Shown: in pieces, positions 1 to 64,000 of the stretch
Position numbering within the stretch: the stretch's first letter is position 1
Layout: every line of letters starts with the position of its first letter
Assembly (NCBI RefSeq): GCF_044339515.1
Contig: NZ_JBIIVK010000007.1
Coordinates: 6,776-70,775, forward strand
Reading direction: 5' to 3'
Source of the DNA: Flavobacterium sp.
Lineage (GTDB): Bacteria; Bacteroidota; Bacteroidia; Flavobacteriales; Flavobacteriaceae
DNA length: 64,000 nucleotides
The notes under the pieces: generated by a model
The model's input: only the letters and a program-made list of their open reading frames with translations
Told to the model about the DNA's origin: nothing
Databases searched by the model: none
Program-made: the position numbers and the translations under genes

Positions 1-550
1 AGTGAGGATTTTTCAAATGTCCTAGTTTTCCGGTCAGATTTGGAATTTCTGCCACATCGGGAACCCAACATTCTTCATACTTTTTGATGATGTATTGGTG
101 TAACTTACTGGTGATCCAACTTGTATTTCCGGTTAATACATTCAATTGATGTGTGATAAAAACGGAAGGCACTTTTTTAGAATAAATACCTAATCGATTA
201 TCGGAGATAATACCAGCTAAACCATATTCTTTTACCCACTTTTTCACCAATTTTCTTTCCAAATAAATGGCTTCCATCATTTTTGGACTGTTTTTAATCA
301 GTTTCCATTTAAAAAAAGCACCATTTTTGGCATATTCAATTTGATAGGAGGGTAATTCCAGAAAAATTAATTCCGGAAATTCTTTTTGTAAAATGTGTAA
401 TGCCACTCCATCAGAAGCAATAACGGGTTCAAAATCGTTTTCCATTAATGCTTCAATAATCGGAATACAACGTGTAGCGTGTCCCAAGCCCCAATTTAAA
501 GGAGCAACGAGAATTTTTGGTTTAACAGTTTCCAAGTCTTGATAACTCAT
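1..550 (-). CDS. Glycosyltransferase, GT-B fold / GT28-like (partial; runs off the left edge)
   Basis: Hand translation from ATG at 550: MSYQDLETVKPKILVAPLNWGLGHATRCIPIIEAL. The G-x-G-H motif is typical of GT-B N-termini. Not in the ORF track because it is truncated. Confidence 0.8.
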   Translation of the reverse strand, partial: MSYQDLETVKPKILVAPLNWGLGHATRCIPIIEALMENDFEPVIASDGVALHILQKEFPELIFLELPSYQIEYAKNGAFFKWKLIKNSPKMMEAIYLERKLVKKWVKEYGLAGIISDNRLGIYSKKVPSVFITHQLNVLTGNTSWITSKLHQYIIKKYEECWVPDVAEIPNLTGKLGHLKNPH

Positions 551-621
551 TTAATAACTGTAAAAGTAGTATTAATTTTGATTGGGTATATTTCCCTAAT
601 TTTACCAAAAAATTAAATTAA

Positions 622-1296
622 GTGGGCAGTAAGAATAAATTAAAGCGTTTTAAAGAAAATGAAACGTTTCAAAATGTAATAGAACCAACCCGTGAAGAAG
701 TAGTTTCGGGTGATTTTAAATGGAAAGGAAATTGGAATAAAGATTTTTTTAAAAACGATAATCCAATTGTTTTGGAATTAGGTTGTGGAAAAGGAGAATA
801 TTCTGTTGGTTTAGCCGAACGTTATCCGAATAAAAATTTTATTGGAATCGACATCAAAGGAGCTCGGTTTTGGCGTGGTGCAAAAACGGCTGTGGAAACC
901 GGCCTGCATAATGTAGGCTTTCTTCGCACACAAATTGAATTGATCGAATATTGTTTTTCCGAAAATGAAGTCGATGAAATTTGGATAACCTTTCCGGACC
1001 CGCAAATCAAATATAAACGAACAAAAAACCGAATGACCAATACCCAATTTTTGCAACGCTATAAAAAAGTATTGAAAAAAGACGGAATAGTTCACTTAAA
1101 AACCGATAGCGAATTCATGCATGGTTACACACTCGGATTGTTGCACGGTGAAGGTCACGAAGTCATTTATGCCAACCATAATGTTTATCGAAATGAAGGT
1201 TCGCCGGAAGTGGTGACAGCCATTCAAACATTTTACGAAAAGCAATATTTAGAAATTAACAAAGCCATTACATATATACAATTTAAGATAAAGTAA
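622..1296 (+). CDS. trmB: tRNA (guanine-N7)-methyltransferase
   Basis: ELGCGKG SAM motif, GIDIK, FPDP and KTD motifs; GTG start. Confidence 0.95.
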   Translation: MGSKNKLKRFKENETFQNVIEPTREEVVSGDFKWKGNWNKDFFKNDNPIVLELGCGKGEYSVGLAERYPNKNFIGIDIKGARFWRGAKTAVETGLHNVGFLRTQIELIEYCFSENEVDEIWITFPDPQIKYKRTKNRMTNTQFLQRYKKVLKKDGIVHLKTDSEFMHGYTLGLLHGEGHEVIYANHNVYRNEGSPEVVTAIQTFYEKQYLEINKAITYIQFKIK

Positions 1297-1322
1297 GCAA
1301 CCCATTACCCATCACCCTAAAA

Positions 1323-1955
1323 ATGAACATCACTCTTCCCATCCTTCTCGGGCTTTCGGCCGCAGCCATTGGAACAACTCCTCCCGGATTGCTCAACATG
1401 ACTGCCGCAAAAGTGAGCATGCGTGACGGAAGAAACCGTGCCTTATGGTTTGCGTTTGGAGCTTCGATAATTGTTTTTTTTCAAACTTTATTAGCGGTTT
1501 TTTTTGCTCGGTTTATTGACCAAAGAGCAGACGTTAGTGCCGTTTTACAAGAAATTGGGTTAGTGATTTTTACAGTACTAACTTTATATTTCCTTTGGAT
1601 AGCCAAAAAACCTAAAGATAAAAAGAAGAAAGAAGAAATCAAAATGCGAAGCAAATCGAGTCGTTTCTTTTTAGGAATGTTGTTGTCTTTGCTTAATTTA
1701 TTCCCGGTTCCTTATTATGTTTTTGTAAGCATTACATTGGGTTCATATGGTTATTTTAATTTTGATACCTTCTTTATCTATTCTTTTTCTGCCGCCTCAG
1801 CCATTGCCGCTTTTTTAGTTTTTTTCGGATACATTTCTTTTTTTAAAGGGAAAGAAAAAAAAGATACTTTTCTATCCAGAAACATCAACTATGTCATCGG
1901 CTCCATAACCGGAATAGTAGCATTGATTACTTTATTTAAAATTTTCTCGCGTTAA
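1323..1955 (+). CDS. LysE/RhtB-family translocator
   Basis: N-terminal PPGLLN motif and about six hydrophobic segments. Confidence 0.75.
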   Translation: MNITLPILLGLSAAAIGTTPPGLLNMTAAKVSMRDGRNRALWFAFGASIIVFFQTLLAVFFARFIDQRADVSAVLQEIGLVIFTVLTLYFLWIAKKPKDKKKKEEIKMRSKSSRFFLGMLLSLLNLFPVPYYVFVSITLGSYGYFNFDTFFIYSFSAASAIAAFLVFFGYISFFKGKEKKDTFLSRNINYVIGSITGIVALITLFKIFSR

Positions 1956-1964
1956 ATTTTTAAG

Positions 1965-2291
1965 ATGGAAGATCATTTTTTTGAAAAAGTATATGACATC
2001 GCCAAACAAATTCCTTACGGAAGAGTTACTTCCTATGGTGCTATTGCCAAGGCTTTAGGAACGGCTCGTTCTGCCCGAATGGTAGGTTGGGCGATGAGTG
2101 CTTCGCATAATCGAGAAGATGTTCCTGCACACCGAGTTGTGAACCGAATTGGTATTCTAACAGGGAAGCATCACTTTCAAGGCACAAATTTGATGCAGCA
2201 ATTACTGGAAAGCGAAGGTATTGAAGTGGTTGATAATCAAATTGTTGATTTTGAGAAGGTTTTTTGGGAGCCGGAGGTTAGCGAATTGTAA
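1965..2291 (+). CDS. Alkyltransferase-like (ATL / MGMT-family) DNA-binding protein
   Basis: IPYGRVTSYG...ARMVG and PAHRVV, with Ala in place of the catalytic Cys of PCHRV. Confidence 0.9.
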   Translation: MEDHFFEKVYDIAKQIPYGRVTSYGAIAKALGTARSARMVGWAMSASHNREDVPAHRVVNRIGILTGKHHFQGTNLMQQLLESEGIEVVDNQIVDFEKVFWEPEVSEL

Positions 2292-2329
2292 TTATTTCCT
2301 AATTTTTCAAAAATTTACAAATAATTACA
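2286..2329. repeat. 44-bp palindromic direct repeat, copy 1 (3' side of fic)
   Basis: TTGTAATTATTTCCTAATTTTTCAAAAATTTACAAATAATTACA, identical to 3714-3757. Confidence 0.95.
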
Positions 2330-3665
2330 TAAATGTTGTTTCAAAATTTTCTCCTTTCCAATAATTAAAAGATTTTTTGTTGATACTCACTTTCTTTAAA
2401 TAATTCTTTTCAACTAATTCTTCGATGTCTGTTCTTGCTGTTTGATTTGTAATTTTGAATATATTTTCAATTTCTTTTACCGTAAAAAATCGATTTTCAT
2501 CTTCTTCTAACCAAAATAAAATTTGTGCTTGTCTTTCATTTATATTGGGAAGCTTTAAAAATTTTGAAAGTTTATTTTCTTCTTTTTTCTTTTTAGCGAT
2601 ATAATTTTTTAAATCTTCAAAAGCTTGCGTTAAGACTTTTACTTGATAATGAATGAAATACGAAACATCCATATCATCAATTTCAGTATAAATATATGCT
2701 TTTTCGTATTGTGTCTTTGTTTTTAATATTACTCTTGAAATGGATAAATATTCAGTCAACCAATAACCATTTTTCAATAAATACCAATAGAAAAGTGCTC
2801 GTGCTGTTCTTCCATTGCCATCAACAAACGGATGAATAAAACCAATTAAAAAATGAAGAATTGATGCTTTCACAATCGGATGAATAAAACTTTCCTTTGG
2901 ATTATTCTTAAAAAAGTCACAAAATGACTTCATCAGTTCATCGAGTTCTTCGAAAGAAGGTGGTGTGTGAACTATTTCTCCGGTGATTTGATTCATAACC
3001 ATCACATCATTTGAAATTCTGAATTTGCCTATATTTCCTTCCTCTAACGTATTTTCTGTAACTAGTTTATGAATTTTAAACAACTTTTCAATGGTTAAAT
3101 CATTCTCTTTTTGTTCGCTTATATATTGAATCGTCTTGTAATTATTCAAAATCATTTGTTCCGATTTGTTGGAAGGTTTTCTTCCTTTTCGAAGCATTTC
3201 TTTTGCTTTTACTCTTGTGGTTGTTGCTCCTTCAATCATCGATGAAAAAATACTCTCTTCCATCAAAGCATTCGAGAGATATTTATGTTTGTCTAAATCA
3301 GAAAGTAGTTGCTCTTTTTGAATTCCAGCCCCAAAGTTGAAATCTAAATAGTGAAGTTTTTGTTGTAAATTTTCATTCACATTAAATTTAAATCGAATTG
3401 AAATATTTTTTTTAAAATTTCCAAAATAAACTTTCGTGTTTTTCAAATGCCGCATTGTTTTTGTAGCAATCCAAAGTTTTCTGGTAAATTCATTTTGTTC
3501 AATTTCATAATGGTCAGGTTTTTTAATGTACTTTATTTTGTCCCAATACGGATATTCAGATTCAATTTTATTAAAGTCTGGAAACTCCAACATTATTAAT
3601 GTGTCAAGTGATTTCAGAGCATTGATTTTGTCACTAAATTCAAAATGTGGAGCTTTTTCTATCAT
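2325..3665 (-). CDS. Fic-family protein (class II autoinhibited type) with C-terminal winged HTH
   Basis: Catalytic motif HPFVDGNGRTAR, upstream inhibitory motif SSMIEG, and HTH-like C-terminus FTVKEIENIFKITNQTARTDIEELVEK. Confidence 0.92.
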   Translation of the reverse strand: MIEKAPHFEFSDKINALKSLDTLIMLEFPDFNKIESEYPYWDKIKYIKKPDHYEIEQNEFTRKLWIATKTMRHLKNTKVYFGNFKKNISIRFKFNVNENLQQKLHYLDFNFGAGIQKEQLLSDLDKHKYLSNALMEESIFSSMIEGATTTRVKAKEMLRKGRKPSNKSEQMILNNYKTIQYISEQKENDLTIEKLFKIHKLVTENTLEEGNIGKFRISNDVMVMNQITGEIVHTPPSFEELDELMKSFCDFFKNNPKESFIHPIVKASILHFLIGFIHPFVDGNGRTARALFYWYLLKNGYWLTEYLSISRVILKTKTQYEKAYIYTEIDDMDVSYFIHYQVKVLTQAFEDLKNYIAKKKKEENKLSKFLKLPNINERQAQILFWLEEDENRFFTVKEIENIFKITNQTARTDIEELVEKNYLKKVSINKKSFNYWKGENFETTFM

Positions 3666-3694
3666 TATTTCCTAATTTTTCAAAAATTTACAAA
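3664..3694. repeat. Partial (31-bp) copy of the fic-flanking repeat
   Basis: ATTATTTCCTAATTTTTCAAAAATTTACAAA, overlapping the fic start codon. Confidence 0.9.
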
Positions 3695-3713
3695 AACAAA
3701 ATTACGGTTTTAT

Positions 3714-3757
3714 TTGTAATTATTTCCTAATTTTTCAAAAATTTACAAATAATTACA
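3714..3757. repeat. 44-bp palindromic direct repeat, copy 2 (5' side of fic)
   Basis: Identical to 2286-2329; with flanking bases it forms a 13-bp inverted repeat, TTTGTAATTATTT/AAATAATTACAAA. Confidence 0.95.
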
Positions 3758-3761
3758 AATC

Positions 3762-5090
3762 TCACTCCAGCAAACAAATAATAAATCGCGTTTTGTTTTC
3801 ATCGATTTGATAATTGAGGTAACCGCCGTGAGCTTCAATAATGTTTTTGGATAAGGTCAACCCAATACCGGCTCCTTCTTTTCGGGTGGTGAAAAAAGGT
3901 AGAAAAATTTTATCTTGAATTTCTGCATCAATCCCAATTCCGGAATCGGAAATAGAAATAAACAATCGTTTATTTTTTTGTTCAGCCGAAATTTCAATGA
4001 TTTTTTCGTCTTTTCCTTCCAAAGCATACAAACTATTGGTTAATAAATTAATCAGCACTTGTTCCATTTGAAGTGCATCAACCATAATCCATCTATTGAA
4101 AGAAATGTTGTTTTTTACGATAATATTTTCTTTTTTAAATAACGAGTTCATCAATTGTAGTGCGTTTTTCATCAACTGATTTAGCTCTGTTTTTTCTTTT
4201 TTAGGCGATGGTAACATAGCGATTTTTCGGTAACTTTCCACAAAATTTTGCAGATGATTACTCCGATGAATCATCGTAGAAACACTTTCTTTAATGTCGT
4301 CTAAATCATCTTTTGAAAGTGATTCTTGTTGCATTAATTCATTCAAATTTTGCGTAAGCGAACGAATTGGCGTAATTGAATTCATCAATTCATGCGAGAT
4401 GACTTTCATCAAATTAATCCAAGCTTCTTTTTCTTTTTTCTCAACCACTTTTTGAATGGAATCTAACATAACAATGTAATATTCCTGGTCGTAAGCTTTT
4501 GTTTTTGAAGCTTGTAGCATAAACGTTTGTGCGTCTTCTTTGTTCACTCGAATTTGTAAAGACGTTTTCAATTCTTCAAAATTTCGTTCTTCAATAATCT
4601 CGCAAAGCGAAGGTAATTGATTTTTTAAATACATCCATTTTGATACTTTTGGTACCATAAAATGACTCGATAAATAGTCGTTCATCAAAAAAATGTTCCA
4701 ATCTTCGTCTGATTTTTGAAGAATTAAAACACCGGTTTCAATGTTGTTTAAAATAGAACGGTAAACCAAATCTTTCGAAACTTGTTCGTTTTGATTTTGT
4801 TTTAATGAATCATATAAACGAAACAAATTTTTGTAATTATCATGCGATTTAAGCTTAGAAAAATCCGCTGAAAAATCATTATTTAAGATTGCAGCAATAG
4901 TTTTATCATAAAATAAAAAAGTGTTTCGAAGAAAAGTAAAAAACTCAATTCCCATCAACAAAAAAAGTAAAAAACCAAAAATGGAAGAATAAATCAAAGA
5001 TTTATACAAAAACAAAAAACTGCCAATAAATACCAAAAGCAATAGCAATAATCGGATAAAGAGTTGATGATATAGTTTTAAATTTTTCAA
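3762..5090 (-). CDS. Sensor histidine kinase (two N-terminal TM helices, HisKA + HATPase)
   Basis: H-box ISHELMNS, N-box QVLINLLTN, DSGIG, F-box FLPFFTT, GAGIGL. Confidence 0.93.
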   Translation of the reverse strand: MKNLKLYHQLFIRLLLLLLVFIGSFLFLYKSLIYSSIFGFLLFLLMGIEFFTFLRNTFLFYDKTIAAILNNDFSADFSKLKSHDNYKNLFRLYDSLKQNQNEQVSKDLVYRSILNNIETGVLILQKSDEDWNIFLMNDYLSSHFMVPKVSKWMYLKNQLPSLCEIIEERNFEELKTSLQIRVNKEDAQTFMLQASKTKAYDQEYYIVMLDSIQKVVEKKEKEAWINLMKVISHELMNSITPIRSLTQNLNELMQQESLSKDDLDDIKESVSTMIHRSNHLQNFVESYRKIAMLPSPKKEKTELNQLMKNALQLMNSLFKKENIIVKNNISFNRWIMVDALQMEQVLINLLTNSLYALEGKDEKIIEISAEQKNKRLFISISDSGIGIDAEIQDKIFLPFFTTRKEGAGIGLTLSKNIIEAHGGYLNYQIDENKTRFIICLLE

Positions 5091-5102
5091 ACCTATTTTT
5101 GA

Positions 5103-6455
5103 TTAATCGGTTGAACCTAAATTGTATTTTTCCATTCTTCGGTACAAAGCCGCTCTTGACAATCCGAGTTCTTCAGCCGATTTGCTTATGTTGAAGTTAT
5201 TTCTATACAATACTTTTTCAATGGAAATTTTTTCAATGTCGGACAAAGGCATTTCTTCCATTTCAAAAGGTGAAAAGTTTATCACATCCAAATCTAAATC
5301 AGCACTTTTGATGGTATTATTTTCACACAAAATCACTGCTCTTTCGATACGATTCTCCATTTCCCGAATGTTTCCTTTCCAAGCGTTTTTTTGGATTTGT
5401 TCCAACGCTTTTTCCTCAAAAACGATTTCTTCTCGTTCATATTTTTGAGTAATTTTTTCCAATAAAAAAGTAGCCAACGGAACAATATCCTCTTTTCGTT
5501 CATGAAGCGATGGAAGTTTAATTTCCATGGTATTGATGCGATAATACAAATCTTCTCTGAATTTTTTTGCGTTAACTTCTTTTTTCAAATCAAGATTTGT
5601 TGCCGTAATAATTCGAATGTTCAATGGTCTGGACTTAGATTCTCCCAATCGCGTAACCGATTTATTTTGAATCACTTGTAATAATTTAGTTTGCAAATGC
5701 AACGGAACATTACCGATTTCGTCTAAAAAAATCGTGCCGTTCTGAGCGGCTTCAAATCGTCCCGGTGTATCATTTTTGGCATCTGTAAAAGCCCCTTTGG
5801 CATAGCCGAATAACTCACTTTCAAAGATACTTTCACTCAACGAACCCAAATCAACATGCACAAAAGCTTCTTTTTTCCGATTGGATTGTTGATGAATATA
5901 ATGTGCTAAAACGAATTTTCCAGTTCCGTTTTCACCTAATATCAACACATTTGCATCGGTTTTTGCAACTTTATCTGCCAAAGAATATGCTTTTTGAATG
6001 GCAATTGATTTTCCGATGAAAAATGAATCTACCTTTACTGAATCTATGGTTTTCTTTCTAATTTTTCGATTTTCTTCAACAGCAAATTTAACAACCGAAA
6101 CCAATTTTTCATTGTCCCACGGTTTTAAAATATAATCAAAAGCTCCTAATTTCAGACCCTCAACAGCGGTTTCCACTTTCCCAAATGCTGTCATCAAAAT
6201 CACCGTCGTTTTGGGTGAAAGGGTTTTGATTTCTTTCAACAAATAGATTCCTTCTCGTCCGTCTTCAAAACCAATGCGGTAATTCATATCCAGCAAAATC
6301 ACATCAACTTCATTTTCTGCTAATAATTCAACTACTTTTTTTGGATTATTGAGTGTAAAAATGGTTTCAAAATGTTTCTTCAACACCATTTTACAAGCAA
6401 ATAGAATGTCTTCTTGATCGTCAATAATTAAAATAGTAGCATTTGTTTTTTTCAT
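5103..6455 (-). CDS. NtrC-type sigma54-dependent response regulator
   Basis: REC domain (IIDD...LLDMN), Walker A GENGTGK, ESELFG..GAFTDA, FLDEI, C-terminal Fis-type HTH. Confidence 0.95.
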   Translation of the reverse strand: MKKTNATILIIDDQEDILFACKMVLKKHFETIFTLNNPKKVVELLAENEVDVILLDMNYRIGFEDGREGIYLLKEIKTLSPKTTVILMTAFGKVETAVEGLKLGAFDYILKPWDNEKLVSVVKFAVEENRKIRKKTIDSVKVDSFFIGKSIAIQKAYSLADKVAKTDANVLILGENGTGKFVLAHYIHQQSNRKKEAFVHVDLGSLSESIFESELFGYAKGAFTDAKNDTPGRFEAAQNGTIFLDEIGNVPLHLQTKLLQVIQNKSVTRLGESKSRPLNIRIITATNLDLKKEVNAKKFREDLYYRINTMEIKLPSLHERKEDIVPLATFLLEKITQKYEREEIVFEEKALEQIQKNAWKGNIREMENRIERAVILCENNTIKSADLDLDVINFSPFEMEEMPLSDIEKISIEKVLYRNNFNISKSAEELGLSRAALYRRMEKYNLGSTD

Positions 6456-6480
6456 GTAAGCTGATTTGTTTCAGTTTCAC

Positions 6481-6517
6481 CGTTCAATTGCGAACAATTA
6501 GTGTCCGAAAATGAACA
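6481..6517. promoter_or_regulatory. Tandem palindromic sites; probable enhancer (UAS) for the divergent NtrC-type regulator
   Basis: CGTTCA-ATTG-CGAACA (6481-6496) and TGTCCG-AAAA-TGAACA (6502-6517), centres 21 bp apart. Confidence 0.55.
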
Positions 6518-6578
6518 CTTGATTTTTTATTTTTTTTGTGATGAATTAAAAATCAACGTCTTACAAAACTTTAATTTT

Positions 6579-6593
6579 TGGCATAAAATTGAC
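6579..6593 (+). promoter_or_regulatory. Possible sigma54 -24/-12 promoter
   Basis: TGGCATAAAATTGAC. The -24 box TGGCA is good; the -12 box is one base closer than consensus. Confidence 0.35.
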
Positions 6594-6618
6594 TTAGATC
6601 ATTACAAATAAATGTATT

Positions 6619-7863
6619 ATGGACACTATCGTTCCTCGTAAAAATAGAAAAAATAAATATATACTGATTGGTTCAACTGTTTTTTTAATCCTGCTTATTT
6701 TAGTGGTGATGAGTATGACCAAAAAAAGAAGTTTGGATGTTTCCATAAACGAAATTTCTATAAAAACGGTAATGGTTGAAAATTTTGAAGATTATATAGT
6801 TTTTCAAGCAAAAGTGGAGCCACTCAATTCAATGTTGCTGAATGTGATTGAAGGTGGTTCTATTCAAGAAATTTTTGTAGAAAATGGCGATTTTGTAGAA
6901 AAAGGGCAACCGCTGGCAAGATTGTATAATCCAAATACTGAATTAAGTTTTATGAATCAGGAAACCGCGATGATTGAACAAATTAACAACCTGAACAAAG
7001 CCAAACTCGATTTGAGAACACAAGAATTAAATTTGGCAAAAGACTTAATTTCCATTGAACACGATTATTTTGATGCAAAAAATTTATATGATTTGAATCA
7101 GAAATTATACAAACAAGAAATTCTTTCCAAAAATGAATGGGAAACCACGCAGGAAAATTTCAGGTATCAAACCGAACGAAAAAACATCATTCAACAAAGT
7201 GTACAAAAAGAAAAGCAAGCCAATCAAATTTTAATCGCACAAATCAATCAATCACAAGGAATTATACAAAAAAGTTTACAGATTTTACGTGAGAATAAAA
7301 AGAATTTTTTGGTCGTTGCTCCGCTTTCCGGAAGATTGTCATCGTTTGAACCTGTCTTGGGAAAAAATTACATTGCCGGAGAAACTATTGGTAAAATTGA
7401 TGTAATGAAAGGCTATAAATTGATGGCAGATGTGGATGAATTTTATTTGGAAAAAGTGTCCGAAGGTCAAAAAGCAAACATTGAATACAAAGAAAAAATG
7501 ATTTCAGTTGTCGTTTCTAAAGTGATTCCTGAAATAAAAAGCGGTCGTTTTCAAGTGGAATTACAATTTGAAGAAAATAAAGAACTCGATTTGCGACAAG
7601 GATTAAGTTTTGGAGTGCGACTGTTATTATCCGAAAAAGTAAAATCAACAGTCATTCCAAAAGGGAGCTTTTATCAAGAAACGGCCGGAAAATGGATTTT
7701 TGTTGTCAATGGCGATAAAGCTGAACGCAGAGAAATACAATTAGGCAGAGAAAATCCATTGTATTACGAAGTGCTTTCCGGCCTGAAAGTAGGTGAAAAA
7801 GTAATAACTTCCGGTTATAAAGATTACGTGGAAATGGAAGTTTTAAATTTAAATAAAAATTAA
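6619..7863 (+). CDS. Efflux periplasmic adaptor (MacA/HlyD family)
   Basis: N-terminal anchor, lipoyl-like GGSIQEIFVENGDFVEKGQPL, coiled hairpin, APLSG. Confidence 0.9.
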   Translation: MDTIVPRKNRKNKYILIGSTVFLILLILVVMSMTKKRSLDVSINEISIKTVMVENFEDYIVFQAKVEPLNSMLLNVIEGGSIQEIFVENGDFVEKGQPLARLYNPNTELSFMNQETAMIEQINNLNKAKLDLRTQELNLAKDLISIEHDYFDAKNLYDLNQKLYKQEILSKNEWETTQENFRYQTERKNIIQQSVQKEKQANQILIAQINQSQGIIQKSLQILRENKKNFLVVAPLSGRLSSFEPVLGKNYIAGETIGKIDVMKGYKLMADVDEFYLEKVSEGQKANIEYKEKMISVVVSKVIPEIKSGRFQVELQFEENKELDLRQGLSFGVRLLLSEKVKSTVIPKGSFYQETAGKWIFVVNGDKAERREIQLGRENPLYYEVLSGLKVGEKVITSGYKDYVEMEVLNLNKN

Positions 7864-7886
7864 TCATCAATCAAAAAACGAATACT

Positions 7887-8591
7887 ATGATCACGATTCA
7901 AAAATTATCAAAAATCTTCCGAACAGAAGAAGTAGAAACCAAAGCTTTAAACGAAATTGATTTGGTTGTTCATCAAGGCGAATTTGTTACCATTATGGGA
8001 GCTTCCGGTTGCGGAAAATCTACCTTACTCAACATTGTGGGTTTGTTAGACAGTGCCTCGGGAGGAAGTTATCAATTGTTGAACCAAGAAATGACTGGTC
8101 TGAATGAATCAGAAAAATCGAAAATCAGAAAGCAAAACATCGGATTTATTTTTCAAAATTTCAACTTGATTGATGAACTTTCAGTGTTTGACAATATTGA
8201 ATTACCACTTATTTATAATAATGTTCCAACTTCTGAAAGAAAGAAAAAAGTGGAAGCAATTGCTGAGCGTTTAGCTATTTCACATCGTTTGAAGCATTTT
8301 CCACAACAACTTTCAGGAGGTCAACAACAACGAGTTGCTGTGGCAAGAGCGTTAATCAATGATCCAAAAATCATTTTAGCCGATGAACCAACCGGAAATC
8401 TAGACAGTAAAAACGGTAATGAAGTGATGGAATTGCTAACCGATTTACACGCCAACGGAGCCACAATTTTGATGGTAACACACTCCGATTATGACGCTTC
8501 TTTTTCTCAAAAAACCATTTATATGAAAGATGGAATGGTGATTTCTGAAAAACAAAACAGTAGAAATGTTGATGTTTTGGTAACCAATTAA
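7887..8591 (+). CDS. ABC transporter ATP-binding protein (MacB/LolD type)
   Basis: GASGCGKST, LSGGQQQR, ILADEPTGNLD. Confidence 0.95.
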   Translation: MITIQKLSKIFRTEEVETKALNEIDLVVHQGEFVTIMGASGCGKSTLLNIVGLLDSASGGSYQLLNQEMTGLNESEKSKIRKQNIGFIFQNFNLIDELSVFDNIELPLIYNNVPTSERKKKVEAIAERLAISHRLKHFPQQLSGGQQQRVAVARALINDPKIILADEPTGNLDSKNGNEVMELLTDLHANGATILMVTHSDYDASFSQKTIYMKDGMVISEKQNSRNVDVLVTN

Positions 8592-8602
8592 ACAGTAAAA
8601 TC

Positions 8603-11035
8603 ATGATTAATAATTGGATTAAGATATTTTTATATCAACTCAAAAAAAATAAATTATTCACTATTCTCAATACATTAGGATTGAGTTTGGGAATAGCCGG
8701 ATTAATTTTTGCTATTTTATATTGGAATGATGAACAAAGTTATAATGCATGGAATCCTGAGAAAGATAATGTTTTTCAGTCAATTAATCAGGTTTCAACT
8801 GATGTGTTTTGGGCCAGTAATGTATCTCCTTTGGAAGCTTTTTTCAAAAAAGATTTTCCGGAACTAGAATCGTATTGTTATTTGGAAAATTGGTATTATG
8901 AAGAATTGGTTCATTATAAAAATAAAAAACAAATTCTTAAAATAACGGATTCGCAAAACACTTTTTTTGAATTTTTCCCTTTTCCTTTTGTAAAAGGAAG
9001 TTCAAAATCAGCGTTGAAAGACAATGCTAGTATGGCAATTTCTCAAGAAGCAGCAAACCGTCTTTTTGGTGATGAAAATCCAATGGGAAAAGAAGTACTT
9101 TATTCGGGAAGAAAAATCGTTATCAGAGGTGTTTATACAATTCCGGGAAATTCATCTTTGGAACCCGAAGCAGTTACTAATCTTATTGATCCAAAATTGA
9201 AAGAAAACGCCGATCATTGGGGCAACTTCAATCATGGATTGCTTTTGAAACTTAAAAATCCGGATGATAAGGACAAAGTAAGTTTGCGAATTGAAAAAAT
9301 TTTATTTGAAAATAGAGTTTTAAAATGGGCAAAAGAACAAGGATTAACGCCTGAGGAATGGTTAAAGAAAAATGGAGGAGAAAGCACCAAAATCATTTTA
9401 GAGCCATTAGCATCTGCCCGATTACATTCAATTGTTGATGGATATGCTGAAGGTAAAGGAAACTATCAATTTCTGCTCATTATGATGGGTTTGTCTGTAT
9501 TGATTTTGATTTTGTCTATCGTAAATTATATCAACCTGGCAACAGCCAACGCCATTTTGAGAGCCAAAGAAGTTGGCGTAAGAAAGATTTTAGGTGCATC
9601 AAAAAGTAATATTGTTAAACAATTTATTTTTGAAACGATAATAATTACAACATTTTCTATTTTATTAGCTTTAGTGATTGTAGAATTATCACTCCCGTAT
9701 TACAACGAATTTTTAGGGAAAACGCTACTCATTCACGGAAGTCAATTTTACATTCAATTAATTATCATTTTCATTATTGTTGTTTTAGTAGCCGGAATTT
9801 TTCCGTCAATTTATGTTTCTAATTTTGAAACATTAAAAGTACTCAAAGGCAACTTTGGACGAAGTAAAAGCGGTGTTTGGTTACGGAATGGCATGTTGGT
9901 TTTTCAGTTTGCCATTGCCACCTTCTTTATTGTTGGTTCTTATATAGTTTATCAGCAAATTAATTATTTAAATACAAAAGATTTAGGTTTTAAAGGTGAC
10001 CAAGTGCTTTCCATTCGATATAGAAACATTTATCACTGGTCCGAAAAGGACTATCAAGTAAAAATATTTAACAGGTATAACACCATAAAAAATGAATTAT
10101 CTAAAATTAAAGGTGTTGAGCAAGTGGCTACCGGAGCATTTGCATTTGGAGGTAATGCCGGTTCTTCATCAAGTTTTGAATACAATGACATCACCATTCA
10201 AGGTCAAAACATGGGAATTGATTTTGGAATGCTCGAAATGATGAAAATTCAATTGAAAGAAGGAAGATATCTTTCTGAAAAATTAGCATCAGACACTATA
10301 ACTTCAATGTTAGTAAACGAAACGGCCATGCGAATGATGAAGGAAAAAAATCCAATTGGAAAAGAAGTTGACTGGAATGGAAATAAGCTGAAAATAATCG
10401 GTATTGTCTCAGATTTTAATTTGGATGGACCTCAAAGCGAAATTCCTCCGATGGTTTTCTTTCACTTCAAAACAATCGATTGGATGCTCGGAAATGCAAG
10501 TAAAATGCATGTAAAGGTTAATGGTGAAAATATTCAGCAAACGATTGCAGATATTGAAAAATTTTGGCTAAAAAATGTAGATAGCGACTATCCGTTTGAA
10601 TATGATTTTGTAAACAAAGAGTATGCTCGAACGTATGAAACTTACGTCAAACAAAAAAATCTTTTCTCGTTACTCAATGTAATTGTGATTCTAATTGCTT
10701 TGTTCGGATTGTTCTCTTTAGCATCGTATTCCATCCAACGAAGAATGAAAGAAATCGCAATTAGAAAAACGTTGGGTGCAGAAACCAAAATATTGCTCAA
10801 AGAACTGTCTAAGCAATACATCGTTTTTTGCCTTATCGGATTTTTATTAGCACTCTTTCCGGTTTATTTTTTACTCGGAAAATGGTTAGAAAATTTTGCT
10901 TTTCGAATTGAAATTTCTTTTATACCATTCCTAGTCGGATTTATAATTCTAATGTTATTAACCTTGATCGTTGTGCTTTCCAAAGCTTACCAAGCTACTA
11001 AAGTGGATGTTTTAAACTATTTAAAATATGAATAA
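8603..11035 (+). CDS. ABC transporter permease (duplicated MacB-PCD/FtsX)
   Basis: Two FtsX-like repeats: RAKEVGVRKILGAS and RRMKEIAIRKTLGA. Confidence 0.92.
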   Translation: MINNWIKIFLYQLKKNKLFTILNTLGLSLGIAGLIFAILYWNDEQSYNAWNPEKDNVFQSINQVSTDVFWASNVSPLEAFFKKDFPELESYCYLENWYYEELVHYKNKKQILKITDSQNTFFEFFPFPFVKGSSKSALKDNASMAISQEAANRLFGDENPMGKEVLYSGRKIVIRGVYTIPGNSSLEPEAVTNLIDPKLKENADHWGNFNHGLLLKLKNPDDKDKVSLRIEKILFENRVLKWAKEQGLTPEEWLKKNGGESTKIILEPLASARLHSIVDGYAEGKGNYQFLLIMMGLSVLILILSIVNYINLATANAILRAKEVGVRKILGASKSNIVKQFIFETIIITTFSILLALVIVELSLPYYNEFLGKTLLIHGSQFYIQLIIIFIIVVLVAGIFPSIYVSNFETLKVLKGNFGRSKSGVWLRNGMLVFQFAIATFFIVGSYIVYQQINYLNTKDLGFKGDQVLSIRYRNIYHWSEKDYQVKIFNRYNTIKNELSKIKGVEQVATGAFAFGGNAGSSSSFEYNDITIQGQNMGIDFGMLEMMKIQLKEGRYLSEKLASDTITSMLVNETAMRMMKEKNPIGKEVDWNGNKLKIIGIVSDFNLDGPQSEIPPMVFFHFKTIDWMLGNASKMHVKVNGENIQQTIADIEKFWLKNVDSDYPFEYDFVNKEYARTYETYVKQKNLFSLLNVIVILIALFGLFSLASYSIQRRMKEIAIRKTLGAETKILLKELSKQYIVFCLIGFLLALFPVYFLLGKWLENFAFRIEISFIPFLVGFIILMLLTLIVVLSKAYQATKVDVLNYLKYE

Positions 11036-12329
11036 GAGGTTAATCATTTTGTTCTTATTTACTTCGAGCATTTTTGTGCGTGGCCAAGAAGTGTCTTGGT
11101 CACTGCAAAAGTGTTTTGAGGTAGCTTTGCAAAACAATATCGATATAAAAATCAAACAATTGGAGATTTTACGTTCCAAAAAAAGCTATACGAATCCGTT
11201 GTTAGAATTAGTTCCATCTGTCGGATTAACGGCTAATCATAGTTACAATTTTGGTTCTACGATTGATCCAAATACCAATGCCAGAGTTAGTTCTGATATT
11301 CAATGGGATAATCTTAGCTTTAATGCCTCTATCAATTTACTCGATTTTTCAAACTTAGCAACAGCCGGGAAAAATAAATTGGAAGTCGAATTAAGCAAAG
11401 CCGATAAAGAGGTGGTTGAGTACGAATATAAATTGCAATTGCTCGAAAAATATTTTGAAGTATTATACAGTCAGGAGCAACTAAAAATTCAACAAGAACA
11501 GTTCAAAAACACCGTTGATAATTTAGAGCGTATTCAAAAAGAAGTCGAAATCGGTAGCAAACCAAAAAGTGATTTGTATGATATGCAATTCAATTTTTCA
11601 TTGGAAGAAAATCAAATTTTGGTTTCCAAACAGCTGTATGAATACAAAAAAAAAGAACTTTTTCAATTGATGAACGACAATGAAACGAGTTCGGAAAACG
11701 TTTCGTTAGAACCTTATTTTGCATCAAACACAGTTGAAAATAATTTTGAAATCACTAACAATCCAAAACTAAATTTCGCTAAAATCAGTTTTAAAGCTTT
11801 TAAAAAAGACGTAGGAGTTTTAAGAGGAAATAATCTCCCTACTTTGTCTGCTTTTTACGGTTTTTCAACATTCTATTCTACTCCAATAAACACGCCTAAT
11901 GTTCCGGTGGATGATTTTCAAACACAATTTGACAACAACAAGTATCATCAGACCGGATTGCAGTTGCAAATACCCATTTTCACCGGATTCAAACAAAACC
12001 GAAGAATTGCCGCAGCAAAAATTCAAACAGAAAAAGCCAAATGGGAGGCCGAACAAGAGAAAATTAAAATCAATCAACAAATCGAATTAGAAAAAACTCA
12101 AAAAAATAATTATTTCCAACGCAATCAAAAACTCAAAAACTCACTTGAACTTGCTGAAAAAATGTTAACCACTTCGCAAGCAAAATTTCTAAGCGGAAAA
12201 ACGGATGCCGTAGTGTTTTCTGCCGTCAAAAACCAACGATTGAATGCTGAATACGAAGTTTTAAAAAATGATTTGTTGTTTCAATATACTTCCGTGAAAA
12301 TAAATCTGCTTACTAAAAATCAATTGTAA
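11028..12329 (+). CDS. TolC-family outer-membrane channel
   Basis: Signal peptide, SLQKCFEVALQNN, LQIPIFTG; last gene of the efflux operon. Confidence 0.9.
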   Translation: MNKRLIILFLFTSSIFVRGQEVSWSLQKCFEVALQNNIDIKIKQLEILRSKKSYTNPLLELVPSVGLTANHSYNFGSTIDPNTNARVSSDIQWDNLSFNASINLLDFSNLATAGKNKLEVELSKADKEVVEYEYKLQLLEKYFEVLYSQEQLKIQQEQFKNTVDNLERIQKEVEIGSKPKSDLYDMQFNFSLEENQILVSKQLYEYKKKELFQLMNDNETSSENVSLEPYFASNTVENNFEITNNPKLNFAKISFKAFKKDVGVLRGNNLPTLSAFYGFSTFYSTPINTPNVPVDDFQTQFDNNKYHQTGLQLQIPIFTGFKQNRRIAAAKIQTEKAKWEAEQEKIKINQQIELEKTQKNNYFQRNQKLKNSLELAEKMLTTSQAKFLSGKTDAVVFSAVKNQRLNAEYEVLKNDLLFQYTSVKINLLTKNQL

Positions 12330-12361
12330 AATTCAACATTCACTTTTTAACTGATTATTAC

Positions 12362-12411
12362 CACTGATCTCGGAAGCTTTCGGGAGCAACTGAACACTGC
12401 CACTGCCAACT
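12362..12411. repeat. Short hairpin core (CTCGGAAGCTTTCGGGAG) followed by CACTG-type short tandem units
   Basis: CTGATCTCGGAAGCTTTCGGGAGCAACTGAACACTGCCACTGCCAACT read directly. Confidence 0.5.
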
Positions 12412-12543
12412 AAAACTCTATCCCTCCATAAACATTTTCAATTCTTTAACTACTGTTTCTGTACTTTTCGTATTATCTTTGCAATCTAAACTCAGTATAA
12501 ATAAAACTGATTTTTTTTATAAAATAATTACATCCCAAAAGCT

Positions 12544-12576
12544 CCCCTCTCCTTTGGAGAGGGGTTGGGGGTGAGG
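12544..12576 (+). repeat. REP-like GC-rich palindrome, copy 1
   Basis: CCCCTCTCC-TTT-GGAGAGGGG-TTGGGGGTGAGG. Confidence 0.85.
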
Positions 12577-12588
12577 TAAAAATAATTT

Positions 12589-13734
12589 ATGAAACTCGAC
12601 AGAAAAGAAATATTAAAAGCCTTAGAAACCATTTCTGTGGCTGGTGAAGGAAAAAATATGGTGGAAAGTGGAGCAGTTAAAAATGTACTCACTTTTGGTG
12701 ATGAAGTAGAGGTTGATTTAGTTTTATCAACGCCGGCTTTACACATTAAGAAAAGAGCGGAAGTTGATATCATAAAAACGATTCATGATTTAGTTTATGA
12801 GAAAGCCAAAGTGAAAGTAAACATTAAGATTGAAGCTCCACAAAAACCTGAAAATCCAAATCTAATTAAAGGAAAACCAATTCCGGGAATCAGCAACATT
12901 GTTGCCATAGCATCCGGAAAAGGAGGCGTTGGAAAATCTACCGTAACCGCCAATTTAGCCGTTACTTTAGCTAAAATGGGATTCAATGTAGGGGTGCTTG
13001 ATGCCGATATTTATGGGCCATCGATGCCCATTATGTTCGATGTAGAAAATGAAAAACCAATCTCTGTAGAGGTAGATGGCAAGTCAAAAATGAAACCGGT
13101 AGAAAGTTACGAAGTAAAAATTCTTTCCATTGGATTTTTCACTAAACCCGACCAAGCTGTTATTTGGCGTGGCCCAATGGCTGCCAAAGCCTTAAACCAA
13201 ATGATTTTTGATGCCGATTGGGGTCAACTCGACTTCCTGCTCATCGATTTACCACCCGGAACAGGTGACATTCACCTTTCCATCATGCAATCGCTTCCTA
13301 TCACAGGTGCCGTTGTGGTGAGTACTCCTCAAGCCGTGGCTTTAGCCGATGCTAAAAAAGGGGTTTCGATGTTTTTATCAGAAGCTATTAGCGTTCCCGT
13401 GTTAGGAATCATCGAAAATATGGCTTATTTCACGCCGGAAGAACTACCAAACAACAAATATTATATCTTTGGAAAAGAAGGTGCCAAAAACTTAGCCGAA
13501 GATTTACAAGTGCCCATGTTGGGAGAAATTCCATTAGTACAAAGTATTCGTGAAGCTGGGGATTACGGTCGTCCGGCCGCATTGCAAACCGCAACACCAC
13601 TCGAAGGTGCTTTCGAAGAAATTGCCCGCAATGTTGTGCAAGAAGTAGTAAACCGAAACGAAAGTTTACCACCAACCGAAGCAATTAAAATAACCACAAT
13701 GGCCGGCTGTTCGGCTGTAAAAGGGAAAAAATAA
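12589..13734 (+). CDS. mrp: Mrp/NBP35 (ApbC) Fe-S cluster carrier ATPase
   Basis: ASGKGGVGKST, DADIYGPS, WRGPM, DLPPGTGD, ENM. Confidence 0.95.
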   Translation: MKLDRKEILKALETISVAGEGKNMVESGAVKNVLTFGDEVEVDLVLSTPALHIKKRAEVDIIKTIHDLVYEKAKVKVNIKIEAPQKPENPNLIKGKPIPGISNIVAIASGKGGVGKSTVTANLAVTLAKMGFNVGVLDADIYGPSMPIMFDVENEKPISVEVDGKSKMKPVESYEVKILSIGFFTKPDQAVIWRGPMAAKALNQMIFDADWGQLDFLLIDLPPGTGDIHLSIMQSLPITGAVVVSTPQAVALADAKKGVSMFLSEAISVPVLGIIENMAYFTPEELPNNKYYIFGKEGAKNLAEDLQVPMLGEIPLVQSIREAGDYGRPAALQTATPLEGAFEEIARNVVQEVVNRNESLPPTEAIKITTMAGCSAVKGKK

Positions 13735-13748
13735 AAATCCGCTTTCCT

Positions 13749-13778
13749 CCCTCTCCTTTGGAGAGGGTCGGGGTGAGG
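13749..13778 (+). repeat. REP-like GC-rich palindrome, copy 2
   Basis: CCCTCTCC-TTT-GGAGAGGG-TCGGGGTGAGG. Confidence 0.85.
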
Positions 13779-13793
13779 TAAAAAAAAGAAATA

Positions 13794-14033
13794 ATGACAA
13801 ACGAAGAAATTAGAGTAGAAATCGAAAAAGCACTAGACGAAATCCGTCCGTTCCTAAAATCAGATGGCGGCGATATTTCCCTTATCGATGTGCTCGACGA
13901 CAAACACGTAAAAGTGCGTCTCGAAGGAGCTTGCGTAGGCTGTAGCGTAAACCAAATGACATTAAGAGCCGGTGTAGAAACGACCATCAAAAAATATGTG
14001 CCACAAATCGAAACAGTCGAAAACGTAGCTTAA
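13794..14033 (+). CDS. NifU/Nfu-family Fe-S scaffold
   Basis: IRPFLKSDGGD and GACVGC (CxxC). Confidence 0.93.
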   Translation: MTNEEIRVEIEKALDEIRPFLKSDGGDISLIDVLDDKHVKVRLEGACVGCSVNQMTLRAGVETTIKKYVPQIETVENVA

Positions 14034-14040
14034 TTTTTTT

Positions 14041-14193
14041 GGGCGTGACCACAAGGGTCGGGCTATCCGCTCCAAGTCCTCGCCCCAAAAAAACAATTTT
14101 CTAAGGTCACAAAAAAGCTTCCGTTGGTTGCTTTTTGAGCCCAAGAAAATTTGTTATTTTGTGCTCCGGGCTTTCCGCTACTATCCCTCACGC
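14041..14193 (+). ncRNA. Structured intergenic element (possibly Flavo-1-like RNA or a repeat), copy 1
   Basis: GCGTGA/TCACGC terminal pairing, AAGTCC/GGGCTT stem, long hairpin with TTCCGTTGGT loop; homologous to 56112-56256. Confidence 0.6.
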
Positions 14194-14285
14194 AATCCCT
14201 GCCAACTGACAAATATCATATTCAAAAGAAAAAAGAACAACTATTTTCGCAAAGTAAAATTTAAAAACTATGTTACTCAGCGACC

Positions 14286-14325
14286 CAGAACCTCAGAGCC
14301 TCAGTAACTCAGAACCTCAGTAACT
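14286..14325. repeat. Octamer tandem array (five units)
   Basis: CAGAACCT CAGAGCCT CAGTAACT CAGAACCT CAGTAACT. Confidence 0.85.
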
Positions 14326-14332
14326 CAAAAGA

Positions 14333-15385
14333 ATGATACAAACCGACATACTCATCATTGGAGCAGGCCCAACCGGACTTTTTGCTGTTTTTGAAGCCGG
14401 ATTATTGCAATTAAAATGCCATCTGATTGACGCACTTCCGCAACCGGGAGGTCAATTGGCTGAATTGTATCCGAAAAAACCAATTTTTGATATTCCCGGA
14501 TATCCGGAAGTATTGGCTGGAGAATTGGTTAATAATTTAATGGAGCAAATCAAACAGTTTCAACCGGGATTCACACTAGCTGAAACGGCTGAAACGATTG
14601 AAAAATTAGAAGACGGTACTTTTATTGTAACAACCAACAAAGGCACAAAACATAAGGCAAAAGCAGTGGCCATTGCCGGCGGATTAGGAACTTTTGAACC
14701 CAGAAAACCCGCTATTGATAACATTTCTTTTTATGAAGAAAAGGGAGTGGAGTATTTTGTAAAAGACCCGGAATTGTTTCGGGATAAAAACATTGTTATT
14801 GCAGGTGGAGGTGATTCTGCTTTGGATTGGAGTATTTTTCTATCCAATGTTGCTCAATCAGTTACATTAGTGCACCGCAGAAATGAATTTAGAGGAGCGT
14901 TAGATTCTGTTGAAAAAGTACAAGAGCTAAAAAAACTCGGTAAAATTAATTTAATCACACCCGCAGAAGTTGTAGCGATTAATGGAAAAGACCATATTGA
15001 AAGCATTGTTTTAGAAAACGAAGGAATCCAACAAACTTTTGAAACCGATTATTTTATTCCACTTTTCGGTTTAACACCCAAGTTGGGAGCCATTGCCAAT
15101 TGGGGTTTGGAAATTGAAAAAAATGCCATCAAAGTGAATAACGCTTTAGATTATCAAACCAACATCGAAGGAATTTATGCCATTGGTGATGTAAACATCT
15201 ATCCAGGGAAATTAAAACTCATTTTATGTGGATTCCACGAGGCCACGTTAATGTGCCAAAGTGTTTATAGCCGTTTAAATCCCGGTAAAAAATACGTTTT
15301 AAAATACACCACCGTGTCTGGCGTTGACGGTTTTGACGGAACACGAAAAGAAGCCGAAAAAGCAGTTGTAAAATCGATTGAATAA
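14333..15385 (+). CDS. Ferredoxin-NADP+ reductase (thioredoxin-reductase-like, YumC type)
   Basis: IGAGPTG, GGQLAELYPKKPIFDIPG, GGGDSA; no CxxC; adjacent ferredoxin gene. Confidence 0.9.
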   Translation: MIQTDILIIGAGPTGLFAVFEAGLLQLKCHLIDALPQPGGQLAELYPKKPIFDIPGYPEVLAGELVNNLMEQIKQFQPGFTLAETAETIEKLEDGTFIVTTNKGTKHKAKAVAIAGGLGTFEPRKPAIDNISFYEEKGVEYFVKDPELFRDKNIVIAGGGDSALDWSIFLSNVAQSVTLVHRRNEFRGALDSVEKVQELKKLGKINLITPAEVVAINGKDHIESIVLENEGIQQTFETDYFIPLFGLTPKLGAIANWGLEIEKNAIKVNNALDYQTNIEGIYAIGDVNIYPGKLKLILCGFHEATLMCQSVYSRLNPGKKYVLKYTTVSGVDGFDGTRKEAEKAVVKSIE

Positions 15386-15394
15386 ATTATTTTT

Positions 15395-15448
15395 GTTCAA
15401 GTTTCAGGTTTCAAGTTTTTTGGCAACCTGAAACTTGAAACCTGAAAC
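15395..15448. repeat. Inverted heptamer arrays forming a hairpin
   Basis: GTTCAA GTTTCAG GTTTCAA ... AACCTG AAACTTG AAACCTG AAAC. Confidence 0.8.
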
Positions 15449-15456
15449 AAAAAACT

Positions 15457-15789
15457 ATGTCCCAAGACATCACCATTAAAATCACCGACCGAAAAGGAGT
15501 AAAACACGAAGTGCAAGCTCCAACCGACATGAACATGAACATCATGGAACTCATTCGTGCTTATGAACTAGCTGAAGAAGGAACCGTTGGTGTGTGTGGT
15601 GGCATGGCCATGTGTGCATCTTGTCAATGTTATGTTTTGAATGACGTAATTTCGCTAGAACGAAATCCGGATGAAGAAGCAATGCTTTGGGAAGCCTATC
15701 ATGTGAAAGAAAATTCCCGTTTAGGCTGTCAAATTCCAATTACTCCTGAAATGGATGGATTGGAAATTGAGATTGCTCCTGAGCAATAA
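15457..15789 (+). CDS. fdx: 2Fe-2S ferredoxin (adrenodoxin type)
   Basis: CGGMAMCASC...SRLGCQ. Confidence 0.93.
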   Translation: MSQDITIKITDRKGVKHEVQAPTDMNMNIMELIRAYELAEEGTVGVCGGMAMCASCQCYVLNDVISLERNPDEEAMLWEAYHVKENSRLGCQIPITPEMDGLEIEIAPEQ

Positions 15790-15870
15790 AGCATAAATTA
15801 TCGCTTTTTATTCTTCGTTGTAACATTTCTGCAAGTCATTACGTATAAGAATTATGTTTACTTTTATTGA

Positions 15871-16233
15871 ATGGAAAAACAACACAATCTGTTAGGACTA
15901 CACAAATTATTAACACTAAAAGTTTCAAAAGAAACATTATTAACTGATTTAGATAGTTTTGTTCACTTCACAGATCATCTACTCTTCCATTACAAATTAG
16001 AAAAAGTCGGAAATACAACATTTGTTTTTGAAAATGAAAGTTTTACAATTGCTTATTGTTTAAAAGAATCACATATTTGTATCCATACTTGGCCTGAAAT
16101 TAAAACCGTAACGATGGACATATATTTGTGCAATTATTCGCAAGATAATTCTAATAAAGTAAGAAGTATTTCAAACGACTTTATTACTTATTTTGGTGGA
16201 AAAATTATTAAACAAGTAGAAGTAGAGCGATAA
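15871..16233 (+). CDS. speD: Pyruvoyl-dependent S-adenosylmethionine decarboxylase family proenzyme
   Basis: LKESHICIHTWPE self-cleavage motif and DIYLC. Substrate not proven; some SpeD homologues decarboxylate Arg or Orn. Confidence 0.85.
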   Translation: MEKQHNLLGLHKLLTLKVSKETLLTDLDSFVHFTDHLLFHYKLEKVGNTTFVFENESFTIAYCLKESHICIHTWPEIKTVTMDIYLCNYSQDNSNKVRSISNDFITYFGGKIIKQVEVER

Positions 16234-16235
16234 GT

Positions 16236-17456
16236 ATGGAGTTTACTTGCACGAAATGTAATAATCATACAAAAATTGATACTGCGATTGAAGTAAAAAA
16301 CTTCGGTTGTCCTAACTGTGGTAGTTTATTTGATTTTGATGAAAAAGGTTTTAGATTTTCAAAAAAGTTTGACTACAATCCAATTACTAATCTTTTAAAA
16401 ATTGGGGCAAAAGGAGTAATTGACAATGAAACGTACGAAATAGTTGGTCTAGTTATCAAAAGAGTTCATTCAATCTATTATTGGCGAGAATATACGTTAA
16501 TGACTACATCGGGTAAGGTAAAATACCTTTCAGAATCAGATGGTCATTGGATTTTATTGGAAGAAGTTCCAGAGTCCTATGATGTTTCTCGCAAGTATAA
16601 AAAGTTAACGCACAAAGAGATTACTTATCATCTCTATGAACATACCAATTCTTCAATTGTTCGTGTTCATGGGTTTTATGAATTTGAAATACCAAACAAA
16701 CAGTTTAAAATTATTGAATACATTAATCCGCCATATGTAATTTCTATTGAGCAAATAAAAGATAATGAAACAACAACTTTTGGGAGACATATTACATCCA
16801 AGGAAATAAAAAAGATTTTCAATAGCAATGAAATGCCACAAAAATCTGGAGTAGGCTTGGTTCAACCTTTTTTATTCAATATTTACAATACAATTATAAT
16901 ATTTATTTCGTTTGCGATTTTAATCTTAACAACATTCATTATTTTTAATTTGTCAAGAACTGAACAAAATGTTCTAAACGTTTCGATTAACTTTGATGAA
17001 TATAAAAGTAAAGAATATATTTCACCATCGTTTGAATTAAAAGGAAGTCCAGCTCCATTAATAATTTCTGCTAATACAAGCGTTGATAATTCATGGGCAA
17101 ATGCACAAGTGTCGTTGGTAAATGAGTCAAACAATGAAGAAGAATATGCTCAAAAAGATATCGAATATTATCATGGCTACTCAGAAGGAGAGAGATGGTC
17201 AGAAGGAAGCAAGCGTACGACATTTAATTTCTGCGGAGTAGCTAAAGGGAAATATCATTTGGTAATCGTTCCCTCCAAACAAGAAACAGATTTTTACAAT
17301 CAGAACATGACTATTAATGCTGTTTGGAATGAATCTTCGGTTTGGAATTTTATGTTTAGTTTGGTTTCTTTAGCCATAATTTTTATACTTATTTTCTTTT
17401 TAAAGAAAAATTTTGAACAGCGAAGATGGGAAAACAGTGATTTTACACCTTATTAA
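16236..17456 (+). CDS. DUF4178-type protein with N-terminal Zn ribbon and two TM helices
   Basis: CTKC...CPNC; IGAKGVID..YEIVG...WREY...LSESDGHW; EDGKT-free C-terminal TM ending RRWENSDF; typical context next to DUF350 and spermidine synthase genes. Confidence 0.75.
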   Translation: MEFTCTKCNNHTKIDTAIEVKNFGCPNCGSLFDFDEKGFRFSKKFDYNPITNLLKIGAKGVIDNETYEIVGLVIKRVHSIYYWREYTLMTTSGKVKYLSESDGHWILLEEVPESYDVSRKYKKLTHKEITYHLYEHTNSSIVRVHGFYEFEIPNKQFKIIEYINPPYVISIEQIKDNETTTFGRHITSKEIKKIFNSNEMPQKSGVGLVQPFLFNIYNTIIIFISFAILILTTFIIFNLSRTEQNVLNVSINFDEYKSKEYISPSFELKGSPAPLIISANTSVDNSWANAQVSLVNESNNEEEYAQKDIEYYHGYSEGERWSEGSKRTTFNFCGVAKGKYHLVIVPSKQETDFYNQNMTINAVWNESSVWNFMFSLVSLAIIFILIFFLKKNFEQRRWENSDFTPY

Positions 17457-17463
17457 TAACAAC

Positions 17464-17640
17464 ATGAAACAGTATCTTTTAAATAATAAATGGGCCTTTG
17501 TATTAGCATTATTGGTTTATAGTCTATTTTTGGTATATTCATTTACAGGCAGTAGAATTTGCGATTGCGAATCTACTGAAAAATATAATTCAGGAAGTTC
17601 AAGAGGTCACAACACAGTTAATCGTTTTTATCACAAATAA
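17464..17640 (+). CDS. 58-aa single-pass membrane microprotein
   Basis: ATG at 17464 after the upstream stop (the track's TTG extension overlaps that gene); TM segment, CDC, Gly/Ser-rich tail ending FYHK. Confidence 0.7.
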   Translation: MKQYLLNNKWAFVLALLVYSLFLVYSFTGSRICDCESTEKYNSGSSRGHNTVNRFYHK

Positions 17641-17647
17641 GAAATAT

Positions 17648-17863
17648 ATGGAATTTATTGCATTAAAAGGCATAGTAAATGCACTTATTTTTTCAGTTAT
17701 AGGAGTTGTTGTTTTAATAATCAGTTATTACATAATTGAAAAAATAACTCCCGAAAACACGTGGAAAGAAATTGTTCAAAACAAAAATGTCGCTCTAGCA
17801 GTTGTTTTTGCTGCATTGATTATTGGTATTTCGCTCATTATCAGTGCCGCCATTCATGGGTAA
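17648..17863 (+). CDS. DUF350 (YjfL-like) two-TM membrane protein
   Basis: EKITPENTWKEIVQNKNVALAV...IISAAIHG pattern. Confidence 0.85.
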   Translation: MEFIALKGIVNALIFSVIGVVVLIISYYIIEKITPENTWKEIVQNKNVALAVVFAALIIGISLIISAAIHG

Positions 17864-19370
17864 GATTTTTAAGTTCGAATATCTTCTTCTTTTTGCAGTA
17901 TTCATTATTGCAACATGTGGTCTTGTTTACGAATTAGTAGCAGGAACTTTAGCAAGTTATTTACTTGGGGATTCTGTTAAACAATTCTCATTTATTATAG
18001 GCGTGTATCTTTTCTCTATGGGGATAGGTTCCTATTTTGCAAAGTTTATTAAAAAGAACCAACTCAATACATTTATTGAGATAGAGATTATTGTTGGTGT
18101 CATTGGAGGGTTAAGTTCTGTAATTTTATTTCTATTGTTTGAAAAAGTGGCTTATTTTCAGTTTATATTATATTTTTTAGTATTCATTACAGGTTGTTTA
18201 GTTGGTTTAGAGATACCATTATTAATGAATATTCTAAAGGATAAAGTAAAATTCAGCGATTTAGTTTCTAATGTTTTCACTTTTGACTACATCGGTGCTT
18301 TGCTTGCTTCTGTACTTTTTCCGCTAGTATTTATCCCCCAACTTGGTATTATAAGAACTTCTTTGTTTTTCGGGATGATCAATTTGAGTGTAGCTATTGC
18401 ACTTTGTTTTATTTTACATAAAGAAATTAAAAGAGTTTATTTTCTTAAAACGAAAGCCATAATTTCGTTTTTAATTTTAGCCTTAGTTTTTGTTTTCTCT
18501 GAAAAAATACTTTCTTTTTCTGAGGAGAAATTATATGGTGAAAATATTATTTTTTCCAAAACCACCGCCTACCAAAGAATTGTTTTAACCCATATAAAAA
18601 ACGATTACAAACTTTATTTAAACAACAATTTACAATTTAGTTCTGCCGATGAATATCGTTATCACGAGGCTTTGGTTCACCCGGCAATGTCATCTGCAAA
18701 ATCTGTTACGAAAGTATTGGTTTTAGGTGGGGGTGATGGTTTGGCAGCTAGAGAGATTCTAAAATATAAAGATGTAAAAGATATAACACTTGTGGATTTA
18801 GATGGTGGTATGACAACATTATTTCGTACCAATTCCGTGTTAACTTCCTTGAACAACAAAGCATTACTAAACGAGAAAGTGAGAGTATTCAATGAGGATG
18901 CATTTCTTTGGATTAAACAAGCGAAAAAGAAATATGATGTAGTAATTATCGATTTTCCTGATCCTTCCAATTATAGTTTAGGCAAATTATATTCGGTTAA
19001 TTTTTATCTATCTCTTCAAAAAGTTTTAGCACCTGGAGCAGTGGTAGCCATTCAAACAACATCACCTTTCTTTGCTCCAAAATCATTTTGGTGTATAAAT
19101 AAAACCGTTAAAACCGTTTTTTCCAAAACAGATCCTTATCATGTTTATGTTCCGTCTTTTGGAGAATGGGGTTTTACGATTACATCAAATAATCCAACCT
19201 ATAATGTTGATTTAATTCATAGAAAAGTAAATAATTTACGTTTTTATAATTATAAGTTCAAGAGTCTTAACCAATTTGCAGATGACATGAGGGCTAATAA
19301 TGTGGAGGTAAACAGATTGGATAACCAAATTTTAGTGCGATATTTTGATGAAGAGTGGGGAAAATTATAA
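17856..19370 (+). CDS. speE: Polyamine aminopropyltransferase (spermidine-synthase family) fused to an N-terminal multi-TM domain
   Basis: About seven TM segments, then YQRI, LYLNNNLQFSSADEYRYHEAL, LGGGDG, VDLD, DFPDP. ATG at 17856 overlaps the DUF350 stop. Confidence 0.9.
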   Translation: MGKIFKFEYLLLFAVFIIATCGLVYELVAGTLASYLLGDSVKQFSFIIGVYLFSMGIGSYFAKFIKKNQLNTFIEIEIIVGVIGGLSSVILFLLFEKVAYFQFILYFLVFITGCLVGLEIPLLMNILKDKVKFSDLVSNVFTFDYIGALLASVLFPLVFIPQLGIIRTSLFFGMINLSVAIALCFILHKEIKRVYFLKTKAIISFLILALVFVFSEKILSFSEEKLYGENIIFSKTTAYQRIVLTHIKNDYKLYLNNNLQFSSADEYRYHEALVHPAMSSAKSVTKVLVLGGGDGLAAREILKYKDVKDITLVDLDGGMTTLFRTNSVLTSLNNKALLNEKVRVFNEDAFLWIKQAKKKYDVVIIDFPDPSNYSLGKLYSVNFYLSLQKVLAPGAVVAIQTTSPFFAPKSFWCINKTVKTVFSKTDPYHVYVPSFGEWGFTITSNNPTYNVDLIHRKVNNLRFYNYKFKSLNQFADDMRANNVEVNRLDNQILVRYFDEEWGKL

Positions 19371-20976
19371 TTCACGCAGAAGATTTATACAAAAATTAGC
19401 CGCTTTTTCTGTGATGGCAGCTGTTCCCCATTTTTTGTTTTCGTGTAAAGAAAAATTGTCAGGTTTTATTTTGAAGGCAACCGGCACCAATCATATACTT
19501 GGACATAGACTATGGTTAAAAAATTTCCCACCTCCTTCAAGAATAGTACAAATGCCTTATTTAATTATAGGAGGTGGAATTACAGGACTTTCAGCTTCAA
19601 GGCAACTCAAAAAAAATGGGATTGACGATTTTTATGTTTTGGAGATTGAAAGTAATGTTGGTGGCAACTCAAGCAATGGAGCAAATAACTATTCAAAGTT
19701 TCCACTTGCAGCTCATTATCTGCCCTTGCCAAATATTCGGGATAAAGAATTGTTAGCTTTTCTTGAAGAATCTAAAATAATCATTAGTTACAACAAAGGT
19801 ATGCCAATCTTCGATGAGCAACAACTTTGTTTTGACCCAAACGAACGTTTGTTCATTAGGAATACATGGCAAAGTGATCTAATTCCTAAGTATGGAAATT
19901 CTTCAGAATCAGATCGTCAAATTGATTTGTTTTTTCAATTGATAAGTGCATATAGGAGTAAAAAAGGAACTGATGGAAAGTATTTTTTTGACATTCCGCT
20001 TCATTTTTGTTCTAAGGATTCCGATTTAGATGATTTAGATAACAAAACAATGAAAACTTGGCTTAATGAAAATAATTTTGATGCAGATGAATTGTTGTTG
20101 TATGTAGATTATTGTTGCAAAGATGATTTTGGACTGGGAATTGAATTCGTTTCTGCTTGGGCAGGAATTCATTATTTTGCTGCGAGAAAGCATGAAAATA
20201 CGATGTATAATGATACTGTTCTCACATGGCCAGAAGGTAATGGAAGATTAGTTGAACATTTGAAATACTATGCTAAAAATAATGTGTTATCTAACACTTT
20301 AGTTTATGAAATTAAGATTGAAAACAATACTGTTAAAGTATTGGCTTATAATGCAGAAACGAATGAATCGATACATTTTATAGCGGAAAGGGTTATAGTT
20401 TGTACACCACAATTTATTAATAAATATTTATTTCAGGAAAGAAAAAAAATCTATGAAGGTTTTCACTATGCTCCATGGTTTTCCGCTACTGTCACTCTAT
20501 TAGAAATACCAGATAATGATAGCTTTCCATTGTCATGGGACAATGTTATTTTGAAGGGGAAAGGGCTTGGCTATGTTTATAATCAACACCAACATTTAGA
20601 ACAAGTAATAGATAGGAAAGTGATTACTTATTACTACAGTTTTAGCTCAGATGATTTAGCAAACGATAGAAAACAATTATTAAAAAAACCCGTTTCATAT
20701 TGGAAGGAATTGATGATTGCCGATTTAAAAATTGCTCATCCAGATATAGAAGAATTTATAATTGATATCGAAATTCATAAAATCGGACATGGAATGATTA
20801 GTCCTGTGCCCGGTTTTTTGAAGGGTCAATATTTATATGAAGCGTCTGAGTGTATAGAAAATAAAATCTATTTTGCTCACAGTGATTTATCAGGCATTTC
20901 GATTTTTGAAGAGGCTTTTCACCAAGGAATTAATGTCGTAAACAAAATAATTAATGACGCAACCTTGGATACATAA
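19348..20976 (+). CDS. FAD-dependent oxidoreductase (flavin amine-oxidase-like), predicted Tat-exported lipoprotein
   Basis: SRRRFIQK twin-arginine motif, LFSC lipobox, IGGGITG Rossmann motif, C-terminal SGISIFEEAFHQG. Confidence 0.85.
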   Translation: MKSGENYNSRRRFIQKLAAFSVMAAVPHFLFSCKEKLSGFILKATGTNHILGHRLWLKNFPPPSRIVQMPYLIIGGGITGLSASRQLKKNGIDDFYVLEIESNVGGNSSNGANNYSKFPLAAHYLPLPNIRDKELLAFLEESKIIISYNKGMPIFDEQQLCFDPNERLFIRNTWQSDLIPKYGNSSESDRQIDLFFQLISAYRSKKGTDGKYFFDIPLHFCSKDSDLDDLDNKTMKTWLNENNFDADELLLYVDYCCKDDFGLGIEFVSAWAGIHYFAARKHENTMYNDTVLTWPEGNGRLVEHLKYYAKNNVLSNTLVYEIKIENNTVKVLAYNAETNESIHFIAERVIVCTPQFINKYLFQERKKIYEGFHYAPWFSATVTLLEIPDNDSFPLSWDNVILKGKGLGYVYNQHQHLEQVIDRKVITYYYSFSSDDLANDRKQLLKKPVSYWKELMIADLKIAHPDIEEFIIDIEIHKIGHGMISPVPGFLKGQYLYEASECIENKIYFAHSDLSGISIFEEAFHQGINVVNKIINDATLDT

Positions 20977-21967
20977 ACCTAAAACAGATTTTCTGTTTAT
21001 CCTTTTTCCTTCATTTTTTGTGCTTGGAATTATTTTTATTTTTCAGAATTGGTTAGTGAAAATTCAAGAAGATTTTTCTTTTTATACATGGTTGTTTTTA
21101 ATTGTATTTATTGATGTAGCACATGTATATTCAACACTTTTTAAAACCTATTTTGTAAAAAGTGAATTTCAAAGAAGAAGGAAATTATATATCGGTTTAC
21201 CAATTATTTGTTTTTTGATTGGCTTGGTTTTATTTAGTTTTGGCAGTAAATTATTTTGGTCTGTTTTAGCATATGTTGCTGTTTTTCATTTTATTAGACA
21301 GCAATATGGATTTGTTAGATTGTATTCCAGAAAAGAAGAGAAGACAAAAGCAAATAGGTATTCAGATGCGTTAATTATTTATACGGCAACTTTATACCCC
21401 ATGCTTTATTGGTTTTTTTCTTCACCAAGAGCTTTTAATTGGTTTGTTGAAAAGGAATTTATTCAAGTTGAAAATGTTTTGTTAACGCAAATTGCAAGCG
21501 TGTTTTATGTATTAATAATAACCTATTACATATCTCGAACTACAGCAATATACCTGAAGACAAATTATTTTAATATTCCAAAAAACTTAATTATTCTTGG
21601 CACACTCTTGTCATGGTATTTCGGAATTGTATTTTTTAATAATGATTTAGTATTTACGCTCTTAAACGTTGTTTCGCATGGCATTCCGTATATGGCTTTA
21701 ATTTATCTAAAAGAGATTGATTTAAGGCCCAAAGAAGAGATGGGAGTATTATTTCATTTTAAAAGTGCTAAAGGTTTATTTTTATTCGTCTTATTAATTT
21801 TAGGGATTGCTTTCGCCGAAGAATATTTATGGGAAATATTGGTTTGGCAAGAAAATTTCGAATCGAATTTCGATACTTTTAAATTACAATTTGTATTAGT
21901 TCCATTACTGACTGTTCCTCAATTTACGCACTACTTGCTGGATGGTTTTATTTGGAAATCTAAATAA
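20954..21967 (+). CDS. Uncharacterised multi-TM protein with four His-containing motifs
   Basis: DVAHVYSTL, FHFIRQQYG, SHGIPY, THYLLDGFIW. Confidence 0.8.
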   Translation: MTQPWIHKPKTDFLFILFPSFFVLGIIFIFQNWLVKIQEDFSFYTWLFLIVFIDVAHVYSTLFKTYFVKSEFQRRRKLYIGLPIICFLIGLVLFSFGSKLFWSVLAYVAVFHFIRQQYGFVRLYSRKEEKTKANRYSDALIIYTATLYPMLYWFFSSPRAFNWFVEKEFIQVENVLLTQIASVFYVLIITYYISRTTAIYLKTNYFNIPKNLIILGTLLSWYFGIVFFNNDLVFTLLNVVSHGIPYMALIYLKEIDLRPKEEMGVLFHFKSAKGLFLFVLLILGIAFAEEYLWEILVWQENFESNFDTFKLQFVLVPLLTVPQFTHYLLDGFIWKSK

Positions 21968-21982
21968 TTATTGATTTTTTTC

Positions 21983-22696
21983 TTAAATTCCAAGTTTAGC
22001 TCTCGCAACCGGAAGGAGTCGCTCCACAAATTTAGAGTAGGCCAATTCAGATGGATGTAAATTATCCGAAGCAACCAATTGCGGATTATTCAATCCATCT
22101 CGTGTAATGTCTGTAATGTTCACAAATTTAATTTCTAGCGATTCTGCATGATTTTTAGCAAATAAATTATATTGATCGAGTTGATTAGAAATAGTTTCCG
22201 GGTTTGAACTTCCCTGACCAAAAGGCGTAAAAGCATAATCCGGGATAGAAACCACAATAACACGATTTTTATCTCCTTTTGCCAAGGTGATTGCGGTTTG
22301 CAACAACTCAGGAAACTCGGTTTCGTATAATGAAAAAGGTCTGTTTTGATATTGATTGTTAACACCAATTAATAACGTAACCAAATCGTATTGAGCTTGC
22401 AAATTTTCATTTGTGATAGCGTTTTTTAGGTTAGTAGTTGTCCAACCGGTTTGGGCCACCACTTTCACAAAAATATTATCAGAAGAAGGTAAATAATTTT
22501 TCAGACTATCTTTCAATTGTTCCGGGAATCGACATGTCTCGCATACGTTTTGTCCAATTGTATAACTATCGCCCAAAGCTAAATAGTTGAAATTCCTACT
22601 GGTTGGTTCGGTAATGATTGGTGGTGTTTCATCTGTGGTTGAGCAACCGATTAATGGTGTAATCACCATGATCAAAAGGAAAATCAATTTTCTCAT
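21983..22696 (-). CDS. SGNH/GDSL hydrolase lipoprotein
   Basis: LIGC lipobox, LGDSYT, GVNN, DNLHP. Confidence 0.92.
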   Translation of the reverse strand: MRKLIFLLIMVITPLIGCSTTDETPPIITEPTSRNFNYLALGDSYTIGQNVCETCRFPEQLKDSLKNYLPSSDNIFVKVVAQTGWTTTNLKNAITNENLQAQYDLVTLLIGVNNQYQNRPFSLYETEFPELLQTAITLAKGDKNRVIVVSIPDYAFTPFGQGSSNPETISNQLDQYNLFAKNHAESLEIKFVNITDITRDGLNNPQLVASDNLHPSELAYSKFVERLLPVARAKLGI

Positions 22697-23601
22697 ACTT
22701 TTTTTGTTTGATAATCTGTTAATTTAATTGGGCCTTCTAAAACTTCTTTTACAATTTGTAGTGTTCCGTCTGATTTGGTATCAATAAACCATTTAATCAA
22801 TGCAATTGTTCCTTGTACAATCTCAATTCCGGTAATACTTCTGGGGTGTACACAACTTCCGTCATTAAAATAGTTGATAGAATTGTCATTAATGTTTGGG
22901 AATCGAGGACGGTGCGTATGTCCGGTAATTGTGATAATATTATTGTTATCTGCAATCCATCTTTTTATTCGACGTTCAATTTTAATTAATTCAACATAAT
23001 TTTTTGCCGGACTTGTTGGATCTTTTATTCCCCAAACTTGAAGCGGTTTCCATAAAATTTGAACTAAAAATCGATTGATTTTCCATCCAATGTAATTCAT
23101 AAAATCGGCCTGATGACCATGGGTTAAAAAAAGGTGCTGACCCGTTTCTAAATTTTCAAGTACGATGGCTTCATGGTATTCAATTCCCGTAAATAGCGGT
23201 TCGTCTTTACCGGTTTTTGGGTCAAAAAAAGTGCTTAATTTTTTCTTTACAACATTTTTATCTCGATAAACCATATCGTGATTGCCATAAATCATGTGAA
23301 GCCGATTGGAATCATGGTATTTTTTTAAAAGTAGATAAACATGTTTATGTGCTTCAAAAATTTCTTTAAAAAATAAGTTTTCCCATAATTCATCACCGTC
23401 ACCCAATTCACAATAGTTGAAACCTTCTGTGAAGTAATGGTTCATTGCATGAAAATAAATGTTTCGATTACTGGCAAAATCATCGGCAAAACTTGCATCA
23501 CCACGATGACAATCGCTAAAAAGAATGAACTTTGACTTGTTGTCAAACGGAATTCTTTTAGCATTTTCAAAAGCTCTTGTAAGACGGGTTTGTGATGACA
23601 T
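22693..23601 (-). CDS. Calcineurin-like metallophosphoesterase
   Basis: SDCH, GDGDE, GNHD, THGH, GHTH. Confidence 0.9.
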   Translation of the reverse strand: MSSQTRLTRAFENAKRIPFDNKSKFILFSDCHRGDASFADDFASNRNIYFHAMNHYFTEGFNYCELGDGDELWENLFFKEIFEAHKHVYLLLKKYHDSNRLHMIYGNHDMVYRDKNVVKKKLSTFFDPKTGKDEPLFTGIEYHEAIVLENLETGQHLFLTHGHQADFMNYIGWKINRFLVQILWKPLQVWGIKDPTSPAKNYVELIKIERRIKRWIADNNNIITITGHTHRPRFPNINDNSINYFNDGSCVHPRSITGIEIVQGTIALIKWFIDTKSDGTLQIVKEVLEGPIKLTDYQTKKV

Positions 23602-23633
23602 AAGTTATGAGAATCGATTTTAAAGATATAAAA

Positions 23634-23661
23634 AAAACCTCCAAAACTAATTTGGAGGTTA
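23634..23661. terminator. Intrinsic terminator hairpin
   Basis: AACCTCCAAA-ACTAA-TTTGGAGGTT with a flanking A-run. Confidence 0.7.
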
Positions 23662-23681
23662 AAATTTATCAATTGTTTACA

Positions 23682-25715
23682 TTAATTTTTTATAAATCGA
23701 ATCACGGTTGATTGTTCGTCTTTGATAATTTTAATAAAATAAACACCTGTGGTATACGATTCTGTATTAACAGACAGATCATTAACTGAGGAGACTTTTT
23801 TATCATCGATTAATTGTCCTAAATTGTTGAAGATACTCAATTGATTTGGCAATCCAATTTCTTCTGCGATACCAATATTGAGTTGATTGTTTACAGGATT
23901 TGGGAATAACTTGATTCCGTTAGAAAAAGTATTTTCCGTAGTGTTTAAGTTTTGATCTATTCCAAAAGTTTTTGATTCCGATTCACCAAATTCACCTCCG
24001 GATATAATTAATTCATCTTCAGAAGTTTTGATTTCATAAATTCCATCTCCATAGCTACAACAAATCCCATCCCCATAAGAGTCAAATATTGTAAATGTAT
24101 AACATTCATTGCTTGCTACCGCAACTGTTTCTGAATTTTCTGAGAACTCTAGATATGGACCTCCACTTGCAATAATATTATTTGAACTATCTGTAAGTTC
24201 CCATGTAGTTTCATCACCATATTCATCTGCTAAAATTGATATTGTAATTTCTTCCGTATTGAAAACCAGAATATCAAAAGTTTGATTTTTTGAGCTATTT
24301 AAAGTGTTTTCATCGAAAACATCATTTACAACCTCTATTGTTGCATTAAATACATGATTTCCTACTGTTGTTGTAATTGTTGGTAAATTTATTGTTTCCG
24401 ATTGACCATTTGTGAGCGAACCATTCCAAATGTATATATCGCTATTGCTGCCATCTATGTTGTATATGATTTCTGCAAAAGAAAGGGTGTTATTTCCAAC
24501 ATTTGTTATTCGTAAGGTAGGTGAAAGTGTTGTGCCACATTCGGCAACATTTAAATCTAATATATTAAGAGAACCATCATTGTCATAGGTTTGTCCTGGT
24601 TGACAAGCCAAAGAAGTTCCTAACGTCGCTCTTCGTTGTGCATTAGTTAAAACAGCAATCATTCTGTCTTTTTGATCTTGTGTAAAAACGTTCATGCAAG
24701 CATCATTAGAATAGTCCATATAATTTTCAACCATATCTAAACCGGGAAATGCCGGGCAAGAATCTATTCCAATACTACAGCCTGAATTTGCTTCAGCTGC
24801 TCTTGGCGTGTCATCACAAAAGTCATCTACATCACAACCACCATCGCCCCAAATATGTCTCAAGCCTAGGTAGTGCCCCACTTCATGTGTTGATGTTCTT
24901 CCTTTGTCATTTGGAGCAGAGTAGGTGCCGGCAGGATAAATGTCACTTGAGCCAAAATAACGGTGACCTATCACAACACCATCTGAATTTGCAGGACCGG
25001 TACCTTCTTCAAGACCTTCTAATCCTGAACCTGACGGGAATTGAGCATAACCTAAAATTTCTCCAATTTCAAAACCAAAAATTGTAATTACAATTCTGTT
25101 TACAACCCATATATTTAAGTATTCGTTGGGATTCCATTGTGTTTGCGGTTTTATTTCGGTATTTATATCATCTATTTCCCAACTGGCTTCGCTACCTAAG
25201 TTGTAGCGATTTATTCCGGTTGTAAATAACCCGTTTGGATCACGTTGGGCCAAACAAAATTGAATTTCAGTATCTACTCCAACTGGATTGGTATTGAATC
25301 CGGGAGTTCCTGCAACTCGACCAAAGTCTTGATTTAAGACTGTAATTTGGGATAGAATTTGGGCGTCTGTAATATTTTCGTTTACTCCTAATGCATCTCC
25401 ATTATGAATAACATGCACTACAACCGGAATTGTGATTACATTTAAACTGGAATTGTTATTTTGTCTCGCAGCTAATCGATTCGCTTTAATAGCTTCAATT
25501 TTAGGAGCTAACCAATTTTCAAATTGTGTATCACTGTTTCGATTTGGGTAAAGGTCACGAAGTTTTTGTTCGTTCTCTGTTGTTGCACATCTGATTTTCT
25601 CTAATTTGGCTTTTCCAAATTGAGTAGCTTTTTCAGTATTTTGCCCGTTAACATTATAAAATGAAAACAAAATGAAAGACAAAATGAAAAATGTTGAAGT
25701 AAAATTTTTATTCAT
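23682..25715 (-). CDS. M43 (pappalysin/ulilysin-like) zinc metalloprotease with T9SS type-A C-terminal sorting domain
   Basis: TIPVVVHVIH, HEVGHYLGLRH, NYMDY Met-turn; C-terminus LFPNPV...GVYFIKI. Confidence 0.93.
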   Translation of the reverse strand: MNKNFTSTFFILSFILFSFYNVNGQNTEKATQFGKAKLEKIRCATTENEQKLRDLYPNRNSDTQFENWLAPKIEAIKANRLAARQNNNSSLNVITIPVVVHVIHNGDALGVNENITDAQILSQITVLNQDFGRVAGTPGFNTNPVGVDTEIQFCLAQRDPNGLFTTGINRYNLGSEASWEIDDINTEIKPQTQWNPNEYLNIWVVNRIVITIFGFEIGEILGYAQFPSGSGLEGLEEGTGPANSDGVVIGHRYFGSSDIYPAGTYSAPNDKGRTSTHEVGHYLGLRHIWGDGGCDVDDFCDDTPRAAEANSGCSIGIDSCPAFPGLDMVENYMDYSNDACMNVFTQDQKDRMIAVLTNAQRRATLGTSLACQPGQTYDNDGSLNILDLNVAECGTTLSPTLRITNVGNNTLSFAEIIYNIDGSNSDIYIWNGSLTNGQSETINLPTITTTVGNHVFNATIEVVNDVFDENTLNSSKNQTFDILVFNTEEITISILADEYGDETTWELTDSSNNIIASGGPYLEFSENSETVAVASNECYTFTIFDSYGDGICCSYGDGIYEIKTSEDELIISGGEFGESESKTFGIDQNLNTTENTFSNGIKLFPNPVNNQLNIGIAEEIGLPNQLSIFNNLGQLIDDKKVSSVNDLSVNTESYTTGVYFIKIIKDEQSTVIRFIKN

Positions 25716-25765
25716 ACTACGATTTATAGATTTTGAAGTCGCAATATAAAAATAAATTAAACAAA

Positions 25766-26554
25766 TTAATTGCTTAAGGTCAGATTTCCTTCCAGAATTT
25801 TTTCTTCAATCGCATCCCAAAGAGCAATTCGTTTTTCTAGGGCTTGAATTGAGATTTCTTCAACTTCTTTCCATTTGGTTTCACTATTACCACACAAATC
25901 GTTAATCATAAGCATAGCCATCGGCCCGTGTTCATCACCATCTAATTCAATGTGTCTTTCAAAATAATAAATCAATTTAGATAAATCGGTTTCCGGAAAA
26001 TTAGCTTGGAGATTCTTTAAAATAGCAGTAAACATTTCCGGAATCAGATCTTCTCTTCCGAAAGTAAAAGCGGCAGCAATTTCATGTGGTTTTCCTTGTT
26101 CAATGACACGGAAGGTAAAATCAAGAAAACTTTTGATATTGGGATGCAAATCACTTTTTTTGATGGAAACAAATATGTTTTGGGTTTTGACGACATTTTC
26201 TAAAAATGACTCAATTGCTTTTGTATTGGCACCGCATGATTTCATCGCATCAAGATACATTTCATAATGGCTTTGTCTTTTTCCTTCTAGGGAAATATCG
26301 GTTTCTTCAGCCAATACAATTTCATTGATTAAATACCTTGTTTCAGGATTTCCTGTAGGTAACCAAGGTGTTGTGGTGCATGTTAAGGAGGATTGTAAAG
26401 CTTTGAGTAGCGACATAAAATCCCAAACCGCATAGATGTGCAATTCTTGGAACTGTCTTAAATCATCAATGCTTTTTATTTTTTCGTACAAAGTATGATT
26501 TAAAAGTTGCTTTTTTTGTGGTTGTATTTTTTCGTTAACAGTTTTGATATTCAT
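25766..26554 (-). CDS. DUF3050-family heme-oxygenase-like fold protein
   Basis: HIYAVWDFMSLLKALQ, INEIVLAEE, SHYEMY, ERHIELDGDEH. Confidence 0.8.
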   Translation of the reverse strand: MNIKTVNEKIQPQKKQLLNHTLYEKIKSIDDLRQFQELHIYAVWDFMSLLKALQSSLTCTTTPWLPTGNPETRYLINEIVLAEETDISLEGKRQSHYEMYLDAMKSCGANTKAIESFLENVVKTQNIFVSIKKSDLHPNIKSFLDFTFRVIEQGKPHEIAAAFTFGREDLIPEMFTAILKNLQANFPETDLSKLIYYFERHIELDGDEHGPMAMLMINDLCGNSETKWKEVEEISIQALEKRIALWDAIEEKILEGNLTLSN

Positions 26555-26612
26555 AGCAAATTTTTTTTGTAAATACGAGGTAAAACAAAAAATAGTTTTA
26601 CCTATACAAAGC

Positions 26613-26643
26613 TAAAAAAGCTTCCTCGAAAGAAGAAGCTTTT
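26613..26643. terminator. Intrinsic terminator downstream of the acyl-CoA dehydrogenase gene
   Basis: AAAAAGCTTC...GAAGCTTTTT. Confidence 0.75.
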
Positions 26644-26668
26644 TGTAATGATTTTAATTATTGTTTAA

Positions 26669-27847
26669 TTACTTGAATGCTTGCATACCGGTAATATCTG
26701 CACCGGTAATAAGTAAATGAATGTCATGTGTACCTTCATACGTAATTACAGATTCTAAATTCATACTGTGACGCATAATCGAATATTCACCTGTAATTCC
26801 CATTCCGCCAAGTATTTGACGAGCCTCTCTGGCAATGTTTATTGCCATGTCAACATTGTTTCTTTTAGCCATAGAAATTTGAGCAGTTGTCGCTTTTCCT
26901 TCATTACGCAAAACACCTAGACGCCATGTTAGCAATTGAGCTTTGGTGATTTCAGTAATCATTTCGGCTAATTTTTTTTGTTGCAATTGTGTTGCAGCAA
27001 TGGGTTTGTCAAATTGAATTCGCTCTTTTGCATAACGTAAAGCAGTGTCGTAGCAATCCATAGCAGCACCAATCGCTCCCCAAGCAATTCCATAACGAGC
27101 GGAATCTAAGCATCCAAGAGGAGCACCTAAACCTGATTTATTAGGTAATAAATTTTCCTTCGGAACTTTTACGTTATCAAAAATTAATTCACCCGTTGCC
27201 GAAGCACGTAGTGACCATTTGTTGTGTGTTTCAGGTGTGGTAAAGCCTTCCATTCCTCTTTCAACAATCAAACCGTGAATTCTTCCTTCTTCATTTTTTG
27301 CCCAAACCACAGCGATGTCTGCAAAAGGGGCATTGGAAATCCACATTTTGGCCCCATTTAATAAATAATGGTCGCCTTTATCTTTAAAATTGGTGGTCAT
27401 TCCACCTGGATTTGAACCATGATCAGGTTCGGTTAAACCAAAACAACCCATCATCTCTCCGGTAGCTAATTTTGGTAAATATTTCATGCGTTGTTCTTCA
27501 TTACCATATTTCCAAATTGGATACATGACCAAAGAAGATTGAACAGAAGATGTAGATCGAACTCCGGAATCACCTCTTTCAATTTCTTGCATAATTAATC
27601 CGTAAGAAATTTGATCTAAACCTGCACCGCCATATTCTTCTGGGATGTAAGGTCCAAAACCACCAATTTCTCCCAAACCTTTGATGATTTGTTTTGGAAA
27701 TTCAGCACGTTGTGCATAGTCTTCAATTATTGGAGATACTTCTCTTTTAACCCAAGCACGTGCAGAATCACGCACTAATTTATGTTCATCGGTTAACAAA
27801 TCATCTAATAAATAATAATCAGGAGCTTGAAATAAATCTGGTTTCAT
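26669..27847 (-). CDS. gcdH: Acyl-CoA dehydrogenase, glutaryl-CoA dehydrogenase type
   Basis: GCFGLTEPDHGS, NGAKMWISN, ILGGMG, YEGTHDIH. Confidence 0.85.
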   Translation of the reverse strand: MKPDLFQAPDYYLLDDLLTDEHKLVRDSARAWVKREVSPIIEDYAQRAEFPKQIIKGLGEIGGFGPYIPEEYGGAGLDQISYGLIMQEIERGDSGVRSTSSVQSSLVMYPIWKYGNEEQRMKYLPKLATGEMMGCFGLTEPDHGSNPGGMTTNFKDKGDHYLLNGAKMWISNAPFADIAVVWAKNEEGRIHGLIVERGMEGFTTPETHNKWSLRASATGELIFDNVKVPKENLLPNKSGLGAPLGCLDSARYGIAWGAIGAAMDCYDTALRYAKERIQFDKPIAATQLQQKKLAEMITEITKAQLLTWRLGVLRNEGKATTAQISMAKRNNVDMAINIAREARQILGGMGITGEYSIMRHSMNLESVITYEGTHDIHLLITGADITGMQAFK

Positions 27848-28074
27848 AATTTGGTATAGTGTGAGTACGAGATTGATTATCGTTAAATCATCAATTTCAA
27901 TTAATTATAATATCAGCGAAAACGTTTGCAAAAATAACTAAAGAAATGTAACAAATCAATGAACGATTGTTATATTTTTAAAATAATTGATAGATGTTTT
28001 TGCTGTTAACAACTCATTAACCTCTAGATTTAAAGAAAATATATACTTTTCAATTTATTTTTAAAGCTATAGAA

Positions 28075-28872
28075 ATGAGACTGTTTTTTTTATACTTCAT
28101 TTTGCTGATTTCATTAAAATCAATCGCTCAAAACACAAATGCTAATCCTGCTCAAAAAGAAGCCCAACAAAAAATTGTAGACGAATATGTGCACAATTGT
28201 GCCAAAAACTATTCGTTTTACCAAATGGCAGAATTGCAAGAATGTTTAGACGAAGGACTCAAAAAAGACTATACAATTGCTTATTTATGGCAACAAAAGG
28301 CAATGCCTTTATTTAAAATGAAAAAGTATGAAGCCGGAATGGTTTTTTGTGACAAAGCGGTAGAACATGATCCGCAACGATGGTTGTCTTATCGAGCTTA
28401 TATCAAATGCATTTTTGCAAAAACATACAGAGAAGCAATTATCGATTTTGAAAAATGCAAAGAAATGCATGGTAATAGTTATGAAATGGATCACACCTAT
28501 AATTTCTACATTGCCTTATCACATTTACAATTGAATGAATTCGCAAAAGCCGAAGAAATATTTAACACAGATATTTTAGAACAAATTGAACAAAAAGGAG
28601 AAGCCCATCACCTCGATTTATTTTATTACGGAATATCATTATATGAACAAAAAAAGTGGGAACAAGCTATCGAAGAATTTGACAAAGCCATCTCGCAATA
28701 TGAAAATTTTTCGGATGCAAAAGTCTATAAAGCTTTTTGTTTAGGACGTATTGGTCAGGAAAAAAGAGCCAATGATTTGTTGTTGGAAGCCAAAGCAGAT
28801 GCTAAAAACGGTTACACAATTAATGAAGACAACATGATTCACGAAGTATATCCGTATAAAGTGAAATGGTAA
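28075..28872 (+). CDS. Secreted TPR-repeat protein
   Basis: Signal peptide and repeated helical YGISLYEQKKWEQAIEEFDKAI-type units. Confidence 0.75.
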   Translation: MRLFFLYFILLISLKSIAQNTNANPAQKEAQQKIVDEYVHNCAKNYSFYQMAELQECLDEGLKKDYTIAYLWQQKAMPLFKMKKYEAGMVFCDKAVEHDPQRWLSYRAYIKCIFAKTYREAIIDFEKCKEMHGNSYEMDHTYNFYIALSHLQLNEFAKAEEIFNTDILEQIEQKGEAHHLDLFYYGISLYEQKKWEQAIEEFDKAISQYENFSDAKVYKAFCLGRIGQEKRANDLLLEAKADAKNGYTINEDNMIHEVYPYKVKW

Positions 28873-28873
28873 A

Positions 28874-29581
28874 TCACATTTTCAAATAAAAATCTTTAGT
28901 CAAATCAATATATTCTTCTGTGTATTTATGTCTAGAAGTTTCAATAACCAGTTCATCTGCTTCTAAAACAGGCAATTCATAACGTTTAAAAGCCAATAAA
29001 CTTCGTTTGATTTCTGTGTTAGGAGTGCCTTTTATGCGAGTTACTTTTACCGGAAAAAGCTCAACCTCTGCACATAAATCAATAAATTTTTCTTCTTCTT
29101 TATATGGAATAATCACGGCAAAAATTCCGTTTTCGGAAAGTAATAAATTAGCGGCTTCAATCAAATCTTCAAAAGGCATTGCCTCTTGAAATCGTGCTAA
29201 ATCACGTTGTGAATTTTCGGTTTTATAATCTTCGGAATAAAAAGGCGGATTAGAAATGATTAAATCATACTCATCTTCCGGTTCGTCGACAAACTCATCT
29301 AAACCGGCGTGAAAGCAAAAAAGTCTATCTCCCCAAGGTGAATTTTCAAAATTTTCTACGGATTGTTCATAAGCTTCTTCGTCAATTTCTAATGCATCAA
29401 TTTGTTCAGCATTGCTTCGTTGGGCAATCATTAAGGATAAGATTCCTGTTCCCGCACCAATATCCAATACAGAAAAAGGATTATTTTCAATCGGACACCA
29501 GGCTCCCAACAACACACTATCAGTGCCTACTTTCATAGCACATCGATCTTGTTGAACAGAAAATTGTTTGAATTGAAACAC
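28874..29581 (-). CDS. tRNA1(Val) (adenine37-N6)-methyltransferase (YfiC/TrmN6)
   Basis: FQFKQF...MKVGTDSVLLGAW, LDIGAGTG, SNPPF; GTG start. Confidence 0.92.
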   Translation of the reverse strand: MFQFKQFSVQQDRCAMKVGTDSVLLGAWCPIENNPFSVLDIGAGTGILSLMIAQRSNAEQIDALEIDEEAYEQSVENFENSPWGDRLFCFHAGLDEFVDEPEDEYDLIISNPPFYSEDYKTENSQRDLARFQEAMPFEDLIEAANLLLSENGIFAVIIPYKEEEKFIDLCAEVELFPVKVTRIKGTPNTEIKRSLLAFKRYELPVLEADELVIETSRHKYTEEYIDLTKDFYLKM

Positions 29582-29589
29582 GGTGATTA

Positions 29590-29683
29590 ACGATTTATGA
29601 TTGAAGATTTTTGATTTCAGAACCTGAAACCAGACCCGAGGCGGAGCCGAAAAGAGCGAAGCTGAACTTGAAACCTGAAACTT
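29590..29683. repeat. Heptamer arrays around a GC-rich core
   Basis: ACGATTT ATGATTG AAGATTT TTGATTT; AACCTG AAACC-[AGACCCGAGGCGGAGCCGAAAAGAGCGAAGCTG]-AACTTG AAACCTG AAACT. Confidence 0.7.
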
Positions 29684-29684
29684 T

Positions 29685-30209
29685 CTAAAGATACATCTCC
29701 ACCAAACCTTCCGGCAAATTCATAATCACCTTCTTGTTATCTCGATCTACTTTAATCAAAAACTGATCAATCATTGGAATTAGCATTTCTACATTTCCAT
29801 TTAGCACTTCAAAAAGAGGTTGAGCGGTTGAATCGTTGATGGATACAATTTTTCCCACCACACCTAGCCGTTGGTCTTCAACTTCAAAACCAATCACTTC
29901 GTGATAATAAAATTGATTTCCTTCTAATTTTGGTAAAAACGAAAGCGGAAGATAAAGTTCGCAACCCATTATGGCGTCGGCATCTTCCTCAGTGTCTACA
30001 TCTTCAAATTTCACTCTGAGAAAGTCATTTTTATGTAGTGAACTATTTTCAATAAAAAATGGAACCAAATTTTTGTTTAATTCAACAAAAACTGATTCCA
30101 TATTTTCATATAATTCAGGTTCATCTGTATCTAAATAGACCAAAACTTCACCTTTAAAACTAAATTTTTTAGCGATTTTGCCAAGATAGAAGCATTCTTC
30201 TTTTCGCAT
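29685..30209 (-). CDS. rimM: Ribosome maturation factor RimM
   Basis: LGKIAKKFSFKGEV, FYYHEVIG, LIPM, LPEGL; follows rpsP. Confidence 0.97.
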   Translation of the reverse strand: MRKEECFYLGKIAKKFSFKGEVLVYLDTDEPELYENMESVFVELNKNLVPFFIENSSLHKNDFLRVKFEDVDTEEDADAIMGCELYLPLSFLPKLEGNQFYYHEVIGFEVEDQRLGVVGKIVSINDSTAQPLFEVLNGNVEMLIPMIDQFLIKVDRDNKKVIMNLPEGLVEMYL

Positions 30210-30221
30210 TATCGCAAAATA

Positions 30222-30794
30222 TTAAGCTTCTTTTTCTTCGTTTGCTTCTTCAGCAGCAGGAGCTTCTTCAACAGCAGGAGTTTCCTCAGCAGCCACTTCG
30301 CTTACTTCTTCTGCAACTTCCTCAGTAGCTTCAGCCGCTTTTAATGCTTCAGCCGCAGCGTTTGCACGTTTTTCGTTAGCCGCTTTCTCAGCTTTTAATG
30401 CCTCAGCTTTTGCTTTTTCTTGAGCTTTTGTTAAACCTTCTTTTTTAGAAGTAACTTTATTTGCTTTTTCATCTAACCAAGCGGCTAATTTAGCATCCGC
30501 TTGCTCTTGAGTTAAAGCACCTTTTCTAACGCCACCATCCAAATGATGTTTCAACAACGCTCCTTTGTATGAAAGGATTGCTCTTGCTGTATCAGTTGGT
30601 TGTGCACCATTGTGTAACCATTGAACAGCACTGTCCAAGTTTAAATCAATTGTTGCAGGGTTAGTGTTTGGATTGTAAGTTCCGATTTTATCTAAGAATT
30701 TACCATCTCTTTTGGCTCTTGCATCAGCAGCCACAATCCAGAAAAAAGGTTTTCCTTTTTTACCGTGTCTTTGTAATCTAATTTTTACTGGCAT
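30222..30794 (-). CDS. rpsP: 30S ribosomal protein S16 with Ala/Glu-rich extension
   Basis: MPVKIRLQRHGKKGKPFFWIVAADAR...GAQPTDT. Confidence 0.98.
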   Translation of the reverse strand: MPVKIRLQRHGKKGKPFFWIVAADARAKRDGKFLDKIGTYNPNTNPATIDLNLDSAVQWLHNGAQPTDTARAILSYKGALLKHHLDGGVRKGALTQEQADAKLAAWLDEKANKVTSKKEGLTKAQEKAKAEALKAEKAANEKRANAAAEALKAAEATEEVAEEVSEVAAEETPAVEEAPAAEEANEEKEA

Positions 30795-31000
30795 AATCGT
30801 ATGATTAAATTGTGAGGTACTCGACCTCTGTTAATTAAGGGTGCAAATATATAAAAGTTTTTTGGATTAAAAACCAACGCATTAAATTTTATTTAAATAA
30901 CCGGATTCAGCTTGTTTTGAACGTTTTTAACAAAAAAGTATGTCTTATATTCACCAGAAAAACTATTTTTGTACTCTCGAAAGTAAATACATTCAACATA

Positions 31001-31498
31001 ATGAAAAAATATTTTTCCCTTTTAGCTCTTGTTTTTCTTTTTATTTCTTGTGAAGAAGATGTGGTTTTAAATTCACCTTCAGTACAAGGAAGATTGGAAA
31101 ATACCTTTTGGAGAGCCATTGATTCTGATGCAGTTTTACAACCTAACGGTGGTTTGGTAATCACTGCTAAGGCCCGTTTGCAAACATTGACGCTCCGAAT
31201 TCCTTCCAGAAATGTGGGAACCTATGTTTTGGGCGTTAACCAATCCAGAGTGGCTTCTTTTGTTTTTGAATATGATGAGAGTGAATTATTTTACACCACA
31301 GGCGTAACTACAGAGGAAGATTTTCAAGGCGATGGTGAAATTAAAATTACCGAATTTGACGCTGCAAACGGAACAGTTTCCGGTTCATTCCGTTTCAATG
31401 CCGTAAATGTAGCTAACAATCCATTAGGAGGTGAAATCTTAAATTTTAACCAAGGCGTTTTTTATAAAGTTCCTGTGACCGGAATTGAAGAAGATTAA
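31001..31498 (+). CDS. Lipoprotein of unknown function (DUF6252-like)
   Basis: ATG at 31001: MKKYFSLLALVFLFISC lipobox; GEIKITEFD..NGTVSGSFRF. Confidence 0.75.
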   Translation: MKKYFSLLALVFLFISCEEDVVLNSPSVQGRLENTFWRAIDSDAVLQPNGGLVITAKARLQTLTLRIPSRNVGTYVLGVNQSRVASFVFEYDESELFYTTGVTTEEDFQGDGEIKITEFDAANGTVSGSFRFNAVNVANNPLGGEILNFNQGVFYKVPVTGIEED

Positions 31499-31517
31499 TC
31501 AATAAAAAAATCACTTA

Positions 31518-31551
31518 AAAAGGCTTTTCATACTTTTTTGAAAAGCCTTTT
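31518..31551 (+). terminator. Intrinsic terminator
   Basis: AAAAGGCTTTTCA...TGAAAAGCCTTTTT. Confidence 0.8.
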
Positions 31552-31646
31552 TTATTTATTTTCAACAAATTATGAAATAAAAATCACAATTTGAGCGTGA
31601 TTGCCATTTTAATAGTTTACCTTTGTTTCAAATAATATTATTTTTT

Positions 31647-32021
31647 ATGAACATTTTTGTAGGAAGCCTTCCTTGGAGTATAGAGGAAGCAGATTTAAGA
31701 GAGTCTTTCGAGGCTTATGGAGTAGTAGACTCTGTAAAAGTAATTACTGATAAATTTACCGGAAAAAGTAAAGGATTTGGTTTTGTTGAAATGCCTAATG
31801 ACGAAGAAGGTCAAAAAGCTATTGACGAACTAAACGGAGCTACCGTTCAAGGTCGTGCTATTGTGGTAAACAAATCAGAACCAAAACCGGAAGGCGAAAA
31901 AAGAAGCTTTAACAACAACCGTTCAGGCGGTGGTGGTTACGGTGGTGGTGGAAACAGTCGTGGTGGCGGTGGCTACAGCGGAGGTGGAAACAGTCGCGGT
32001 GGCGGAGGAGGAAGATACTAG
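31647..32021 (+). CDS. RRM RNA-binding protein with glycine-rich tail
   Basis: RNP2 IFVGSL, RNP1 KGFGFVEM, twice GGGNSRGGGG; ATG at 31647. Confidence 0.93.
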   Translation: MNIFVGSLPWSIEEADLRESFEAYGVVDSVKVITDKFTGKSKGFGFVEMPNDEEGQKAIDELNGATVQGRAIVVNKSEPKPEGEKRSFNNNRSGGGGYGGGGNSRGGGGYSGGGNSRGGGGGRY

Positions 32022-32044
32022 TATTTTTTCTTTATAACATCAAC

Positions 32045-32076
32045 AAAACCATCCTGAGCAATCAGGATGGTTTTTT
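32045..32076 (+). terminator. Intrinsic terminator
   Basis: AAAACCATCCTGA-GCAA-TCAGGATGGTTTTTT. Confidence 0.85.
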
Positions 32077-32189
32077 GTTTTGTTGATAACTAAAATTGAT
32101 TTCTTCCTCACTAAAATGTATTTTTGAAATTGTAATTATCAATAGTTTTTTGAGCTAATTACTAATCACTTTTCACTAATCACTTTCGC

Positions 32190-35100
32190 ATGTATTTGAT
32201 CTTCGATACCGAAACCACCGGCTTGCCCAAACGATGGGATGCACCACTAACCGATACCAACAACTGGCCTCGTTGTATTCAAATTGCTTGGCAATTGCAC
32301 GACGAAATGGGAAATTTGGTTGAGCATCAAGATTATCTTGTGCAACCGGACGGATTTAATATTCCGTATGATGCAGAAAGAATTCACGGGATTTCTACCG
32401 AATTAGCTCAACAAAATGGTATTCAGATCAAAGAAATGTTGGAGAAATTCAATAGTGCATTGTCAAAAGCAAAATACATTGTTGGACAAAATGTTGGGTT
32501 TGATGTCAATATTTTAGGATGTGAATTTTTTAGAATGGGAATCGATTCACCCATGTCAAAAATGCCGATTTTGGATACGTGTACCGAAGTTACTGCTTCC
32601 TTATTAAAACTTCCGGGTGGTAGGGGTGGAAAATTCAAATTACCAACGCTTACTGAATTACATCAATACCTTTTTAATGAACCCTTTGCGGAAGCTCACA
32701 ACGCCACTGCCGATGTAGAAGCCACCACAAGATGTTTTTTAGAATTGATTCGAACCGAAGTTTTTACCAAAGAAGAACTCGACGTTGAACCGGAATATTT
32801 TGAAGATTTTCAGTTAAAAAATCCGAGGGCAATTCAATTAATTGGATTAAAACACATCAATCTCAAAGAAGCGTCTGAGCAAATTAGAAAGAAGCTTCAA
32901 AAAATTGAAAACGAAACGGTTCAAACTACCATTTCAGCCGAAGAGAAAAGAGATTTTAAACACGCAAAGTTTGCTCACCTTCACAACCATACACAATTTT
33001 CTGTTTTACAATCTACAATTGCGATTCCGGCACTGGTTTCTGCTACAGCTAAAAATAAAATGACGGCAGTTGCCATGACCGATTCAGGAAACATGATGGG
33101 AGCTTTTCACTTTGTGAGTGCTGTGATGAACCACAATAAAGCAGTAAAAGCGAAAATTGATGCGGCTGTTGCCAATAGCGAAGAACCGGAAGATGCTGAA
33201 ATTAAACCGATTGTAGGTTGCGAATTTTACATTTGTGATAACCATAAAGACAAAACCAAAAAAGACAACGGGTATCAAGTGGTGTTCTTGGCTAAAAATA
33301 AAAAAGGCTATCATAATTTAGCCAAAATGGCTTCTATTGCTTATATCGATGGCTTTTATTATGTGCCAAGAATTGATAGAGCAATAGTTGAACAATACAA
33401 AGAAGATGTAATTGTACTTTCCGGAAATTTATATGGAGAAATTTCCGGTAAAATTTTAAATATCGGTGAAAACCAAGCCGAAGAAGCTTTGCTTTGGTGG
33501 AAAGAGCAATTTGGCGATGATTTTTATCTCGAAATCATGCGTCATAATCAAGAAGATGAAAATCGGGTGAACAAAACCTTGATTGAATTTTCGCAAAAGT
33601 ATCAGGTTAAATTAGTGGCTACAAACAATACCTATTACCTAAATAAAGAAGATGCCAATGCACATGACATTTTGTTGTGTGTAAAAGATGGTGAAAAACA
33701 AGCCACACCAATTGGTCGAGGTCGAGGCTATCGATATGGTTTGCCCAATCAGGAGTATTATTTCAAATCGGAAGACGAAATGAAAAAACTATTTGCTGAT
33801 TTGCCCGAAGCCATTTTAAACATCAATGAAGTAGTTGATAAAATTGAAATTTTCGATTTAGCTCGTGGAGTTTTACTACCAAAGTTTGATATTCCTGAAG
33901 AGTTTTTAGTTTCTGAAGATGAAGAAGATGGAGGGAAAAGAGGTGAAAATTTATATTTGAGATATCTTACGTATGAAGGTGCTAAAAAGCGATACGGGAC
34001 TATTACTCCCGAAATTGAAGAACGATTGGATTTTGAATTAAAAACTATCGAAAACACAGGTTATCCTGGTTACTTTTTGATTGTTCAAGATTTTATCAGA
34101 GCCGCTCGTGAAATGGATGTTTCGGTTGGACCCGGTCGTGGTTCTGCTGCCGGTTCGGTGGTGGCGTATTGTTTGTGGATTACGAATATTGACCCATTAG
34201 AATACGATTTGCTTTTTGAGCGTTTCCTAAATCCGGATAGGGTTTCGATGCCCGATATTGATATCGATTTTGATGATGAAGGTCGTGGTCGTGTGATGCA
34301 ATATGTGATTGATAAATACGGTTCCAATCAGGTGGCTCAAATTATTACCTACGGTAAAATGGCAACCAAATCTTCGTTGAGAGATACCGCTCGTGTGTTG
34401 GATTTACCACTTTTTGAAGCCGATAAATTAGCCAAATTGATTCCGGGAATGATGCCTGGAAAATGGAGTTTAGCCCGATTTTTATCCGATTCAATTGAGG
34501 AAGTAAAAAAAGCTGTTCGTTCGGATGAATTTGATAATATTAAAGAATTAATTGCCATTGCCAACGAAGGTGATTTAGCCGGAGAAACCATCCAACAAGC
34601 AAAAGTGTTGGAAGGTTCGCTTCGAAATACCGGAATTCACGCGTGTGGAGTCATCATTACGCCAAGCGATATCACCAATTTCGTTCCTGTGGCAACGGCC
34701 AAGGATTCCGATTTATATGTCACTCAATTTGACAACTCGGTGGTAGAAAGTGCCGGATTGTTGAAGATGGACTTTTTAGGATTAAAAACCCTTACATTAA
34801 TAAAAGACACTGTTAAATTAATTAAATACAGAACCGGAAAAGAACTTGATCCGGATACTTTTCCCATTGATGATGTAAAGACGTATGAACTTTTTCAACG
34901 TGGTGAAACAGTTGGAATTTTTCAATATGAATCGGTTGGAATGCAAAAGTACCTTCGTGATTTAAAGCCAACCGTTTTTGGAGATTTAATTGCGATGAAT
35001 GCGTTGTATCGTCCGGGACCATTAGAATATATTCCGTCTTTTGTTCTTAGAAAAAATGGCCAAGAAGAAATAAAATATGACTTAGATGCTTGTGCAGAAT

Positions 35101-36704
35101 ATTTAAGCGAGACGTACGGAATTACAGTTTATCAAGAGCAAGTAATGCTTTTGTCTCAATCTTTGGCCGATTTTTCAAAAGGTGATGCCGACGTTTTGCG
35201 TAAAGCAATGGGAAAAAAAGATAGAGCAACGTTGGATAAAATGAAACCAAAATTTATAGAACAAGCTGCATCTAAAGGTCACGATGCAACTGTTTTAGAA
35301 AAAATTTGGAAAGATTGGGAAGCTTTTGCGAGTTATGCCTTCAACAAATCGCACTCTACTTGCTACGCTTGGATTGGCTATCAAACCGCTTATTTAAAAG
35401 CTCATTATCCTGCGGAATACATGGCGGCAGTGCTTTCTAACAATATGAATGACATCAAACAGGTTTCATTTTTTATGGAAGAATGCAAGCGAATGGGATT
35501 GCGGGTTTTAAGTCCGGATGTAAATGAATCGTTTTATAAATTTACTGTAAATGATGATGGTGCGATTCGTTTTGGAATGGGTGCCATCAAAGGAGTAGGA
35601 GCAGGAGCAGTGGAAACTATAGTTCAAAATCGATTGAAAGACGGAAAATATAAATCCATTTTTGATTTAGCGAAGCGTATCGATTTGCGTGCCGCGAATA
35701 AAAAGGCCTTTGAAAATTTAGCTTTAGCCGGTGGTTTTGATGGTTTTTCGTCTACGCATCGGGCACAATATTTCCATCACGATGGTGATAACATTACGTT
35801 TTTGGAAAAAGCGATTCGTTACGGAGCAAAATTTCAGGAAAATGAAAATTCGGCTCAAGTGAGTTTGTTTGGTGAAGCCAGTGATGTTCAAATTGCAGAA
35901 CCACAAGTTCCTCCTTGCGACGAATGGAGTACGATGGAAAAATTAGCCAAAGAAAAAGAAGTGGTTGGTATTTACATTTCCGGCCATCCGTTGGATGATT
36001 TTCGTTTTGAGATGAAATATTTTTGTAATTCTAAATTAGAATACCTTAAAAATTTGGAGCAACATGTGAATAAAACGTTGACTTTTGGCGGAATTATTAC
36101 CAACGTGCAACATCGTGTGGCTCAAAACGGAAAAGGCTGGGCATCCTTTATGCTGGAAGGATATGATGAAAGCTATGAGTTCAGAATTTATGGTGAAGAA
36201 TATTTAAAATTCCGACATTTTATCATTCAAAATAATTTTACGTTTATAAAAGTGATGGTGCGAGAAGGTTGGGCAAACAAAGAAACCGGCAAAAAAGGGG
36301 ATCCACGAATTACGTTTCAATTGATTCAGTACTTGCAGGATGTGTTGCCACAATTCGCTAAAAAACTAACCATTCAAATGGATATTATGGCATTGCAACA
36401 AAATTTGATTGCCGAGTTAAGTGCTATTTTTAAAACATTTCAAGGTGATAATGCGGTTACGTTTGAGGTAATGGAATTGGAAAAAGTAAAAAAAGAAGTA
36501 GAAATTAAACCAATTGCAATTGCTTCGGATGATGACTTAGATATTGAAAATTTAGAAGACATTGAAATAGAAATAGAAGCTCCAACGGAGGAAATAAGAG
36601 TTGTTAATCAATTATCATTGCCTAGTAGAAAATTAAAAGTCAAAATAAGTAACGAGCTTTTATCAGAATTATCAAAGTTGAACGTAGATTTTAGATTGAA
36701 TTAA
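32190..36704 (+). CDS. dnaE: DNA polymerase III alpha subunit with N-terminal DEDDh 3'-5' exonuclease
   Basis: FDTETTG...HNATAD exonuclease, PHP domain, GPGRGSAAGS, PDIDIDFD, KMDFLGL, FNKSH. Confidence 0.97.
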   Translation: MYLIFDTETTGLPKRWDAPLTDTNNWPRCIQIAWQLHDEMGNLVEHQDYLVQPDGFNIPYDAERIHGISTELAQQNGIQIKEMLEKFNSALSKAKYIVGQNVGFDVNILGCEFFRMGIDSPMSKMPILDTCTEVTASLLKLPGGRGGKFKLPTLTELHQYLFNEPFAEAHNATADVEATTRCFLELIRTEVFTKEELDVEPEYFEDFQLKNPRAIQLIGLKHINLKEASEQIRKKLQKIENETVQTTISAEEKRDFKHAKFAHLHNHTQFSVLQSTIAIPALVSATAKNKMTAVAMTDSGNMMGAFHFVSAVMNHNKAVKAKIDAAVANSEEPEDAEIKPIVGCEFYICDNHKDKTKKDNGYQVVFLAKNKKGYHNLAKMASIAYIDGFYYVPRIDRAIVEQYKEDVIVLSGNLYGEISGKILNIGENQAEEALLWWKEQFGDDFYLEIMRHNQEDENRVNKTLIEFSQKYQVKLVATNNTYYLNKEDANAHDILLCVKDGEKQATPIGRGRGYRYGLPNQEYYFKSEDEMKKLFADLPEAILNINEVVDKIEIFDLARGVLLPKFDIPEEFLVSEDEEDGGKRGENLYLRYLTYEGAKKRYGTITPEIEERLDFELKTIENTGYPGYFLIVQDFIRAAREMDVSVGPGRGSAAGSVVAYCLWITNIDPLEYDLLFERFLNPDRVSMPDIDIDFDDEGRGRVMQYVIDKYGSNQVAQIITYGKMATKSSLRDTARVLDLPLFEADKLAKLIPGMMPGKWSLARFLSDSIEEVKKAVRSDEFDNIKELIAIANEGDLAGETIQQAKVLEGSLRNTGIHACGVIITPSDITNFVPVATAKDSDLYVTQFDNSVVESAGLLKMDFLGLKTLTLIKDTVKLIKYRTGKELDPDTFPIDDVKTYELFQRGETVGIFQYESVGMQKYLRDLKPTVFGDLIAMNALYRPGPLEYIPSFVLRKNGQEEIKYDLDACAEYLSETYGITVYQEQVMLLSQSLADFSKGDADVLRKAMGKKDRATLDKMKPKFIEQAASKGHDATVLEKIWKDWEAFASYAFNKSHSTCYAWIGYQTAYLKAHYPAEYMAAVLSNNMNDIKQVSFFMEECKRMGLRVLSPDVNESFYKFTVNDDGAIRFGMGAIKGVGAGAVETIVQNRLKDGKYKSIFDLAKRIDLRAANKKAFENLALAGGFDGFSSTHRAQYFHHDGDNITFLEKAIRYGAKFQENENSAQVSLFGEASDVQIAEPQVPPCDEWSTMEKLAKEKEVVGIYISGHPLDDFRFEMKYFCNSKLEYLKNLEQHVNKTLTFGGIITNVQHRVAQNGKGWASFMLEGYDESYEFRIYGEEYLKFRHFIIQNNFTFIKVMVREGWANKETGKKGDPRITFQLIQYLQDVLPQFAKKLTIQMDIMALQQNLIAELSAIFKTFQGDNAVTFEVMELEKVKKEVEIKPIAIASDDDLDIENLEDIEIEIEAPTEEIRVVNQLSLPSRKLKVKISNELLSELSKLNVDFRLN

Positions 36705-36732
36705 AATACTTACTTTTGAGAAAATATACAAT

Positions 36733-39503
36733 ATGGCAAAAAATTTAACTTTCGATCAAGAGCTTCGTAGTCTTCAAAAATATATTGAAAGTAACGAAAA
36801 TGAAGATGCAAAAAGACAATTGCTATATCCATTATTTACAAAACTCTTTAAAGATAAATTTAAAATTGAATCTGCTCAAAATACTCACGGAGCAGATGGA
36901 TATGTTGAAGGACAACTTATTGTTGAAGCCAAAACAAATTTTACACAGTGGCTTGATGGCTTTTATCAAGCATTACATTATAAAAAGAAATTTGTCTTTC
37001 TTATAATTCTATTATGGTTATTTCAAATGAGTTTTGTGCCATTTGGAAAATTAAAAACTTACCGGAATATGCTGTGATTTTATCTCACAGTGCTGATGCG
37101 AATCTTGCTCCAAGCACAGTGGGGAAAGAAAATGCGAGAAAAACTGCCAACAACAATAAACTTTTAATCAAAGAAGCAGCTCAATATTGGCTTGATCCTA
37201 AAGACTTAAAGGGAGAACTTTTTAATGGAAGGAAAAGTTTAATTACAGAAACTTACGAAATTTTAAAAGTTCTTAAGAATCTTGATTCCGAAAGAATACT
37301 TGTAAATAAACACAATTTTATTCATGCTATTGAGCGAATGAAATTCTTTTTTGAGAATCCAATTGATGCTGTTCATGCATTTTATTCTATAATTCCATAT
37401 TGGGATATTACGTCTTCGGTTGCAGAAAATGACAACACAGAAACCATTCAAGTTATCGGTTATTCTGGCAAGAAAGCATCAGAAAATATTAACATTATTA
37501 CCAAGCATAAAAAGGAATTTATCAAGTTTATTGAAACCCAATATATTTTTACAAATGAAGGTTCGGGATTAACGGTTGATTATTATTTTTCTCGTTTTGA
37601 TGAGGTTTTGGCAGCTATTGATCCAGAATATGTAAAACAACACGGAATATTTTTTACCGATGATAACTTAAGTAAGTTTGCACTTTGGTTTGCTAAAAAT
37701 GAAGTATTTGAAACGATTCATGAAAATTATGTAGTTTTCGATCCAGCAGGAGGTTCGGGTAACTTAATTAGCAGTTATAAAGGAAAATTAAAACATAAAA
37801 TCATTTCGGAACTTCAACCTGATTTATTGAAGATTATTGAAAAAAGGATGAAAGCCGATCCTTGGCATATTGAAACCGGTTTTACCATTGTACCCAAAAC
37901 AGCTGAAAACGAAGGTCTAAATTTTCTTGACCGAAGCGGTGCCGATTATTACAACGAATTAGAAAAAGCAGTTTTAAAAAACACAAACAAAGGAATTGAT
38001 AAACCATTGGCTTTTTTATTAAATCCACCGTATAAAAATACAGATGAAAATGTTTCTGCTCGTGAAAAATCGGATGCGGAATATGAAATAAATACTGATA
38101 TCCTTGCACTTACGGGTGCAGACGCTGGGAAAGAACGCTATTTAGCTTTTCTTGGGCAAATTTTAAACATTTGCAAAGCACAAACCGAAAAATTACCCGA
38201 TGCAAAACCATTGGTAATGATTTTTACACCAACTTCTTGGTTAATTCCTCGTCCAACATACAAACAATTTAGAAAAACTTGGGATGAAAATTTTACCTAC
38301 TTAAATGGTTTCATCACTACAAGTAATGAGTTTTTTAAACTAAAAGGGAAATGGCCTTTGGCTTTTACCATTTGGCAATATGAACCAAATGAAGAAAGAG
38401 AAAACAAAGTAAAAGTTTTAGATTTAACCCAAGTAAAGAAAAATGATTTAGCTTTCAATTGGAATGATATTGACGAGGAATTAAACCCTATTGTTGAAAG
38501 TTATTTAAACACATTCTGTTCTTTAGAAATTTCTGATAAAAGATTTTCTCTGAGAGACAGTTTGCCTGAAATTAAAACAAAGGCAGGTAAATATGTTAGA
38601 CAGCCAAGATTAAATTTATATAGAAATCCGTCAAAAAATGAAAAAGCAAATGGAAATGAAAATGGTTTTGCTTTAAATGACACAAAACATAATGGTTTGA
38701 GTGCACCTCATGGCTATTCCAATGGAAATTTTATTGGATTTATGGAAGACAATGCCTTGGTTAGATGTAAAGAAGATACATGTAATAGGTTGTCATATAA
38801 TCCTGATAGAGTTTGGTTCAAACTTGATCATATGTTTGTAAATATCAACATAACTAGAATTCAAAGTGGAACACCAGACCAATTTGGATATTGTGCATAC
38901 GATTTACCCACTTCTGAAGTATGTTTCACTTGGTTTGCTATTGCTAAAAATTTAGTTGGAAAATATCCAACTTGGGCAAATCAATATGATTTATGGAAAC
39001 CAAATATTTCAGAAAATTTAAAAGAAGATTGGTTTGCATTATGTTATGCTTTTGGCCTAGCAGAAAACCGTTGTGTGGTTACCAAGTTTGAAAAAGACAA
39101 TCCAGTTGTTGGTACACCGGAAGTGTGGGTTGATAATCCTATGAGTCCAAACAATCAGGAAAGTTTTTATAGAACTACTTTGCAAAAGGAAATCAAAAAA
39201 TCTAAATCAGTTGCCAATGATTTAGCAACAACTATTGAAGAATTTTATCAATATTGGAATTTGAATTATACTAAAGGTCAAATTTTAGAAAATGTAGGTT
39301 TGCATGAAGAAGCTTATTTTAAATATTTTGATTATCTAGATTTTGTAACCAAAGACAGCGGATTAATTCAAATAAAAAAATATGCTGAGGTTAATGAGTG
39401 CTCAGATTTATTAGAAAAAACAGTATTGATTTCAGAAAAAACTAAATTAGTGAAGGAAGAAATCTATAGAATGTTAATTGAAGATTTTAAGTATTTTGAG
39501 TAA
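36733..39503 (+). pseudogene. Type IIG-like restriction-modification fusion (PD-(D/E)xK nuclease + N6-adenine MTase + TRD), split by a -1 frameshift near 36982-36995
   Basis: ORF 36733-37077 has ADGY...IVEAK. ORF 37014-39503 has VFDPAGGSGNL and LNPPY. The second frame is open from 36984; joined product about 923 aa. Confidence 0.75.
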
Positions 39504-40373
39504 ATGGGTAAAACAGCCACAACAGTTGAAGAACAAATAGTATTGCTTCAAAGCAGAGGAATGGTATTTGATTGTGAAATAGAAAAAGTAAAAGAAACCC
39601 TGCTCGATATTGGTTACTATCGTTTAGGTTTTTATTCGTACTATTTTCAGGATAGAATGACACATCATTTTACAACTCACGTTCATTTTAATGATATAAT
39701 CAAACTTTACTATTTTGATTTTGATATGAAAATGTTACTCCTTAGATACATTTATAGAGTAGAAGTTCATTTTCGTACGCAATTGTTATATTACGCATCA
39801 AATCATTATAAAGACAATAACACTTGGTACGTTGACCCTAAAATAGTTGACAACTCTATTTTAAAAGAATTCAACACTATTTATTTTATCTTAAAAACTA
39901 AAAACAAAAGTCTGATAAAACATCATGTTAAATATCCAAGTGATTTTGCACCAGCCTGGAAAGTTTTTGAATTTTTAACATTTGGCCAAATTTATAAACT
40001 GTTCTCCAGCCTTAAAAATACAGAACTAAAAAAACAAATAGCAGCAGTATATGGTTTTAGAGAGGTTTCTTTGTTGGACAATTATTTAATATCAATTATT
40101 AACATTAGAAATATATGCTCACATAATGGCGTACTTTTTGATTATAATCAGCCAATTGGTATAAAAAGAATTCCTAATTTAAAGTACAGAATTAAAAACT
40201 GGAATAATACAAATTTAAATGCTTCATTACGATTGATACTTTTCATATTGAGTAAAGTATCTAAAAATAGAGCTAATGATTTAGAACAAGAAATAAAGAT
40301 TTTACTAGAAACTACATCGGAGAACGAACTTGTAAAAAACATAATTAATTCTAAAATAAAGTTTGATTTATAA
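39504..40373 (+). CDS. Abi_2 (AbiD/AbiF-like) HEPN-domain abortive-infection protein
   Basis: TVEEQIVLLQSRG...IGYYRL N-terminus, PAWKVFEFLTFG, HEPN motif RNICSH; ATG directly after the RM stop (TAAATG). Confidence 0.9.
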   Translation: MGKTATTVEEQIVLLQSRGMVFDCEIEKVKETLLDIGYYRLGFYSYYFQDRMTHHFTTHVHFNDIIKLYYFDFDMKMLLLRYIYRVEVHFRTQLLYYASNHYKDNNTWYVDPKIVDNSILKEFNTIYFILKTKNKSLIKHHVKYPSDFAPAWKVFEFLTFGQIYKLFSSLKNTELKKQIAAVYGFREVSLLDNYLISIINIRNICSHNGVLFDYNQPIGIKRIPNLKYRIKNWNNTNLNASLRLILFILSKVSKNRANDLEQEIKILLETTSENELVKNIINSKIKFDL

Positions 40374-40391
40374 ATTTTTTAATTACCTTTG
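40362..40391 (+). promoter_or_regulatory. Bacteroidota sigma70 promoter for the RNA downstream of abi
   Basis: TTTG (40362-40365), 18 nt, TACCTTTG (40384-40391), matching TTG..TAnnTTTG. Confidence 0.75.
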
Positions 40392-40396
40392 TACCC

Positions 40397-40485
40397 TCAA
40401 AGTGCACTACTATACAAGCTGCTATAGATGAGCACTATAAAATAAGAAAGTAAACCCAGACATTTTTTTGCTCTGGGTTTTTTTT
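40397..40485 (+). ncRNA. Candidate ~90-nt structured RNA (putative AbiF-type RNA antitoxin)
   Basis: Own promoter; AGTGC/GCACT and CTATA/TATAG stem-loop; terminator; no ORF. Confidence 0.65.
40452..40485 (+). terminator. Intrinsic terminator
   Basis: AAACCCAGA-N11-TCTGGGTTT followed by a T-run. Confidence 0.85.
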
Positions 40486-40618
40486 ATGTTTTGTATTGTA
40501 TCAATTCCACCAATACATTCATAATCAAAACTAATTTTCAATTAACACGACTTTAAGTTTTAAATTTTTAAATTTGCAATGTTAAATAAACAAATAATAA
40601 TCAATAAAAAAATATAAA

Positions 40619-40936
40619 ATGGCATTAGCAATTACAGACGCTACTTTTGATGAAGTAGTTTTAAAATCAGACAAACCGGTGGTAGTAGATTTTTGGGCAG
40701 CTTGGTGCGGACCATGTAGGATGGTTGGACCGGTTATCGATGAAATCGCAACAGAATATGAAGGAAAAGCGGTTGTTGGAAAAGTGGACGTAGATGCAAA
40801 CCAAGAATTTGCTGCAAAATATGGCGTGAGAAATATTCCAACGGTATTAGTTTTTCAAAATGGTGAAGTGGTAGGAAGACAAGTAGGAGTAGCTCCAAAG
40901 AAAAATTATACCGATGCAATTGATGCGTTGTTATAA
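40619..40936 (+). CDS. trxA: Thioredoxin
   Basis: FWAAWCGPC, VDVD, IPT. Confidence 0.97.
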   Translation: MALAITDATFDEVVLKSDKPVVVDFWAAWCGPCRMVGPVIDEIATEYEGKAVVGKVDVDANQEFAAKYGVRNIPTVLVFQNGEVVGRQVGVAPKKNYTDAIDALL

Positions 40937-40955
40937 TTTTTAATAAAAATAAATT

Positions 40956-40986
40956 TGAAGGTCTGATGAAAATCAGGCCTTTTTTA
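40956..40986 (+). terminator. Intrinsic terminator after trxA
   Basis: AAGGTCTGAT-GAAA-ATCAGGCCTTTTTTT. Confidence 0.8.
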
Positions 40987-41044
40987 ATGCTTAACTTTTC
41001 TTTATCTTTGAATCGAACCAATTTGGTACATAGATAAAGAAAAG

Positions 41045-41971
41045 ATGATGATTGAACAACAAAAAGAACTCATTTCTGGTTTTAAACATTTAGAATTATT
41101 AGCCAATCAAGTGGTGGAAGGCTTTATTTCAGGAATGCACAAATCGCCATTTCACGGATTTTCAGCAGAATTTGCCGAGCATAAAGTGTATAACAAAGGC
41201 GAAAGTACCAAACACATTGATTGGAAATTATTTGCTAAAACCGACCGTTTATATACCAAACGATATGAAGAAGAAACTAATTTGCGATGTCATTTGATTA
41301 TCGATAATTCTTCTTCCATGCATTTCCCTCAATTGGAATCGGGACAGCCGTTTTATGAGAGTAAAATTGGTTTTTCAGTTTTAGCAGCTGCCGTTTTAAT
41401 GAATTTGCTCAAAAAACAACGGGATGCAGTGGGATTAAGTGTTTTTTCAGACACCTATGAATATTATGCTCCTGAAAAAGGTAGTGATCGCCACCATCGT
41501 ATGATTTTAAACAAATTAGAAGATTTATTGGAAAATTCCAAAGTGGCCAAACCAACCGAAACGGTTACTTTTTTACATCAAATTGCCGAAAAAATGCACC
41601 GTCGTTCAATGATTGTTTTGTTTACGGATATGTTTCAAAATGGGGAAGAAGAAAAGCTATTCAACGCTCTACAACATTTAAAACATAATAAACACAAAGT
41701 AGTTTTGTTTCATGTGGTAGATGAAAAAAGAGAACTAAATTTCGATTTTGACAATACACCTCGTAAATTTATTGATGTAGAATCGGGTGAAACCGTCAAT
41801 TTATTTGCCGAAAACATCAAAGAAGTGTATGAAAAAAGTGTGGATTCCTATTTCAAAAAAGTTGCCATGACGTGTGCTCAGAACAAAATAAAATATGTTC
41901 CGGTCAATGTTGGAGCCAATTTTGAAAAAATTCTCACGACATATTTAGTTGAAAAACAAATGTTTGGATAG
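41045..41971 (+). CDS. DUF58 (vWA-like) protein
   Basis: GMHKSPFHGFSAEFAEHKVY, IDWK, YEEETN, DNSSSM. Confidence 0.9.
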   Translation: MMIEQQKELISGFKHLELLANQVVEGFISGMHKSPFHGFSAEFAEHKVYNKGESTKHIDWKLFAKTDRLYTKRYEEETNLRCHLIIDNSSSMHFPQLESGQPFYESKIGFSVLAAAVLMNLLKKQRDAVGLSVFSDTYEYYAPEKGSDRHHRMILNKLEDLLENSKVAKPTETVTFLHQIAEKMHRRSMIVLFTDMFQNGEEEKLFNALQHLKHNKHKVVLFHVVDEKRELNFDFDNTPRKFIDVESGETVNLFAENIKEVYEKSVDSYFKKVAMTCAQNKIKYVPVNVGANFEKILTTYLVEKQMFG

Positions 41972-42009
41972 CTACTTTAAATAACGTCCAAAAAAAGTAA
42001 AAAAAACAC

Positions 42010-42039
42010 TTGCAGATATAGAAATACGTTGTATATTTG
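42010..42039 (+). promoter_or_regulatory. Promoter of tRNA-Asp
   Basis: TTG-N19-TATATTTG. Confidence 0.85.
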
Positions 42040-42057
42040 CAACCGCAATAAAGCGAA

Positions 42058-42131
42058 GGTTTGGTAGTTCAGTTGGTTAGAATACATGCCTGTCACGCAT
42101 GGGGTCGCGGGTTCGAGTCCCGTCCAGACCG
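42058..42131 (+). tRNA. tRNA-Asp (GTC)
   Basis: Acceptor GGTTTGG/CCAGACC, anticodon arm CATGC-CTGTCAC-GCATG, GTTCGAG T-loop; no encoded CCA. Confidence 0.97.
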
Positions 42132-42315
42132 CTAAAATTGGGAAAATTTTTAAAAGCACTTTGGTAACAAAGTGCTTTTTTGCCCAAAAAAGCATTGAAA
42201 ATAGTTGTGTTGTTTTGGACGACCGAAAGGAAGTCCTGGTTTAGTAGTTAGACCAATGAAAAGCTTTCCACTTTGTGGATAGCTTTTTTGATTTATAGTA
42301 GTTTCATACTCAGTT

Positions 42316-42341
42316 TGTCATTCCGACGATAGGAGGAATCT
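42316..42341 (+). repeat. Single REP-like element
   Basis: TGTCATTCCGACGATAGGAGGAATCT (ATTCC/GGAAT stem). Confidence 0.6.
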
Positions 42342-42363
42342 CATTTAGAATTATTTCATTACG

Positions 42364-42936
42364 ATGATTATCCACCGCCACTTTTTACTCCACAAACCCT
42401 ACGGCTACCTCAGTCAGTTTGTCTATGAACTAAAACGAACCAAGAAGCTGTTGGGAGAATTACACAATTTTCCTCCGGGAACTATGGCAATTGGTCGTTT
42501 GGATGAAGATTCTGAAGGCTTAATCATTCTAACTACTGACGGAATGATGAGTGAAATAATACGAAGCAAAAAAGTAGAAAAAGAATATTATGCTCAAGTA
42601 GATGGCATTATTACTCAAGAAGCTGTCGAACAATTACAAAACGGTGTTTTAATTGGTTTTAAAGGAACCAAATACAAAACCAAAAAATGCCAAGCTAAGT
42701 TGATTGACAATCCAAATTTTCCGGCACGTTCACAAAAAATCCGCGATGAGCGTCACGGACCCACTTCTTGGGTTTCGATTACTTTAACCGAAGGAAAGTT
42801 TAGACAAGTTCGTAAGATGACCTCTGCGGTTGGTTTTCCCACGCTTCGTTTAGTTCGTGTACGAATTGGAAATTTTAACTTAGGCGATTTACAATCCGGT
42901 GAAGTGAAAGAAATTGATAGTGTTTTGGGAGTTTAA
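42364..42936 (+). CDS. RNA pseudouridine synthase (RsuA/RluE family)
   Basis: HKPYG, GRLDEDSEG, EGKFRQVRKM. Confidence 0.92.
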   Translation: MIIHRHFLLHKPYGYLSQFVYELKRTKKLLGELHNFPPGTMAIGRLDEDSEGLIILTTDGMMSEIIRSKKVEKEYYAQVDGIITQEAVEQLQNGVLIGFKGTKYKTKKCQAKLIDNPNFPARSQKIRDERHGPTSWVSITLTEGKFRQVRKMTSAVGFPTLRLVRVRIGNFNLGDLQSGEVKEIDSVLGV

Positions 42937-43008
42937 AAATATTCTTGTCTTAAAATCAGCGAATCAGTGGCTAAAATCAAATATGATTAGTAGGAAACAA
43001 TTAAATTA

Positions 43009-43485
43009 TTAACGATTCAACCACCAAATACTACCATTCAAAAGCGTCGCAAAACTTACCCAAAGTAAATACGGTATCAATAATTTACTGGCCAAAGCGT
43101 CAATCGGTTTAAATAATTTGATGGTTTCCAAAATCATCAACCAAAGCAACAAAATTTCAATGAAAGCCAAAAACGGATTGCACATTCCAAAAAACAAAAA
43201 ACTCCACAACGCATTTAAAATCAATTGAATGGCAAAAACCCACAGTGCTTTTTTTACTAAAAGAGGAACAACTTCCATTTTGCTCCAAACTAATCCGGCA
43301 CTCACGCCCATCATCACATATAAAAGTGTCCAAACCGGAGCAAATAACCAATTCGGTGGATTAAAGATAGGTTTGATTAACGTTGGATACCAAGTTTCAA
43401 TGGAAGATTGTGTAGCCATTCCGGCACCATAACCAACCGCTAAACAAACTATGACAGCAATCGCAATTTTGAGAGATTTTGACAT
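43009..43485 (-). CDS. tspO: TspO/MBR tryptophan-rich sensory protein
   Basis: WYPTLIKPIFNPPNWLFAPVWT, LNALWS, PYLLWVSFA. Confidence 0.95.
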   Translation of the reverse strand: MSKSLKIAIAVIVCLAVGYGAGMATQSSIETWYPTLIKPIFNPPNWLFAPVWTLLYVMMGVSAGLVWSKMEVVPLLVKKALWVFAIQLILNALWSFLFFGMCNPFLAFIEILLLWLMILETIKLFKPIDALASKLLIPYLLWVSFATLLNGSIWWLNR

Positions 43486-43570
43486 GGTAATTTTTATTCA
43501 AATGTAACAAATCTGTTGTCAAAAAAGAGGGAATCATTCAAAAAATGTATCTTTGTCAAAAATAAATTGC

Positions 43571-44659
43571 ATGCTTACGCCTTCTGATTTTATTCCGAAA
43601 AATTATTCTCAAACAATCGAAAAGGGCAGTTTTCAATGGTCAGCACCAAGCAACATTGCCTTAGTAAAATATTGGGGAAAAAAGGAAAATCAAATTCCTG
43701 CCAATCCATCCATTAGTTTTACGTTGAAAAATTGTAAAACCATTACAAATTTATCTTTTTCTAAAATTGACAAAACAGATCATTTTTCTTTCGATTTGTT
43801 ATTTGAAGGAAAACCAAAAGAATCGTTCCGACCGAAAATTCAAAAATTTTTGGAACGAGTGGAAGTGTATTTACCCTTTTTAAAAGACTATCATTTTACG
43901 ATTGATACACAAAATACTTTTCCACACAGTTCAGGAATTGCTTCTTCCGCCTCCGGGATGGCGGCCTTGGCAGTGAATTTTATGAGTTTAGAAAAAAAAT
44001 TAAATCCCGAAATGACGGACGAATATTTCAACCAAAAGGCTTCATTTTTAGCTCGTCTAGGTTCCGGTAGTGCTTGTAGAAGTGTAAAAGGCGAAGTAGT
44101 CATTTGGGGAAATCATCTGGAAACACAAAACAGTTCAGATTTATTTGGGGTTGAATTTTCAACACTTCATCCTAATTTTAAAAATTATCATGACACAATT
44201 TTACTGGTTGACAAAGGCGAAAAACAAGTTAGTAGTACGTTAGGTCACGATTTGATGAATGGTCATCCCTTTGCCGAAAAACGATTTGAACAAGCTCATC
44301 AGAATTTGTCGAAAATGAAAGCTATTTTAGCCAATGGAGAAGTTGACGAATTTGTAAAATTGGTTGAAAGTGAGGCATTAACTCTTCATGCTATGATGAT
44401 GACATCGATGCCGTATTTTATTTTGATGAAACCCAATACGCTGGAAATCATTAATAAAATTTGGAAATTTAGGGAGGAAACCGCTATTCCGGTTTGTTTT
44501 ACGTTGGATGCCGGTGCAAATGTGCATGTGTTGTATCCCGAAAACGTTAGAGAAGAAGTTTTGCAATTTATTAAGAATGAATTAGTTGTGTATTGTCAAA
44601 ACGAACAGTATATTTGTGACGAAATTGGAAACGGAGCTCAATTGATAATGCATAATTAA
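43571..44659 (+). CDS. mvaD: Diphosphomevalonate decarboxylase
   Basis: SNIALVKYWGK, GIASSASG, GSGSACRS, TLDAGANVH. Confidence 0.93.
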   Translation: MLTPSDFIPKNYSQTIEKGSFQWSAPSNIALVKYWGKKENQIPANPSISFTLKNCKTITNLSFSKIDKTDHFSFDLLFEGKPKESFRPKIQKFLERVEVYLPFLKDYHFTIDTQNTFPHSSGIASSASGMAALAVNFMSLEKKLNPEMTDEYFNQKASFLARLGSGSACRSVKGEVVIWGNHLETQNSSDLFGVEFSTLHPNFKNYHDTILLVDKGEKQVSSTLGHDLMNGHPFAEKRFEQAHQNLSKMKAILANGEVDEFVKLVESEALTLHAMMMTSMPYFILMKPNTLEIINKIWKFREETAIPVCFTLDAGANVHVLYPENVREEVLQFIKNELVVYCQNEQYICDEIGNGAQLIMHN

Positions 44660-44671
44660 CAATTGACAATT
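44640..44671. repeat. AATTnnn heptamer array, left of the four-helix-bundle gene
   Basis: AATTGAT AATGCAT AATTAAC AATTGAC AATT. Confidence 0.75.
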
Positions 44672-45028
44672 CTTGATATGGAGAAAAAAAATGTAATTAA
44701 AGAAAAATCTTTTGAATTCGCAGTAGAAATAGTTTACCTTTATAAGGTTTTAGTTGATAGAAGAGAATTTATTTTATCTAGACAGCTACTTCGTTCAGGA
44801 ACATCAATTGGTGCAAATGTGAGAGAAGCAGAACAAGCGGAAAGCAAAGCAGATTTTATTCACAAATTAGCAATTTCCTTGAAAGAAGCAAATGAAACAG
44901 AATATTGGTTAGATTTATTATTTGAAACAAAGTTTATAAATGAAATAGAATTTCATACTATAAAAGTTAAGAATATTGAGATTTTAAAATTGCTGACCAG
45001 TATTATAAACACATCAAAGTCAAAATAA
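44663..45028 (+). CDS. Four-helix-bundle protein (23S rRNA IVS / Avd-like family)
   Basis: QLLRSGTSIGANVREA, SKADFIHKLAISLKEANETEYWL. The start may be ATG 44678. Confidence 0.92.
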   Translation: MTILDMEKKNVIKEKSFEFAVEIVYLYKVLVDRREFILSRQLLRSGTSIGANVREAEQAESKADFIHKLAISLKEANETEYWLDLLFETKFINEIEFHTIKVKNIEILKLLTSIINTSKSK

Positions 45029-45061
45029 TTATCAATTATTAATTGTCAATTATAAATTAAA
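45027..45061. repeat. AATTnnn heptamer array, right of the four-helix-bundle gene
   Basis: AATTATC AATTATT AATTGTC AATTATA AATTAAA. Confidence 0.8.
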
Positions 45062-45062
45062 T

Positions 45063-46001
45063 ATGAAAGGACCACTTTTTTACTCAAAAATTCTTCTTTT
45101 CGGAGAATACGGAATCATCAAAGATTCAAAAGGGCTTTCGATTCCGTATAATTTTTATAACGGAGCATTGAAAGTGAGTGAAAATCCGTCACCTGAAGCT
45201 ATAAAATCCAACGAAAGTTTAAAGCGATTTGCGGTCTATTTAGCTCAATTGCAAACCGAACAACCGGAGTTGGTAACGTTCAATCTGGAAGTTTTAAATC
45301 AAGATATTGAAAGAGGAATGTACTTTGATTCCTCAATCCCACAAGGATATGGCGTGGGAAGTAGCGGAGCTTTAGTGGCTGCTATTTATGATAAATATGC
45401 CAATAATACCATCACGGTTTTAGAGAATTTAACCCGTGAAAAATTATTGCAACTAAAAAATATCTTTTCTCAAATGGAATCTTTTTTCCATGGTAAAAGT
45501 TCAGGATTAGATCCATTGAACAGTTATTTAAGTTTGCCAATTTTAATCAATTCCAAAGATAATATCGAGCCAACCGGAATTCCATCTCAGGTAGCCAATG
45601 GGAAAGGAGCTGTATTTTTGTTAGATTCCGGAATTGTTGGAGAAACAGCACCGATGGTCAACATTTTTATGGAAAATTTGAAAGACCAAGGTTTTCGTAC
45701 CATGCTGAAAAACCAATTTGTAAAATATACCGATGCCTGTGTAGAAAACTTTTTACAAGGCGACATGAAATCCCTTTTTAGTAACACTAAGAAGTTATCT
45801 AAAGTGGTATTGAATAATTTTAAACCCATGATTCCCGAACAATTTCATCAAGTTTGGCAAAAAGGGATTGACACAAACGATTATTATTTAAAATTGTGTG
45901 GTTCCGGTGGTGGTGGTTATATTCTAGGTTTTACTCAAGATTTGGAAAAGGCCAAAGCTTCCCTAAAAGACTATAAATTAGAAGTAGTTTATCAATTTTA
46001 A
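45063..46001 (+). CDS. mvk: Mevalonate kinase (GHMP family)
   Basis: KILLFGEY, IPQGYGVGSSGAL, SSGLDP, KLCGSGGGG. Confidence 0.9.
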   Translation: MKGPLFYSKILLFGEYGIIKDSKGLSIPYNFYNGALKVSENPSPEAIKSNESLKRFAVYLAQLQTEQPELVTFNLEVLNQDIERGMYFDSSIPQGYGVGSSGALVAAIYDKYANNTITVLENLTREKLLQLKNIFSQMESFFHGKSSGLDPLNSYLSLPILINSKDNIEPTGIPSQVANGKGAVFLLDSGIVGETAPMVNIFMENLKDQGFRTMLKNQFVKYTDACVENFLQGDMKSLFSNTKKLSKVVLNNFKPMIPEQFHQVWQKGIDTNDYYLKLCGSGGGGYILGFTQDLEKAKASLKDYKLEVVYQF

Positions 46002-46045
46002 TATATACAAAAATCAAGATAGGCCCTTGATTTTTGTCTTACACT

Positions 46046-46999
46046 ATGGCATTATCCAGAAAAAACAAATTGATTCTTATGAAAATAATCAGTTTGTTTT
46101 CTGTAGTGAGAGGCTATAATATTCCCATAATCATTTTAGCTCAATATCTTTCGGCCATATTTATACTTTCGCAAGAAAAAAGGGCATTAAATGTTATTTT
46201 AGATTTCAATTTGTTTATCATCGTGTTGGCCTCTTCGTTAACAATTGCGTCCGGCTATATTATCAATAGCTTTTACGATAGTCAAAAAGACTTGATTAAC
46301 AAGCCTAACAAAACGATGTTGGATCGTTTGGTTTCCCAAAAAACGAAACTACAAGTATATTTTGGACTTAATTTTTTTGTATTTCTGATAGCAACTTTAG
46401 TTTCTTGGCGTGCCGTTTTGTTTTTTTCGGTTTATATTTTTCTGATATGGTTTTATTCACATAAAATAAAAAAGTATCCGATTGTTGGAAATATAACCGC
46501 TGCATTGTTAGCCGTTTTACCTTTTTTTGCTATCCTATTGTATTATCAAAAAATTGATGCGATTCTTCAAAATTTGAATAATGAAAAGTACTATGTCATT
46601 TTTGCACATGCTTCATTCCTATTTCTATTGATTTTGATTCGCGAGATGATTAAAGATTTAGAAAATATTAAAGGTGATTTAGTTCAAAATTACCGAACTA
46701 TTCCGGTGATTTTAGGGGAAAATTTTTCCAAAAAAATCATTACATTTTTAGTTTTTTGTACCGTGATTCCGGTTTATATTCTTATCGAAATGTATGATGT
46801 GGGCTATATGGATATTTATTTTTACACCAGTTTTGGTGTGCTTATTTTTTTCTTGCTAAAATTATGGAAATCCGATTCAAAAGAAAATTACCTTCTTTTG
46901 CATAACATTCTCAAAATTATCATTGTGGCCGGAGTTTTTTGTATTGTTTTAATAAAACCTTCTGTGTTACTTAACGGTAGAGAAGTACTTGCTATCTAA
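46046..46999 (+). CDS. UbiA-family prenyltransferase (DGGGP-synthase-like)
   Basis: GYIINSFYDSQKDLINKP, REMIKDLENIKGD; multi-TM. Confidence 0.88.
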   Translation: MALSRKNKLILMKIISLFSVVRGYNIPIIILAQYLSAIFILSQEKRALNVILDFNLFIIVLASSLTIASGYIINSFYDSQKDLINKPNKTMLDRLVSQKTKLQVYFGLNFFVFLIATLVSWRAVLFFSVYIFLIWFYSHKIKKYPIVGNITAALLAVLPFFAILLYYQKIDAILQNLNNEKYYVIFAHASFLFLLILIREMIKDLENIKGDLVQNYRTIPVILGENFSKKIITFLVFCTVIPVYILIEMYDVGYMDIYFYTSFGVLIFFLLKLWKSDSKENYLLLHNILKIIIVAGVFCIVLIKPSVLLNGREVLAI

Positions 47000-47060
47000 A
47001 AGCGGAAAAACAACTTCTTAAACCAATTTTCAATTCCGTATCTTTGCAAAAATTTTAACG

Positions 47061-47936
47061 ATGAATAAAAAAGACGGAAGCAGCAGAAAATCAACTTCCA
47101 ACAAAAATACAAAAGGAAAACCAAGCGGTTTTAGTAAACCAAAACCGGCAATGGCAAAGCGTTCACAAAAACCTAAAAAAGCCACTCCTAATCCAGATGC
47201 TACTCCAGCTAAACCTAAAGTGAAATCAGATGATATTCGCTTAAATAAATACATTGCCAACTCCGGTGCTTGTTCACGTCGTGATGCGGATATTTACATT
47301 CAATCAGGAAATGTAAAAGTGAATGGCGAAGTGATTACCGAAATGGGATATAAAGTGAAACCCGGAGATGTGGTAAATTTTGATGGAGCAACCATTATTC
47401 CAGAGAAAAAAGAATACATTTTGTTGAATAAACCCAAAAATTTTACCACTTCAGTAGAGGATGACCGTGATATGCGAAATGTTTTTGAGTTGATTAAAAA
47501 TTCAACACAAGCAAAAGTGCAACCCATTGGCAGAATGGATAAAAATACCACAGGTTTACTGCTTTTCACCAATGATACTGATATGATTCGAAAATTCAGT
47601 TTACCGAATCAAAAGTCAACAAAAATATATCAAGTTACGCTTGACAAAAATTTAAAGTACGAGGACTTAGAGAAAATCGCCGGTGGGGTAACTTTTGAAG
47701 AACATAAATTGTATGTGGATGAAATTAGTTACATCGAAGACCAACCTAAAACGGAAGTTGGAATTAAGTTAAGAACGGCCAATGTTAAAGTGGTTCGTGC
47801 AATTTTTGAAAAGTTTAAGTACGATGTGTTAAAAGTAGATCGGGTTTCTTTTGCAGGTTTAACCAAGAAAAATCTACCGAGAGGAAATTGGCGATTTTTG
47901 ACAGAGCAAGAAATTATTAACTTGAAGAATTATTAA
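47061..47936 (+). CDS. S4-domain pseudouridine synthase (RluB/RluF-like)
   Basis: RLNKYIANSGACSRRDAD, GRMDKNTTGLL. Confidence 0.9.
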   Translation: MNKKDGSSRKSTSNKNTKGKPSGFSKPKPAMAKRSQKPKKATPNPDATPAKPKVKSDDIRLNKYIANSGACSRRDADIYIQSGNVKVNGEVITEMGYKVKPGDVVNFDGATIIPEKKEYILLNKPKNFTTSVEDDRDMRNVFELIKNSTQAKVQPIGRMDKNTTGLLLFTNDTDMIRKFSLPNQKSTKIYQVTLDKNLKYEDLEKIAGGVTFEEHKLYVDEISYIEDQPKTEVGIKLRTANVKVVRAIFEKFKYDVLKVDRVSFAGLTKKNLPRGNWRFLTEQEIINLKNY

Positions 47937-48298
47937 TGAATTCGCAGGAAATCACCTCAATAGCTTACAAGTGGTTTGAGGCATTTAATCAGCATAATTT
48001 AGAACAATTACTGTCTTTGTATGATGATAATGCTCAACATTTCAGTCCTAAACTAAAAATCAGAAAACCGGAAACCAATGGTTTAGTAATCGGTAAAGAA
48101 GCCATGCGAGAATGGTGGAAAGATGCGTTTGATCGATTGCCAACATTGCACTATAAAGTAACTTCGTTAACGGCAAATACGGATAGGGTATTTATGGAAT
48201 ATGTACGTTCTGTAGAAAATGAAGAAGATATGCTCGTGGCTGAGGTACTTGAAATTCGAGATGGAAAAATAGTTCTCTCCCGAGTTTACCATGGTTAA
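47936..48298 (+). CDS. NTF2/SnoaL-like protein
   Basis: WFEAFNQHNLEQLLSLYDD...GKIVLSRVYHG. Confidence 0.85.
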   Translation: MNSQEITSIAYKWFEAFNQHNLEQLLSLYDDNAQHFSPKLKIRKPETNGLVIGKEAMREWWKDAFDRLPTLHYKVTSLTANTDRVFMEYVRSVENEEDMLVAEVLEIRDGKIVLSRVYHG

Positions 48299-48307
48299 TA
48301 AAAAATA

Positions 48308-48345
48308 AAAAATCCCGAAATGATAGTCACTCGGGATTTTTTTGA
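48308..48345. terminator. Bidirectional terminator between convergent genes
   Basis: AAAAAATCCCGA...TCGGGATTTTTT. Confidence 0.8.
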
Positions 48346-48365
48346 ATTAAATTAACCTACTTTAT

Positions 48366-50501
48366 TTATTTTGATTTTTTATCTAAGCCTCGTTTTTTCA
48401 ATAATGGTTCGATACTTGGTTCTGCTCCTCTGAATTTTTTATACAAATTCATTGGTTCTTCTGTTCCTCCTCTTTCTAAGATATTTTTACGGAAAGAGTT
48501 TGCTTTTTCCGCATTGAATAAAGATGTTTTTTTAAACTGATCAAAAGCGTCCGTATCTAAAACTCCAGACCAAATATAGCTGTAATACCCAGCAGAATAG
48601 CCACCTGAGAACACATGACTAAAATAGTTTGCTCGATGTCTTGGAATAATGGAACTAATTAAACCTTTGTTGTTCATTGAATTCAGTTCAAAATCATTAG
48701 CAGTTCCGCTGATTGTTCCCTCTGAAGTGTGAAAATCCATATCTAAAAAGGCAGAAGCCAAATACTCTACAGTGGCAAAACCTTGTCCATAAGTACCGGC
48801 ATTAACTAACTTTTGAATTAAAGCATCCGGAATTACTTGTCCGGTTTTATAATGTTTTGCATACATTTTTAAAACTTCAGGATCTGCAGCCCAGTTTTCC
48901 ATTACTTGCGAAGGCAGTTCAACAAAGTCTCTTGAAACACTGGTTCCGGCCAGACTTTTATACGTTACATCGGATAATAATCCATGTAAAGCATGTCCAA
49001 ATTCATGAAAATAGGTAGTGACTTCATCAAATGTGAACAAAGCCGGTGTGTTTTCCGTTGGTTTAGAAAAATTACATACAATCGAAATGACGGGTGGAAT
49101 TCGTTTGCCATTGTCTGTAGATTGTGGGCGATAAGAGGTCATCCAAGCACCACCACGTTTTGAATCTCTTGGATAAAAATCCATATATAGAATCCCAACA
49201 TGATTTCCGTTTTTTTCAGTTACTTCCCAAACGGTAGCTTCGTTATGATAAGTGGGAACATCTTTTAATTCTTTGAATTTTAAACCGTATAATTTTTCGC
49301 AAACCATAAAAACGCCTTCGGTGGCAGCCTCCAAACTAAAATAGGGTCTTAATTCTTGTTCGTCTAAATCAAATTTTTGTTTTCTGATTTTTTCGCTATA
49401 ATAACGCCAATCATAGGGTTGAACCTCTCCTTGTATTCCTTCGTCCATCATCATTTTCTTAATCTCAGCTTCTTCCACGGTGGCTTTAGCCAATGCTGGT
49501 TCCCAAAGTTGATTTAAAAATTCCGTTACTTTTTCTGGAGTTTTTGCCATACTTTCTTCCAAAACATAATGAGCATGGGTTTTATAGCCTAATAATTTTG
49601 CTTTTTCGGATCTCAGTGAAGCCAAACGAATGGCATTGCTATTATTGTCAAATTCATTGCCATTGTTGCAACGGTTTTTATAGGCAGTCCAAATTTGTTC
49701 TCTCAATTTTCGATTAGAAGCATATTGAAGGAATGGCATTACACTCGAGTTTGACAAGGTGATAACCCATTTGCCTGGTTTACCTTTTGCTTTGGCAGTT
49801 TCGGCAGCTGCATCAATTAAATCAGCAGAAAGACCGGCTAAATCTTCTTTGTTATTAATAACTAACTCGTAATTATTGGTTTCTGATAGAATGTTTTGAC
49901 CAAATTTTAAAGTCAAAACAGCCATTTCACTATTTAATTCGCGAAGACGTTGTTTGTCTTTTTCATTTAAATTGGCACCACTTCGCACAAATCCTTTGTA
50001 AGTTTTCTCTAAAAGTTTATGTTGTTCAGGGTTTAATTTTAGTTTATCTTTTTGTTCCCAAACGGTTTTTACTCTGGTAAACAATTTGTCATTAAGATTG
50101 ATATTATCCCGGTGAGCCGACATTGAAGGAGCAATTTCTGTAGCTATTTTTTGAATTTCTTCATTGGTGTTGGCCGAATTCAAATTATAAAAAACGGTGG
50201 ACACATTGGACAATAATTCGCCTGAATTTTCTAATGCCAAAATAGTGTTTTCAAACGTTGGAACACTTTTGTTATTTACAATTGCTTTTATTTCAGCATC
50301 TTGCTTTTTTATACCCTCTTTTATAGCCACTGTAAAATGCTCATTCTTAATTAAATGAAATGGTGGAACATTAAAAGGTGTGTTATACGAATTGAGAAAA
50401 GGATTAGTGGAAAACGATGTTTTGAGTTCTTGTGCTTCAATTTGAGTAGTAGAAATTCCCATAAGCATGAGTACTAAAATTTTATTTTTCATTGGTAACA
50501 T
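48366..50501 (-). CDS. dcp: M3A metallopeptidase (peptidyl-dipeptidase Dcp-like), secreted
   Basis: KRGGAWM, FHEFGH, DFVELPSQ, YSAGYYSY; signal peptide. Confidence 0.9.
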   Translation of the reverse strand: MLPMKNKILVLMLMGISTTQIEAQELKTSFSTNPFLNSYNTPFNVPPFHLIKNEHFTVAIKEGIKKQDAEIKAIVNNKSVPTFENTILALENSGELLSNVSTVFYNLNSANTNEEIQKIATEIAPSMSAHRDNINLNDKLFTRVKTVWEQKDKLKLNPEQHKLLEKTYKGFVRSGANLNEKDKQRLRELNSEMAVLTLKFGQNILSETNNYELVINNKEDLAGLSADLIDAAAETAKAKGKPGKWVITLSNSSVMPFLQYASNRKLREQIWTAYKNRCNNGNEFDNNSNAIRLASLRSEKAKLLGYKTHAHYVLEESMAKTPEKVTEFLNQLWEPALAKATVEEAEIKKMMMDEGIQGEVQPYDWRYYSEKIRKQKFDLDEQELRPYFSLEAATEGVFMVCEKLYGLKFKELKDVPTYHNEATVWEVTEKNGNHVGILYMDFYPRDSKRGGAWMTSYRPQSTDNGKRIPPVISIVCNFSKPTENTPALFTFDEVTTYFHEFGHALHGLLSDVTYKSLAGTSVSRDFVELPSQVMENWAADPEVLKMYAKHYKTGQVIPDALIQKLVNAGTYGQGFATVEYLASAFLDMDFHTSEGTISGTANDFELNSMNNKGLISSIIPRHRANYFSHVFSGGYSAGYYSYIWSGVLDTDAFDQFKKTSLFNAEKANSFRKNILERGGTEEPMNLYKKFRGAEPSIEPLLKKRGLDKKSK

Positions 50502-50565
50502 AATTTATGTTGCCAAAGTAATGATTTTTTGACGGTAGGGTTTTTAGATTAACTTATTTTTAAGA

Positions 50566-50598
50566 CAAAAAGCCAATCAAAATCAATGATTGGCTTTA
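50566..50598 (-). terminator. Terminator hairpin after the large T9SS-B gene
   Basis: AAAGCCAATCA...TGATTGGCTTT. Confidence 0.75.
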
Positions 50599-50617
50599 AA
50601 ATTGAAACTTAACTTTT

Positions 50618-53600
50618 TTATCTGCTTTCCTCCCGCATGATGTAAATCCAGCCGCTCTTAGATTCGCCATTTCTGAATTCAATGAAGTAATAATAAGTGG
50701 CAGAAGGTAACTCTTTTCCATCATCAGTCTGGCCGAACCATTGATTGGTATAATTGTTCTGTGTGTACACTTTTCTTCCATAACGATTAAAGATGGAAAG
50801 TTTTTCTACATCCAATAAGGCTAAATCGAAAAAGTCATTTAAATTATCTCCGTTGGGCGAAATTCCTTTTTGAATTCCACAAAAAATCGTTGGAATGCTG
50901 ATGTTTTCTTCTGCAAAACAGCCGTCAATAGAGGTAGCCCTTACCGTAAAGAATAATGGAAAAGTTTCAGTCTGAGGCGTACTTCGGATGTATTCAGTAA
51001 TGTTAAAAGTGGAAGAGTTTGTTCCGACAACCGTACCATTTTCATTTATCCAGGAATAATCTGTTAAAATCACATTGGAGTTGTCATTAAGTTCTACACC
51101 AATGGTGAATTGGTTGTTTTCACACTGGTCAAAAATTTCTATCGAAAAAGTAGGTAAAACAGCAATAGTAGTTGAAAAACCAGTTGCACAAGATGTACTT
51201 GCTGGTGTAAAGGTATAAAGTGTATCGTTGGTGGAATTAATTGTTGATGGATTCCAGGTTCCGATTATCCCGTTTTCAGATTCAGTAGGTAATGTTTCAG
51301 CATTACTATTGAAACAAATTGAAGAAGGAAGCGAAAATACAGGTGTAATTGGGTCATTTACAATTACATTCAATATAAAACTTTCGGCACAATCATCTGA
51401 AGGTTCAAAAGTATAATTAGCTGGCTTTGTATTGTCTATTGATGCCGGAGTCCAAACACCATTCATACCATTATTATCTAAGGTCGGAAGACTTGGAACA
51501 GTTTCACCAGAGCAGATGGTTAATTGATTTCCAAAAGAAAAAACAGGAGTAACCTGTGTTGAAACAGTCACAGTTAAAGTAAAACTTTCGACACAAGCAT
51601 CTGTTGGTTCAAAAGTATAATTAGCTGTTTGTGTATTATCTATTGATGCCGGTGTCCAAATACCATTCACACCATTGTTATCTGTGGTTGGAAGATTTGG
51701 AACAGTTTCACCAGAGCATATGGTTATAGCATTTCCAAAGTTGAAAACGGGTGTAACTAATTCATTTACAATAACCGTTAAAATAAAATTTGATGCACAT
51801 TCAGAATTGTTAACTATAAAAGTATAAGTATTTCCTACTTCATTATCAATCGTAGCAGGCTCCCAAAAACCATTGACACCGTTGTTGTCTTCCGCGGGTA
51901 AGACAGGTATTTCATCACCTGAACAAATGGTAAGATTGTTTCCAAAATCGAAAACAGGTGTTGGAAAGTTGTTGACTGTAACCGTTAAAATGAATGTAGT
52001 AGCACATTGGTTTTCATCGGGTGTAAAGGTGTAGTTTCCGGATTGTGTGTTGTCAATCGTAGTAGGATTCCAATTTCCGGTTATACCATTGTTATCAGAA
52101 GTCGGTAAACTTGGTACAGGTTGATTGAAACAAATTACGATAGTTTCACCAAAATTAAATACAGGTACAGCTTCATTATTCGGCTGGTTTAGAGCCACTT
52201 CAAGTGACTGACTAAAACATCCGGTTATTATATCTCGTACAACAACGGTATAATTTCCGGGTTCTAAATCTTCAAAAAACGGATTGGTTTGAAATGAAAT
52301 ACCGTTATCAATACTATATTCATACGACGAAGAAGACACATTAATAAATTCTCCAACATTTGTATAGTCTTGCGGGTCAATAACTTCCCAATCAGCAGCA
52401 TTCCACGTTGAGCTTGGAGCGGAAGCAGTAGCTAATCTTCTGTATGTGTATCCGGGTTCATTGTTTGGAGTAAATGCTTCACCATCTATTCTTCCCCATA
52501 CATCAATTTCAGCATCGGCAGAGTTTGTCAAGCGGATGTTGTCATCAATATTGACTCCACCACAACCTGCAAATACCAAATCAGGAACCACTCCTCCTTG
52601 ATTCCCATTACTTCCAATCGAAATGATACGCACAGAATTAGTATTAATCAAACCACTCAGTAACAAATTACAAGACGGATTGGTGTTTCCATTATTGTAT
52701 ACTTTAATACGATAATTTGATAAATCAATAGTACTCCCGGTTCCATTGAACAATTCAATGTATGTTAAAGAACCAATCGATTCATCGGTAACTTCAGAGA
52801 TAATCAAGTCAGAATATAAATTTCCACTCGACACCGGACTAGTTACCGTTATACTCCCAATTGGATCAGGACAAGTGGGTTGAACAACCGTAACCGTTGG
52901 TAATAGCTGGTTATTTTGTAGAAATAAAACAGCTAATGTTTCGTTACTTTCACAACCGTTTACAGTTTGAGTAACATAATAGGTTGTATTATTCACTAGA
53001 GGTGTATCTGATGTCAAAGGAATTGTTCCATCAGCATCTGCATACCATTGTAAATTGGTTCCATTCACTACTAAAAAATTTAGTGTAAAAACCACAGTTA
53101 AAGGGCTACAAATAGTTTGAGTCGTTTCTCCGGTTGGAGCAGCAGGAGCAGGGTTGATGGTTAACGTAACTGCTGTTCGAGTTAAACTAATGCAATTGGA
53201 AGTTTCATTTTGTCCTTCAGCATAATAAGTGATACTTCCAACAGTTCCCAAAGTTGGGTTTGTTACGATATTTCCATCTACTTCTGCATCATACCAAACA
53301 ATAATTGAACCATCTGATGTTGTTGCATTTGCTGTTAATGTTTGAATCGGACTTGCCTCGCAAACCGTTTGATTTCCTCCTGAAGTGGGCGGATTTACCG
53401 TCGGATCGTTTAATACTACTGAATTATTTACCGTTGTGGAACAATTGTTAATTGCAAAATTAAAATTACTATAATTTCCGGCTGTCAGATTTGAAAGGAT
53501 AAATTCACCATTATTATCAGCCGTAATTGAATTAGGACCAATGGTGGAACCTCCATCTGAATAAGAAAATGCATAGGTTGAATCCGGATTCAAATTCGAA

Positions 53601-54277
53601 AGGGTTATACTTCCATCAGCACCGGAACAAGTGGATGGATTGGATGATATAAACGTTGGATTGGTTCTCACTGAGAAGAAGGCTTTATAATTATTTCCAC
53701 CGTCGTTAACAAAAACAATGTCATCACATTCTGTGGAAGAATTCAAATCTCCAGTGGCTTCAAAAAATACTTCCAACACATAGTTTCCGGGAGCAAACGT
53801 TGTTAAGTCAATTGGTGCAAAAGGAGTTGTTTCCCCATCAGCAATAACTCTTTGCCATTTTTGATCACCTTCGCCACAGGGTCCACCGGAAGGGAATTCA
53901 CTAATTGCCGTGTTACAGTCATTAAAAAATGGAAAATCAATAGTGTTAAATCCGCCGGGAATATCTGATTCAAGGTAAATTCGGTAGTTCATTCTAACAC
54001 TACAAGCATTACCGTTGCTGTTTTTAAATGTTTTCACTTCACCACCGCGTAATATAAACGTTCCGGAGTTTTGAATAAAAACACCAAAATTGGTATTCGT
54101 AAACACATTTTCAGGTGGGCCAATCAAGCTCGGACCTTCGCCGGTTGTGTTAAAAAAGTTGGAAGTAGTACAATCTGTTAACCAAACAGCCGAGGCAAAA
54201 GTCCCGAAATTTTGGCTAAACAGAGAGGAGAATGAAATTAAAAACAAAGAACAGAAAAGTTTAGTAATTCTTTTCAT
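50618..54277 (-). CDS. Large surface protein with T9SS type-B (gliding-motility-associated) C-terminal domain, lamin-tail-like domain and five ~68-aa repeats
   Basis: C-terminus ISPNGDNLND...IFNRYG...W.G...LPSATYYY; LIISEV...YIELFNGTG. Confidence 0.88.
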   Translation of the reverse strand: MKRITKLFCSLFLISFSSLFSQNFGTFASAVWLTDCTTSNFFNTTGEGPSLIGPPENVFTNTNFGVFIQNSGTFILRGGEVKTFKNSNGNACSVRMNYRIYLESDIPGGFNTIDFPFFNDCNTAISEFPSGGPCGEGDQKWQRVIADGETTPFAPIDLTTFAPGNYVLEVFFEATGDLNSSTECDDIVFVNDGGNNYKAFFSVRTNPTFISSNPSTCSGADGSITLSNLNPDSTYAFSYSDGGSTIGPNSITADNNGEFILSNLTAGNYSNFNFAINNCSTTVNNSVVLNDPTVNPPTSGGNQTVCEASPIQTLTANATTSDGSIIVWYDAEVDGNIVTNPTLGTVGSITYYAEGQNETSNCISLTRTAVTLTINPAPAAPTGETTQTICSPLTVVFTLNFLVVNGTNLQWYADADGTIPLTSDTPLVNNTTYYVTQTVNGCESNETLAVLFLQNNQLLPTVTVVQPTCPDPIGSITVTSPVSSGNLYSDLIISEVTDESIGSLTYIELFNGTGSTIDLSNYRIKVYNNGNTNPSCNLLLSGLINTNSVRIISIGSNGNQGGVVPDLVFAGCGGVNIDDNIRLTNSADAEIDVWGRIDGEAFTPNNEPGYTYRRLATASAPSSTWNAADWEVIDPQDYTNVGEFINVSSSSYEYSIDNGISFQTNPFFEDLEPGNYTVVVRDIITGCFSQSLEVALNQPNNEAVPVFNFGETIVICFNQPVPSLPTSDNNGITGNWNPTTIDNTQSGNYTFTPDENQCATTFILTVTVNNFPTPVFDFGNNLTICSGDEIPVLPAEDNNGVNGFWEPATIDNEVGNTYTFIVNNSECASNFILTVIVNELVTPVFNFGNAITICSGETVPNLPTTDNNGVNGIWTPASIDNTQTANYTFEPTDACVESFTLTVTVSTQVTPVFSFGNQLTICSGETVPSLPTLDNNGMNGVWTPASIDNTKPANYTFEPSDDCAESFILNVIVNDPITPVFSLPSSICFNSNAETLPTESENGIIGTWNPSTINSTNDTLYTFTPASTSCATGFSTTIAVLPTFSIEIFDQCENNQFTIGVELNDNSNVILTDYSWINENGTVVGTNSSTFNITEYIRSTPQTETFPLFFTVRATSIDGCFAEENISIPTIFCGIQKGISPNGDNLNDFFDLALLDVEKLSIFNRYGRKVYTQNNYTNQWFGQTDDGKELPSATYYYFIEFRNGESKSGWIYIMREESR

Positions 54278-54444
54278 ATGGATTTTAAATTTGATTTTAG
54301 ACTATATTATGAACTAAGGTAAGTATTTTTAAAGAAATCTAAATTAGGGGAACGTTATTTTTATAAAAAAGCAATTCGCAAACGTTATAGTTTGATAAAT
54401 AAATTTTTTGAGATAAAAAAACCCCAACTTTCGTTGAGGTTTAG

Positions 54445-54526
54445 TGCGGGTAAAAGGACTCGAACCTTCACACCTTGCGGCACCAGATCCTAAGTCTGGC
54501 GTGTCTACCAATTTCACCATACCCGC
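54445..54526 (-). tRNA. tRNA-Leu (TAG)
   Basis: Reverse complement GCGGGTATGG...CCAGA-CTTAGGA-TCTGG, long variable arm, GTTCGAG...TACCCGCA. Confidence 0.97.
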
Positions 54527-54662
54527 GGGCGAATAAAAACAGTAGCTGTTTCAATAAGTGGGTGCAAATATAGAGATTATTTTGAATTTTAATCAAGAAG
54601 AATCAATTTTTTTACCCTTAATTTTTTCGTACTTTTGAACTTTATCATTTTTACTTTTTATA

Positions 54663-56051
54663 ATGGACAACATAAAAAATTACGTTCAACAAAACAAAGA
54701 ACGATTCATAAGTGAACTGATTGATTTACTTAAAATTCCATCCGTAAGTGCTGATTCGGCTTATGCTCAAGATGTTATAGATACTGCCGAAGCCGTAAAA
54801 GCCAGCCTCGAAAAAGCCGGATGCGACCTCGTGGAACTCTGCGAAACTCCCGGTTATCCAATTGTTTACGGAGAAAAAATCATCGACAAGAATTTGCCAA
54901 CCGTTTTGGTGTACGGACATTACGACGTGCAACCGCCCGACCCAATGGATTTATGGACTTCGCCACCGTTTGAACCGGTAATCAAAACTACCGAAATTCA
55001 CCCTGAAGGAGCTATTTTTGCAAGAGGATCTTGTGACGATAAAGGGCAAATGTACATGCATGTGAAAGCATTTGAGTACATGATTGCCAACAATTGCTTG
55101 CCTTGCAACGTCAAATTTATGATTGAAGGAGAAGAGGAAGTAGGTTCAAAAAGCCTCAGCTGCTTCGTAGAACGCAACCAAGTAAAACTAGCCAACGACG
55201 TGATTTTGATTTCTGATACCGGAATGATTTCCAACCAACAACCTTCCATCACAACAGGTTTAAGAGGTTTAAGTTATGTTGAGGTAGAAGTAACTGGACC
55301 CAATCGTGATTTACATTCTGGTCTGTACGGCGGTGCGGTTGCCAACCCAATCAATGTTTTGACCAAGATGATTGCGTCACTTCACGACGAAAATAATCAA
55401 ATTACCATCCCCGGTTTTTATGACAAAGTGGAAGAACTTTCTACTGAAGAAAGAGCCGAAATGGCCAAAGCACCTTTTTCACTAGACGACTACAAAAAAG
55501 CATTGGATATTGCCGACATTCATGGCGAAACCGGATATGTAACCAACGAACGCAACTCTATCCGACCCACGTTAGATGTCAACGGAATCTGGGGAGGCTA
55601 TACCGGAGAAGGTGCCAAAACCGTGATTGCCAGCAAAGCGTACGCCAAAATTTCCATGCGATTAGTGCCGAACCAAGATTGGCAAGAAATCACCGAATTA
55701 TTCAAAAACCACTTCGAAAGCATCGCACCCAAATCGGTTAAAGTGAAAGTTACCCCACATCATGGTGGACAAGGTTACGTAACGCCCATCGACAGCATCG
55801 GCTATCAAGCGGCCAATAAAGCTTACACTGAAACCTTTGGTGTTCCGGCTATTCCTGTTCGTTCAGGTGGAAGTATTCCGATTGTCGCTCTGTTCGAAAA
55901 AGAATTAAAATCCAAAACCATCTTAATGGGATTCGGTCTCGACAGCGATGCCATCCATTCGCCCAACGAGCATTTCGGAATCTTCAATTATCTCAAAGGA
56001 ATCGAAACCATTCCGTTGTTTTACAAATATTTTGTGGAGTTAAGTAAATAA
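54663..56051 (+). CDS. M20-family dipeptidase (CNDP-like)
   Basis: YGHYDVQP, RGSCDDKG, EGEEE, HSG, HSPNE. Confidence 0.93.
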   Translation: MDNIKNYVQQNKERFISELIDLLKIPSVSADSAYAQDVIDTAEAVKASLEKAGCDLVELCETPGYPIVYGEKIIDKNLPTVLVYGHYDVQPPDPMDLWTSPPFEPVIKTTEIHPEGAIFARGSCDDKGQMYMHVKAFEYMIANNCLPCNVKFMIEGEEEVGSKSLSCFVERNQVKLANDVILISDTGMISNQQPSITTGLRGLSYVEVEVTGPNRDLHSGLYGGAVANPINVLTKMIASLHDENNQITIPGFYDKVEELSTEERAEMAKAPFSLDDYKKALDIADIHGETGYVTNERNSIRPTLDVNGIWGGYTGEGAKTVIASKAYAKISMRLVPNQDWQEITELFKNHFESIAPKSVKVKVTPHHGGQGYVTPIDSIGYQAANKAYTETFGVPAIPVRSGGSIPIVALFEKELKSKTILMGFGLDSDAIHSPNEHFGIFNYLKGIETIPLFYKYFVELSK

Positions 56052-56111
56052 ATCAACCGCAAATTCGCAAATTATATTACCGTTTATTCCGTGGAGTAAG
56101 CGGTTTTTTTA

Positions 56112-56256
56112 TGGCCCCATTTCGGGCTATTCGCTGCAAGTCCTCGTCCGTTGGTTGGTTTTTTGTCGGGTTGGGCTCGGCTTCCGTTGGTCGCCGGCCC
56201 AACCCGCAAAAAGCACAACCCCCGTCCTGTGGGCTTTCCGCTGCTATCCCGGGTGC
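56112..56256 (+). ncRNA. Structured intergenic element, copy 2
   Basis: TCGGGCTATTCGCTGCAAGTCCTCG...GGGTTGGGC..CTTCCGTTGGTCG..GCCCAACCC...GGGCTTTCCGCTGCTATCCC. Confidence 0.6.
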
Positions 56257-56303
56257 AATCTATACTTTCAATCTGCATTTTTTAAAAATATTCTTCCAAA
56301 AAA

Positions 56304-56338
56304 TTTGCACAATAAAATTTATATTCTACATTTGTAGA
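56304..56338 (+). promoter_or_regulatory. blaI-like promoter overlapped by a BlaI/CopY-type operator
   Basis: TTTG-N19-TACATTTG; palindrome TCTACA-TT-TGTAGA (TACAnnTGTA box) at 56325-56338. Confidence 0.85.
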
Positions 56339-56359
56339 GTTAATTCTAAAAACATAGAG

Positions 56360-56731
56360 ATGAATTTGTCCAATGCAGAAGAACAATTAATGGAACATTT
56401 ATGGAAACTTGAAAAAGCATTTATGAAAGAATTGCTAGAAGTTTATCCTGAACCAAAACCAGCCACAACCACAATAGCTACACTATTAAAAAGGATGATA
56501 GACAAAAAATTTGTTGATTATCAAGAGTTTGGCAATTCACGACAATATTATCCATTAGTTAAAAAGTCCGATTATTTTTCAAAACACGTCAACGGATTAA
56601 TCAAAAATTTCTTCAACGATTCGGCTTCGCAGTTTGCCTCTTTCTTTACAAAAGAAACGAATCTAACTGAAAAAGAACTGGAAGAACTCAAAAAAATCAT
56701 TGACGTAGAACTTCAAAAAAAGAAAAAATGA
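56360..56731 (+). CDS. BlaI/MecI/CopY-family repressor
   Basis: MNLSNAEEQLMEHLW...TTIATLLKRM; true ATG at 56360. Confidence 0.93.
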   Translation: MNLSNAEEQLMEHLWKLEKAFMKELLEVYPEPKPATTTIATLLKRMIDKKFVDYQEFGNSRQYYPLVKKSDYFSKHVNGLIKNFFNDSASQFASFFTKETNLTEKELEELKKIIDVELQKKKK

Positions 56732-58077
56732 TCGATTTTATCATCAAATCATCCTTCAGTCTAAGCGTGTTTTTCATTTTCTATAATTTATTTTTAGAAA
56801 ACGAAAAGATGCATTTATTCAATCGGTTTTATCTTTTGATTACATTGTTGTTTTCGCTTGTTATTCCGTTTATAACCATTCAAACGGCAAAAGAAATTCC
56901 GATACAAGTTTTTCAAACCATCATTTCAGAACCAATTTTAACAAGCCAAAAAGAAAAGTTGGCATATCAATTCAATTGGAATGCTTTCCTCACTATCGGC
57001 TACGTTACAGTTATGGTTATATTGCTTCTTCGTTTCACAAAAAATGTATTTATTTTATTCAAAAAAGCAAAAACAAGTTCATCTGTTTATTTCAAAAACA
57101 CTAAAATCATTTTATTAGACGAAAAAGTTATTCCACACACTTTTCTCAATTTTATTTTCGTCAATAAACACGATTTTCAAAGCAATCAAATTCAAGAAGA
57201 ATTGTTTGCTCACGAACTTGTTCACATTCAACAAAAGCACAGTTTAGACATACTTTTCATCGAAATTCTAAAAACAGTATTTTGGTTTAATCCGCTTTTT
57301 TATGCTTACAAAAAAGCAATTCAATTAAACCATGAATTTTTAGCCGATGAAAATATTGTAAAAAAATACAACAATGTTCCGTTTTATCAAGCCCTTTTGC
57401 TCAATACAAACGGAAGCAAACCGATTTACTTGGCCAGTAATTTAAATTATTTAGTAACCAAAAAACGATTAATTATGATGACAAAAAGCACATCAAAACA
57501 AATTGGCTTTTTTAAAAAAGCACTTGTTTTACCAATAGTATTAATGATTTTTATGATTTCATGTGTTCAAGAAAAACAACTTAGTGAGCTTGAAGTTGTT
57601 GAAACCACTTGGGAGGAAGCAATCGAAGTTCAAGAAAAAGCAAGAAGTAATGAATCTCAACAGCCTAATTATTATGATAATACTACAGTTGTTTTCAAAG
57701 ACAAAGACGGCATAAAAAAAGAAGTGAAATATGCCGACTTAGACGAAGATCAGAAGAATCAAATTCCTCCGCCACCACCTTCTCCTCCTGGGAAAATAAA
57801 AGTATTACAGACTCAATTACAAAAATTTAAAAACAAAACCAATTATGCAGTTTGGGTTGATGGAATTGTCATTGAAAACGAAAAATTAAATTCATATAGC
57901 CCAAATGATTTTGTGTTCGTAACCGAAAGTTTTGTTCATAAAAATGCACGAAGCAAACGATTTCCGCAAGAAAAGCAAGTGCATTTATATTCAGAGAAAG
58001 GATTTAAAAAAGCATTTTTGAATAACGAGGATTACGCTCCTAATCAAACAATTTATTTAGACGGTACAAAAAAGTAA
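56728..58077 (+). CDS. BlaR1-like M56 metallopeptidase signal transducer
   Basis: HELVHIQQKH, FWFNP, HEFLAD, KKRLIMM; ATGA overlap with the repressor gene. Confidence 0.92.
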   Translation: MIDFIIKSSFSLSVFFIFYNLFLENEKMHLFNRFYLLITLLFSLVIPFITIQTAKEIPIQVFQTIISEPILTSQKEKLAYQFNWNAFLTIGYVTVMVILLLRFTKNVFILFKKAKTSSSVYFKNTKIILLDEKVIPHTFLNFIFVNKHDFQSNQIQEELFAHELVHIQQKHSLDILFIEILKTVFWFNPLFYAYKKAIQLNHEFLADENIVKKYNNVPFYQALLLNTNGSKPIYLASNLNYLVTKKRLIMMTKSTSKQIGFFKKALVLPIVLMIFMISCVQEKQLSELEVVETTWEEAIEVQEKARSNESQQPNYYDNTTVVFKDKDGIKKEVKYADLDEDQKNQIPPPPPSPPGKIKVLQTQLQKFKNKTNYAVWVDGIVIENEKLNSYSPNDFVFVTESFVHKNARSKRFPQEKQVHLYSEKGFKKAFLNNEDYAPNQTIYLDGTKK

Positions 58078-58221
58078 CATGTAGTTTAAATCTAAAGTAA
58101 GTCCTGTAAGATTGTTCAAATCTTGCAGGATTTTTTCTAACCGCCATTTTTTCAACAAATTACAACAATTTAAAATTTTTGGCGTTAAATTTGTATCAAT
58201 CATCATCAAAAATCAATCCTC

Positions 58222-59322
58222 ATGCTCAAAAAATTCTTCCTGCTTTGTTCGGGTGCCGACAAGCAAATCATCGAAAGTTGTTCCAACGGCGAACAAAACA
58301 AATATGTCGGAATTGGTGCTACCGTTTTCTTTACGGCAGTGATGGCTTTTATTGCCGGCAGTTATGCACTTTACACCGTTTTTGACAACGTTTATATTGC
58401 GGTATTTTTTGGATTCGTTTGGGGTTTACTCATCTTTAACCTTGACCGTTTTATTGTTTCCACCATCAAAAAAAGAGACAGCTTTCTGGATGAATTCATT
58501 CAAGCTTCTCCCCGAATTGTGTTGGCGGTGATTATTGCTATTGTTATTTCAAAACCATTGGAAATCAAAATTTTTGAAAAAGAAATCAATACCGTTTTGT
58601 TGAAAGAGAAGAATGAAATGGCAATGAATAACAAAAAACAAGTGGCCAATTATTTTCAATCCGACGTAGATCAAAACAAAGCTCAAATCGACAGTCTCAA
58701 ATCAGACATCCTGAAAAAAGAAAAAGAAGTCAACGATTTATATGCTGTTTATATTACCGAAGCTGAAGGAACAGCCGGAACCAAAAAGCTTGGAAAAGGC
58801 CCGGTTTACAAAGAAAAACGTGAAAAACACGATGCTGCATTACAGGAATTAGCCACTTTAAAAACCACCAATCAAGCCAAAATCGCTGAATTGGAAACAA
58901 AAGGCAAAACCCTTCAAACTGATTTAGATAAAAAAGTAGCCGAAACCCAACCTATCATTGATGGATTTGATGGGTTGATGGCTCGCATCAATGCGTTGGA
59001 TAAATTACCTTGGTTGCCATCGTTTTTTATCATGTTACTTTTCTTGGCAATTGAAACATCACCCATTATTGCCAAATTACTATCACCACGTGGTGAATAT
59101 GATTTTAAACAAGAAGAAGGCGAATTAGCCGTGAAAAACGTTTTGGCTCAAAATAAATACCAAAGTGATTTGCAAAAACAAACCGATGCTTCAATCTACG
59201 ATAAAGTCTATGCCGACATTCGAGACGACAAAGGGTTATATGATTATAAGAAAAAACGAGCGATTGAATTGCTAGAATTACAAGCGGATGGTTTTGTGGA
59301 GAAACAGAAGAAAAGTTTATAG
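58222..59322 (+). CDS. DUF4407-type membrane / coiled-coil protein
   Basis: CSGAD...KYVGIGATV, FNLDRFIVS, PRIVLA, GKGPVY. Confidence 0.8.
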   Translation: MLKKFFLLCSGADKQIIESCSNGEQNKYVGIGATVFFTAVMAFIAGSYALYTVFDNVYIAVFFGFVWGLLIFNLDRFIVSTIKKRDSFLDEFIQASPRIVLAVIIAIVISKPLEIKIFEKEINTVLLKEKNEMAMNNKKQVANYFQSDVDQNKAQIDSLKSDILKKEKEVNDLYAVYITEAEGTAGTKKLGKGPVYKEKREKHDAALQELATLKTTNQAKIAELETKGKTLQTDLDKKVAETQPIIDGFDGLMARINALDKLPWLPSFFIMLLFLAIETSPIIAKLLSPRGEYDFKQEEGELAVKNVLAQNKYQSDLQKQTDASIYDKVYADIRDDKGLYDYKKKRAIELLELQADGFVEKQKKSL

Positions 59323-59353
59323 TCTAGTAAAAACTAAAAAGGATAAATACTCA

Positions 59354-59383
59354 AAAACCCTGTGAAATTTTCACAGGGTTTTA
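59354..59383. terminator. Bidirectional terminator
   Basis: AAAACCCTGTGAAA-TTTTCACAGGGTTTT. Confidence 0.85.
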
Positions 59384-59582
59384 TATTTAATTACATCATT
59401 TGCAGCTTTTTATCATCTAGCATTTTTGATTATTTATAAAGACTCAGATTTTTAGATTAGTCATTAGCAACTGCTAAATGTTTCCCCTTAATTTTATTAT
59501 CAACAAAGCTACATTCAAAAGAAATTTTTAGATTGTGGTATTTATATTCTTTTTTTTGATGTAATTAAAAACAAAATATGAT

Positions 59583-60770
59583 TTATTTATAGCTAATTGC
59601 TATTTGCCCAATTTGCCCAACAATTTTTAAGGAATCCTTGAACGATAGTTTAGAACCATCAGCATGAATCCATCTTTTTAACGGTTGCTCACAGATTAGT
59701 TCTTTTGCTTTTGTTGAACCATATGCTTTTTTCATTCGCATAAAAATTTCAACATCAAACAACCATTTGGTTAAAAATTTAGTTTTAAAAGTTTTTTCAA
59801 TAATTTCTTTGGTCATTACTTTTGCACCACATTGGGTATCTTTTATATCCATACCTAATGTTTTTCTGATAAAGAAGTTGATTGTATTGTTAATAATCGC
59901 ACTGCTAGATTCTTTGGTAATATCAGCACCCATCCGGCTCATTCTTGAACCAGTAACAATTTGAAAATCAGAGGTGGATATTGTGTTGACCAAATCTTGA
60001 AAATCTTCAAAATTTGTAGATAAATCGGCGTCTAAAAAACCTATATAATTATATTGATTTTTAGTGTTTAAGTGTAACATACCTAATCTAACAGCCTCCG
60101 CTTTTCCACCGTTTTTTTCACAATTATAAATACTGATGTAATCTTCTTTTCCTTTTCTCAATTTTTCAAGTACTTCCAATGTATTGTCTTTACTGCCATC
60201 GTTTACAAAGCATAAATGATAGCCTAAATTTTTATCAATAAATTTTTTAAATTCATCGGTTGGTAACCTTTCTGCTTCATTGTAACAGGGAATAACTACA
60301 CCTACACAACCTTTTTGTATGTATTTTTCTGATGTTTCAGTTTTTCCAATTTCAATAGGTATAGCAGGACCAATTAATCTTTTTACACGTGCACCGATTT
60401 CAGTTAAACTAACCGGTTTTTTCATATAATCATCAATACCTAATTCAAATCCCTGAGAAATTATTGATTCATCTGTATTTCCTGATAAAACCATAATCGG
60501 AATTTGGTGGTTTTGTGTTTGTCTGATATATTTTACTAATTCTAAACCAACCGTGCATTGAGTTATAACTGAATTTTTTGAATTGTAGCGATTGATAATA
60601 TCAGGCATATTTACATCAGAAATAATTAAATCCGGCAGAAAAGAATCATAAATAAAAATAGCTTCATAAATGTTATTCACACTTTTTATTTTGTAACCTA
60701 AGTCAGACAGGCATTTTTCTAGCGAGATTAAAACTAATTCCTGGTCATCAACTATTAATATTTTTTTCAT
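59583..60770 (-). CDS. Receiver domain fused to a GT2 (Dol-P-glucosyltransferase-like) glycosyltransferase
   Basis: VDD...SDVNMP...LSG...KKP; VIPCYNEAERL, NDGS, GKAEAV, DAD, DTQCG, WLFDVE. Confidence 0.9.
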   Translation of the reverse strand: MKKILIVDDQELVLISLEKCLSDLGYKIKSVNNIYEAIFIYDSFLPDLIISDVNMPDIINRYNSKNSVITQCTVGLELVKYIRQTQNHQIPIMVLSGNTDESIISQGFELGIDDYMKKPVSLTEIGARVKRLIGPAIPIEIGKTETSEKYIQKGCVGVVIPCYNEAERLPTDEFKKFIDKNLGYHLCFVNDGSKDNTLEVLEKLRKGKEDYISIYNCEKNGGKAEAVRLGMLHLNTKNQYNYIGFLDADLSTNFEDFQDLVNTISTSDFQIVTGSRMSRMGADITKESSSAIINNTINFFIRKTLGMDIKDTQCGAKVMTKEIIEKTFKTKFLTKWLFDVEIFMRMKKAYGSTKAKELICEQPLKRWIHADGSKLSFKDSLKIVGQIGQIAISYK

Positions 60771-61212
60771 GATATTTTTTAATTTTTTTCAATGTAAAGG
60801 AGCAAAAGTACTTTCGTTATTTTTATTTCATTTAATAATTAGACCAATACTAATTAAAGTATCGATGAATGGTAATTTACTGTAGATTTATCTTTTTTTC
60901 TTCAACACATTTATGTTCTATTTTTATTATAGATTATCATTAAGTTAGTGTGAAGGAAAACACCAATAAATATTAAATTGTTTCCTTGTTCTTTCACTAT
61001 TGTTTCAAGGGAGTACTTTTTTTTTACTTGAGTAAACTAGTGATGCTTTAATGATAAAGTGTATTTCGCAATTGGAGACAACAAAGGTTTATAAGATAAC
61101 AAGAAAAAAATAGTCATTGATTTTTTTGAATCACAAGCGGACGCATTTGTGGAGTAACAGACAAAAAATTTATAAATTGCATGTTCATCAATTAACGGCT
61201 AAAAAAATATTA

Positions 61213-61947
61213 TTAATTAATTTCTACTCCTGTTAAATTCTCTAAAAGTCCTTTTGAAGTTGAAAAATCTGATTTGGCTTGTTCAAATTCTGCAGCAATT
61301 CGTGCTGTCATATCTGAAATTCTAACATATTCTGAAATGGGAATTAAACCATTTCTAAATTCTTTTTCTACCATTTCCATATTTACTTTAGCGTTGCCTA
61401 AATTGGAAGATCTTAATACTAGTATTTTTTGCTTAAGTATTAAGTCTTCATAATGTCTTATTACAAATTCTCGCAGTTCTTGTTCTTGAAATTTAGCTAA
61501 ACTTTTTGCTTGTTCTAATTCTGCTTTAGCTTGTTTAACTTCAGTTTTTCGATTGATAATGTCAAAAACGGGTATCTTTAGATAAACTCCAACATTATAA
61601 TTAAATTGTTGCGTGTTACTGGCAAGATTTACAATGTCATTTTCACCGCTGGTTGTAGAAAAATTATTAAATGTTCCAAATCCTGAATTGGCTTGAATTC
61701 CAAGATTTCTGGTCCAATTTTGACGTTTGCTCGTTAGATTATATTCTTTTGCTTCAATTTCCAGAGTTCTGTATTCTAACATTCCATTTTTTACTAATGC
61801 TGAATCTATAAAAACTTCAAGACTTGGTAAAACAAATTTTGATGTTTCTTCTTTGATTTCCAATTCATTTGCAGTTTGTGCAATTGATACCAAAGGTAAA
61901 ATTGAAATTGCATGAAGTGCTAGTAAGGTTTTTATGCTATTTTTCAT
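61213..61947 (-). CDS. Short TolC/OEP-like outer-membrane protein
   Basis: Signal peptide, LKIPVFD, EKEFRNG helical hairpin; only 244 aa. Confidence 0.7.
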   Translation of the reverse strand: MKNSIKTLLALHAISILPLVSIAQTANELEIKEETSKFVLPSLEVFIDSALVKNGMLEYRTLEIEAKEYNLTSKRQNWTRNLGIQANSGFGTFNNFSTTSGENDIVNLASNTQQFNYNVGVYLKIPVFDIINRKTEVKQAKAELEQAKSLAKFQEQELREFVIRHYEDLILKQKILVLRSSNLGNAKVNMEMVEKEFRNGLIPISEYVRISDMTARIAAEFEQAKSDFSTSKGLLENLTGVEIN

Positions 61948-62009
61948 TGTTTTTTATTTTTTAAAGTAGGGTAGTATTTTTATTTTGTAAACTTGAGATT
62001 GGTTGAAAT

Positions 62010-63194
62010 TTAAACAGTACTTTTTTGAATTAACCCCGGAAATGTTCTCAAAATTAATCTCATATCATACCAAAAAGAATAGTTTTTATCAATAAAGTAA
62101 TCTGCGTATTTATTATCTAATTCAATACGTTCTTCTTCAGACATATTTCCTGCTTTTCCTCTTAATTCTACTTGCCATAATCCGGTAATTCCTGCTGGAG
62201 CTAAAAATCTTTTTGATATGACATCTTTTGTTAATAATTCAGCTTCATATACCGGCAATGGACGATTTCCCACAATAGACATATCACCTTTAAGAACATT
62301 AATTAATTGTGGTAATTCATCAATACTGGTATTTCTGATAAACTTTCCAATTTTTGTAATTCTTGGGTCATTTACAATTTTTATAAAAGTGGCATTGTTT
62401 TTTTCTATGGTATTTTTTTGATGATTATACCAATAATCACAGATTCTATTTCCGTCTATGTGCAATATTGGAGAGCAACTTTCGTCTTTTGGCATGGTGC
62501 TACACTTTACACAAGGTTTTTTGAAATCAATACTTTGCACAGCATTATGCTTATTATACTGATTGTTTTCTACCGCAAGTTTTTTTATAAGTTCGTCTGA
62601 ACCTGAACGCATGGATCTTAACTTATAAAAATCAAAGGTTTTTCTGCCTACACGTTTTGAAATGTAATATACTTTTCCTTTGGATTCAAGTCGGATAGCT
62701 AACATAATGAAAAGCATAAACGGTGCAATGATTAGTAATACTGATGTAGCAAAAACAACATCAAAAATTCTTTTTGACCTAGGCATTTTAAATTTTTTTT
62801 CAGCATCTAAAATGTTAATGTCATTCCAGTTTAATGTTTTTAAATTATGTAAGGATTCTGCTCTTGCTATAATTTTACTAACGGATGAAGATGTAGAAAC
62901 AAAAAAGTCACTAATTCCTTTTGAAAATGCCTCTTTAAATAGTTTCTTGTTGAACTCTTCGTTTATTAATATAAATGGGATTTCAGAATATAAAGGGGTT
63001 TTTTGTAAGGTTTGAAAAAAATATAATCCAGAGTTTCCGGGTAAATTAAAATCAGCAATAATTACATCAACGTTTTTGCTTTTTATGACTTGTAATGCTT
63101 CTAAACTATTTCGAGCTGACCACAATACTATATTTTTTTCTTTTGCATATTGCTCATAACTTGAAAATGAATTTCCTATATATAAAATGTCCAT
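62010..63194 (-). CDS. Atypical receiver domain fused to a bacterial sugar transferase (priming phosphoglycosyl transferase)
   Basis: KRIFD, FYKLRSM, DPRITKIGKFIRNTSIDELPQL, GDMSIVGNRP, PAGITGLWQV. Confidence 0.92.
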   Translation of the reverse strand: MDILYIGNSFSSYEQYAKEKNIVLWSARNSLEALQVIKSKNVDVIIADFNLPGNSGLYFFQTLQKTPLYSEIPFILINEEFNKKLFKEAFSKGISDFFVSTSSSVSKIIARAESLHNLKTLNWNDINILDAEKKFKMPRSKRIFDVVFATSVLLIIAPFMLFIMLAIRLESKGKVYYISKRVGRKTFDFYKLRSMRSGSDELIKKLAVENNQYNKHNAVQSIDFKKPCVKCSTMPKDESCSPILHIDGNRICDYWYNHQKNTIEKNNATFIKIVNDPRITKIGKFIRNTSIDELPQLINVLKGDMSIVGNRPLPVYEAELLTKDVISKRFLAPAGITGLWQVELRGKAGNMSEEERIELDNKYADYFIDKNYSFWYDMRLILRTFPGLIQKSTV

Positions 63195-63228
63195 AAGATA
63201 TTTGTATTATTTGGAGTCAAAAAATGAA

Positions 63229-63615
63229 CTACCAAGCGTTAGCATAATGAATTGGGAATAGATTTTTTTTTGTGATTTCCAATAACTCTTCCGGATTAAA
63301 GGGTTTTGTTAAATAATCTTGTGCTCCTAATTGATAACACTTTATTCTTTCTTTACTTTCTTTGTTGGCAGATAACATTACTACCGGTGTGTGCATATGA
63401 AATCCTATTAATCGAACTTCTTTTAGTAATTCATAACCAGACATTCCGGGCATTTGAATATCAGTAATAATTAAGTCTGGCAAATGGTTATTGAGCCATG
63501 CTAATGCTTCAATACCTGAGCTTTTTGTAACAACATTATAGTCTTTTGACAAAAAATTTTCTAATAATAAGCAAGTAGTTTGTTCATCATCTACTACGAG
63601 TATCATTTTTTTCAT
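63229..63615 (-). CDS. Stand-alone response regulator (REC)
   Basis: VVDD, ITDIQMP, LSA, KPF. Confidence 0.93.
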   Translation of the reverse strand: MKKMILVVDDEQTTCLLLENFLSKDYNVVTKSSGIEALAWLNNHLPDLIITDIQMPGMSGYELLKEVRLIGFHMHTPVVMLSANKESKERIKCYQLGAQDYLTKPFNPEELLEITKKNLFPIHYANAW

Positions 63616-63772
63616 TTCTATAATTTTAATTTGTTAAGAGTTGTAATCGATTATTTTTACTAATACCGTTTTAAGCTATTTTAAGATTTTTTACGGAAGT
63701 GAAAATTTTAGAGCCATTGAAACAATGGAATTTGAAACCTAAAAAAGTATAATAAACAAAGGCTTTTTGACT

Positions 63773-64000
63773 TTATATAATGGTTTTGAAATAAGAAATT
63801 GTTTTTTCTAAACCTTCATCTAAATTTACTTTTGGAGACCAATTGAGTTCTTTTTTGGCAAGAGAAATGTCGGGTTTTCTCATTAATGGATCATCGGAAG
63901 GCAACGGCTTGTATATTATCTTCGACTTTGAATCGGTTAACTTGATAACTTTTTCTGCAAGCTCTAAAATGGTAAATTCATCCGGATTTCCAATATTTAT
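63773..64000 (-). CDS. UDP-glucuronate decarboxylase / NAD-dependent epimerase family, C-terminal part (runs off the right edge)
   Basis: Hand translation: [54 protein letters not shown]...TII*. Confidence 0.88.

Follow-up and report, generated by a model that had tools for sequence, protein, structure and literature searches.

Winged-Helix Fic Proteins and Related Systems

Autoregulation by winged-helix Fic proteins has been shown or indicated experimentally for two proteins only, CccR from Yersinia pseudotuberculosis and SoFic from Shewanella oneidensis, and an operator motif had previously been defined for CccR only. CccR is reported to act on a 46-nt inverted repeat close to the −35 and −10 boxes and thereby to repress its own promoter (PMC9755527), and SoFic, as a dimer, is reported to bind the AT-rich 100 bp immediately ahead of its start codon (bioRxiv 10.64898/2026.07.09.737422).

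The fic gene considered here lies in a stretch of 64,000 nucleotides from Flavobacterium sp. (contig NZ_JBIIVK010000007.1), referred to below as the window, and is accompanied by three copies of a palindromic repeat (c1, c2, and c3; Table 1). Comparative analysis makes it quite probable that these repeats are operators of the fic gene itself, bound by its own product in an autoregulatory manner. The resemblance to CccR (PDB: 7XUX) extends to the class II Fic architecture, in which an inhibitory helix is N-terminal and an HTH C-terminal, and to the operator, since CccR is a dimeric autorepressor whose 46-nt inverted repeat covers the core promoter, comparable to the dyad of 35–44 nt at this locus. 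CccR is the second-best fold match to the model of the present protein, with a sequence identity of about 21%. The single operator of CccR, however, consists of two 10-bp boxes with 26 bp between them, whereas here there are two complete dyads, 55–56 bp apart, and a third one after the gene; CccR also serves as a T6SS effector, and the present locus shows no secretion context. SoFic (PDB: 3EQX/3ZCN) is the best match in both sequence and fold and has the same domain order, and the 100 bp bound by SoFic correspond to where both upstream operators lie here, but SoFic has no defined operator motif. Against the NCBIfam SoFic equivalog model the present protein scores 66.5 bits, far under the cut-off of 550, so it is not a SoFic orthologue, and the EF-Tu target of SoFic cannot be assumed for it. 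An analogy may also be drawn with operators of the toxin–antitoxin type (AbiEi, or conditional repression of the Doc/Phd type), in which a growth-affecting enzyme is held down and its own product acts on promoter palindromes; in the present case, however, there is no separate antitoxin gene, and the inhibitor would be the intramolecular helix of the class II Fic protein.

Structure of the Fic Protein

The AMP-transferase catalytic motif of the protein is intact as read from its residues: the Fic motif HPFVDGNGRTAR (residues 278–289) fits HPFx[D/E]GN[G/K]R, and H278, P279, F280, D282, G283, N284, G285, R286, and R289 are invariant in an alignment of 32 sequences. The inhibitory motif SSMIEG (residues 141–146) precedes the Fic core on the same polypeptide and fits [S/T]xxxE[G/N]; its S141, S142, E145, and G146 are invariant in the 32 homologues. 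Pfam matches to HTH_DeoR, HTH_11, and MarR_2 fall at residues 375–426, where the AlphaFold model (mean pLDDT 81.6) has helices at 377–388, 396–403, and 407–419, followed by a beta hairpin at 423–437. The best PDB matches found with Foldseek are SoFic (3ZCN/3EQX), CccR (7XUX), and CbFic2 (8CIL), with 351–368 columns aligned; compared with CccR, the protein is extended at its N-terminus by a hypervariable stretch of about 110 residues. In motifs and predicted fold, the protein thus has the features of the class II Fic-wHTH group of SoFic, CccR, and CbFic2.

Organization of the Locus

The neighboring genes are, in order, a glycosyltransferase, TrmB, LysE, ATL, fic, a histidine kinase, a sigma-54 response regulator, HlyD, an ABC transporter, MacB, TolC, and Mrp. 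No recombinase, integrase, or transposase is found among them, which agrees with the initial annotation.

Table 1. Features of the fic locus (positions in the window).
Feature	Positions	Strand	Remarks
ATL gene, alkyltransferase-like, 108 aa	1965–2291	+	Pfam DNA_binding_1 (E = 6e-26); convergent on fic
Copy 1 (c1), 44-mer	2286–2329	minus	35-bp operator dyad at 2291–2325; between the fic and ATL stops
fic, class II Fic-domain protein, 446 aa	2325–3665	minus	Pfam Fic (E = 7e-20), HTH_DeoR (E = 2e-6)
Copy 3 (c3), proximal operator	3664–3698	minus	spans the predicted 5' leader, ends at the fic ATG
Predicted Bacteroidetes −7 box TAATTTTG	3697–3704	minus	in the spacer between both upstream operators
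Copy 2 (c2), 44-mer	3714–3757	minus	distal operator dyad at 3719–3753
8.6-kb module: histidine kinase, sigma-54 response regulator, HlyD, ABC, MacB, TolC	3762–12329		
Mrp/ApbC-like gene	12589–13734	+	located by tblastn; ancestral divergent neighbor of fic

The initial annotation had described two identical 44-bp repeats with inverted ends, a third, shorter copy, and their overlap with gene ends, and direct comparison bears out each of these points. Copies 1 and 2 are identical over 44/44 bp, and each forms an imperfect palindrome whose 21-nt arms show 86% complementarity. The third copy has a 31-nt core, ATTATTTCCTAATTTTTCAAAAATTTACAAA, at 3664–3694, which overlaps the start of fic and shares 2 nt with its ATG (3663–3665, minus strand). 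Copy 1 contains both the ATL stop (2289–2291) and the fic stop (2325–2327, minus strand), and copy 2 ends just short of the kinase stop codon (3762–3764). In 100 dinucleotide-preserving shuffles, no match to the repeat arose.

In the whole genome (108 contigs, 3.38 Mb), the core is absent beyond the three sites, and a position-weight scan found only three sites above 12 bits, all at the fic locus (c1 50.6, c2 50.6, and c3 44.9 bits, with a maximum of 51.0), so the operator is dedicated to this locus. A genome-wide REP or MITE element was ruled out as an identity for the repeat, there being three sites only in the genome. The same three-copy layout occurs in independent assemblies of other species (G019, G195, G344, L057, and L058), and the repeat is therefore not an assembly artefact, a possibility that had been raised initially.

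Probable Operator Dyads and the fic Promoter

Two copies of the dyad lie upstream of fic in 25 of the 28 orthologous Flavobacteriaceae loci examined, and the start-to-start offset from the distal to the proximal copy is 55–56 bp in 23 of these 25; in the window, the c2 dyad begins 55 bp upstream of c3. Over 53 copies, the information content is 1.2–2.0 bits at positions 3–17 and 0.9–2.0 bits at positions 19–33, and the 0.00 bits at the central position 18 identify it as the dyad axis. The start of the proximal operator falls at about −33/−34 or −43/−44 relative to the ATG in most of the 28 loci. In 24 of 25 orthologous loci, the two operators flank a TAnnTTTG box, the −7 consensus of Bacteroidetes promoters, and in 18 of them this box ends 2 nt ahead of the proximal operator. 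No convincing −33 element was identified at the fic promoter, and a sigma-70 promoter scan returned as many matches as expected from shuffles, Bacteroidetes promoters being different from the sigma-70 type.

Similar arrangements are found far outside the family. Fic homologues with 41–51% identity occur in Chitinophagaceae, Sphingobacteriia, Prolixibacteraceae, Weeksellaceae, and Methanosarcinales, with no ATL or Mrp nearby, and many of them show two tandem upstream dyads, most clearly at an offset of 56–66 bp. The half-sites fall into the classes TCCTAAT, ATTACTAAT, and TCTTCACAAA, to be set against recognition helices that start with NQTAR, VYQTAR, and NGSAR; the half-sites thus seem to vary in step with the recognition helix of the C-terminal winged helix, across a total of three half-site classes. 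The initial annotation had offered operator sites for the Fic HTH as one of its readings, and this reading receives strong support from the comparison: many genera have the same pair of dyads ahead of fic, 55–56 bp apart and with a −7 box between them, and where fic stands in unrelated contexts the dyad is there too, altered in parallel with the recognition helix. Dyad symmetry, phased sites, and helix co-variation provide comparative support for dimerization of Fic and for binding to its own promoter.

On this evidence, a Fic dimer most likely binds the 35-bp dyad, which reads ATTATTTGTAAATTTTT-n-AAAAATTAGGAAATAAT in the fic sense. The distal operator c2 would cover the upstream promoter region, and the proximal operator c3 would extend from just past the −7 box to the ATG; with both operators occupied, RNA polymerase would be blocked, resulting in negative autoregulation of fic. 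We infer both that Fic itself is the binder and that its binding represses. Because the palindrome sits in the leader right before the ATG, it could additionally act at the RNA level, with a dG of about −10 kcal/mol.

Copy 1 differs from the other two in its distribution. No c1-type copy was found outside Flavobacterium, other genera having sites only upstream of fic and never after ATL. In L057, L058, and L064, the equivalent of c1 lies 18–25 nt before the ATG of a gene of the MGLTIHY family, which is missing from the present genome. In the proposed scheme, c1 would be a Flavobacterium-specific operator that stands ahead of this second gene in fuller loci; with the MGLTIHY-family gene deleted here, c1 is left as an orphan third operator abutting the ATL stop. 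It is a perfect consensus site although it has no gene to regulate here, an observation that counts against the operator reading.

Ancestry and Loss of fic

The synteny of the locus was compared across 29 Flavobacteriaceae loci with a Fic identity of at least 65%, covering at least 12 genera. ATL is convergent on fic in 25 of the 29 loci, and a divergent Mrp gene is found upstream of fic in 27. This shared synteny indicates that fic is ancestral at the ATL–Mrp position; judged by gene order, ATL> <fic Mrp> is the ancestral arrangement across Flavobacteriaceae, and fic together with its two operators is an ancient resident of the family. The 8.6-kb module is derived, having been inserted between the distal operator and Mrp, outside the fic unit. 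G019, L057, and G344 are without the module, and c2 there faces Mrp; the TolC–Mrp spacer in the window aligns to the c2–Mrp spacer of G019; and G118 carries the module on the ATL side of fic.

Within the genus, at least 6 of 401 genomes carry fic, a lower bound from a pattern scan. Five genomes, G315, G373, G300, G390, and G353, have kept one operator and have no fic orthologue. The initial annotation had anticipated relatives with an empty site marked by one 44-mer, and such sites exist, a single operator lying between ATL and the kinase in G315 and between ATL and Mrp in six genomes. The junction of TTGTAA with TTATTTCC is the same as at c1 in G315, G373, G353, and four further fic-less genomes, and this identity of the ATL junction argues for loss rather than an unfilled site. 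The preferred reading of the one-operator sites is that they are scars of deletions by which lineages lost fic, rather than targets still to be filled. As direct repeats, c1 and c2 could recombine with each other, which would remove fic and leave one operator. Such c1–c2 deletion appears to have occurred repeatedly among relatives, and we infer that the repeats probably helped them to delete the gene. The orphan operators in fic-less genomes are still 28–31/31 identical, which calls for either recent losses or some Fic-independent function and counts against the operator reading. In G023, the nearest site that lacks both fic and the repeat, the ATL and kinase stops abut, and there is no 44-mer.

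Alternative Explanations for the Repeats

The persistence of near-perfect orphan operators in genomes without a fic orthologue would also be expected if the dyads were operators of another transcription factor and not of Fic. This is unlikely, since the sites accompany fic to unrelated contexts, other phyla, and archaea, change with its recognition helix, and occur in the present genome at the fic locus only; moreover, the Fic relatives CccR and SoFic bind their own promoters. It is very unlikely that the palindromes act as RNA or DNA hairpins, either as bidirectional terminators or as translational or leader structures. Their positions would suit such a function, with c1 between convergent stops, c2 directly after the kinase stop, and lone copies after the ATL stop, as would the predicted dG of −9 to −10.6 kcal/mol with z-scores of −3.4 to −4.2. 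The stems, however, consist entirely of A-U pairs, a G+C stem and a U tract are both absent, and a terminator scan of positions 1900–4000 gave 0 sites. In L031, L033, L039, and L040, the inner sequence is kept, while the outer arms are missing or carry uncompensated changes; the restriction of sites to the region upstream of fic in other genera and the fixed 55–56 bp phasing around the −7 box likewise suit protein binding better than a hairpin.

The initial annotation had favored, beside operators, site-specific recombination of a mobile cassette into a hairpin target in the ATL–kinase interval, carried out by a recombinase encoded elsewhere. The bracketing of fic by identical palindromic 44-bp direct repeats, the relatives with one copy and no fic, and the different genes that adjoin the repeat in different species are all consistent with it, but the explanation is very improbable. 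At least 12 genera have the gene at this exact position, along with two of the three repeats; elsewhere in the genome the repeat is absent, and across the 401 genomes of the genus it is found solely at the fic locus or with fic; and G023, which has neither fic nor the repeat, shows abutting stops and no target hairpin. In addition, the whole dyad sequence is conserved, the outer arms show no compensatory changes, and integrase and transposase genes are absent nearby. A search for the 44-mer beside other cargo had been suggested, and it does adjoin other genes in relatives (MGLTIHY-family genes, a 254-aa gene, a 295-aa gene, and a metallophosphoesterase), but all of these lie within the same ATL–Mrp interval and none at a new locus; they are explained by indels around a surviving operator. 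The single-operator site of G315 was dropped as support for a cassette once outgroup genera showed fic to be ancestral. Among known mobile systems, integron cassettes come closest, with a single gene bounded by imperfect palindromes, cassette-like presence and absence among relatives, and, in L057, L058, and G344, co-oriented genes each with a site before or after. Unlike integrons, the locus has no integrase, its sites are conserved in sequence and have no attC core motifs or GTTRRRY-type ends, fic has its own promoter between two sites, and its position is fixed across a bacterial family. A transposon, MITE, or IS identity was rejected, as the repeats are direct, with three sites at one locus and a family-conserved position, and so was an integrative element with att sites, there being no recombinase and all outgroup genera carrying fic here.

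Exchange of fic Between Species

As judged by synonymous-site comparison, fic has been exchanged between species. Between G000 and L057, 22% of four-fold degenerate sites differ in fic, against 60–68% in TrmB, LysE, ATL, and Mrp, and the last ~1 kb of fic is 90–99% identical. Between G000 and G019, the differences amount to 16% in ATL, 0 in c1, and 4.9% in fic, and the final ATL mismatch is at 2285, one base ahead of c1. It is conceivable, as a tentative extension of the operator reading, that the operators double as homology arms, with homologous recombination by the host, in need of no dedicated recombinase, repeatedly deleting, re-installing, and swapping the c1–fic–c3–c2 unit among diverged Flavobacterium species; swaps of fic alleles alone would also be covered, the near-invariant operators serving as islands of identity on both sides of the gene. 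The low divergence of fic relative to its neighbors between G000 and L057 and the drop in G000–G019 divergence at c1 are in line with this proposal, as is G118, in which the unit is found on the opposite side of the 8.6-kb module, its c1 joined to the TolC stop just as c1 is joined to the ATL stop here. Fic-less genomes fit as well, with the junctions of their one operator matching those of c1 or c2 exactly. On the other hand, one recombination end point in the L057 comparison is inside fic and not at an operator, and 44 bp is a poor RecA substrate. Set against G019, fic does not stand clearly apart from TrmB at its four-fold sites (23% and 30%, respectively), and an ordinary recombination mosaic may thus account for the region. 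If the proposal were true, a regulatory element would have made the resident fic a de facto cassette.

Significance of the Proposed Two-Operator Layout

For the winged-helix Fic proteins, the locus supplies a sharply defined 35-bp dyad and a fixed layout of two operators with a −7 box between them, and this layout is common to a large Fic-wHTH clade across Bacteroidota and occurs in some archaea as well. A gene's own operators, when they form perfect palindromic direct repeats, can mimic a mobile cassette, which calls for caution in reading such loci, and operator repeats of this kind can drive recurrent gene loss. DNA binding, repression, and a possible DNA-dependent control of AMPylation become directly testable in a tractable Flavobacterium.

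Probable Operator Repeats at the fic Locus

As shown in the table, fic is bordered by two identical copies, c1 and c2, of the 44-mer TTGTAATTATTTCCTAATTTTTCAAAAATTTACAAATAATTACA, and its 31-nt core recurs as c3, which overlaps the fic ATG; c1 includes the stop codons of ATL and fic, and the kinase stop lies 4 nt past the end of c2. This anatomy, described in the initial annotation, was confirmed from the window sequence. None of 100 shuffled sequences matched the repeat. A whole-genome search found no further occurrence of the core in the 3.38-Mb genome, and in a whole-genome weight-matrix scan only these three sites exceeded 12 bits, scoring 50.6, 50.6 and 44.9 of a maximum of 51.0.

Features of the fic locus in window coordinates
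Feature	Position	Strand	Remark
ATL	1965–2291	plus	stop codon 2289–2291
c1	2286–2329		full 44-mer
fic	2325–3665	minus	class II Fic, C-terminal wHTH; stop codon 2325–2327
c3	3664–3694		31-nt core
Predicted −7 box TAATTTTG	3697–3704	minus	between upstream operators
c2	3714–3757		full 44-mer
Kinase–TolC module	3762–12329		kinase stop at 3762
G+C-rich hairpin CCCCTCTCC TTTG GAGAGGGG	~12545–12575		followed by G-rich run, just upstream of Mrp
Mrp	12589–13734	plus	

In the Flavobacteriaceae genera compared, two tandem copies of one motif lie upstream of fic. The motif, derived from 53 collected copies, is a 35-bp dyad reading ATTATTTGTAAATTTTT-n-AAAAATTAGGAAATAAT in the fic sense, with an information content of 1.2–2.0 bits at positions 3–17, 0.9–2.0 bits at positions 19–33 and 0.00 at central position 18. 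The start-to-start spacing is 55–56 bp in 23 of 25 loci, and the proximal dyad starts in most loci at −33/−34 or −43/−44 relative to the ATG. The 20-bp spacer between the dyads contains TAnnTTTG (mostly TATATTTG) in 24 of the 25 loci, ending 2 nt ahead of the proximal dyad in 18, and we take this element to be the Bacteroidetes −7 promoter box. Given where the box lies in the window, the distal operator is c2, over the upstream part of the promoter, and the proximal one is c3, which spans the start site and leader. The identity of c1 and c2 is mostly expected of two consensus sites of the distal type; the ATL stop supplies only the last few bases (TTACAA) of the c1 44-mer.

Fic as the Probable Reader of the Dyads

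More distant Fic homologues (41–51% identity), from other Bacteroidota orders and Methanosarcinales, lack a neighboring ATL or Mrp, and many carry two tandem upstream dyads, clearest at an offset of 56–66 bp; thus, the sites follow fic, not the neighborhood. Their half-sites are lineage-specific, and where these differ, the recognition helix of the wHTH differs at its start as well: TCC(T/A)AATTT with (T/S)NQTAR in Bacteroidota, TCTTCACAAA with SNGSAR at one Chitinophagaceae locus, and ATTACTAAT with VYQTAR in Archaea (Methanosarcinales). This co-variation makes it unlikely that a foreign regulator reads the dyads instead of Fic, and, with the dyad pair found at the fic promoter across genera, it bears out the initial proposal that the repeats are operators for the Fic HTH. 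A terminator was also rejected, since the stems are all A/U without a U tract and arm changes are uncompensated.

The Fic motif (HPFVDGNGRTAR, residues 278–289) is intact, and both it and the class II inhibitory motif SSMIEG (residues 141–146) are invariant in 32 homologues. The AlphaFold model of Fic (mean pLDDT 81.6) is closest to SoFic (3ZCN/3EQX), CccR (7XUX) and CbFic2 (8CIL). It has been reported that CccR represses its own promoter via a 46-nt inverted repeat adjoining the −35/−10 boxes (PMC9755527), that the SoFic dimer binds the 100 bp immediately ahead of its gene (bioRxiv 10.64898/2026.07.09.737422), and that binding to DNA activates CbFic2 (PMC10628234). CccR and SoFic thus bind their own promoters, as proposed for the Fic of the window. 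Because the dyads track fic and its recognition helix, the motifs are intact and these three relatives bind DNA, autorepression at the upstream dyads is the best-supported mechanism, although the binding itself is inferred; Fic would occupy c2 over the upstream promoter and c3 over the start site and leader, repressing its own gene.

Ancestral Position of fic

A scan of 401 Flavobacterium genomes, allowing up to 3 mismatches, found the core in 19; such within-genus counts, being sample-based, are minimum values. The three-copy fic unit is present in G019, G195 and G344; in G118, it lies on the opposite side of the kinase–TolC module, where the stop codon of TolC is fused to c1. A single core stands between ATL and kinase in G315 and between ATL and Mrp in six genomes, and genes beside lone cores elsewhere in the genus encode MGLTIHY-family proteins (193–194 or 451–454 aa), 254-aa and 295-aa proteins and a metallophosphoesterase. 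At first, these contexts suggested a hot spot for cassettes, a reading that changed after the family-wide comparison. In one genome per species, 29 loci with a Fic of at least 65% identity were found, from at least 12 Flavobacteriaceae genera, including Aquimarina, Polaribacter, Winogradskyella, Tenacibaculum, Aequorivita, Croceitalea and Hwangdonia. ATL is convergent and directly downstream of fic in 25 of them, Mrp is divergent and upstream in 27, and past ATL follow TrmB, LysE and a glycosyltransferase, as in the window; therefore, fic is an ancestral resident of exactly that position.

The proposal of a mobile cassette inserted at a hairpin target is consequently wrong as stated: synteny is family-wide, the repeat occurs nowhere else, and sequence rather than structure is conserved. 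Empty sites with one repeat, as it predicted, occur in G315 and the six ATL–core–Mrp genomes and are most likely scars of deletion; in G023, the ATL stop abuts the kinase stop with no repeat between. Gene order indicates that the old arrangement is that of G019, ATL> <fic Mrp>, and that the kinase-to-TolC module (8.6 kb) is a derived insertion in the window; the TolC–Mrp spacer of the window is alignable with the c2–Mrp spacer of G019, which lacks the G+C-rich hairpin.

The module (histidine kinase, sigma-54 response regulator, HlyD, ABC, MacB and TolC; also in L137/L048, G118) is variably present in the ATL–Mrp interval, on either flank of the fic unit depending on species. Its TolC gene, like ATL, ends in TTGTAA. 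At c1 of G118 (L048:6255–6325), the palindrome reaches ~20 nt per arm (CGTTTTGTAATTATTT ... AAATAATTACAAAAACG), and therefore the final codons of TolC and fic mirror each other.

The c1 Operator and Loss of Neighboring Genes

Among the family loci compared, no genus besides Flavobacterium has a dyad after fic. At the Flavobacterium loci L057, L058 and L064/G344, c1 and the fic stop overlap, and 18–25 nt past c1 is the ATG of an MGLTIHY-family gene that converges on ATL; neither Pfam nor NCBIfam gave a match for its product. This gene is missing from the window, G019 and G195, where c1 directly adjoins the ATL stop; c1 is thus an operator orphaned by the loss of its neighbor. The family has a short form (L050:8286–8870 in G390; L057:5346–5927) and a long form (L051:5647–7011), and in several Flavobacterium species, whether or not fic is present, the gene immediately follows a Fic operator. 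Fic may thus control a second gene here.

A fic orthologue is missing from five genomes (G315, G373, G300, G390 and G353), each of which keeps one operator. Lone operators abutting ATL share the junction …TTGTAA/TTATTTCC… with c1 of fic-bearing genomes, and those abutting kinase or Mrp share the right flank of c2; such junctions are the expected products of recombination between c1 and c2, and deletion was probably mediated by the repeats. G390, whose backbone is ~10% diverged from the window, has the order ATL, 254-aa gene, MGLTIHY gene, one operator, kinase, which makes it the converse of the window, where fic was kept and the MGLTIHY gene lost. Decay is visible in the lone operators, as an internal deletion of 10 bp, a duplication of 10 bp and loss of arms, and fits relics.

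The duplication, in tandem in fic-less G390 (L050:8870–8925; CCTAATTTTT twice), looks like a decay step. In two unrelated genomes, a 16-nt G+C hairpin, TCCCGAAGCTTCGGGA, is inserted at the center of a Fic operator, just past the fic stop in L059 (~1590–1640) and ~100 nt upstream of fic in L080; it resembles a very small mobile hairpin that has inserted into the AT-rich center of the dyad.

Exchange of fic between Species

Inheritance of fic within the genus is not strictly vertical. Relative to L057, the window differs at 60–68% of four-fold degenerate sites in TrmB, LysE, ATL and Mrp but at 22% in fic, which is a mosaic (L057:4001–5293): its last ~1 kb is 90–99% identical, whereas the first ~330 nt (~110 codons), hypervariable between species, have 37–63% nucleotide identity. 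A conserved ~1 kb beside synonymous-saturated genes indicates recent inter-species recombination. Against G195, fic is as saturated as its flanks (64%); therefore, it is not intrinsically slow. Against G019, ATL differs at 16%, with its last mismatch at 2285, c1 shows no difference, and fic differs at 4.9%. Together with the position of the three-operator unit in G118, these comparisons are compatible with cross-over at the conserved operators, a suggestion that is tentative and rather doubtful; exchange was perhaps mediated by the repeats. ATL is also the most diverged backbone gene among close relatives, with 14–17% nucleotide differences against G390 and G019 and 7–15% in its neighbors.

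The fic locus is a new, well-defined case in the already known class of autoregulated Fic–wHTH proteins.

Follow-up and report, generated by a model that had tools for sequence, protein, structure and literature searches.

The seven genes located at positions 15871-21967 of the window (the whole stretch of 64,000 nucleotides of Flavobacterium sp. DNA that was analysed) very probably constitute the Bacteroidota seven-gene version of a widespread membrane aminopropyl-transfer module, defined by a dedicated SAM decarboxylase, a membrane-fused spermidine-synthase-like enzyme, a DUF350 protein and a DUF4178 protein. This identity can be held with high confidence on the basis of family scores, synteny and a published core. 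As for the function, the explanation that we tentatively prefer is that an aminopropyl group might be transferred to a tethered terminal lysine outside the cytoplasm, a step followed by flavin oxidation. If this is true, the output of the operon would be a switchable charge, or a cross-link, on the periplasmic side of the inner membrane, and not a soluble polyamine pool.

The core of the operon is already published (Ravi et al. 2024, PMC11237479; Li et al. 2019), its function being unassigned there; because of this, the novelty is lower than implied by the earlier note on this DNA, which treated the system as essentially unknown. The present analysis adds the invariant His-Lys end of the g3 microprotein, the g2-g3 fusions, the Gly-Lys lipoprotein tails, the charge-based prediction of a periplasmic placement and the model of g7.

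Organization and distribution of the operon

All seven ORFs were found on the same strand exactly where the earlier note had placed them, in the order g1 to g7 (Table 1), and the tight coupling that it described was confirmed by reading the junction sequences directly, each junction being either an overlap or a gap of at most 7 nt. The stop of g1 and the start of g2 are separated by 2 nt, the g2-g3 and g3-g4 gaps are of 7 nt each, and the remaining genes overlap by 8 nt (g4/g5, sequence ATGGGTAA), 23-26 nt (g5/g6) and 23 nt (g6/g7). The flanking genes are also those claimed, namely fdx and an SGNH gene, the Fer2 score of the former lying under its cut-off. A GC check showed that the AT-richness perceived by eye is real though modest (30.3% in the operon vs 34.0% in the genome), and it places the operon in the lowest 4.8% of the 6.1-kb windows of the genome. 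The intergenic region upstream of g1 gave no match in Rfam, and sigma-70-type sites around it were not above the shuffled frequency in a scan that does not extend to Bacteroidota promoters.

Table 1. Coordinates of the operon genes and of the adjoining features in the window.
Feature	Coordinates	Strand	Family or remark
fdx, 5' flank	15457-15789		Fer2, 18.1 bits (under the 21-bit cut-off)
Upstream intergenic region, presumed g1 promoter region	15790..15870	+	81 nt
g1, class 1b pyruvoyl S-adenosylmethionine decarboxylase homologue (SpeD-like), 120 aa, cytoplasmic	15871..16233	+	PF02675
g2, zinc-ribbon + DUF4178 protein	16236..17456	+	PF13785
g3, 58-aa single-pass microprotein	17464..17640	+	ORF with TM segment, just upstream of g4
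g4, DUF350 (YjfL family) two-helix membrane protein, 71 aa	17648..17863	+	PF03994
g5, seven-helix membrane domain + spermidine-synthase-like aminopropyltransferase domain	17856..19370	+	NF002956
g6, Tat-exported lipoprotein, flavin amine-oxidase-like, 543 aa	19345..20976	+	PF01593
g7, polytopic membrane protein (about 10 TM), 337 aa, unnamed family	20954..21967	+	
SGNH gene, 3' flank	21983-22696	minus	

The gene order could have proved unconserved in other genomes, a case that the earlier note had set against its own reading; instead, about 70 of the 80 Bacteroidota loci keep it, with different flanks, and this objection therefore falls. The syntenic loci span Flavobacteriales, Chitinophagales, Sphingobacteriales and Cytophagales, with protein identities of 26-90%, and since the same order recurs throughout, the arrangement of the seven genes is far beyond chance. 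The DUF350 gene is located directly 5' of the SpeE gene in 74/80 loci. The operon is patchily distributed: among the genomes sampled, 3 of 12 from the genus and 13 of 301 from the phylum harbor it.

Elsewhere, the genome (99.98% complete) contains a SpeA-like arginine decarboxylase gene, a deoxyhypusine-synthase-like (homospermidine) gene and an agmatinase-like gene; its sole SpeD (g1 is the only AdoMet_dc homologue) and its sole true SpeE lie in the operon, and no PspA is present anywhere in it. These observations support the view that the operon is an accessory module, the bulk polyamine synthesis being performed elsewhere; together with the patchy distribution, they agree with the earlier claim that bulk spermidine synthesis is not its role.

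The encoded proteins and their predicted topology

The domain assignments previously made for g1, g2, g4, g5 and g6 were upheld, all of them scoring above the family cut-offs. In g1 (AdoMet_dc, 60.4 bits, cut-off 25), S63, H68 and C83 of the T. maritima enzyme, residues named in PMC10407285, have their aligned counterparts in the Glu66-Ser67 self-cleavage site, His72 and Cys87. The g2 protein (DUF4178, 42.7 bits, cut-off 25) appears, on the basis of TM segments and flank charges, to be composed of a cytoplasmic zinc-ribbon and DUF4178 part, a TM helix, a periplasmic domain of ~130 aa, a second TM helix and a short basic tail; the zinc ribbon has four invariant Cys (C5, C8, C25 and C28), and the periplasmic domain a conserved acidic/aromatic motif of the EYYHGYE.GE.WSEG type.

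The g3 microprotein carries a tail of ~30 residues rich in Ser, Thr, Gly, Arg and Tyr, whose final two residues are His-Lys. A TM-bearing ORF of this type, with His-Lys at its end, occurs in 77 of the 77 loci where such an ORF is readable, whereas the other tail residues differ from locus to locus; moreover, g2 is naturally fused with the His-Lys tail protein in three loci (L078, L092 and L096), and the terminal His-Lys is kept in all three fusions. The charges flanking the TM segment (net +0.92 on the N-terminal and -1.08 on the C-terminal side, over 75 distinct sequences) predict an N-in, C-out orientation, with the tail in the periplasm. The g4 product is a DUF350 protein scoring 52.6 bits (cut-off 26).

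The g5 protein is 504 aa long from its ATG (an alternative TTG start exists at 17823) and scores 647.8 bits as a membrane polyamine aminopropyltransferase (cut-off 472). Its GGGDG and D-x-x-D-P motifs are intact, both Asp of the latter being kept in the acceptor pocket; in soluble SpeE enzymes this Asp pair suits a free diamine. With the Ser, His and Cys of SpeD and the SpeE motifs intact, both g1 and g5 are likely to be catalytically competent. The AF2 model (pLDDT 89.2) consists of helices up to residue 213, followed by a SpeE fold, and E26, E77, E119 and D144 are invariant within the membrane helices. The predicted inner segments (the N-terminal stretch and loops 2, 4 and 6) contain 1.3-3.0 Lys+Arg each and the three predicted outer loops 0.1-0.5; because of these loop charges (positive-inside rule) and of the seven helices, the N-terminus of g5 is predicted to be inside and its catalytic domain periplasmic. 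This topology depends on the positive-inside rule. Residues 133-186 form a single continuous helix in the AF2 model, and if this helix represented one membrane crossing, the side would be inverted and the catalytic domain would therefore be cytoplasmic.

The g6 protein (Amino_oxidase, 29.5 bits, cut-off 19.8; NAD_binding_8, 34.8 bits) possesses a twin-arginine motif and a lipobox Cys, with R11, F14 and C34 invariant in 7/7 aligned orthologues. Among proteins of solved structure, it is closest to flavin amine, polyamine and L-amino-acid oxidases, with LSD1, PAO and Fms1 among the relatives; the match covers the FAD-binding region only. The g7 protein has no Pfam or NCBIfam family match; its homologues form 1103 representative clusters at E<=1e-3. 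Its earlier description as His-rich overstated the composition, but four His are invariant, the full set of invariant residues being D54, H57, H112, Q116, D231, N238, H242, E289, H326 and D330; the invariant His, Asp and Glu sit inside helices of a confident AF2 model (pLDDT 93.2, pTM 0.90). A search of the PDB with this fold gave a best match of E 0.73 and TM 0.18, and a search with the sequence gave no match.

A terminal lysine as candidate acceptor and the competing readings

In the mechanism that we prefer, g1 would make decarboxylated SAM in the cytoplasm, and the acidic-lined seven-helix domain of g5 would pass this dicationic molecule to a periplasm-facing SpeE-like domain, which might aminopropylate an acceptor that is not free putrescine. 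In g3, the invariant C-terminal Lys would offer the likeliest acceptor, its epsilon-amine, giving a tethered polyamine-like side chain, i.e., a shorter analogue of deoxyhypusine. The exported oxidase g6 and the His/Asp-rich membrane protein g7 could then oxidise, remodel or erase this modification, and the DUF4178 (g2) and DUF350 (g4) proteins might act as a scaffold or sensor.

The specific lysine-acceptor mechanism, drawn from conservation and predicted topology, is possible yet rather doubtful. The terminal Lys of g3 is a candidate protein acceptor for the chemistry of the operon, as suggested by the constancy of the His-Lys end where other tail residues vary and by its retention in the fusions. 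PspA-type operons, which also occur in Bacteroidota (L018, L020 and L022), point to the same candidate: these variants of the module carry a bona fide lipoprotein with a Ser/Arg/Gly-rich tail like that of g3, ending Gly-Lys in 4/4 loci.

Some observations run against the lysine acceptor. The PspA-type tails end in Gly-Lys rather than His-Lys, and that of the variant L019 in Gly-Gly; the D-x-x-D-P Asp pair is kept in g5; and the C-terminal Lys may serve another role, such as a cell-wall cross-link. Moreover, we know of no precedent for the crossing of a membrane by decarboxylated SAM, which a periplasmic SpeE domain would require.

The earlier note had proposed either aminopropylation of an envelope acceptor (lipid or protein) or a surface polyamine cycle. 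The non-bulk role and the gene order are borne out, and a protein acceptor now has a concrete candidate, but the surface cycle, although unlikely, is a live rival. According to it, the substrate of g5 would be a free amine, such as homospermidine, putrescine, agmatine or cadaverine, aminopropylated at the membrane; the seven-helix domain of g5 would export the product and g6 would degrade or recycle it, the Lys-ended g3 tail and the acidic/aromatic g2 domain in the periplasm doing no more than bind or sense polyamine. The retained acceptor-site motif, as in diamine-using SpeE enzymes, the acidic residues of the g5 membrane helices, which fit cation transport, and the grouping of g6 with polyamine and amine oxidases all agree with it; the arginine decarboxylase, agmatinase and homospermidine genes located elsewhere in the genome could supply the precursors, and a physiological precedent exists in the surface spermidine of P. 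aeruginosa PA4773-4775 (cited in PMC11107197). The cycle leaves unexplained, however, a tethered g3 with an invariant His-Lys in every locus and the g2 fusions, and a predicted periplasmic catalytic domain fits export poorly. The reported absence of spermidine in hosts of similar clusters, and the reported lack of E. coli speE complementation, also speak against it.

It is improbable that the terminal Lys of g3 is instead a cross-linking residue serving as a tether of the cell wall or envelope, with aminopropyl transferase and oxidase regulating, extending or cleaving the link. It is known that the C-terminal Lys of Braun's lipoprotein (Lpp) is cross-linked to peptidoglycan, and the YHK end of g3 presumably resembles the Lpp C-terminus. 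A membrane-anchored, predicted periplasmic tail ending aromatic-basic-Lys would suit this role, as would the lipoprotein nature of the g3 counterpart in the PspA-type variants, which connect the module with envelope stress (PMC11237479). On the other hand, an L,D-transpeptidase gene was not found in the operon, and the model itself does not require SpeD or SpeE.

Aminopropylation of a lipid head group (phosphatidylethanolamine or an ornithine/serine aminolipid), altering surface charge and with g7 as a lipid-modifying enzyme, is more improbable still: a membrane-embedded g5 and a polytopic g7 with invariant intrahelical His, Asp and Glu would be compatible with it, but all seven proteins lack a lipid-enzyme family signature in Pfam and NCBIfam, the invariant His-Lys peptide is unaccounted for, and PspA-type variants without g7 still keep the Lys-ended tail. 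The idea that SpeD and SpeE simply make spermidine in the cytosol, next to functionally unrelated neighbours, is already disfavoured and extremely improbable. In its favour, g1 and g5 are the genome's only SpeD/SpeE homologues and have intact catalytic motifs; against it, several orders share the seven-gene order with its overlapping frames, at 26-90% identity, 9 of the 12 genus genomes sampled lack the operon, and a separate homospermidine-type pathway is present.

Comparison with known systems

Li, Kurihara, Kim, Liang and Michael (2019, Biochem J 476:2579; ref. 89 of PMC11237479) reportedly described gene clusters composed of AdoMetDC, a fusion of a membrane protein with a SpdSyn-like domain, and DUF350; their SpeDs are said to be active, spermidine is said to be lacking, and the fusion reportedly could not take the place of E. 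coli SpeE. The conclusion attributed to that work is that the aminopropyl acceptor of the fusion is not putrescine, its identity being left open. The window operon shares with these clusters a dedicated class 1b SpeD beside a membrane-fused SpeE-like protein and DUF350, and the proposal of an acceptor other than putrescine is also common to both. To our knowledge, neither the His-Lys microprotein nor the g7 family nor a predicted periplasmic orientation is described in that work.

With Lpp, g3 would share the character of a membrane-anchored periplasmic polypeptide with a (putatively) functional Lys at the C-terminus, after aromatic and basic residues; it differs in having no sequence relationship with Lpp, in being TM-anchored in the inner membrane and in lacking a linked transpeptidase gene.

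Ravi et al. (2024, mSystems, PMC11237479, section 19) describe a PspA-associated operon of six to seven genes, encoding CesT/Tir-like, PspA, 7TM-spermidine-synthase-like, YjfL/DUF350, Ctha_1186 lipoprotein and DUF4178 proteins. The 7TM-SpeE-like protein, DUF350 and DUF4178 are common to both operons, whereas that of the window is without PspA, the CesT-like gene and that lipoprotein, adds SpeD, the microprotein, the Tat flavin oxidase and g7, and has a short two-helix DUF350 and a Zn-ribbon/two-TM DUF4178.

In P. aeruginosa, PA4773-PA4775 (speD2/speE2) are responsible for PmrAB-induced surface spermidine (Johnson et al. 2012, J Bacteriol 194:813, as cited in PMC11107197). What the two systems have in common is that the SpeD/SpeE pair is accessory and works for the envelope, not for the bulk polyamine pool. 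The SpeE of that system is soluble and makes free spermidine, and we know of no DUF4178, DUF350, oxidase or tail peptide belonging to it.

Finally, the proposed chemistry would work like the formation of deoxyhypusine/hypusine in eIF5A, where the epsilon-amine of one specific Lys receives an alkylamine derived from a polyamine, and g6 might act like LSD1, PAO and Fms1, amine-oxidase-fold flavoenzymes that oxidise secondary amines on Lys or polyamines. In eIF5A hypusination, the donor is spermidine (aminobutyl) and the enzyme deoxyhypusine synthase; here, the donor would be decarboxylated SAM (aminopropyl), the enzyme SpeE-like and the predicted site extracytoplasmic.

Organization and distribution of the operon

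The interval of the operon is entirely occupied by seven open reading frames lying on the same strand, which encode a SpeD-like protein (g1), a zinc-ribbon/DUF4178 protein (g2), a 58-amino acid microprotein (g3), a DUF350 protein (g4), a SpeE fused to seven transmembrane helices (g5), a Tat-exported lipoprotein flavin amine oxidase (g6) and a membrane protein (g7). The tight packing described in the earlier note was confirmed by reading the junctions directly: the spacings are 2 nt (g1-g2), 7 nt (g2-g3) and 7 nt (g3-g4), followed by overlaps of 8 nt (ATGGGTAA; g4/g5), 23-26 nt (g5/g6) and 23 nt (g6/g7). The domain calls made at that stage (AdoMet_dc, DUF4178, DUF350, membrane SpeE and flavin oxidase) were likewise matched by Pfam and NCBIfam, and the AT-richness noticed by eye was found to be real, albeit modest in size, the GC content being 30.3% in the operon against 34.0% in the genome (bottom 4.8% of 6.1-kb windows). 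Terminator-like sites within the operon are not commoner than in shuffled sequences, and the promoter scan, which covered sigma-70-type sites, performed no better than shuffles. No riboswitch or leader RNA of Rfam was found in the 81-nt leader upstream of g1. The sole result of the Rfam scan was a near-perfect palindrome of about 60 nt located outside the operon, in the interval that separates fdx (the gene just upstream of the operon) from the 350-aa gene preceding it; its matches to microRNA families are sub-threshold (best 39.1 bits, gathering score 60), and it is probably a terminator or a REP-like hairpin. A role in anti-phage defence was discarded, the only PADLOC match being one of a generic methyltransferase-fold kind between mad2 and the catalytic domain of g5, with the other six proteins unmatched.

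The distribution of SpeE proteins of the NF002956 type is patchy, as they occur in 13/301 sampled Bacteroidota genomes and in 3/12 genomes of the genus. Five of these loci harbor the same seven genes in the same order (27-74% identity), their flanks not being conserved except for an SGNH homologue located downstream in one of them. Other Bacteroidota SpeE loci (35-39% identity) belong to the variant in which the membrane SpeE is linked to PspA; as an example, loci L020 and L022 contain genes for a CesT-like protein, PspA, a short DUF4178 protein, a lipoprotein, an eight-helix DUF350 protein and a 7TM-SpeE, and their layout has relatives in L018, L023 and L019. When named genomes were searched with the g7 alignment as the seed, 80 loci were retrieved, spanning Flavobacterium, Chryseobacterium, Epilithonimonas, Chitinophaga, Pedobacter, Mucilaginibacter, Solitalea, Fibrisoma and others, the nearest ones (80-81% identity) being those of F. 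celericrescens and F. cheniae. The relative order g1-g2-(g3)-g4-g5-g6-g7 is maintained in about 70 of the 80, the exceptions being mostly short contigs; the gene order, on whose conservation in other genomes the earlier interpretation had been made to depend, is thus conserved. In one genome of the same genus (G203), fdx directly adjoins a gene related to the 677-aa one that lies downstream; since synteny is lost in the other four genomes checked, a clean empty site for the operon is not demonstrable.

Location of the operon and of related features (G, sampled genomes, G000 being the source genome; L, homologous loci in other genomes)
Feature	Location	Strand	Remark
Seven-gene operon	window 15871-21967	+	
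Palindrome	window 15393-15453		
SpeA-like short arginine decarboxylase, then deoxyhypusine-synthase-like protein	G000:C89:7280-9750		outside the window
SpeE-like methyltransferase-fold protein	G000:C89, ~62.1-62.8 kb		221 aa
Brp/Blh beta-carotene dioxygenase	G000:C99:6028-6798		outside the window; 136.9 bits
Distant g7-like paralogue	G232:C3:721592-722443		
Distant g7-like paralogue	G003:C1:1136273-1136767		
Lone g7 homologue	L094:8911-10020		Vitreoscilla massiliensis; 48% identity
g2-g3 fusion	L078:4304-5698		
g2-g3 fusion	L092:4231-5682		
g2-g3 fusion	L096:4250-5686		
Gly-Lys lipoprotein (Ctha_1186 type)	L018:10604-11347	-	
Gly-Lys lipoprotein (Ctha_1186 type)	L020:10861-11610	-	
Gly-Lys lipoprotein (Ctha_1186 type)	L022:6199-6921	+	
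Gly-Lys lipoprotein (Ctha_1186 type)	L023:7219-7983	+	
Divergent variant with SpeD and glutathionylspermidine-synthetase-like ORF	L019:5807-7926	-	

Polyamine enzymes and associated proteins

The only AdoMet_dc homologue and the only real SpeE of the assembly (3.38 Mb, 99.98% complete) are those of the operon. A homospermidine-type bulk pathway is typical of flavobacteria, and elsewhere in the genome a SpeA-like protein is directly followed by one resembling deoxyhypusine synthase, for which "homospermidine biosynthesis protein" is the best model; judging from sequence, this pair is the probable bulk polyamine pathway. An agmatinase-like protein is also encoded (170.3 bits, cut-off 174.3). All three proteins are under strict cut-offs, yet taken together they fit a homospermidine-type pathway. 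Given this separate gene set, the operon represents an accessory system instead of the polyamine supply of the cell, in agreement with the earlier view that it does not serve bulk spermidine synthesis. The contig carrying the SpeA-like gene also encodes a small SpeE-like protein with a methyltransferase fold.

The g1 protein passes the threshold of PF02675 (AdoMet_dc; 60.4 bits, cut-off 25) and falls under that of the equivalog TIGR03330 (53.6 bits, cut-off 75.65), hence its assignment as a divergent class 1b pyruvoyl AdoMet decarboxylase. Its Glu-Ser self-cleavage site (E66-S67), H72 and C87 align to S63, H68 and C83 of the Thermotoga maritima enzyme (1TLU/1VR7). The obligate SpeE-like partner gene and the separate SpeA-like gene suggest that g1 would act on AdoMet rather than on Arg or Orn. 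In 16 orthologues (L013, L014, L093, L097-L105 and L107-L110) from Sphingobacteriales, Chitinophagales and Cytophagales, the catalytic Cys87 is replaced by Ser, a substitution that may entail an altered chemistry or a slower self-processing; in 10 of them, position 15 is acidic (Glu in 8, Asp in 2) in place of Thr.

The g5 protein matches NF002956 (PRK03612) over residues 19-514 with 647.8 bits (cut-off 472), and its SpeE domain, which can be aligned to 7XIF, 6BQ2 and 1IY9, retains the GGGDG and D-x-x-D-P motifs: among 27 sequences, G291-G293, G295, D366 and D369 show no variation, and D294, the Asp of GGGDG, is present in at least 90%. Four acidic residues of the membrane helices (E26, E77, E119 and D144) are also invariant, a pattern suited to a cationic ligand. 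In the AF2 model (pLDDT 89.2), helices (3-37, 40-64, 69-94, 101-127, 133-186 and 194-213) extend until residue 213 and are followed by a beta-hairpin and a Rossmann fold. The mean Lys+Arg number over the same 27 sequences is 2.4 at the N-terminus and 0.5, 1.3, 0.1, 3.0, 0.2 and 3.0 in loops 1 to 6, respectively; from this pattern and from the seven hydrophobic helices, we infer a topology with the N-terminus inside and the catalytic domain outside. This prediction carries the caveat that residues 133-186, spanning two hydrophobic segments, are modelled as a single unbroken helix, even though the strongly positive charge of both loops 4 and 6 favours the membrane being crossed twice between them.

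The g6 oxidase passes the cut-off of PF01593 (Amino_oxidase; 29.5 bits, cut-off 19.8). The glycines of its dinucleotide-binding GxGxxG motif (G76, G78 and G81) are invariant, as are, in the seven sequences aligned, the Arg/Phe of the twin-arginine motif and the lipobox Cys. Its profile matches PAO, Fms1, LAAO, MAO and LSD1 in the PDB over the FAD-binding region only (approximately residues 66-128).

The last gene, g7 (337 aa), matches no Pfam or NCBIfam family, even at E<=10, and represents an uncharacterised family comprising about 1100 sequence clusters (1103 representative ones at E<=1e-3), for which a confident model with about ten TM helices (pLDDT 93.2, pTM 0.90) is obtained without a solved relative: no Foldseek match was found in the PDB (best E 0.73, TM 0.18), and the profile gave zero matches to PDB sequences. 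Its invariant residues, which include D54, H57, H112, Q116, D231, N238, H242, E289, H326 and D330, point to a membrane enzyme that would bind a metal or heme. The name "beta-carotene monooxygenase" attached to g7 relatives in databases is unsupported, since the Brp/Blh family (PF15461) is not matched at E<=10 and the alignment with seven true Blh proteins (hhalign) has a probability of 0.25%. A true Blh is encoded elsewhere in the genome, which suggests that retinal is produced and that a rhodopsin may be present. Strong g7 orthologues are restricted to the six sampled Bacteroidota genomes with the seven-gene variant; weak paralogues, unlinked to SpeE, occur in 23 other Bacteroidota genomes from other families of the phylum, these distant proteins (70-91 bits) being encoded by ORFs of 390-450 aa, and the family is rare in Pseudomonadota (3/301). 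One protein of the representative search (P0161, 1278 aa) is a fusion between a g7-family domain (residues 16-355) and an entire M1 aminopeptidase (Peptidase_M1_N, M1 and ERAP1_C), which either hints that the family is connected with peptide processing or is an artefact of gene calling. The homologue of V. massiliensis, in which the genome search showed a single in-frame TGA, lies apart from the membrane SpeE of that genome, near genes that look by eye like polyamine-catabolism genes of the glutamine-synthetase and aminotransferase types.

The Lys-terminated tail and the possible acceptors

In g2, whose profile had only weak matches in the PDB, all to zinc ribbons, a four-Cys zinc ribbon precedes the DUF4178 domain (42.7 bits); both are predicted to be cytoplasmic and to be followed by a TM helix, a periplasmic domain of about 130 aa that has an acidic/aromatic motif, another TM helix and a basic cytoplasmic tail. 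The g4 protein matches DUF350 with 52.6 bits. No Pfam or NCBIfam family was found for g3 even at E<=10. A TM-bearing ORF just upstream of g4 ends in His-Lys, usually as (F/Y)-Y-H-K, in all of the 77 loci that have it (77/77), a count to be read knowing that the ORF picker favoured HK-ended candidates; even so, a random ORF has a chance of about 1 in 400 of such an end. The remainder of the tail, of about 30 residues and rich in Ser, Thr, Gly, Arg and Tyr, is freely variable. The mean net charge of the flanks (75 distinct sequences) is +0.92 on the N-terminal and -1.08 on the C-terminal side, and the tail is therefore predicted to lie outside, with the N-terminus inside. Three loci contain natural fusions in which the microprotein is appended C-terminally to the DUF4178 protein with its His-Lys end kept; these fusions lack the acidic/aromatic motif of the g2 periplasmic domain, which is deleted.

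The lipoprotein of the PspA-type variant bears a clear lipobox, from which it follows that it is exported, and its Ser/Arg/Gly-rich tail ends in (F)-G-K, the Gly-Lys end being present in all four loci examined. Within this sample of four, it parallels the His-Lys end of g3, so that a membrane-tethered Lys-terminated tail is common to both variants. In the divergent variant L019, a single-pass protein of 197 aa has a Ser/Arg/Gly-rich tail that terminates with Gly-Gly, not Lys; its gene, speD and the synthetase-like ORF (judged by eye from its N-terminus) are all oriented divergently with respect to the membrane SpeE.

The SpeE domain, the Lys tail, the loop domain of g2 and the flavoprotein are thus the predicted periplasmic players, and the best-supported proposal is that the cytoplasmic SpeD makes decarboxylated SAM, with which g5, at the membrane, would modify an acceptor different from free putrescine, the strongest candidate being the tethered terminal Lys, while the exported oxidase and g7 would then process the product. 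In its full form, this proposal is an extracytoplasmic protein aminopropylation: the acidic seven-helix domain of g5 would pass decarboxylated SAM to the periplasm-facing SpeE-like domain, the terminal Lys of the tail (carried by the microprotein here and by the lipoprotein in PspA-type loci) would become N6-aminopropyl-lysine, i.e., a tethered polyamine, and the flavin amine oxidase together with a metal-binding g7 would read, oxidise or erase the mark. We regard this full form as tentative and rather unlikely. The main rival of the best-supported proposal is a surface cycle of small-molecule polyamines, which the diamine-type Asp pair retained in g5 favours. A cell-wall tether resembling Lpp and a lipid acceptor rank lower, and so does plain spermidine synthesis. 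Li and colleagues are said to have reported in 2019 that clustered SpeDs are active, that their hosts lack spermidine and that the SpeE fusion fails to complement an E. coli speE deletion, which reportedly suggests that the fusion does not make spermidine from putrescine. The analysis establishes the gene content, its conservation, the intact motifs, the export signals and the accessory status of the operon; the sidedness of g5, the acceptor and all chemistry downstream of SpeD are a matter of inference. The earlier interpretation is thus supported in part.

Comparison with the PspA-linked operon

Membrane-fused SpeE-like enzymes with a private SAM decarboxylase occur in thousands of bacterial genomes, including those of mycobacteria, and what they aminopropylate has been a published question since 2019. 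The Bacteroidota operon gathers several clues, namely a tethered peptide with an invariant terminal Lys, sometimes fused to its DUF4178 partner, the same tail on the PspA-linked lipoprotein, a predicted periplasmic catalytic domain and an exported amine oxidase, which make the acceptor question a mass-spectrometry experiment in a group that is non-pathogenic as well as genetically tractable. Lys aminopropylation, if true, would constitute a bacterial post-translational modification of a new type, and decarboxylated SAM would acquire a new role outside the cytoplasm.

In the published description of the PspA-linked operon (Ravi et al. 2024, PMC11237479), its genes encode a 7TM-spermidine-synthase-like protein, YjfL/DUF350, the Ctha_1186 lipoprotein and DUF4178, and variants with AdoMet decarboxylase and polyamine oxidase are also mentioned; the role proposed there, with reference to Li et al. 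2019, is polyamine monitoring "or aminopropylation of other substrates". According to a 2024 paper, there are no experimental data on these operons, and no newer work was found in full-text literature searches. The seven-gene operon is a variant of this published module, with concrete testable clues. It resembles the PSP-associated 7TM-SpeE operon (Ravi et al. 2024) in the joint presence of a 7TM-SpeE-like protein, DUF350 and DUF4178, and differs from it in that PspA is missing, with no PF04012 match in the 99.98% complete genome, and in that the Ctha_1186-type lipoprotein, absent from the window, is replaced by the 58-aa microprotein, both being Lys-ended.

Follow-up and report, generated by a model that had tools for sequence, protein, structure and literature searches.

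A candidate RNA antitoxin gene downstream of an AbiF-type HEPN RNase gene in Flavobacterium, with toxin-less copies of its hairpin in phages

Does the short structured element that follows an abortive-infection-type gene in this Flavobacterium sp. genome belong to a separate RNA gene, and could that RNA be the antitoxin of the protein encoded next to it? The window analysed here (the whole stretch of 64,000 nucleotides) carries on its + strand an abi open reading frame (39504–40373, TAA stop codon at 40371–73) for a putative toxin of 289 amino acids. The product matches Pfam Abi_2 (PF07751; 1.9e-39, 136.3 bits against a curated cut-off of 25.6) and PADLOC AbiD (1.2e-47, 160.9 bits), and in a sequence comparison its residues 4–271 align with residues 10–279 of chain A of PDB entry 8VZ6 ('Abi family protein', PbAbiF; E 2.7e-22). 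The HEPN motif RNICSH (R202-N-I-C-S-H207, residues 202–207, encoded at 40107–40124, + strand) aligns with RNSCCH of 8VZ6, and R202, N203, C205 and H207 are invariant across 12 relatives (alignment A1). We conclude from these matches that abi encodes a HEPN RNase of the Abi_2/AbiD-F family, homologous to PbAbiF, as a preliminary description of the locus had proposed when it called the product an Abi_2/AbiF-like HEPN protein with this motif. The nearest relatives of the protein are found in Flavobacterium and Lutibacter assemblies.

The gene and its presumed RNA partner lie in an islet flanked by dnaE (32190–36704) and trxA (TIGR01068), the latter starting at 40619, about 130 bp beyond the terminator. 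Directly 5′ of abi is a type IIG-like restriction-modification gene (36733–39503, + strand), recognizable by a D...EAK nuclease motif and by DPAGGSG and NPPY methyltransferase motifs; a search against Pfam and NCBIfam gave no match for it. It is broken into frames of 114 and 829 amino acids in the window, while relatives L028 and L034 carry the same gene as an intact single reading frame of 921–922 amino acids, also directly 5′ of abi. Since the restriction-modification stop codon abuts the abi start codon (TAAATG), abi is probably co-transcribed with that gene.

The predicted promoter of the RNA gene overlaps the end of the toxin gene. A promoter of the Bacteroidota type (40362–40391, + strand) consists of a −33 element TTTG at 40362–65, inside the end of the abi reading frame, an 18-nt spacer and a −7 box TACCTTTG at 40384–91. 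The hairpin element that follows, beginning 27 nt past the abi stop codon and likewise on the + strand, has an outer stem (AGTGC at 40401–05 pairing with GCACT at 40432–36) and an inner stem (CTATA at 40410–14 pairing with TATAG at 40423–27), separated by internal loops at 40406–09 and 40428–31 and capped by the apical loop CAAGCTGC at 40415–22. Directly 3′ of the outer stem is a conserved tail AUAAAA (40437–42), the start of an A-rich single-stranded linker AUAAAAUAAGAAAGU (40437–40451) in which the UAAAA right after the stem is nearly invariant, and an intrinsic terminator closes the unit (40452–40487; stem AAACCCAGA/TCTGGGTTT, 11-nt loop, T-run). The positions previously given for promoter, stems, loop and terminator all agree with the sequence, which was read from 39000 to 41200. 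No terminator separates the hairpin from abi, so that an abi mRNA that reads through would have one copy of the hairpin in its 3′ UTR, and the terminator would end both the short RNA and any such read-through transcript.

Taken alone, the window sequence is merely suggestive of a separate RNA gene. The folding energy of a 99-nt stretch is −24.5 kcal/mol, at z = −4.05 relative to shuffled sequences, and the promoter pattern TTTG...TAnnTTTG occurs 8 times window-wide against 6.5 expected, which is not above chance, so that the promoter claim rests on conservation across loci. A scan with sigma-70 and terminator consensus patterns gave no information on a promoter of the Bacteroidota type, and the terminator, with its loop of 11 nt, escaped it. 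Scans of the region against Rfam 15 at permissive thresholds returned no family, nor did the homologous loci match one; trpB, MicC and other sub-threshold matches, all well under their gathering scores, were rejected as chance. The abiF family RF03085 (gathering score 37 bits) had no match with E ≤ 10 in 39000–41200, in 40360–40500 or in the whole genome. The weight of the case is therefore carried by comparative evidence.

The check that had been suggested, comparison of the 3′ flanks of homologues followed by a covariance model, was carried out on two sets of loci. Searching 300 genomes from this bacterial family with the protein yielded five closest relatives (40–68% identity, different genera), all five of which have this promoter-hairpin-terminator module 3′ of the stop codon, and 21 more distant ones (about 30–37% identity), which have a different hairpin RNA, located upstream instead. 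A further 127 loci came from species genomes, metagenomes and viral contigs, which were searched with the protein or with its alignment. On the basis of 69 distinct hairpins we set up an alignment (A2) and a covariance model (R1; 52 positions, 10 pairs). In the 64-kb window R1 has a single match, the ncRNA core at 40395–40446 (+ strand; 50.1 bits, E 6e-10, R1 E-values being rough). Among 133 loci of the subfamily (31–83% identity; genomes, metagenomes and viral contigs), a set that contains near-duplicates and whose members are not independent, an R1 match adjoins the reading frame on the strand of the gene in 122. It follows the abi stop codon in 112 loci, at a median distance of 45 nt (range 17–122), and lies just before the abi start in 10 loci, all from one subclade. 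Eleven loci lack a match: six are cut by contig ends, three (L074, L093, L109) have a divergent hairpin by eye, one (L035) is a truncated reading frame, and one (L079) is an intact homologue with no RNA within 650 nt downstream of the gene. Elsewhere in the approximately 590 kb searched, R1 found only two matches, both near E = 1 (L037, E 0.95; L079, E 0.84), and it found none in the 21 loci of the distant, sister-clade relatives. Grouped by similarity, the flanks of about 70 of the loci form 51 groups on the upstream side and 55 on the downstream side; since the flanking DNA is unrelated among loci, gene and RNA travel together as one unit.

The structure of the hairpin is also backed by covariation. 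In an alignment of 98 sequences that was fitted to the R1 model and so leans towards structure, 92.7% of cells pair, double-sided changes number 186 against 62 in shuffles, with strong covariation in the inner stem, and the covariation score of 0.436 compares with 0.125 for shuffles and no more than 0.09 for slid partners. A structure-blind run with MAFFT and RNAalifold recovered all ten of these pairs, and eight show compensatory changes. Conservation of letters is concentrated in the AGUGC/GCACU base, a C and a GC in the apical loop, and the UAAAA right after the stem (in A2, A45–A47 are invariant and A48 is at least 90% conserved). These conserved base, loop and tail letters imply, on sequence grounds, that the RNA is recognized sequence-specifically and not as a generic hairpin.

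Transcription signals recur with the same regularity. Of 87 distinct loci, 82 (94%) have a −7 box T[AT]nn[TC]TTG that ends 4–12 nt (mode 9) 5′ of the hairpin, as opposed to 2.7% of random positions, and a stem with a T-run is found 3′ of the hairpin in 74 of the 87; changes in the terminator stem preserve pairing (CCCAG/CTGGG, CCTAG/CTAGG, CCCGG/CCGGG). The RNA length implied by these signals is about 73–96 nt across loci. A perfect TAnnTTTG precedes 80 of 85 RNA genes, compared with 32 of 85 abi genes, for which the 150 nt upstream were considered, a bias that would fit an excess of RNA over toxin. We conclude that the RNA element is genuine, being conserved, covarying and linked to this subfamily of Abi_2 proteins, and that, as judged from its conserved signals, it is the product of a separate gene of about 90 nt with a consensus Bacteroidota promoter, a two-stem hairpin and an intrinsic terminator, the transcript itself being predicted. 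In this respect the preliminary description, which had assigned the RNA a promoter and terminator of its own, is borne out.

A maximum-likelihood tree of 125 proteins separates two clades with 100% SH-aLRT support. Clade A (21 rows) includes PbAbiF and has an RNA of the other type upstream, and clade B (104 rows) includes the window protein; identity to PbAbiF is 39% for members of clade A and about 28–30% for clade B. The loci with an upstream R1 match form one nested subclade of clade B (support 87), in which the cassette is complete: promoter, hairpin and terminator, then abi, the canonical type III layout. That one subclade has the cassette upstream indicates that RNA and protein stay together regardless of their order. 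The clade-A RNAs (ACAGUACACACC...GGGUGUGUCUUUU) share the general architecture but have a different sequence and a U-tract end of their own, and this type is likewise absent from Rfam 15.

Taken together, these observations favor, with a probability of roughly 0.78, the reading of abi and its RNA as a two-part protein–RNA (type III-like) toxin–antitoxin module of the AbiF/AbiD family that acts in abortive infection and whose layout is new to the available literature. By analogy with PbAbiF-AbiFr and AbiFCd-RCd22, an abundant RNA made from its own strong promoter would bind the Abi dimer, block the HEPN site and so silence the RNase in trans; phage infection would shut off or outcompete the RNA supply, and the freed RNase would cleave cellular or phage RNA and abort the infection. 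An RNA encoded 3′ of the toxin gene cannot attenuate transcription of abi, as RCd22 does for its toxin, and must therefore work in trans. That the RNA neutralizes Abi toxicity is inferred from this analogy. Of the earlier proposal of an RNA-antitoxin pair, the pairing itself has gained from linkage, covariation, homology to PbAbiF and the phage copies described below, while the parallel with known AbiF RNAs is loosened by their upstream position and by the absence of a match to RF03085 in the genome. At the comparative level, the interpretation as an RNA-antitoxin module is supported.

Copies of the hairpin also occur in phages. An exact-pattern scan of viral contigs (AGTGCC, 20–32 nt, TGCACTNTAAAA) found at least 118 stretches, 80 of which were fetched; 62 of the 80 match R1 with E ≤ 0.01. 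When these 62 were sorted by a six-frame profile search for Abi_2, nine proved to lie beside an abi gene and one at 3 kb from abi, 32 had no abi over at least 1.3 kb on both sides, and 20 had none within short flanks. Thus at least 32 phage contigs have the hairpin without an abi gene. In the orphan copies the inner stem is 88.9% paired, with 52 double-sided changes against 12.6 in shuffles, and the conserved letters are retained. Since the scan pattern fixed the outer stem only, and the inner stem is nevertheless paired and covarying, the orphans are true family members and not chance matches.

The setting of the orphan copies differs from that of the abi-linked ones, in that a −7 box precedes only 4 of 44 orphans and most are predicted to be embedded in longer transcripts. 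Fifteen lie 0–170 nt 3′ of a major head gene of 517–526 amino acids (phrog_11589) in a portal/unknown protein/head module, and further orphans lie 3′ of a second, diverged phrog_11589 head gene, whose product is 64% identical to that of Cellulophaga phage phi14:2 (Crassvirales) and 44–47% identical to those of gut crAss phages. The crAss-like phage order dominates the human gut and many marine Bacteroidota. Cellulophaga phage phi14:2 has a plain terminator after its head gene and no R1 match, indicating that the hairpin is an accessory insertion at that place. A search of cultured phages with the capsid-hairpin region of L215 gave no DNA match, the first 50 kb of Flavobacterium phage Fpv1 yielded no more than one 14-bit match, and searches of deposited phage genomes and PLSDB plasmids for Abi homologues, at E limits of 1e-20 and 1e-30, found none.

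The most economical reading of the phage orphans, by analogy with pseudo-ToxI, is that they may serve as decoy antitoxins. At somewhat less than even odds we would extend it into a fuller proposal: phages of Flavobacteriia and other Bacteroidota, crAss-like and others, would carry toxin-less hairpins that mostly lack a promoter and are often situated in the 3′ UTR of the gene for the major head protein; massive late transcription of the capsid gene would then fill the cell with decoy antitoxin and disarm an AbiF-like defence, and the downstream, trans-only RNA gene would represent a second, independent type III control architecture. If the decoy reading is true, the orphans would be an RNA anti-defence device directed against a HEPN system of the type proposed to be ancestral to Cas13. 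With these toxin-less copies, the idea that crAss-like phages counter defence by means of RNA can be tested directly.

The orphans would also have a place in the likeliest alternative, although we consider it unlikely: the RNA is a partner of Abi without being its inhibitor. As a required cofactor, guide or sensor, it would activate the RNase or direct it to its targets, and the phage copies would be what the system recognizes. Tight co-inheritance would suit any obligate RNA partner, AbiF is a proposed ancestor of the RNA-guided Cas13 (PMC12737573), and hairpins in a highly expressed late mRNA could equally be a recognized target. Yet the RNA has no variable, spacer-like single-stranded segment, its variation being confined to the covarying stem, and both AbiF RNAs studied so far inhibit their toxins (PMC12737573; 10.1101/2025.04.15.648962). 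A hairpin that triggered defence would, moreover, be expected to be lost, whereas the orphans keep their structure by compensatory changes and phi14:2 simply does without it.

It is very unlikely that the element is merely a 3′ UTR or terminator structure of the abi mRNA, serving stability or termination, with no separate RNA gene. The short distance from the stop codon, across which no terminator intervenes, means that read-through transcripts must include the hairpin, and in the window alone the promoter pattern is at chance level. What speaks against it is the −7 box held at a fixed 4–12 nt in 94% of loci, the subclade with the cassette upstream and a terminator of its own, the occurrence of toxin-less copies in phages, and the conserved loop, stem-base and tail letters, which a terminator does not need and which stand next to a separate terminator.

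Still less probable is a mobile or phage-derived RNA element in its own right, with no more than a tendency to land by abi. Most of the strong matches that the DNA-pattern scan turned up in viral contigs have no abi nearby, as such an element would have it; starting from the protein only, however, 122 of 133 loci show the RNA at a fixed place and strand, the hairpin tracks the protein tree, in which only one subclade has it upstream, and the loci read contain no inverted or direct repeats and no mobility genes. Least probable of all is control of abi by pairing with its mRNA (as an antisense, type I-like RNA or sRNA, and not by protein binding): small RNA genes beside toxins often do so in other toxin–antitoxin types, but here the RNA is on the same strand without overlapping the reading frame, its conserved letters sit in a structured hairpin, and such pairing is not supported, a comparison of the RNA with the region of abi translation initiation in 15 loci having shown no consistent complementarity (mean z −0.67, with −0.09 for the window).

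The two-part module proposed here has its closest counterpart in PbAbiF-AbiFr of a Prevotellaceae bacterium (PDB 8VZ6; Zilberzwige-Tal et al., Cell 2025, as related in PMC12737573, PMC13064643 and 10.1101/2025.04.15.648962). As far as those accounts go, the likeness extends to a homologous Abi_2 HEPN protein and to the phylum. Each toxin gene has a single short hairpin ncRNA encoded in cis, which is built of two stems with an asymmetric internal loop and is driven by a Bacteroidota promoter. AbiFr is described as binding PbAbiF and blocking its HEPN site (PMC12737573; PMC13064643). PbAbiF differs in belonging to the sister clade and, in the same accounts, in having its RNA upstream, where the window RNA is downstream; clade-A RNAs double as terminator or attenuator, unlike the window RNA with its separate terminator.

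AbiFCd-RCd22 of the C. difficile prophage phi027 shares with the window an Abi_2 toxin whose HEPN residues R202 and H207 have identical numbering. RCd22, to which the window RNA may be likened in having its own promoter and terminator, neutralizes its toxin in trans by direct binding. It differs in lying upstream, in having two abiF (RF03085) motifs, the family without a match to the window RNA, and in acting also in cis by premature termination (10.1101/2025.04.15.648962). Neutralization by RNA is published for PbAbiF and AbiFCd (PMC12737573; bioRxiv 10.1101/2025.04.15.648962; PMC13064643), and it was not until 2025 that a small RNA was shown to control AbiF-type toxins, in these two systems, both with the RNA upstream. 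Since the window RNA has a sequence unlike that of either published type and PbAbiF lies in the sister clade, neutralization here would be an extrapolation across about 28–30% identity.

With ToxIN/AbiQ of type III the module would share an RNase toxin held by an RNA antitoxin and a role in abortive infection. The toxin fold is unrelated, however, and ToxI is an upstream tandem repeat array processed by the toxin, in contrast to the single downstream hairpin here. The phage 'pseudo-ToxI' mimicry (Blower et al., as cited in PMC13064643) is the precedent, to the extent that it is described there, for phage look-alikes of an antitoxin as escape devices. Lactococcal AbiD, AbiD1 and AbiF belong to the same Pfam family and are two-component systems of protein and RNA (PMC13064643); they differ in having their conserved non-coding region upstream and in being Firmicutes plasmid systems.

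The upstream, terminator-separated and co-transcribed RNA of ToxIN, RCd22 and, by report, PbAbiF was found neither in the window nor in the 112 loci with a downstream match. Because the RNAs of published AbiF systems are described upstream in the available literature and are of a different sequence type, we regard the downstream layout, as read from these loci, as a variant of those systems. It separates the trans role of the RNA (binding) from the cis role (attenuation), which are confounded in the systems studied so far. Annotation that looks upstream only, or for RF03085 only, will label such toxins 'solitary'. The more than 100 loci found here belong to a large Bacteroidota subfamily whose partner RNA family is absent from Rfam. 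What this locus adds to the known systems is an RNA family of its own and another order of genes for the AbiF type of toxin–antitoxin, together with a plausible phage counter-measure.

Copies of the hairpin, the core of the non-coding RNA 3' of abi, were found in phage contigs from IMG/VR (among L155–L234) that carry them without a toxin gene. Examples of these orphans, which are proposed to be decoy antitoxins, are located at 11154–11205 in L215, 5185–5235 in L192 and 2640–2691 in L224, all on the minus strand. Many lie directly 3' of the major head gene (phrog_11589) in relatives of Cellulophaga phage phi14:2 among the crAss-like phages; phi14:2 itself is without the hairpin.

In this head-gene group, the orphan regions (minus strand, ~8420–8600 in L160 and ~5930–6100 in L179, likewise in L178, L159, L166 and L171) contain a terminator-like CCCCTC...GAGGGG hairpin 5' of the orphan and, 3' of it, further conserved structured segments, e.g. 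AGAGTGATGGATTGGGG...CACTCT. A tRNA-Met is also present on the 3' side in L160 and L179. The surroundings of these orphans look like a cluster of small non-coding RNAs.

In the homologous locus L043 (~1020–1071), the abi ORF enters the hairpin and its stop codon falls within the 3' half of the stem, indicating that the abi gene and the RNA can overlap. In the metagenomic locus L035, whose protein is 83% identical, the abi ORF has shrunk to 275 aa, and the hairpin is absent from the 107 nt remaining 3' of abi; the copy may have decayed, losing the end of the toxin and the RNA together.

On the 5' side of abi, a type IIG-like restriction-modification (RM) gene occupies positions 36733–39503 of the window in two overlapping frames of 114 aa and 829 aa. 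Two close relatives carry the RM ORF at the corresponding place, immediately adjacent to abi, as a single frame of 921–922 aa (L028, 232–3000; L034, 235–3000). Since the ORF is unbroken in both, the window copy is frameshifted, whether because it has become a pseudogene, because the shift is programmed or because of a sequencing error. The flank on the trxA side (window 40490–41300) is common to L029, where the gene 5' of abi is a different one. The interval between dnaE and trxA looks like a site at which varying defence cargo has inserted repeatedly.

The sister Abi_2 clade A (L007–L027, including PbAbiF) has its own conserved promoter–hairpin–U-tract RNA upstream of the abi ORFs, ~100 nt before the abi start in L009, for example. 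Its pattern is ACAGUACACACC ACGCU ... AGCGU CCCA GGGUGUGU CUUUUGC, and Rfam 15 gave no match for this RNA either. Four IMG/VR loci (L196, L206, L218 and L222) carry a hairpin of the type described by R1, the covariance model built on relatives of the window's RNA, 165 nt downstream of an Abi_2 gene whose product best matches a clade-A member (L025, 41%). A strict coupling of RNA type to protein clade may not hold.
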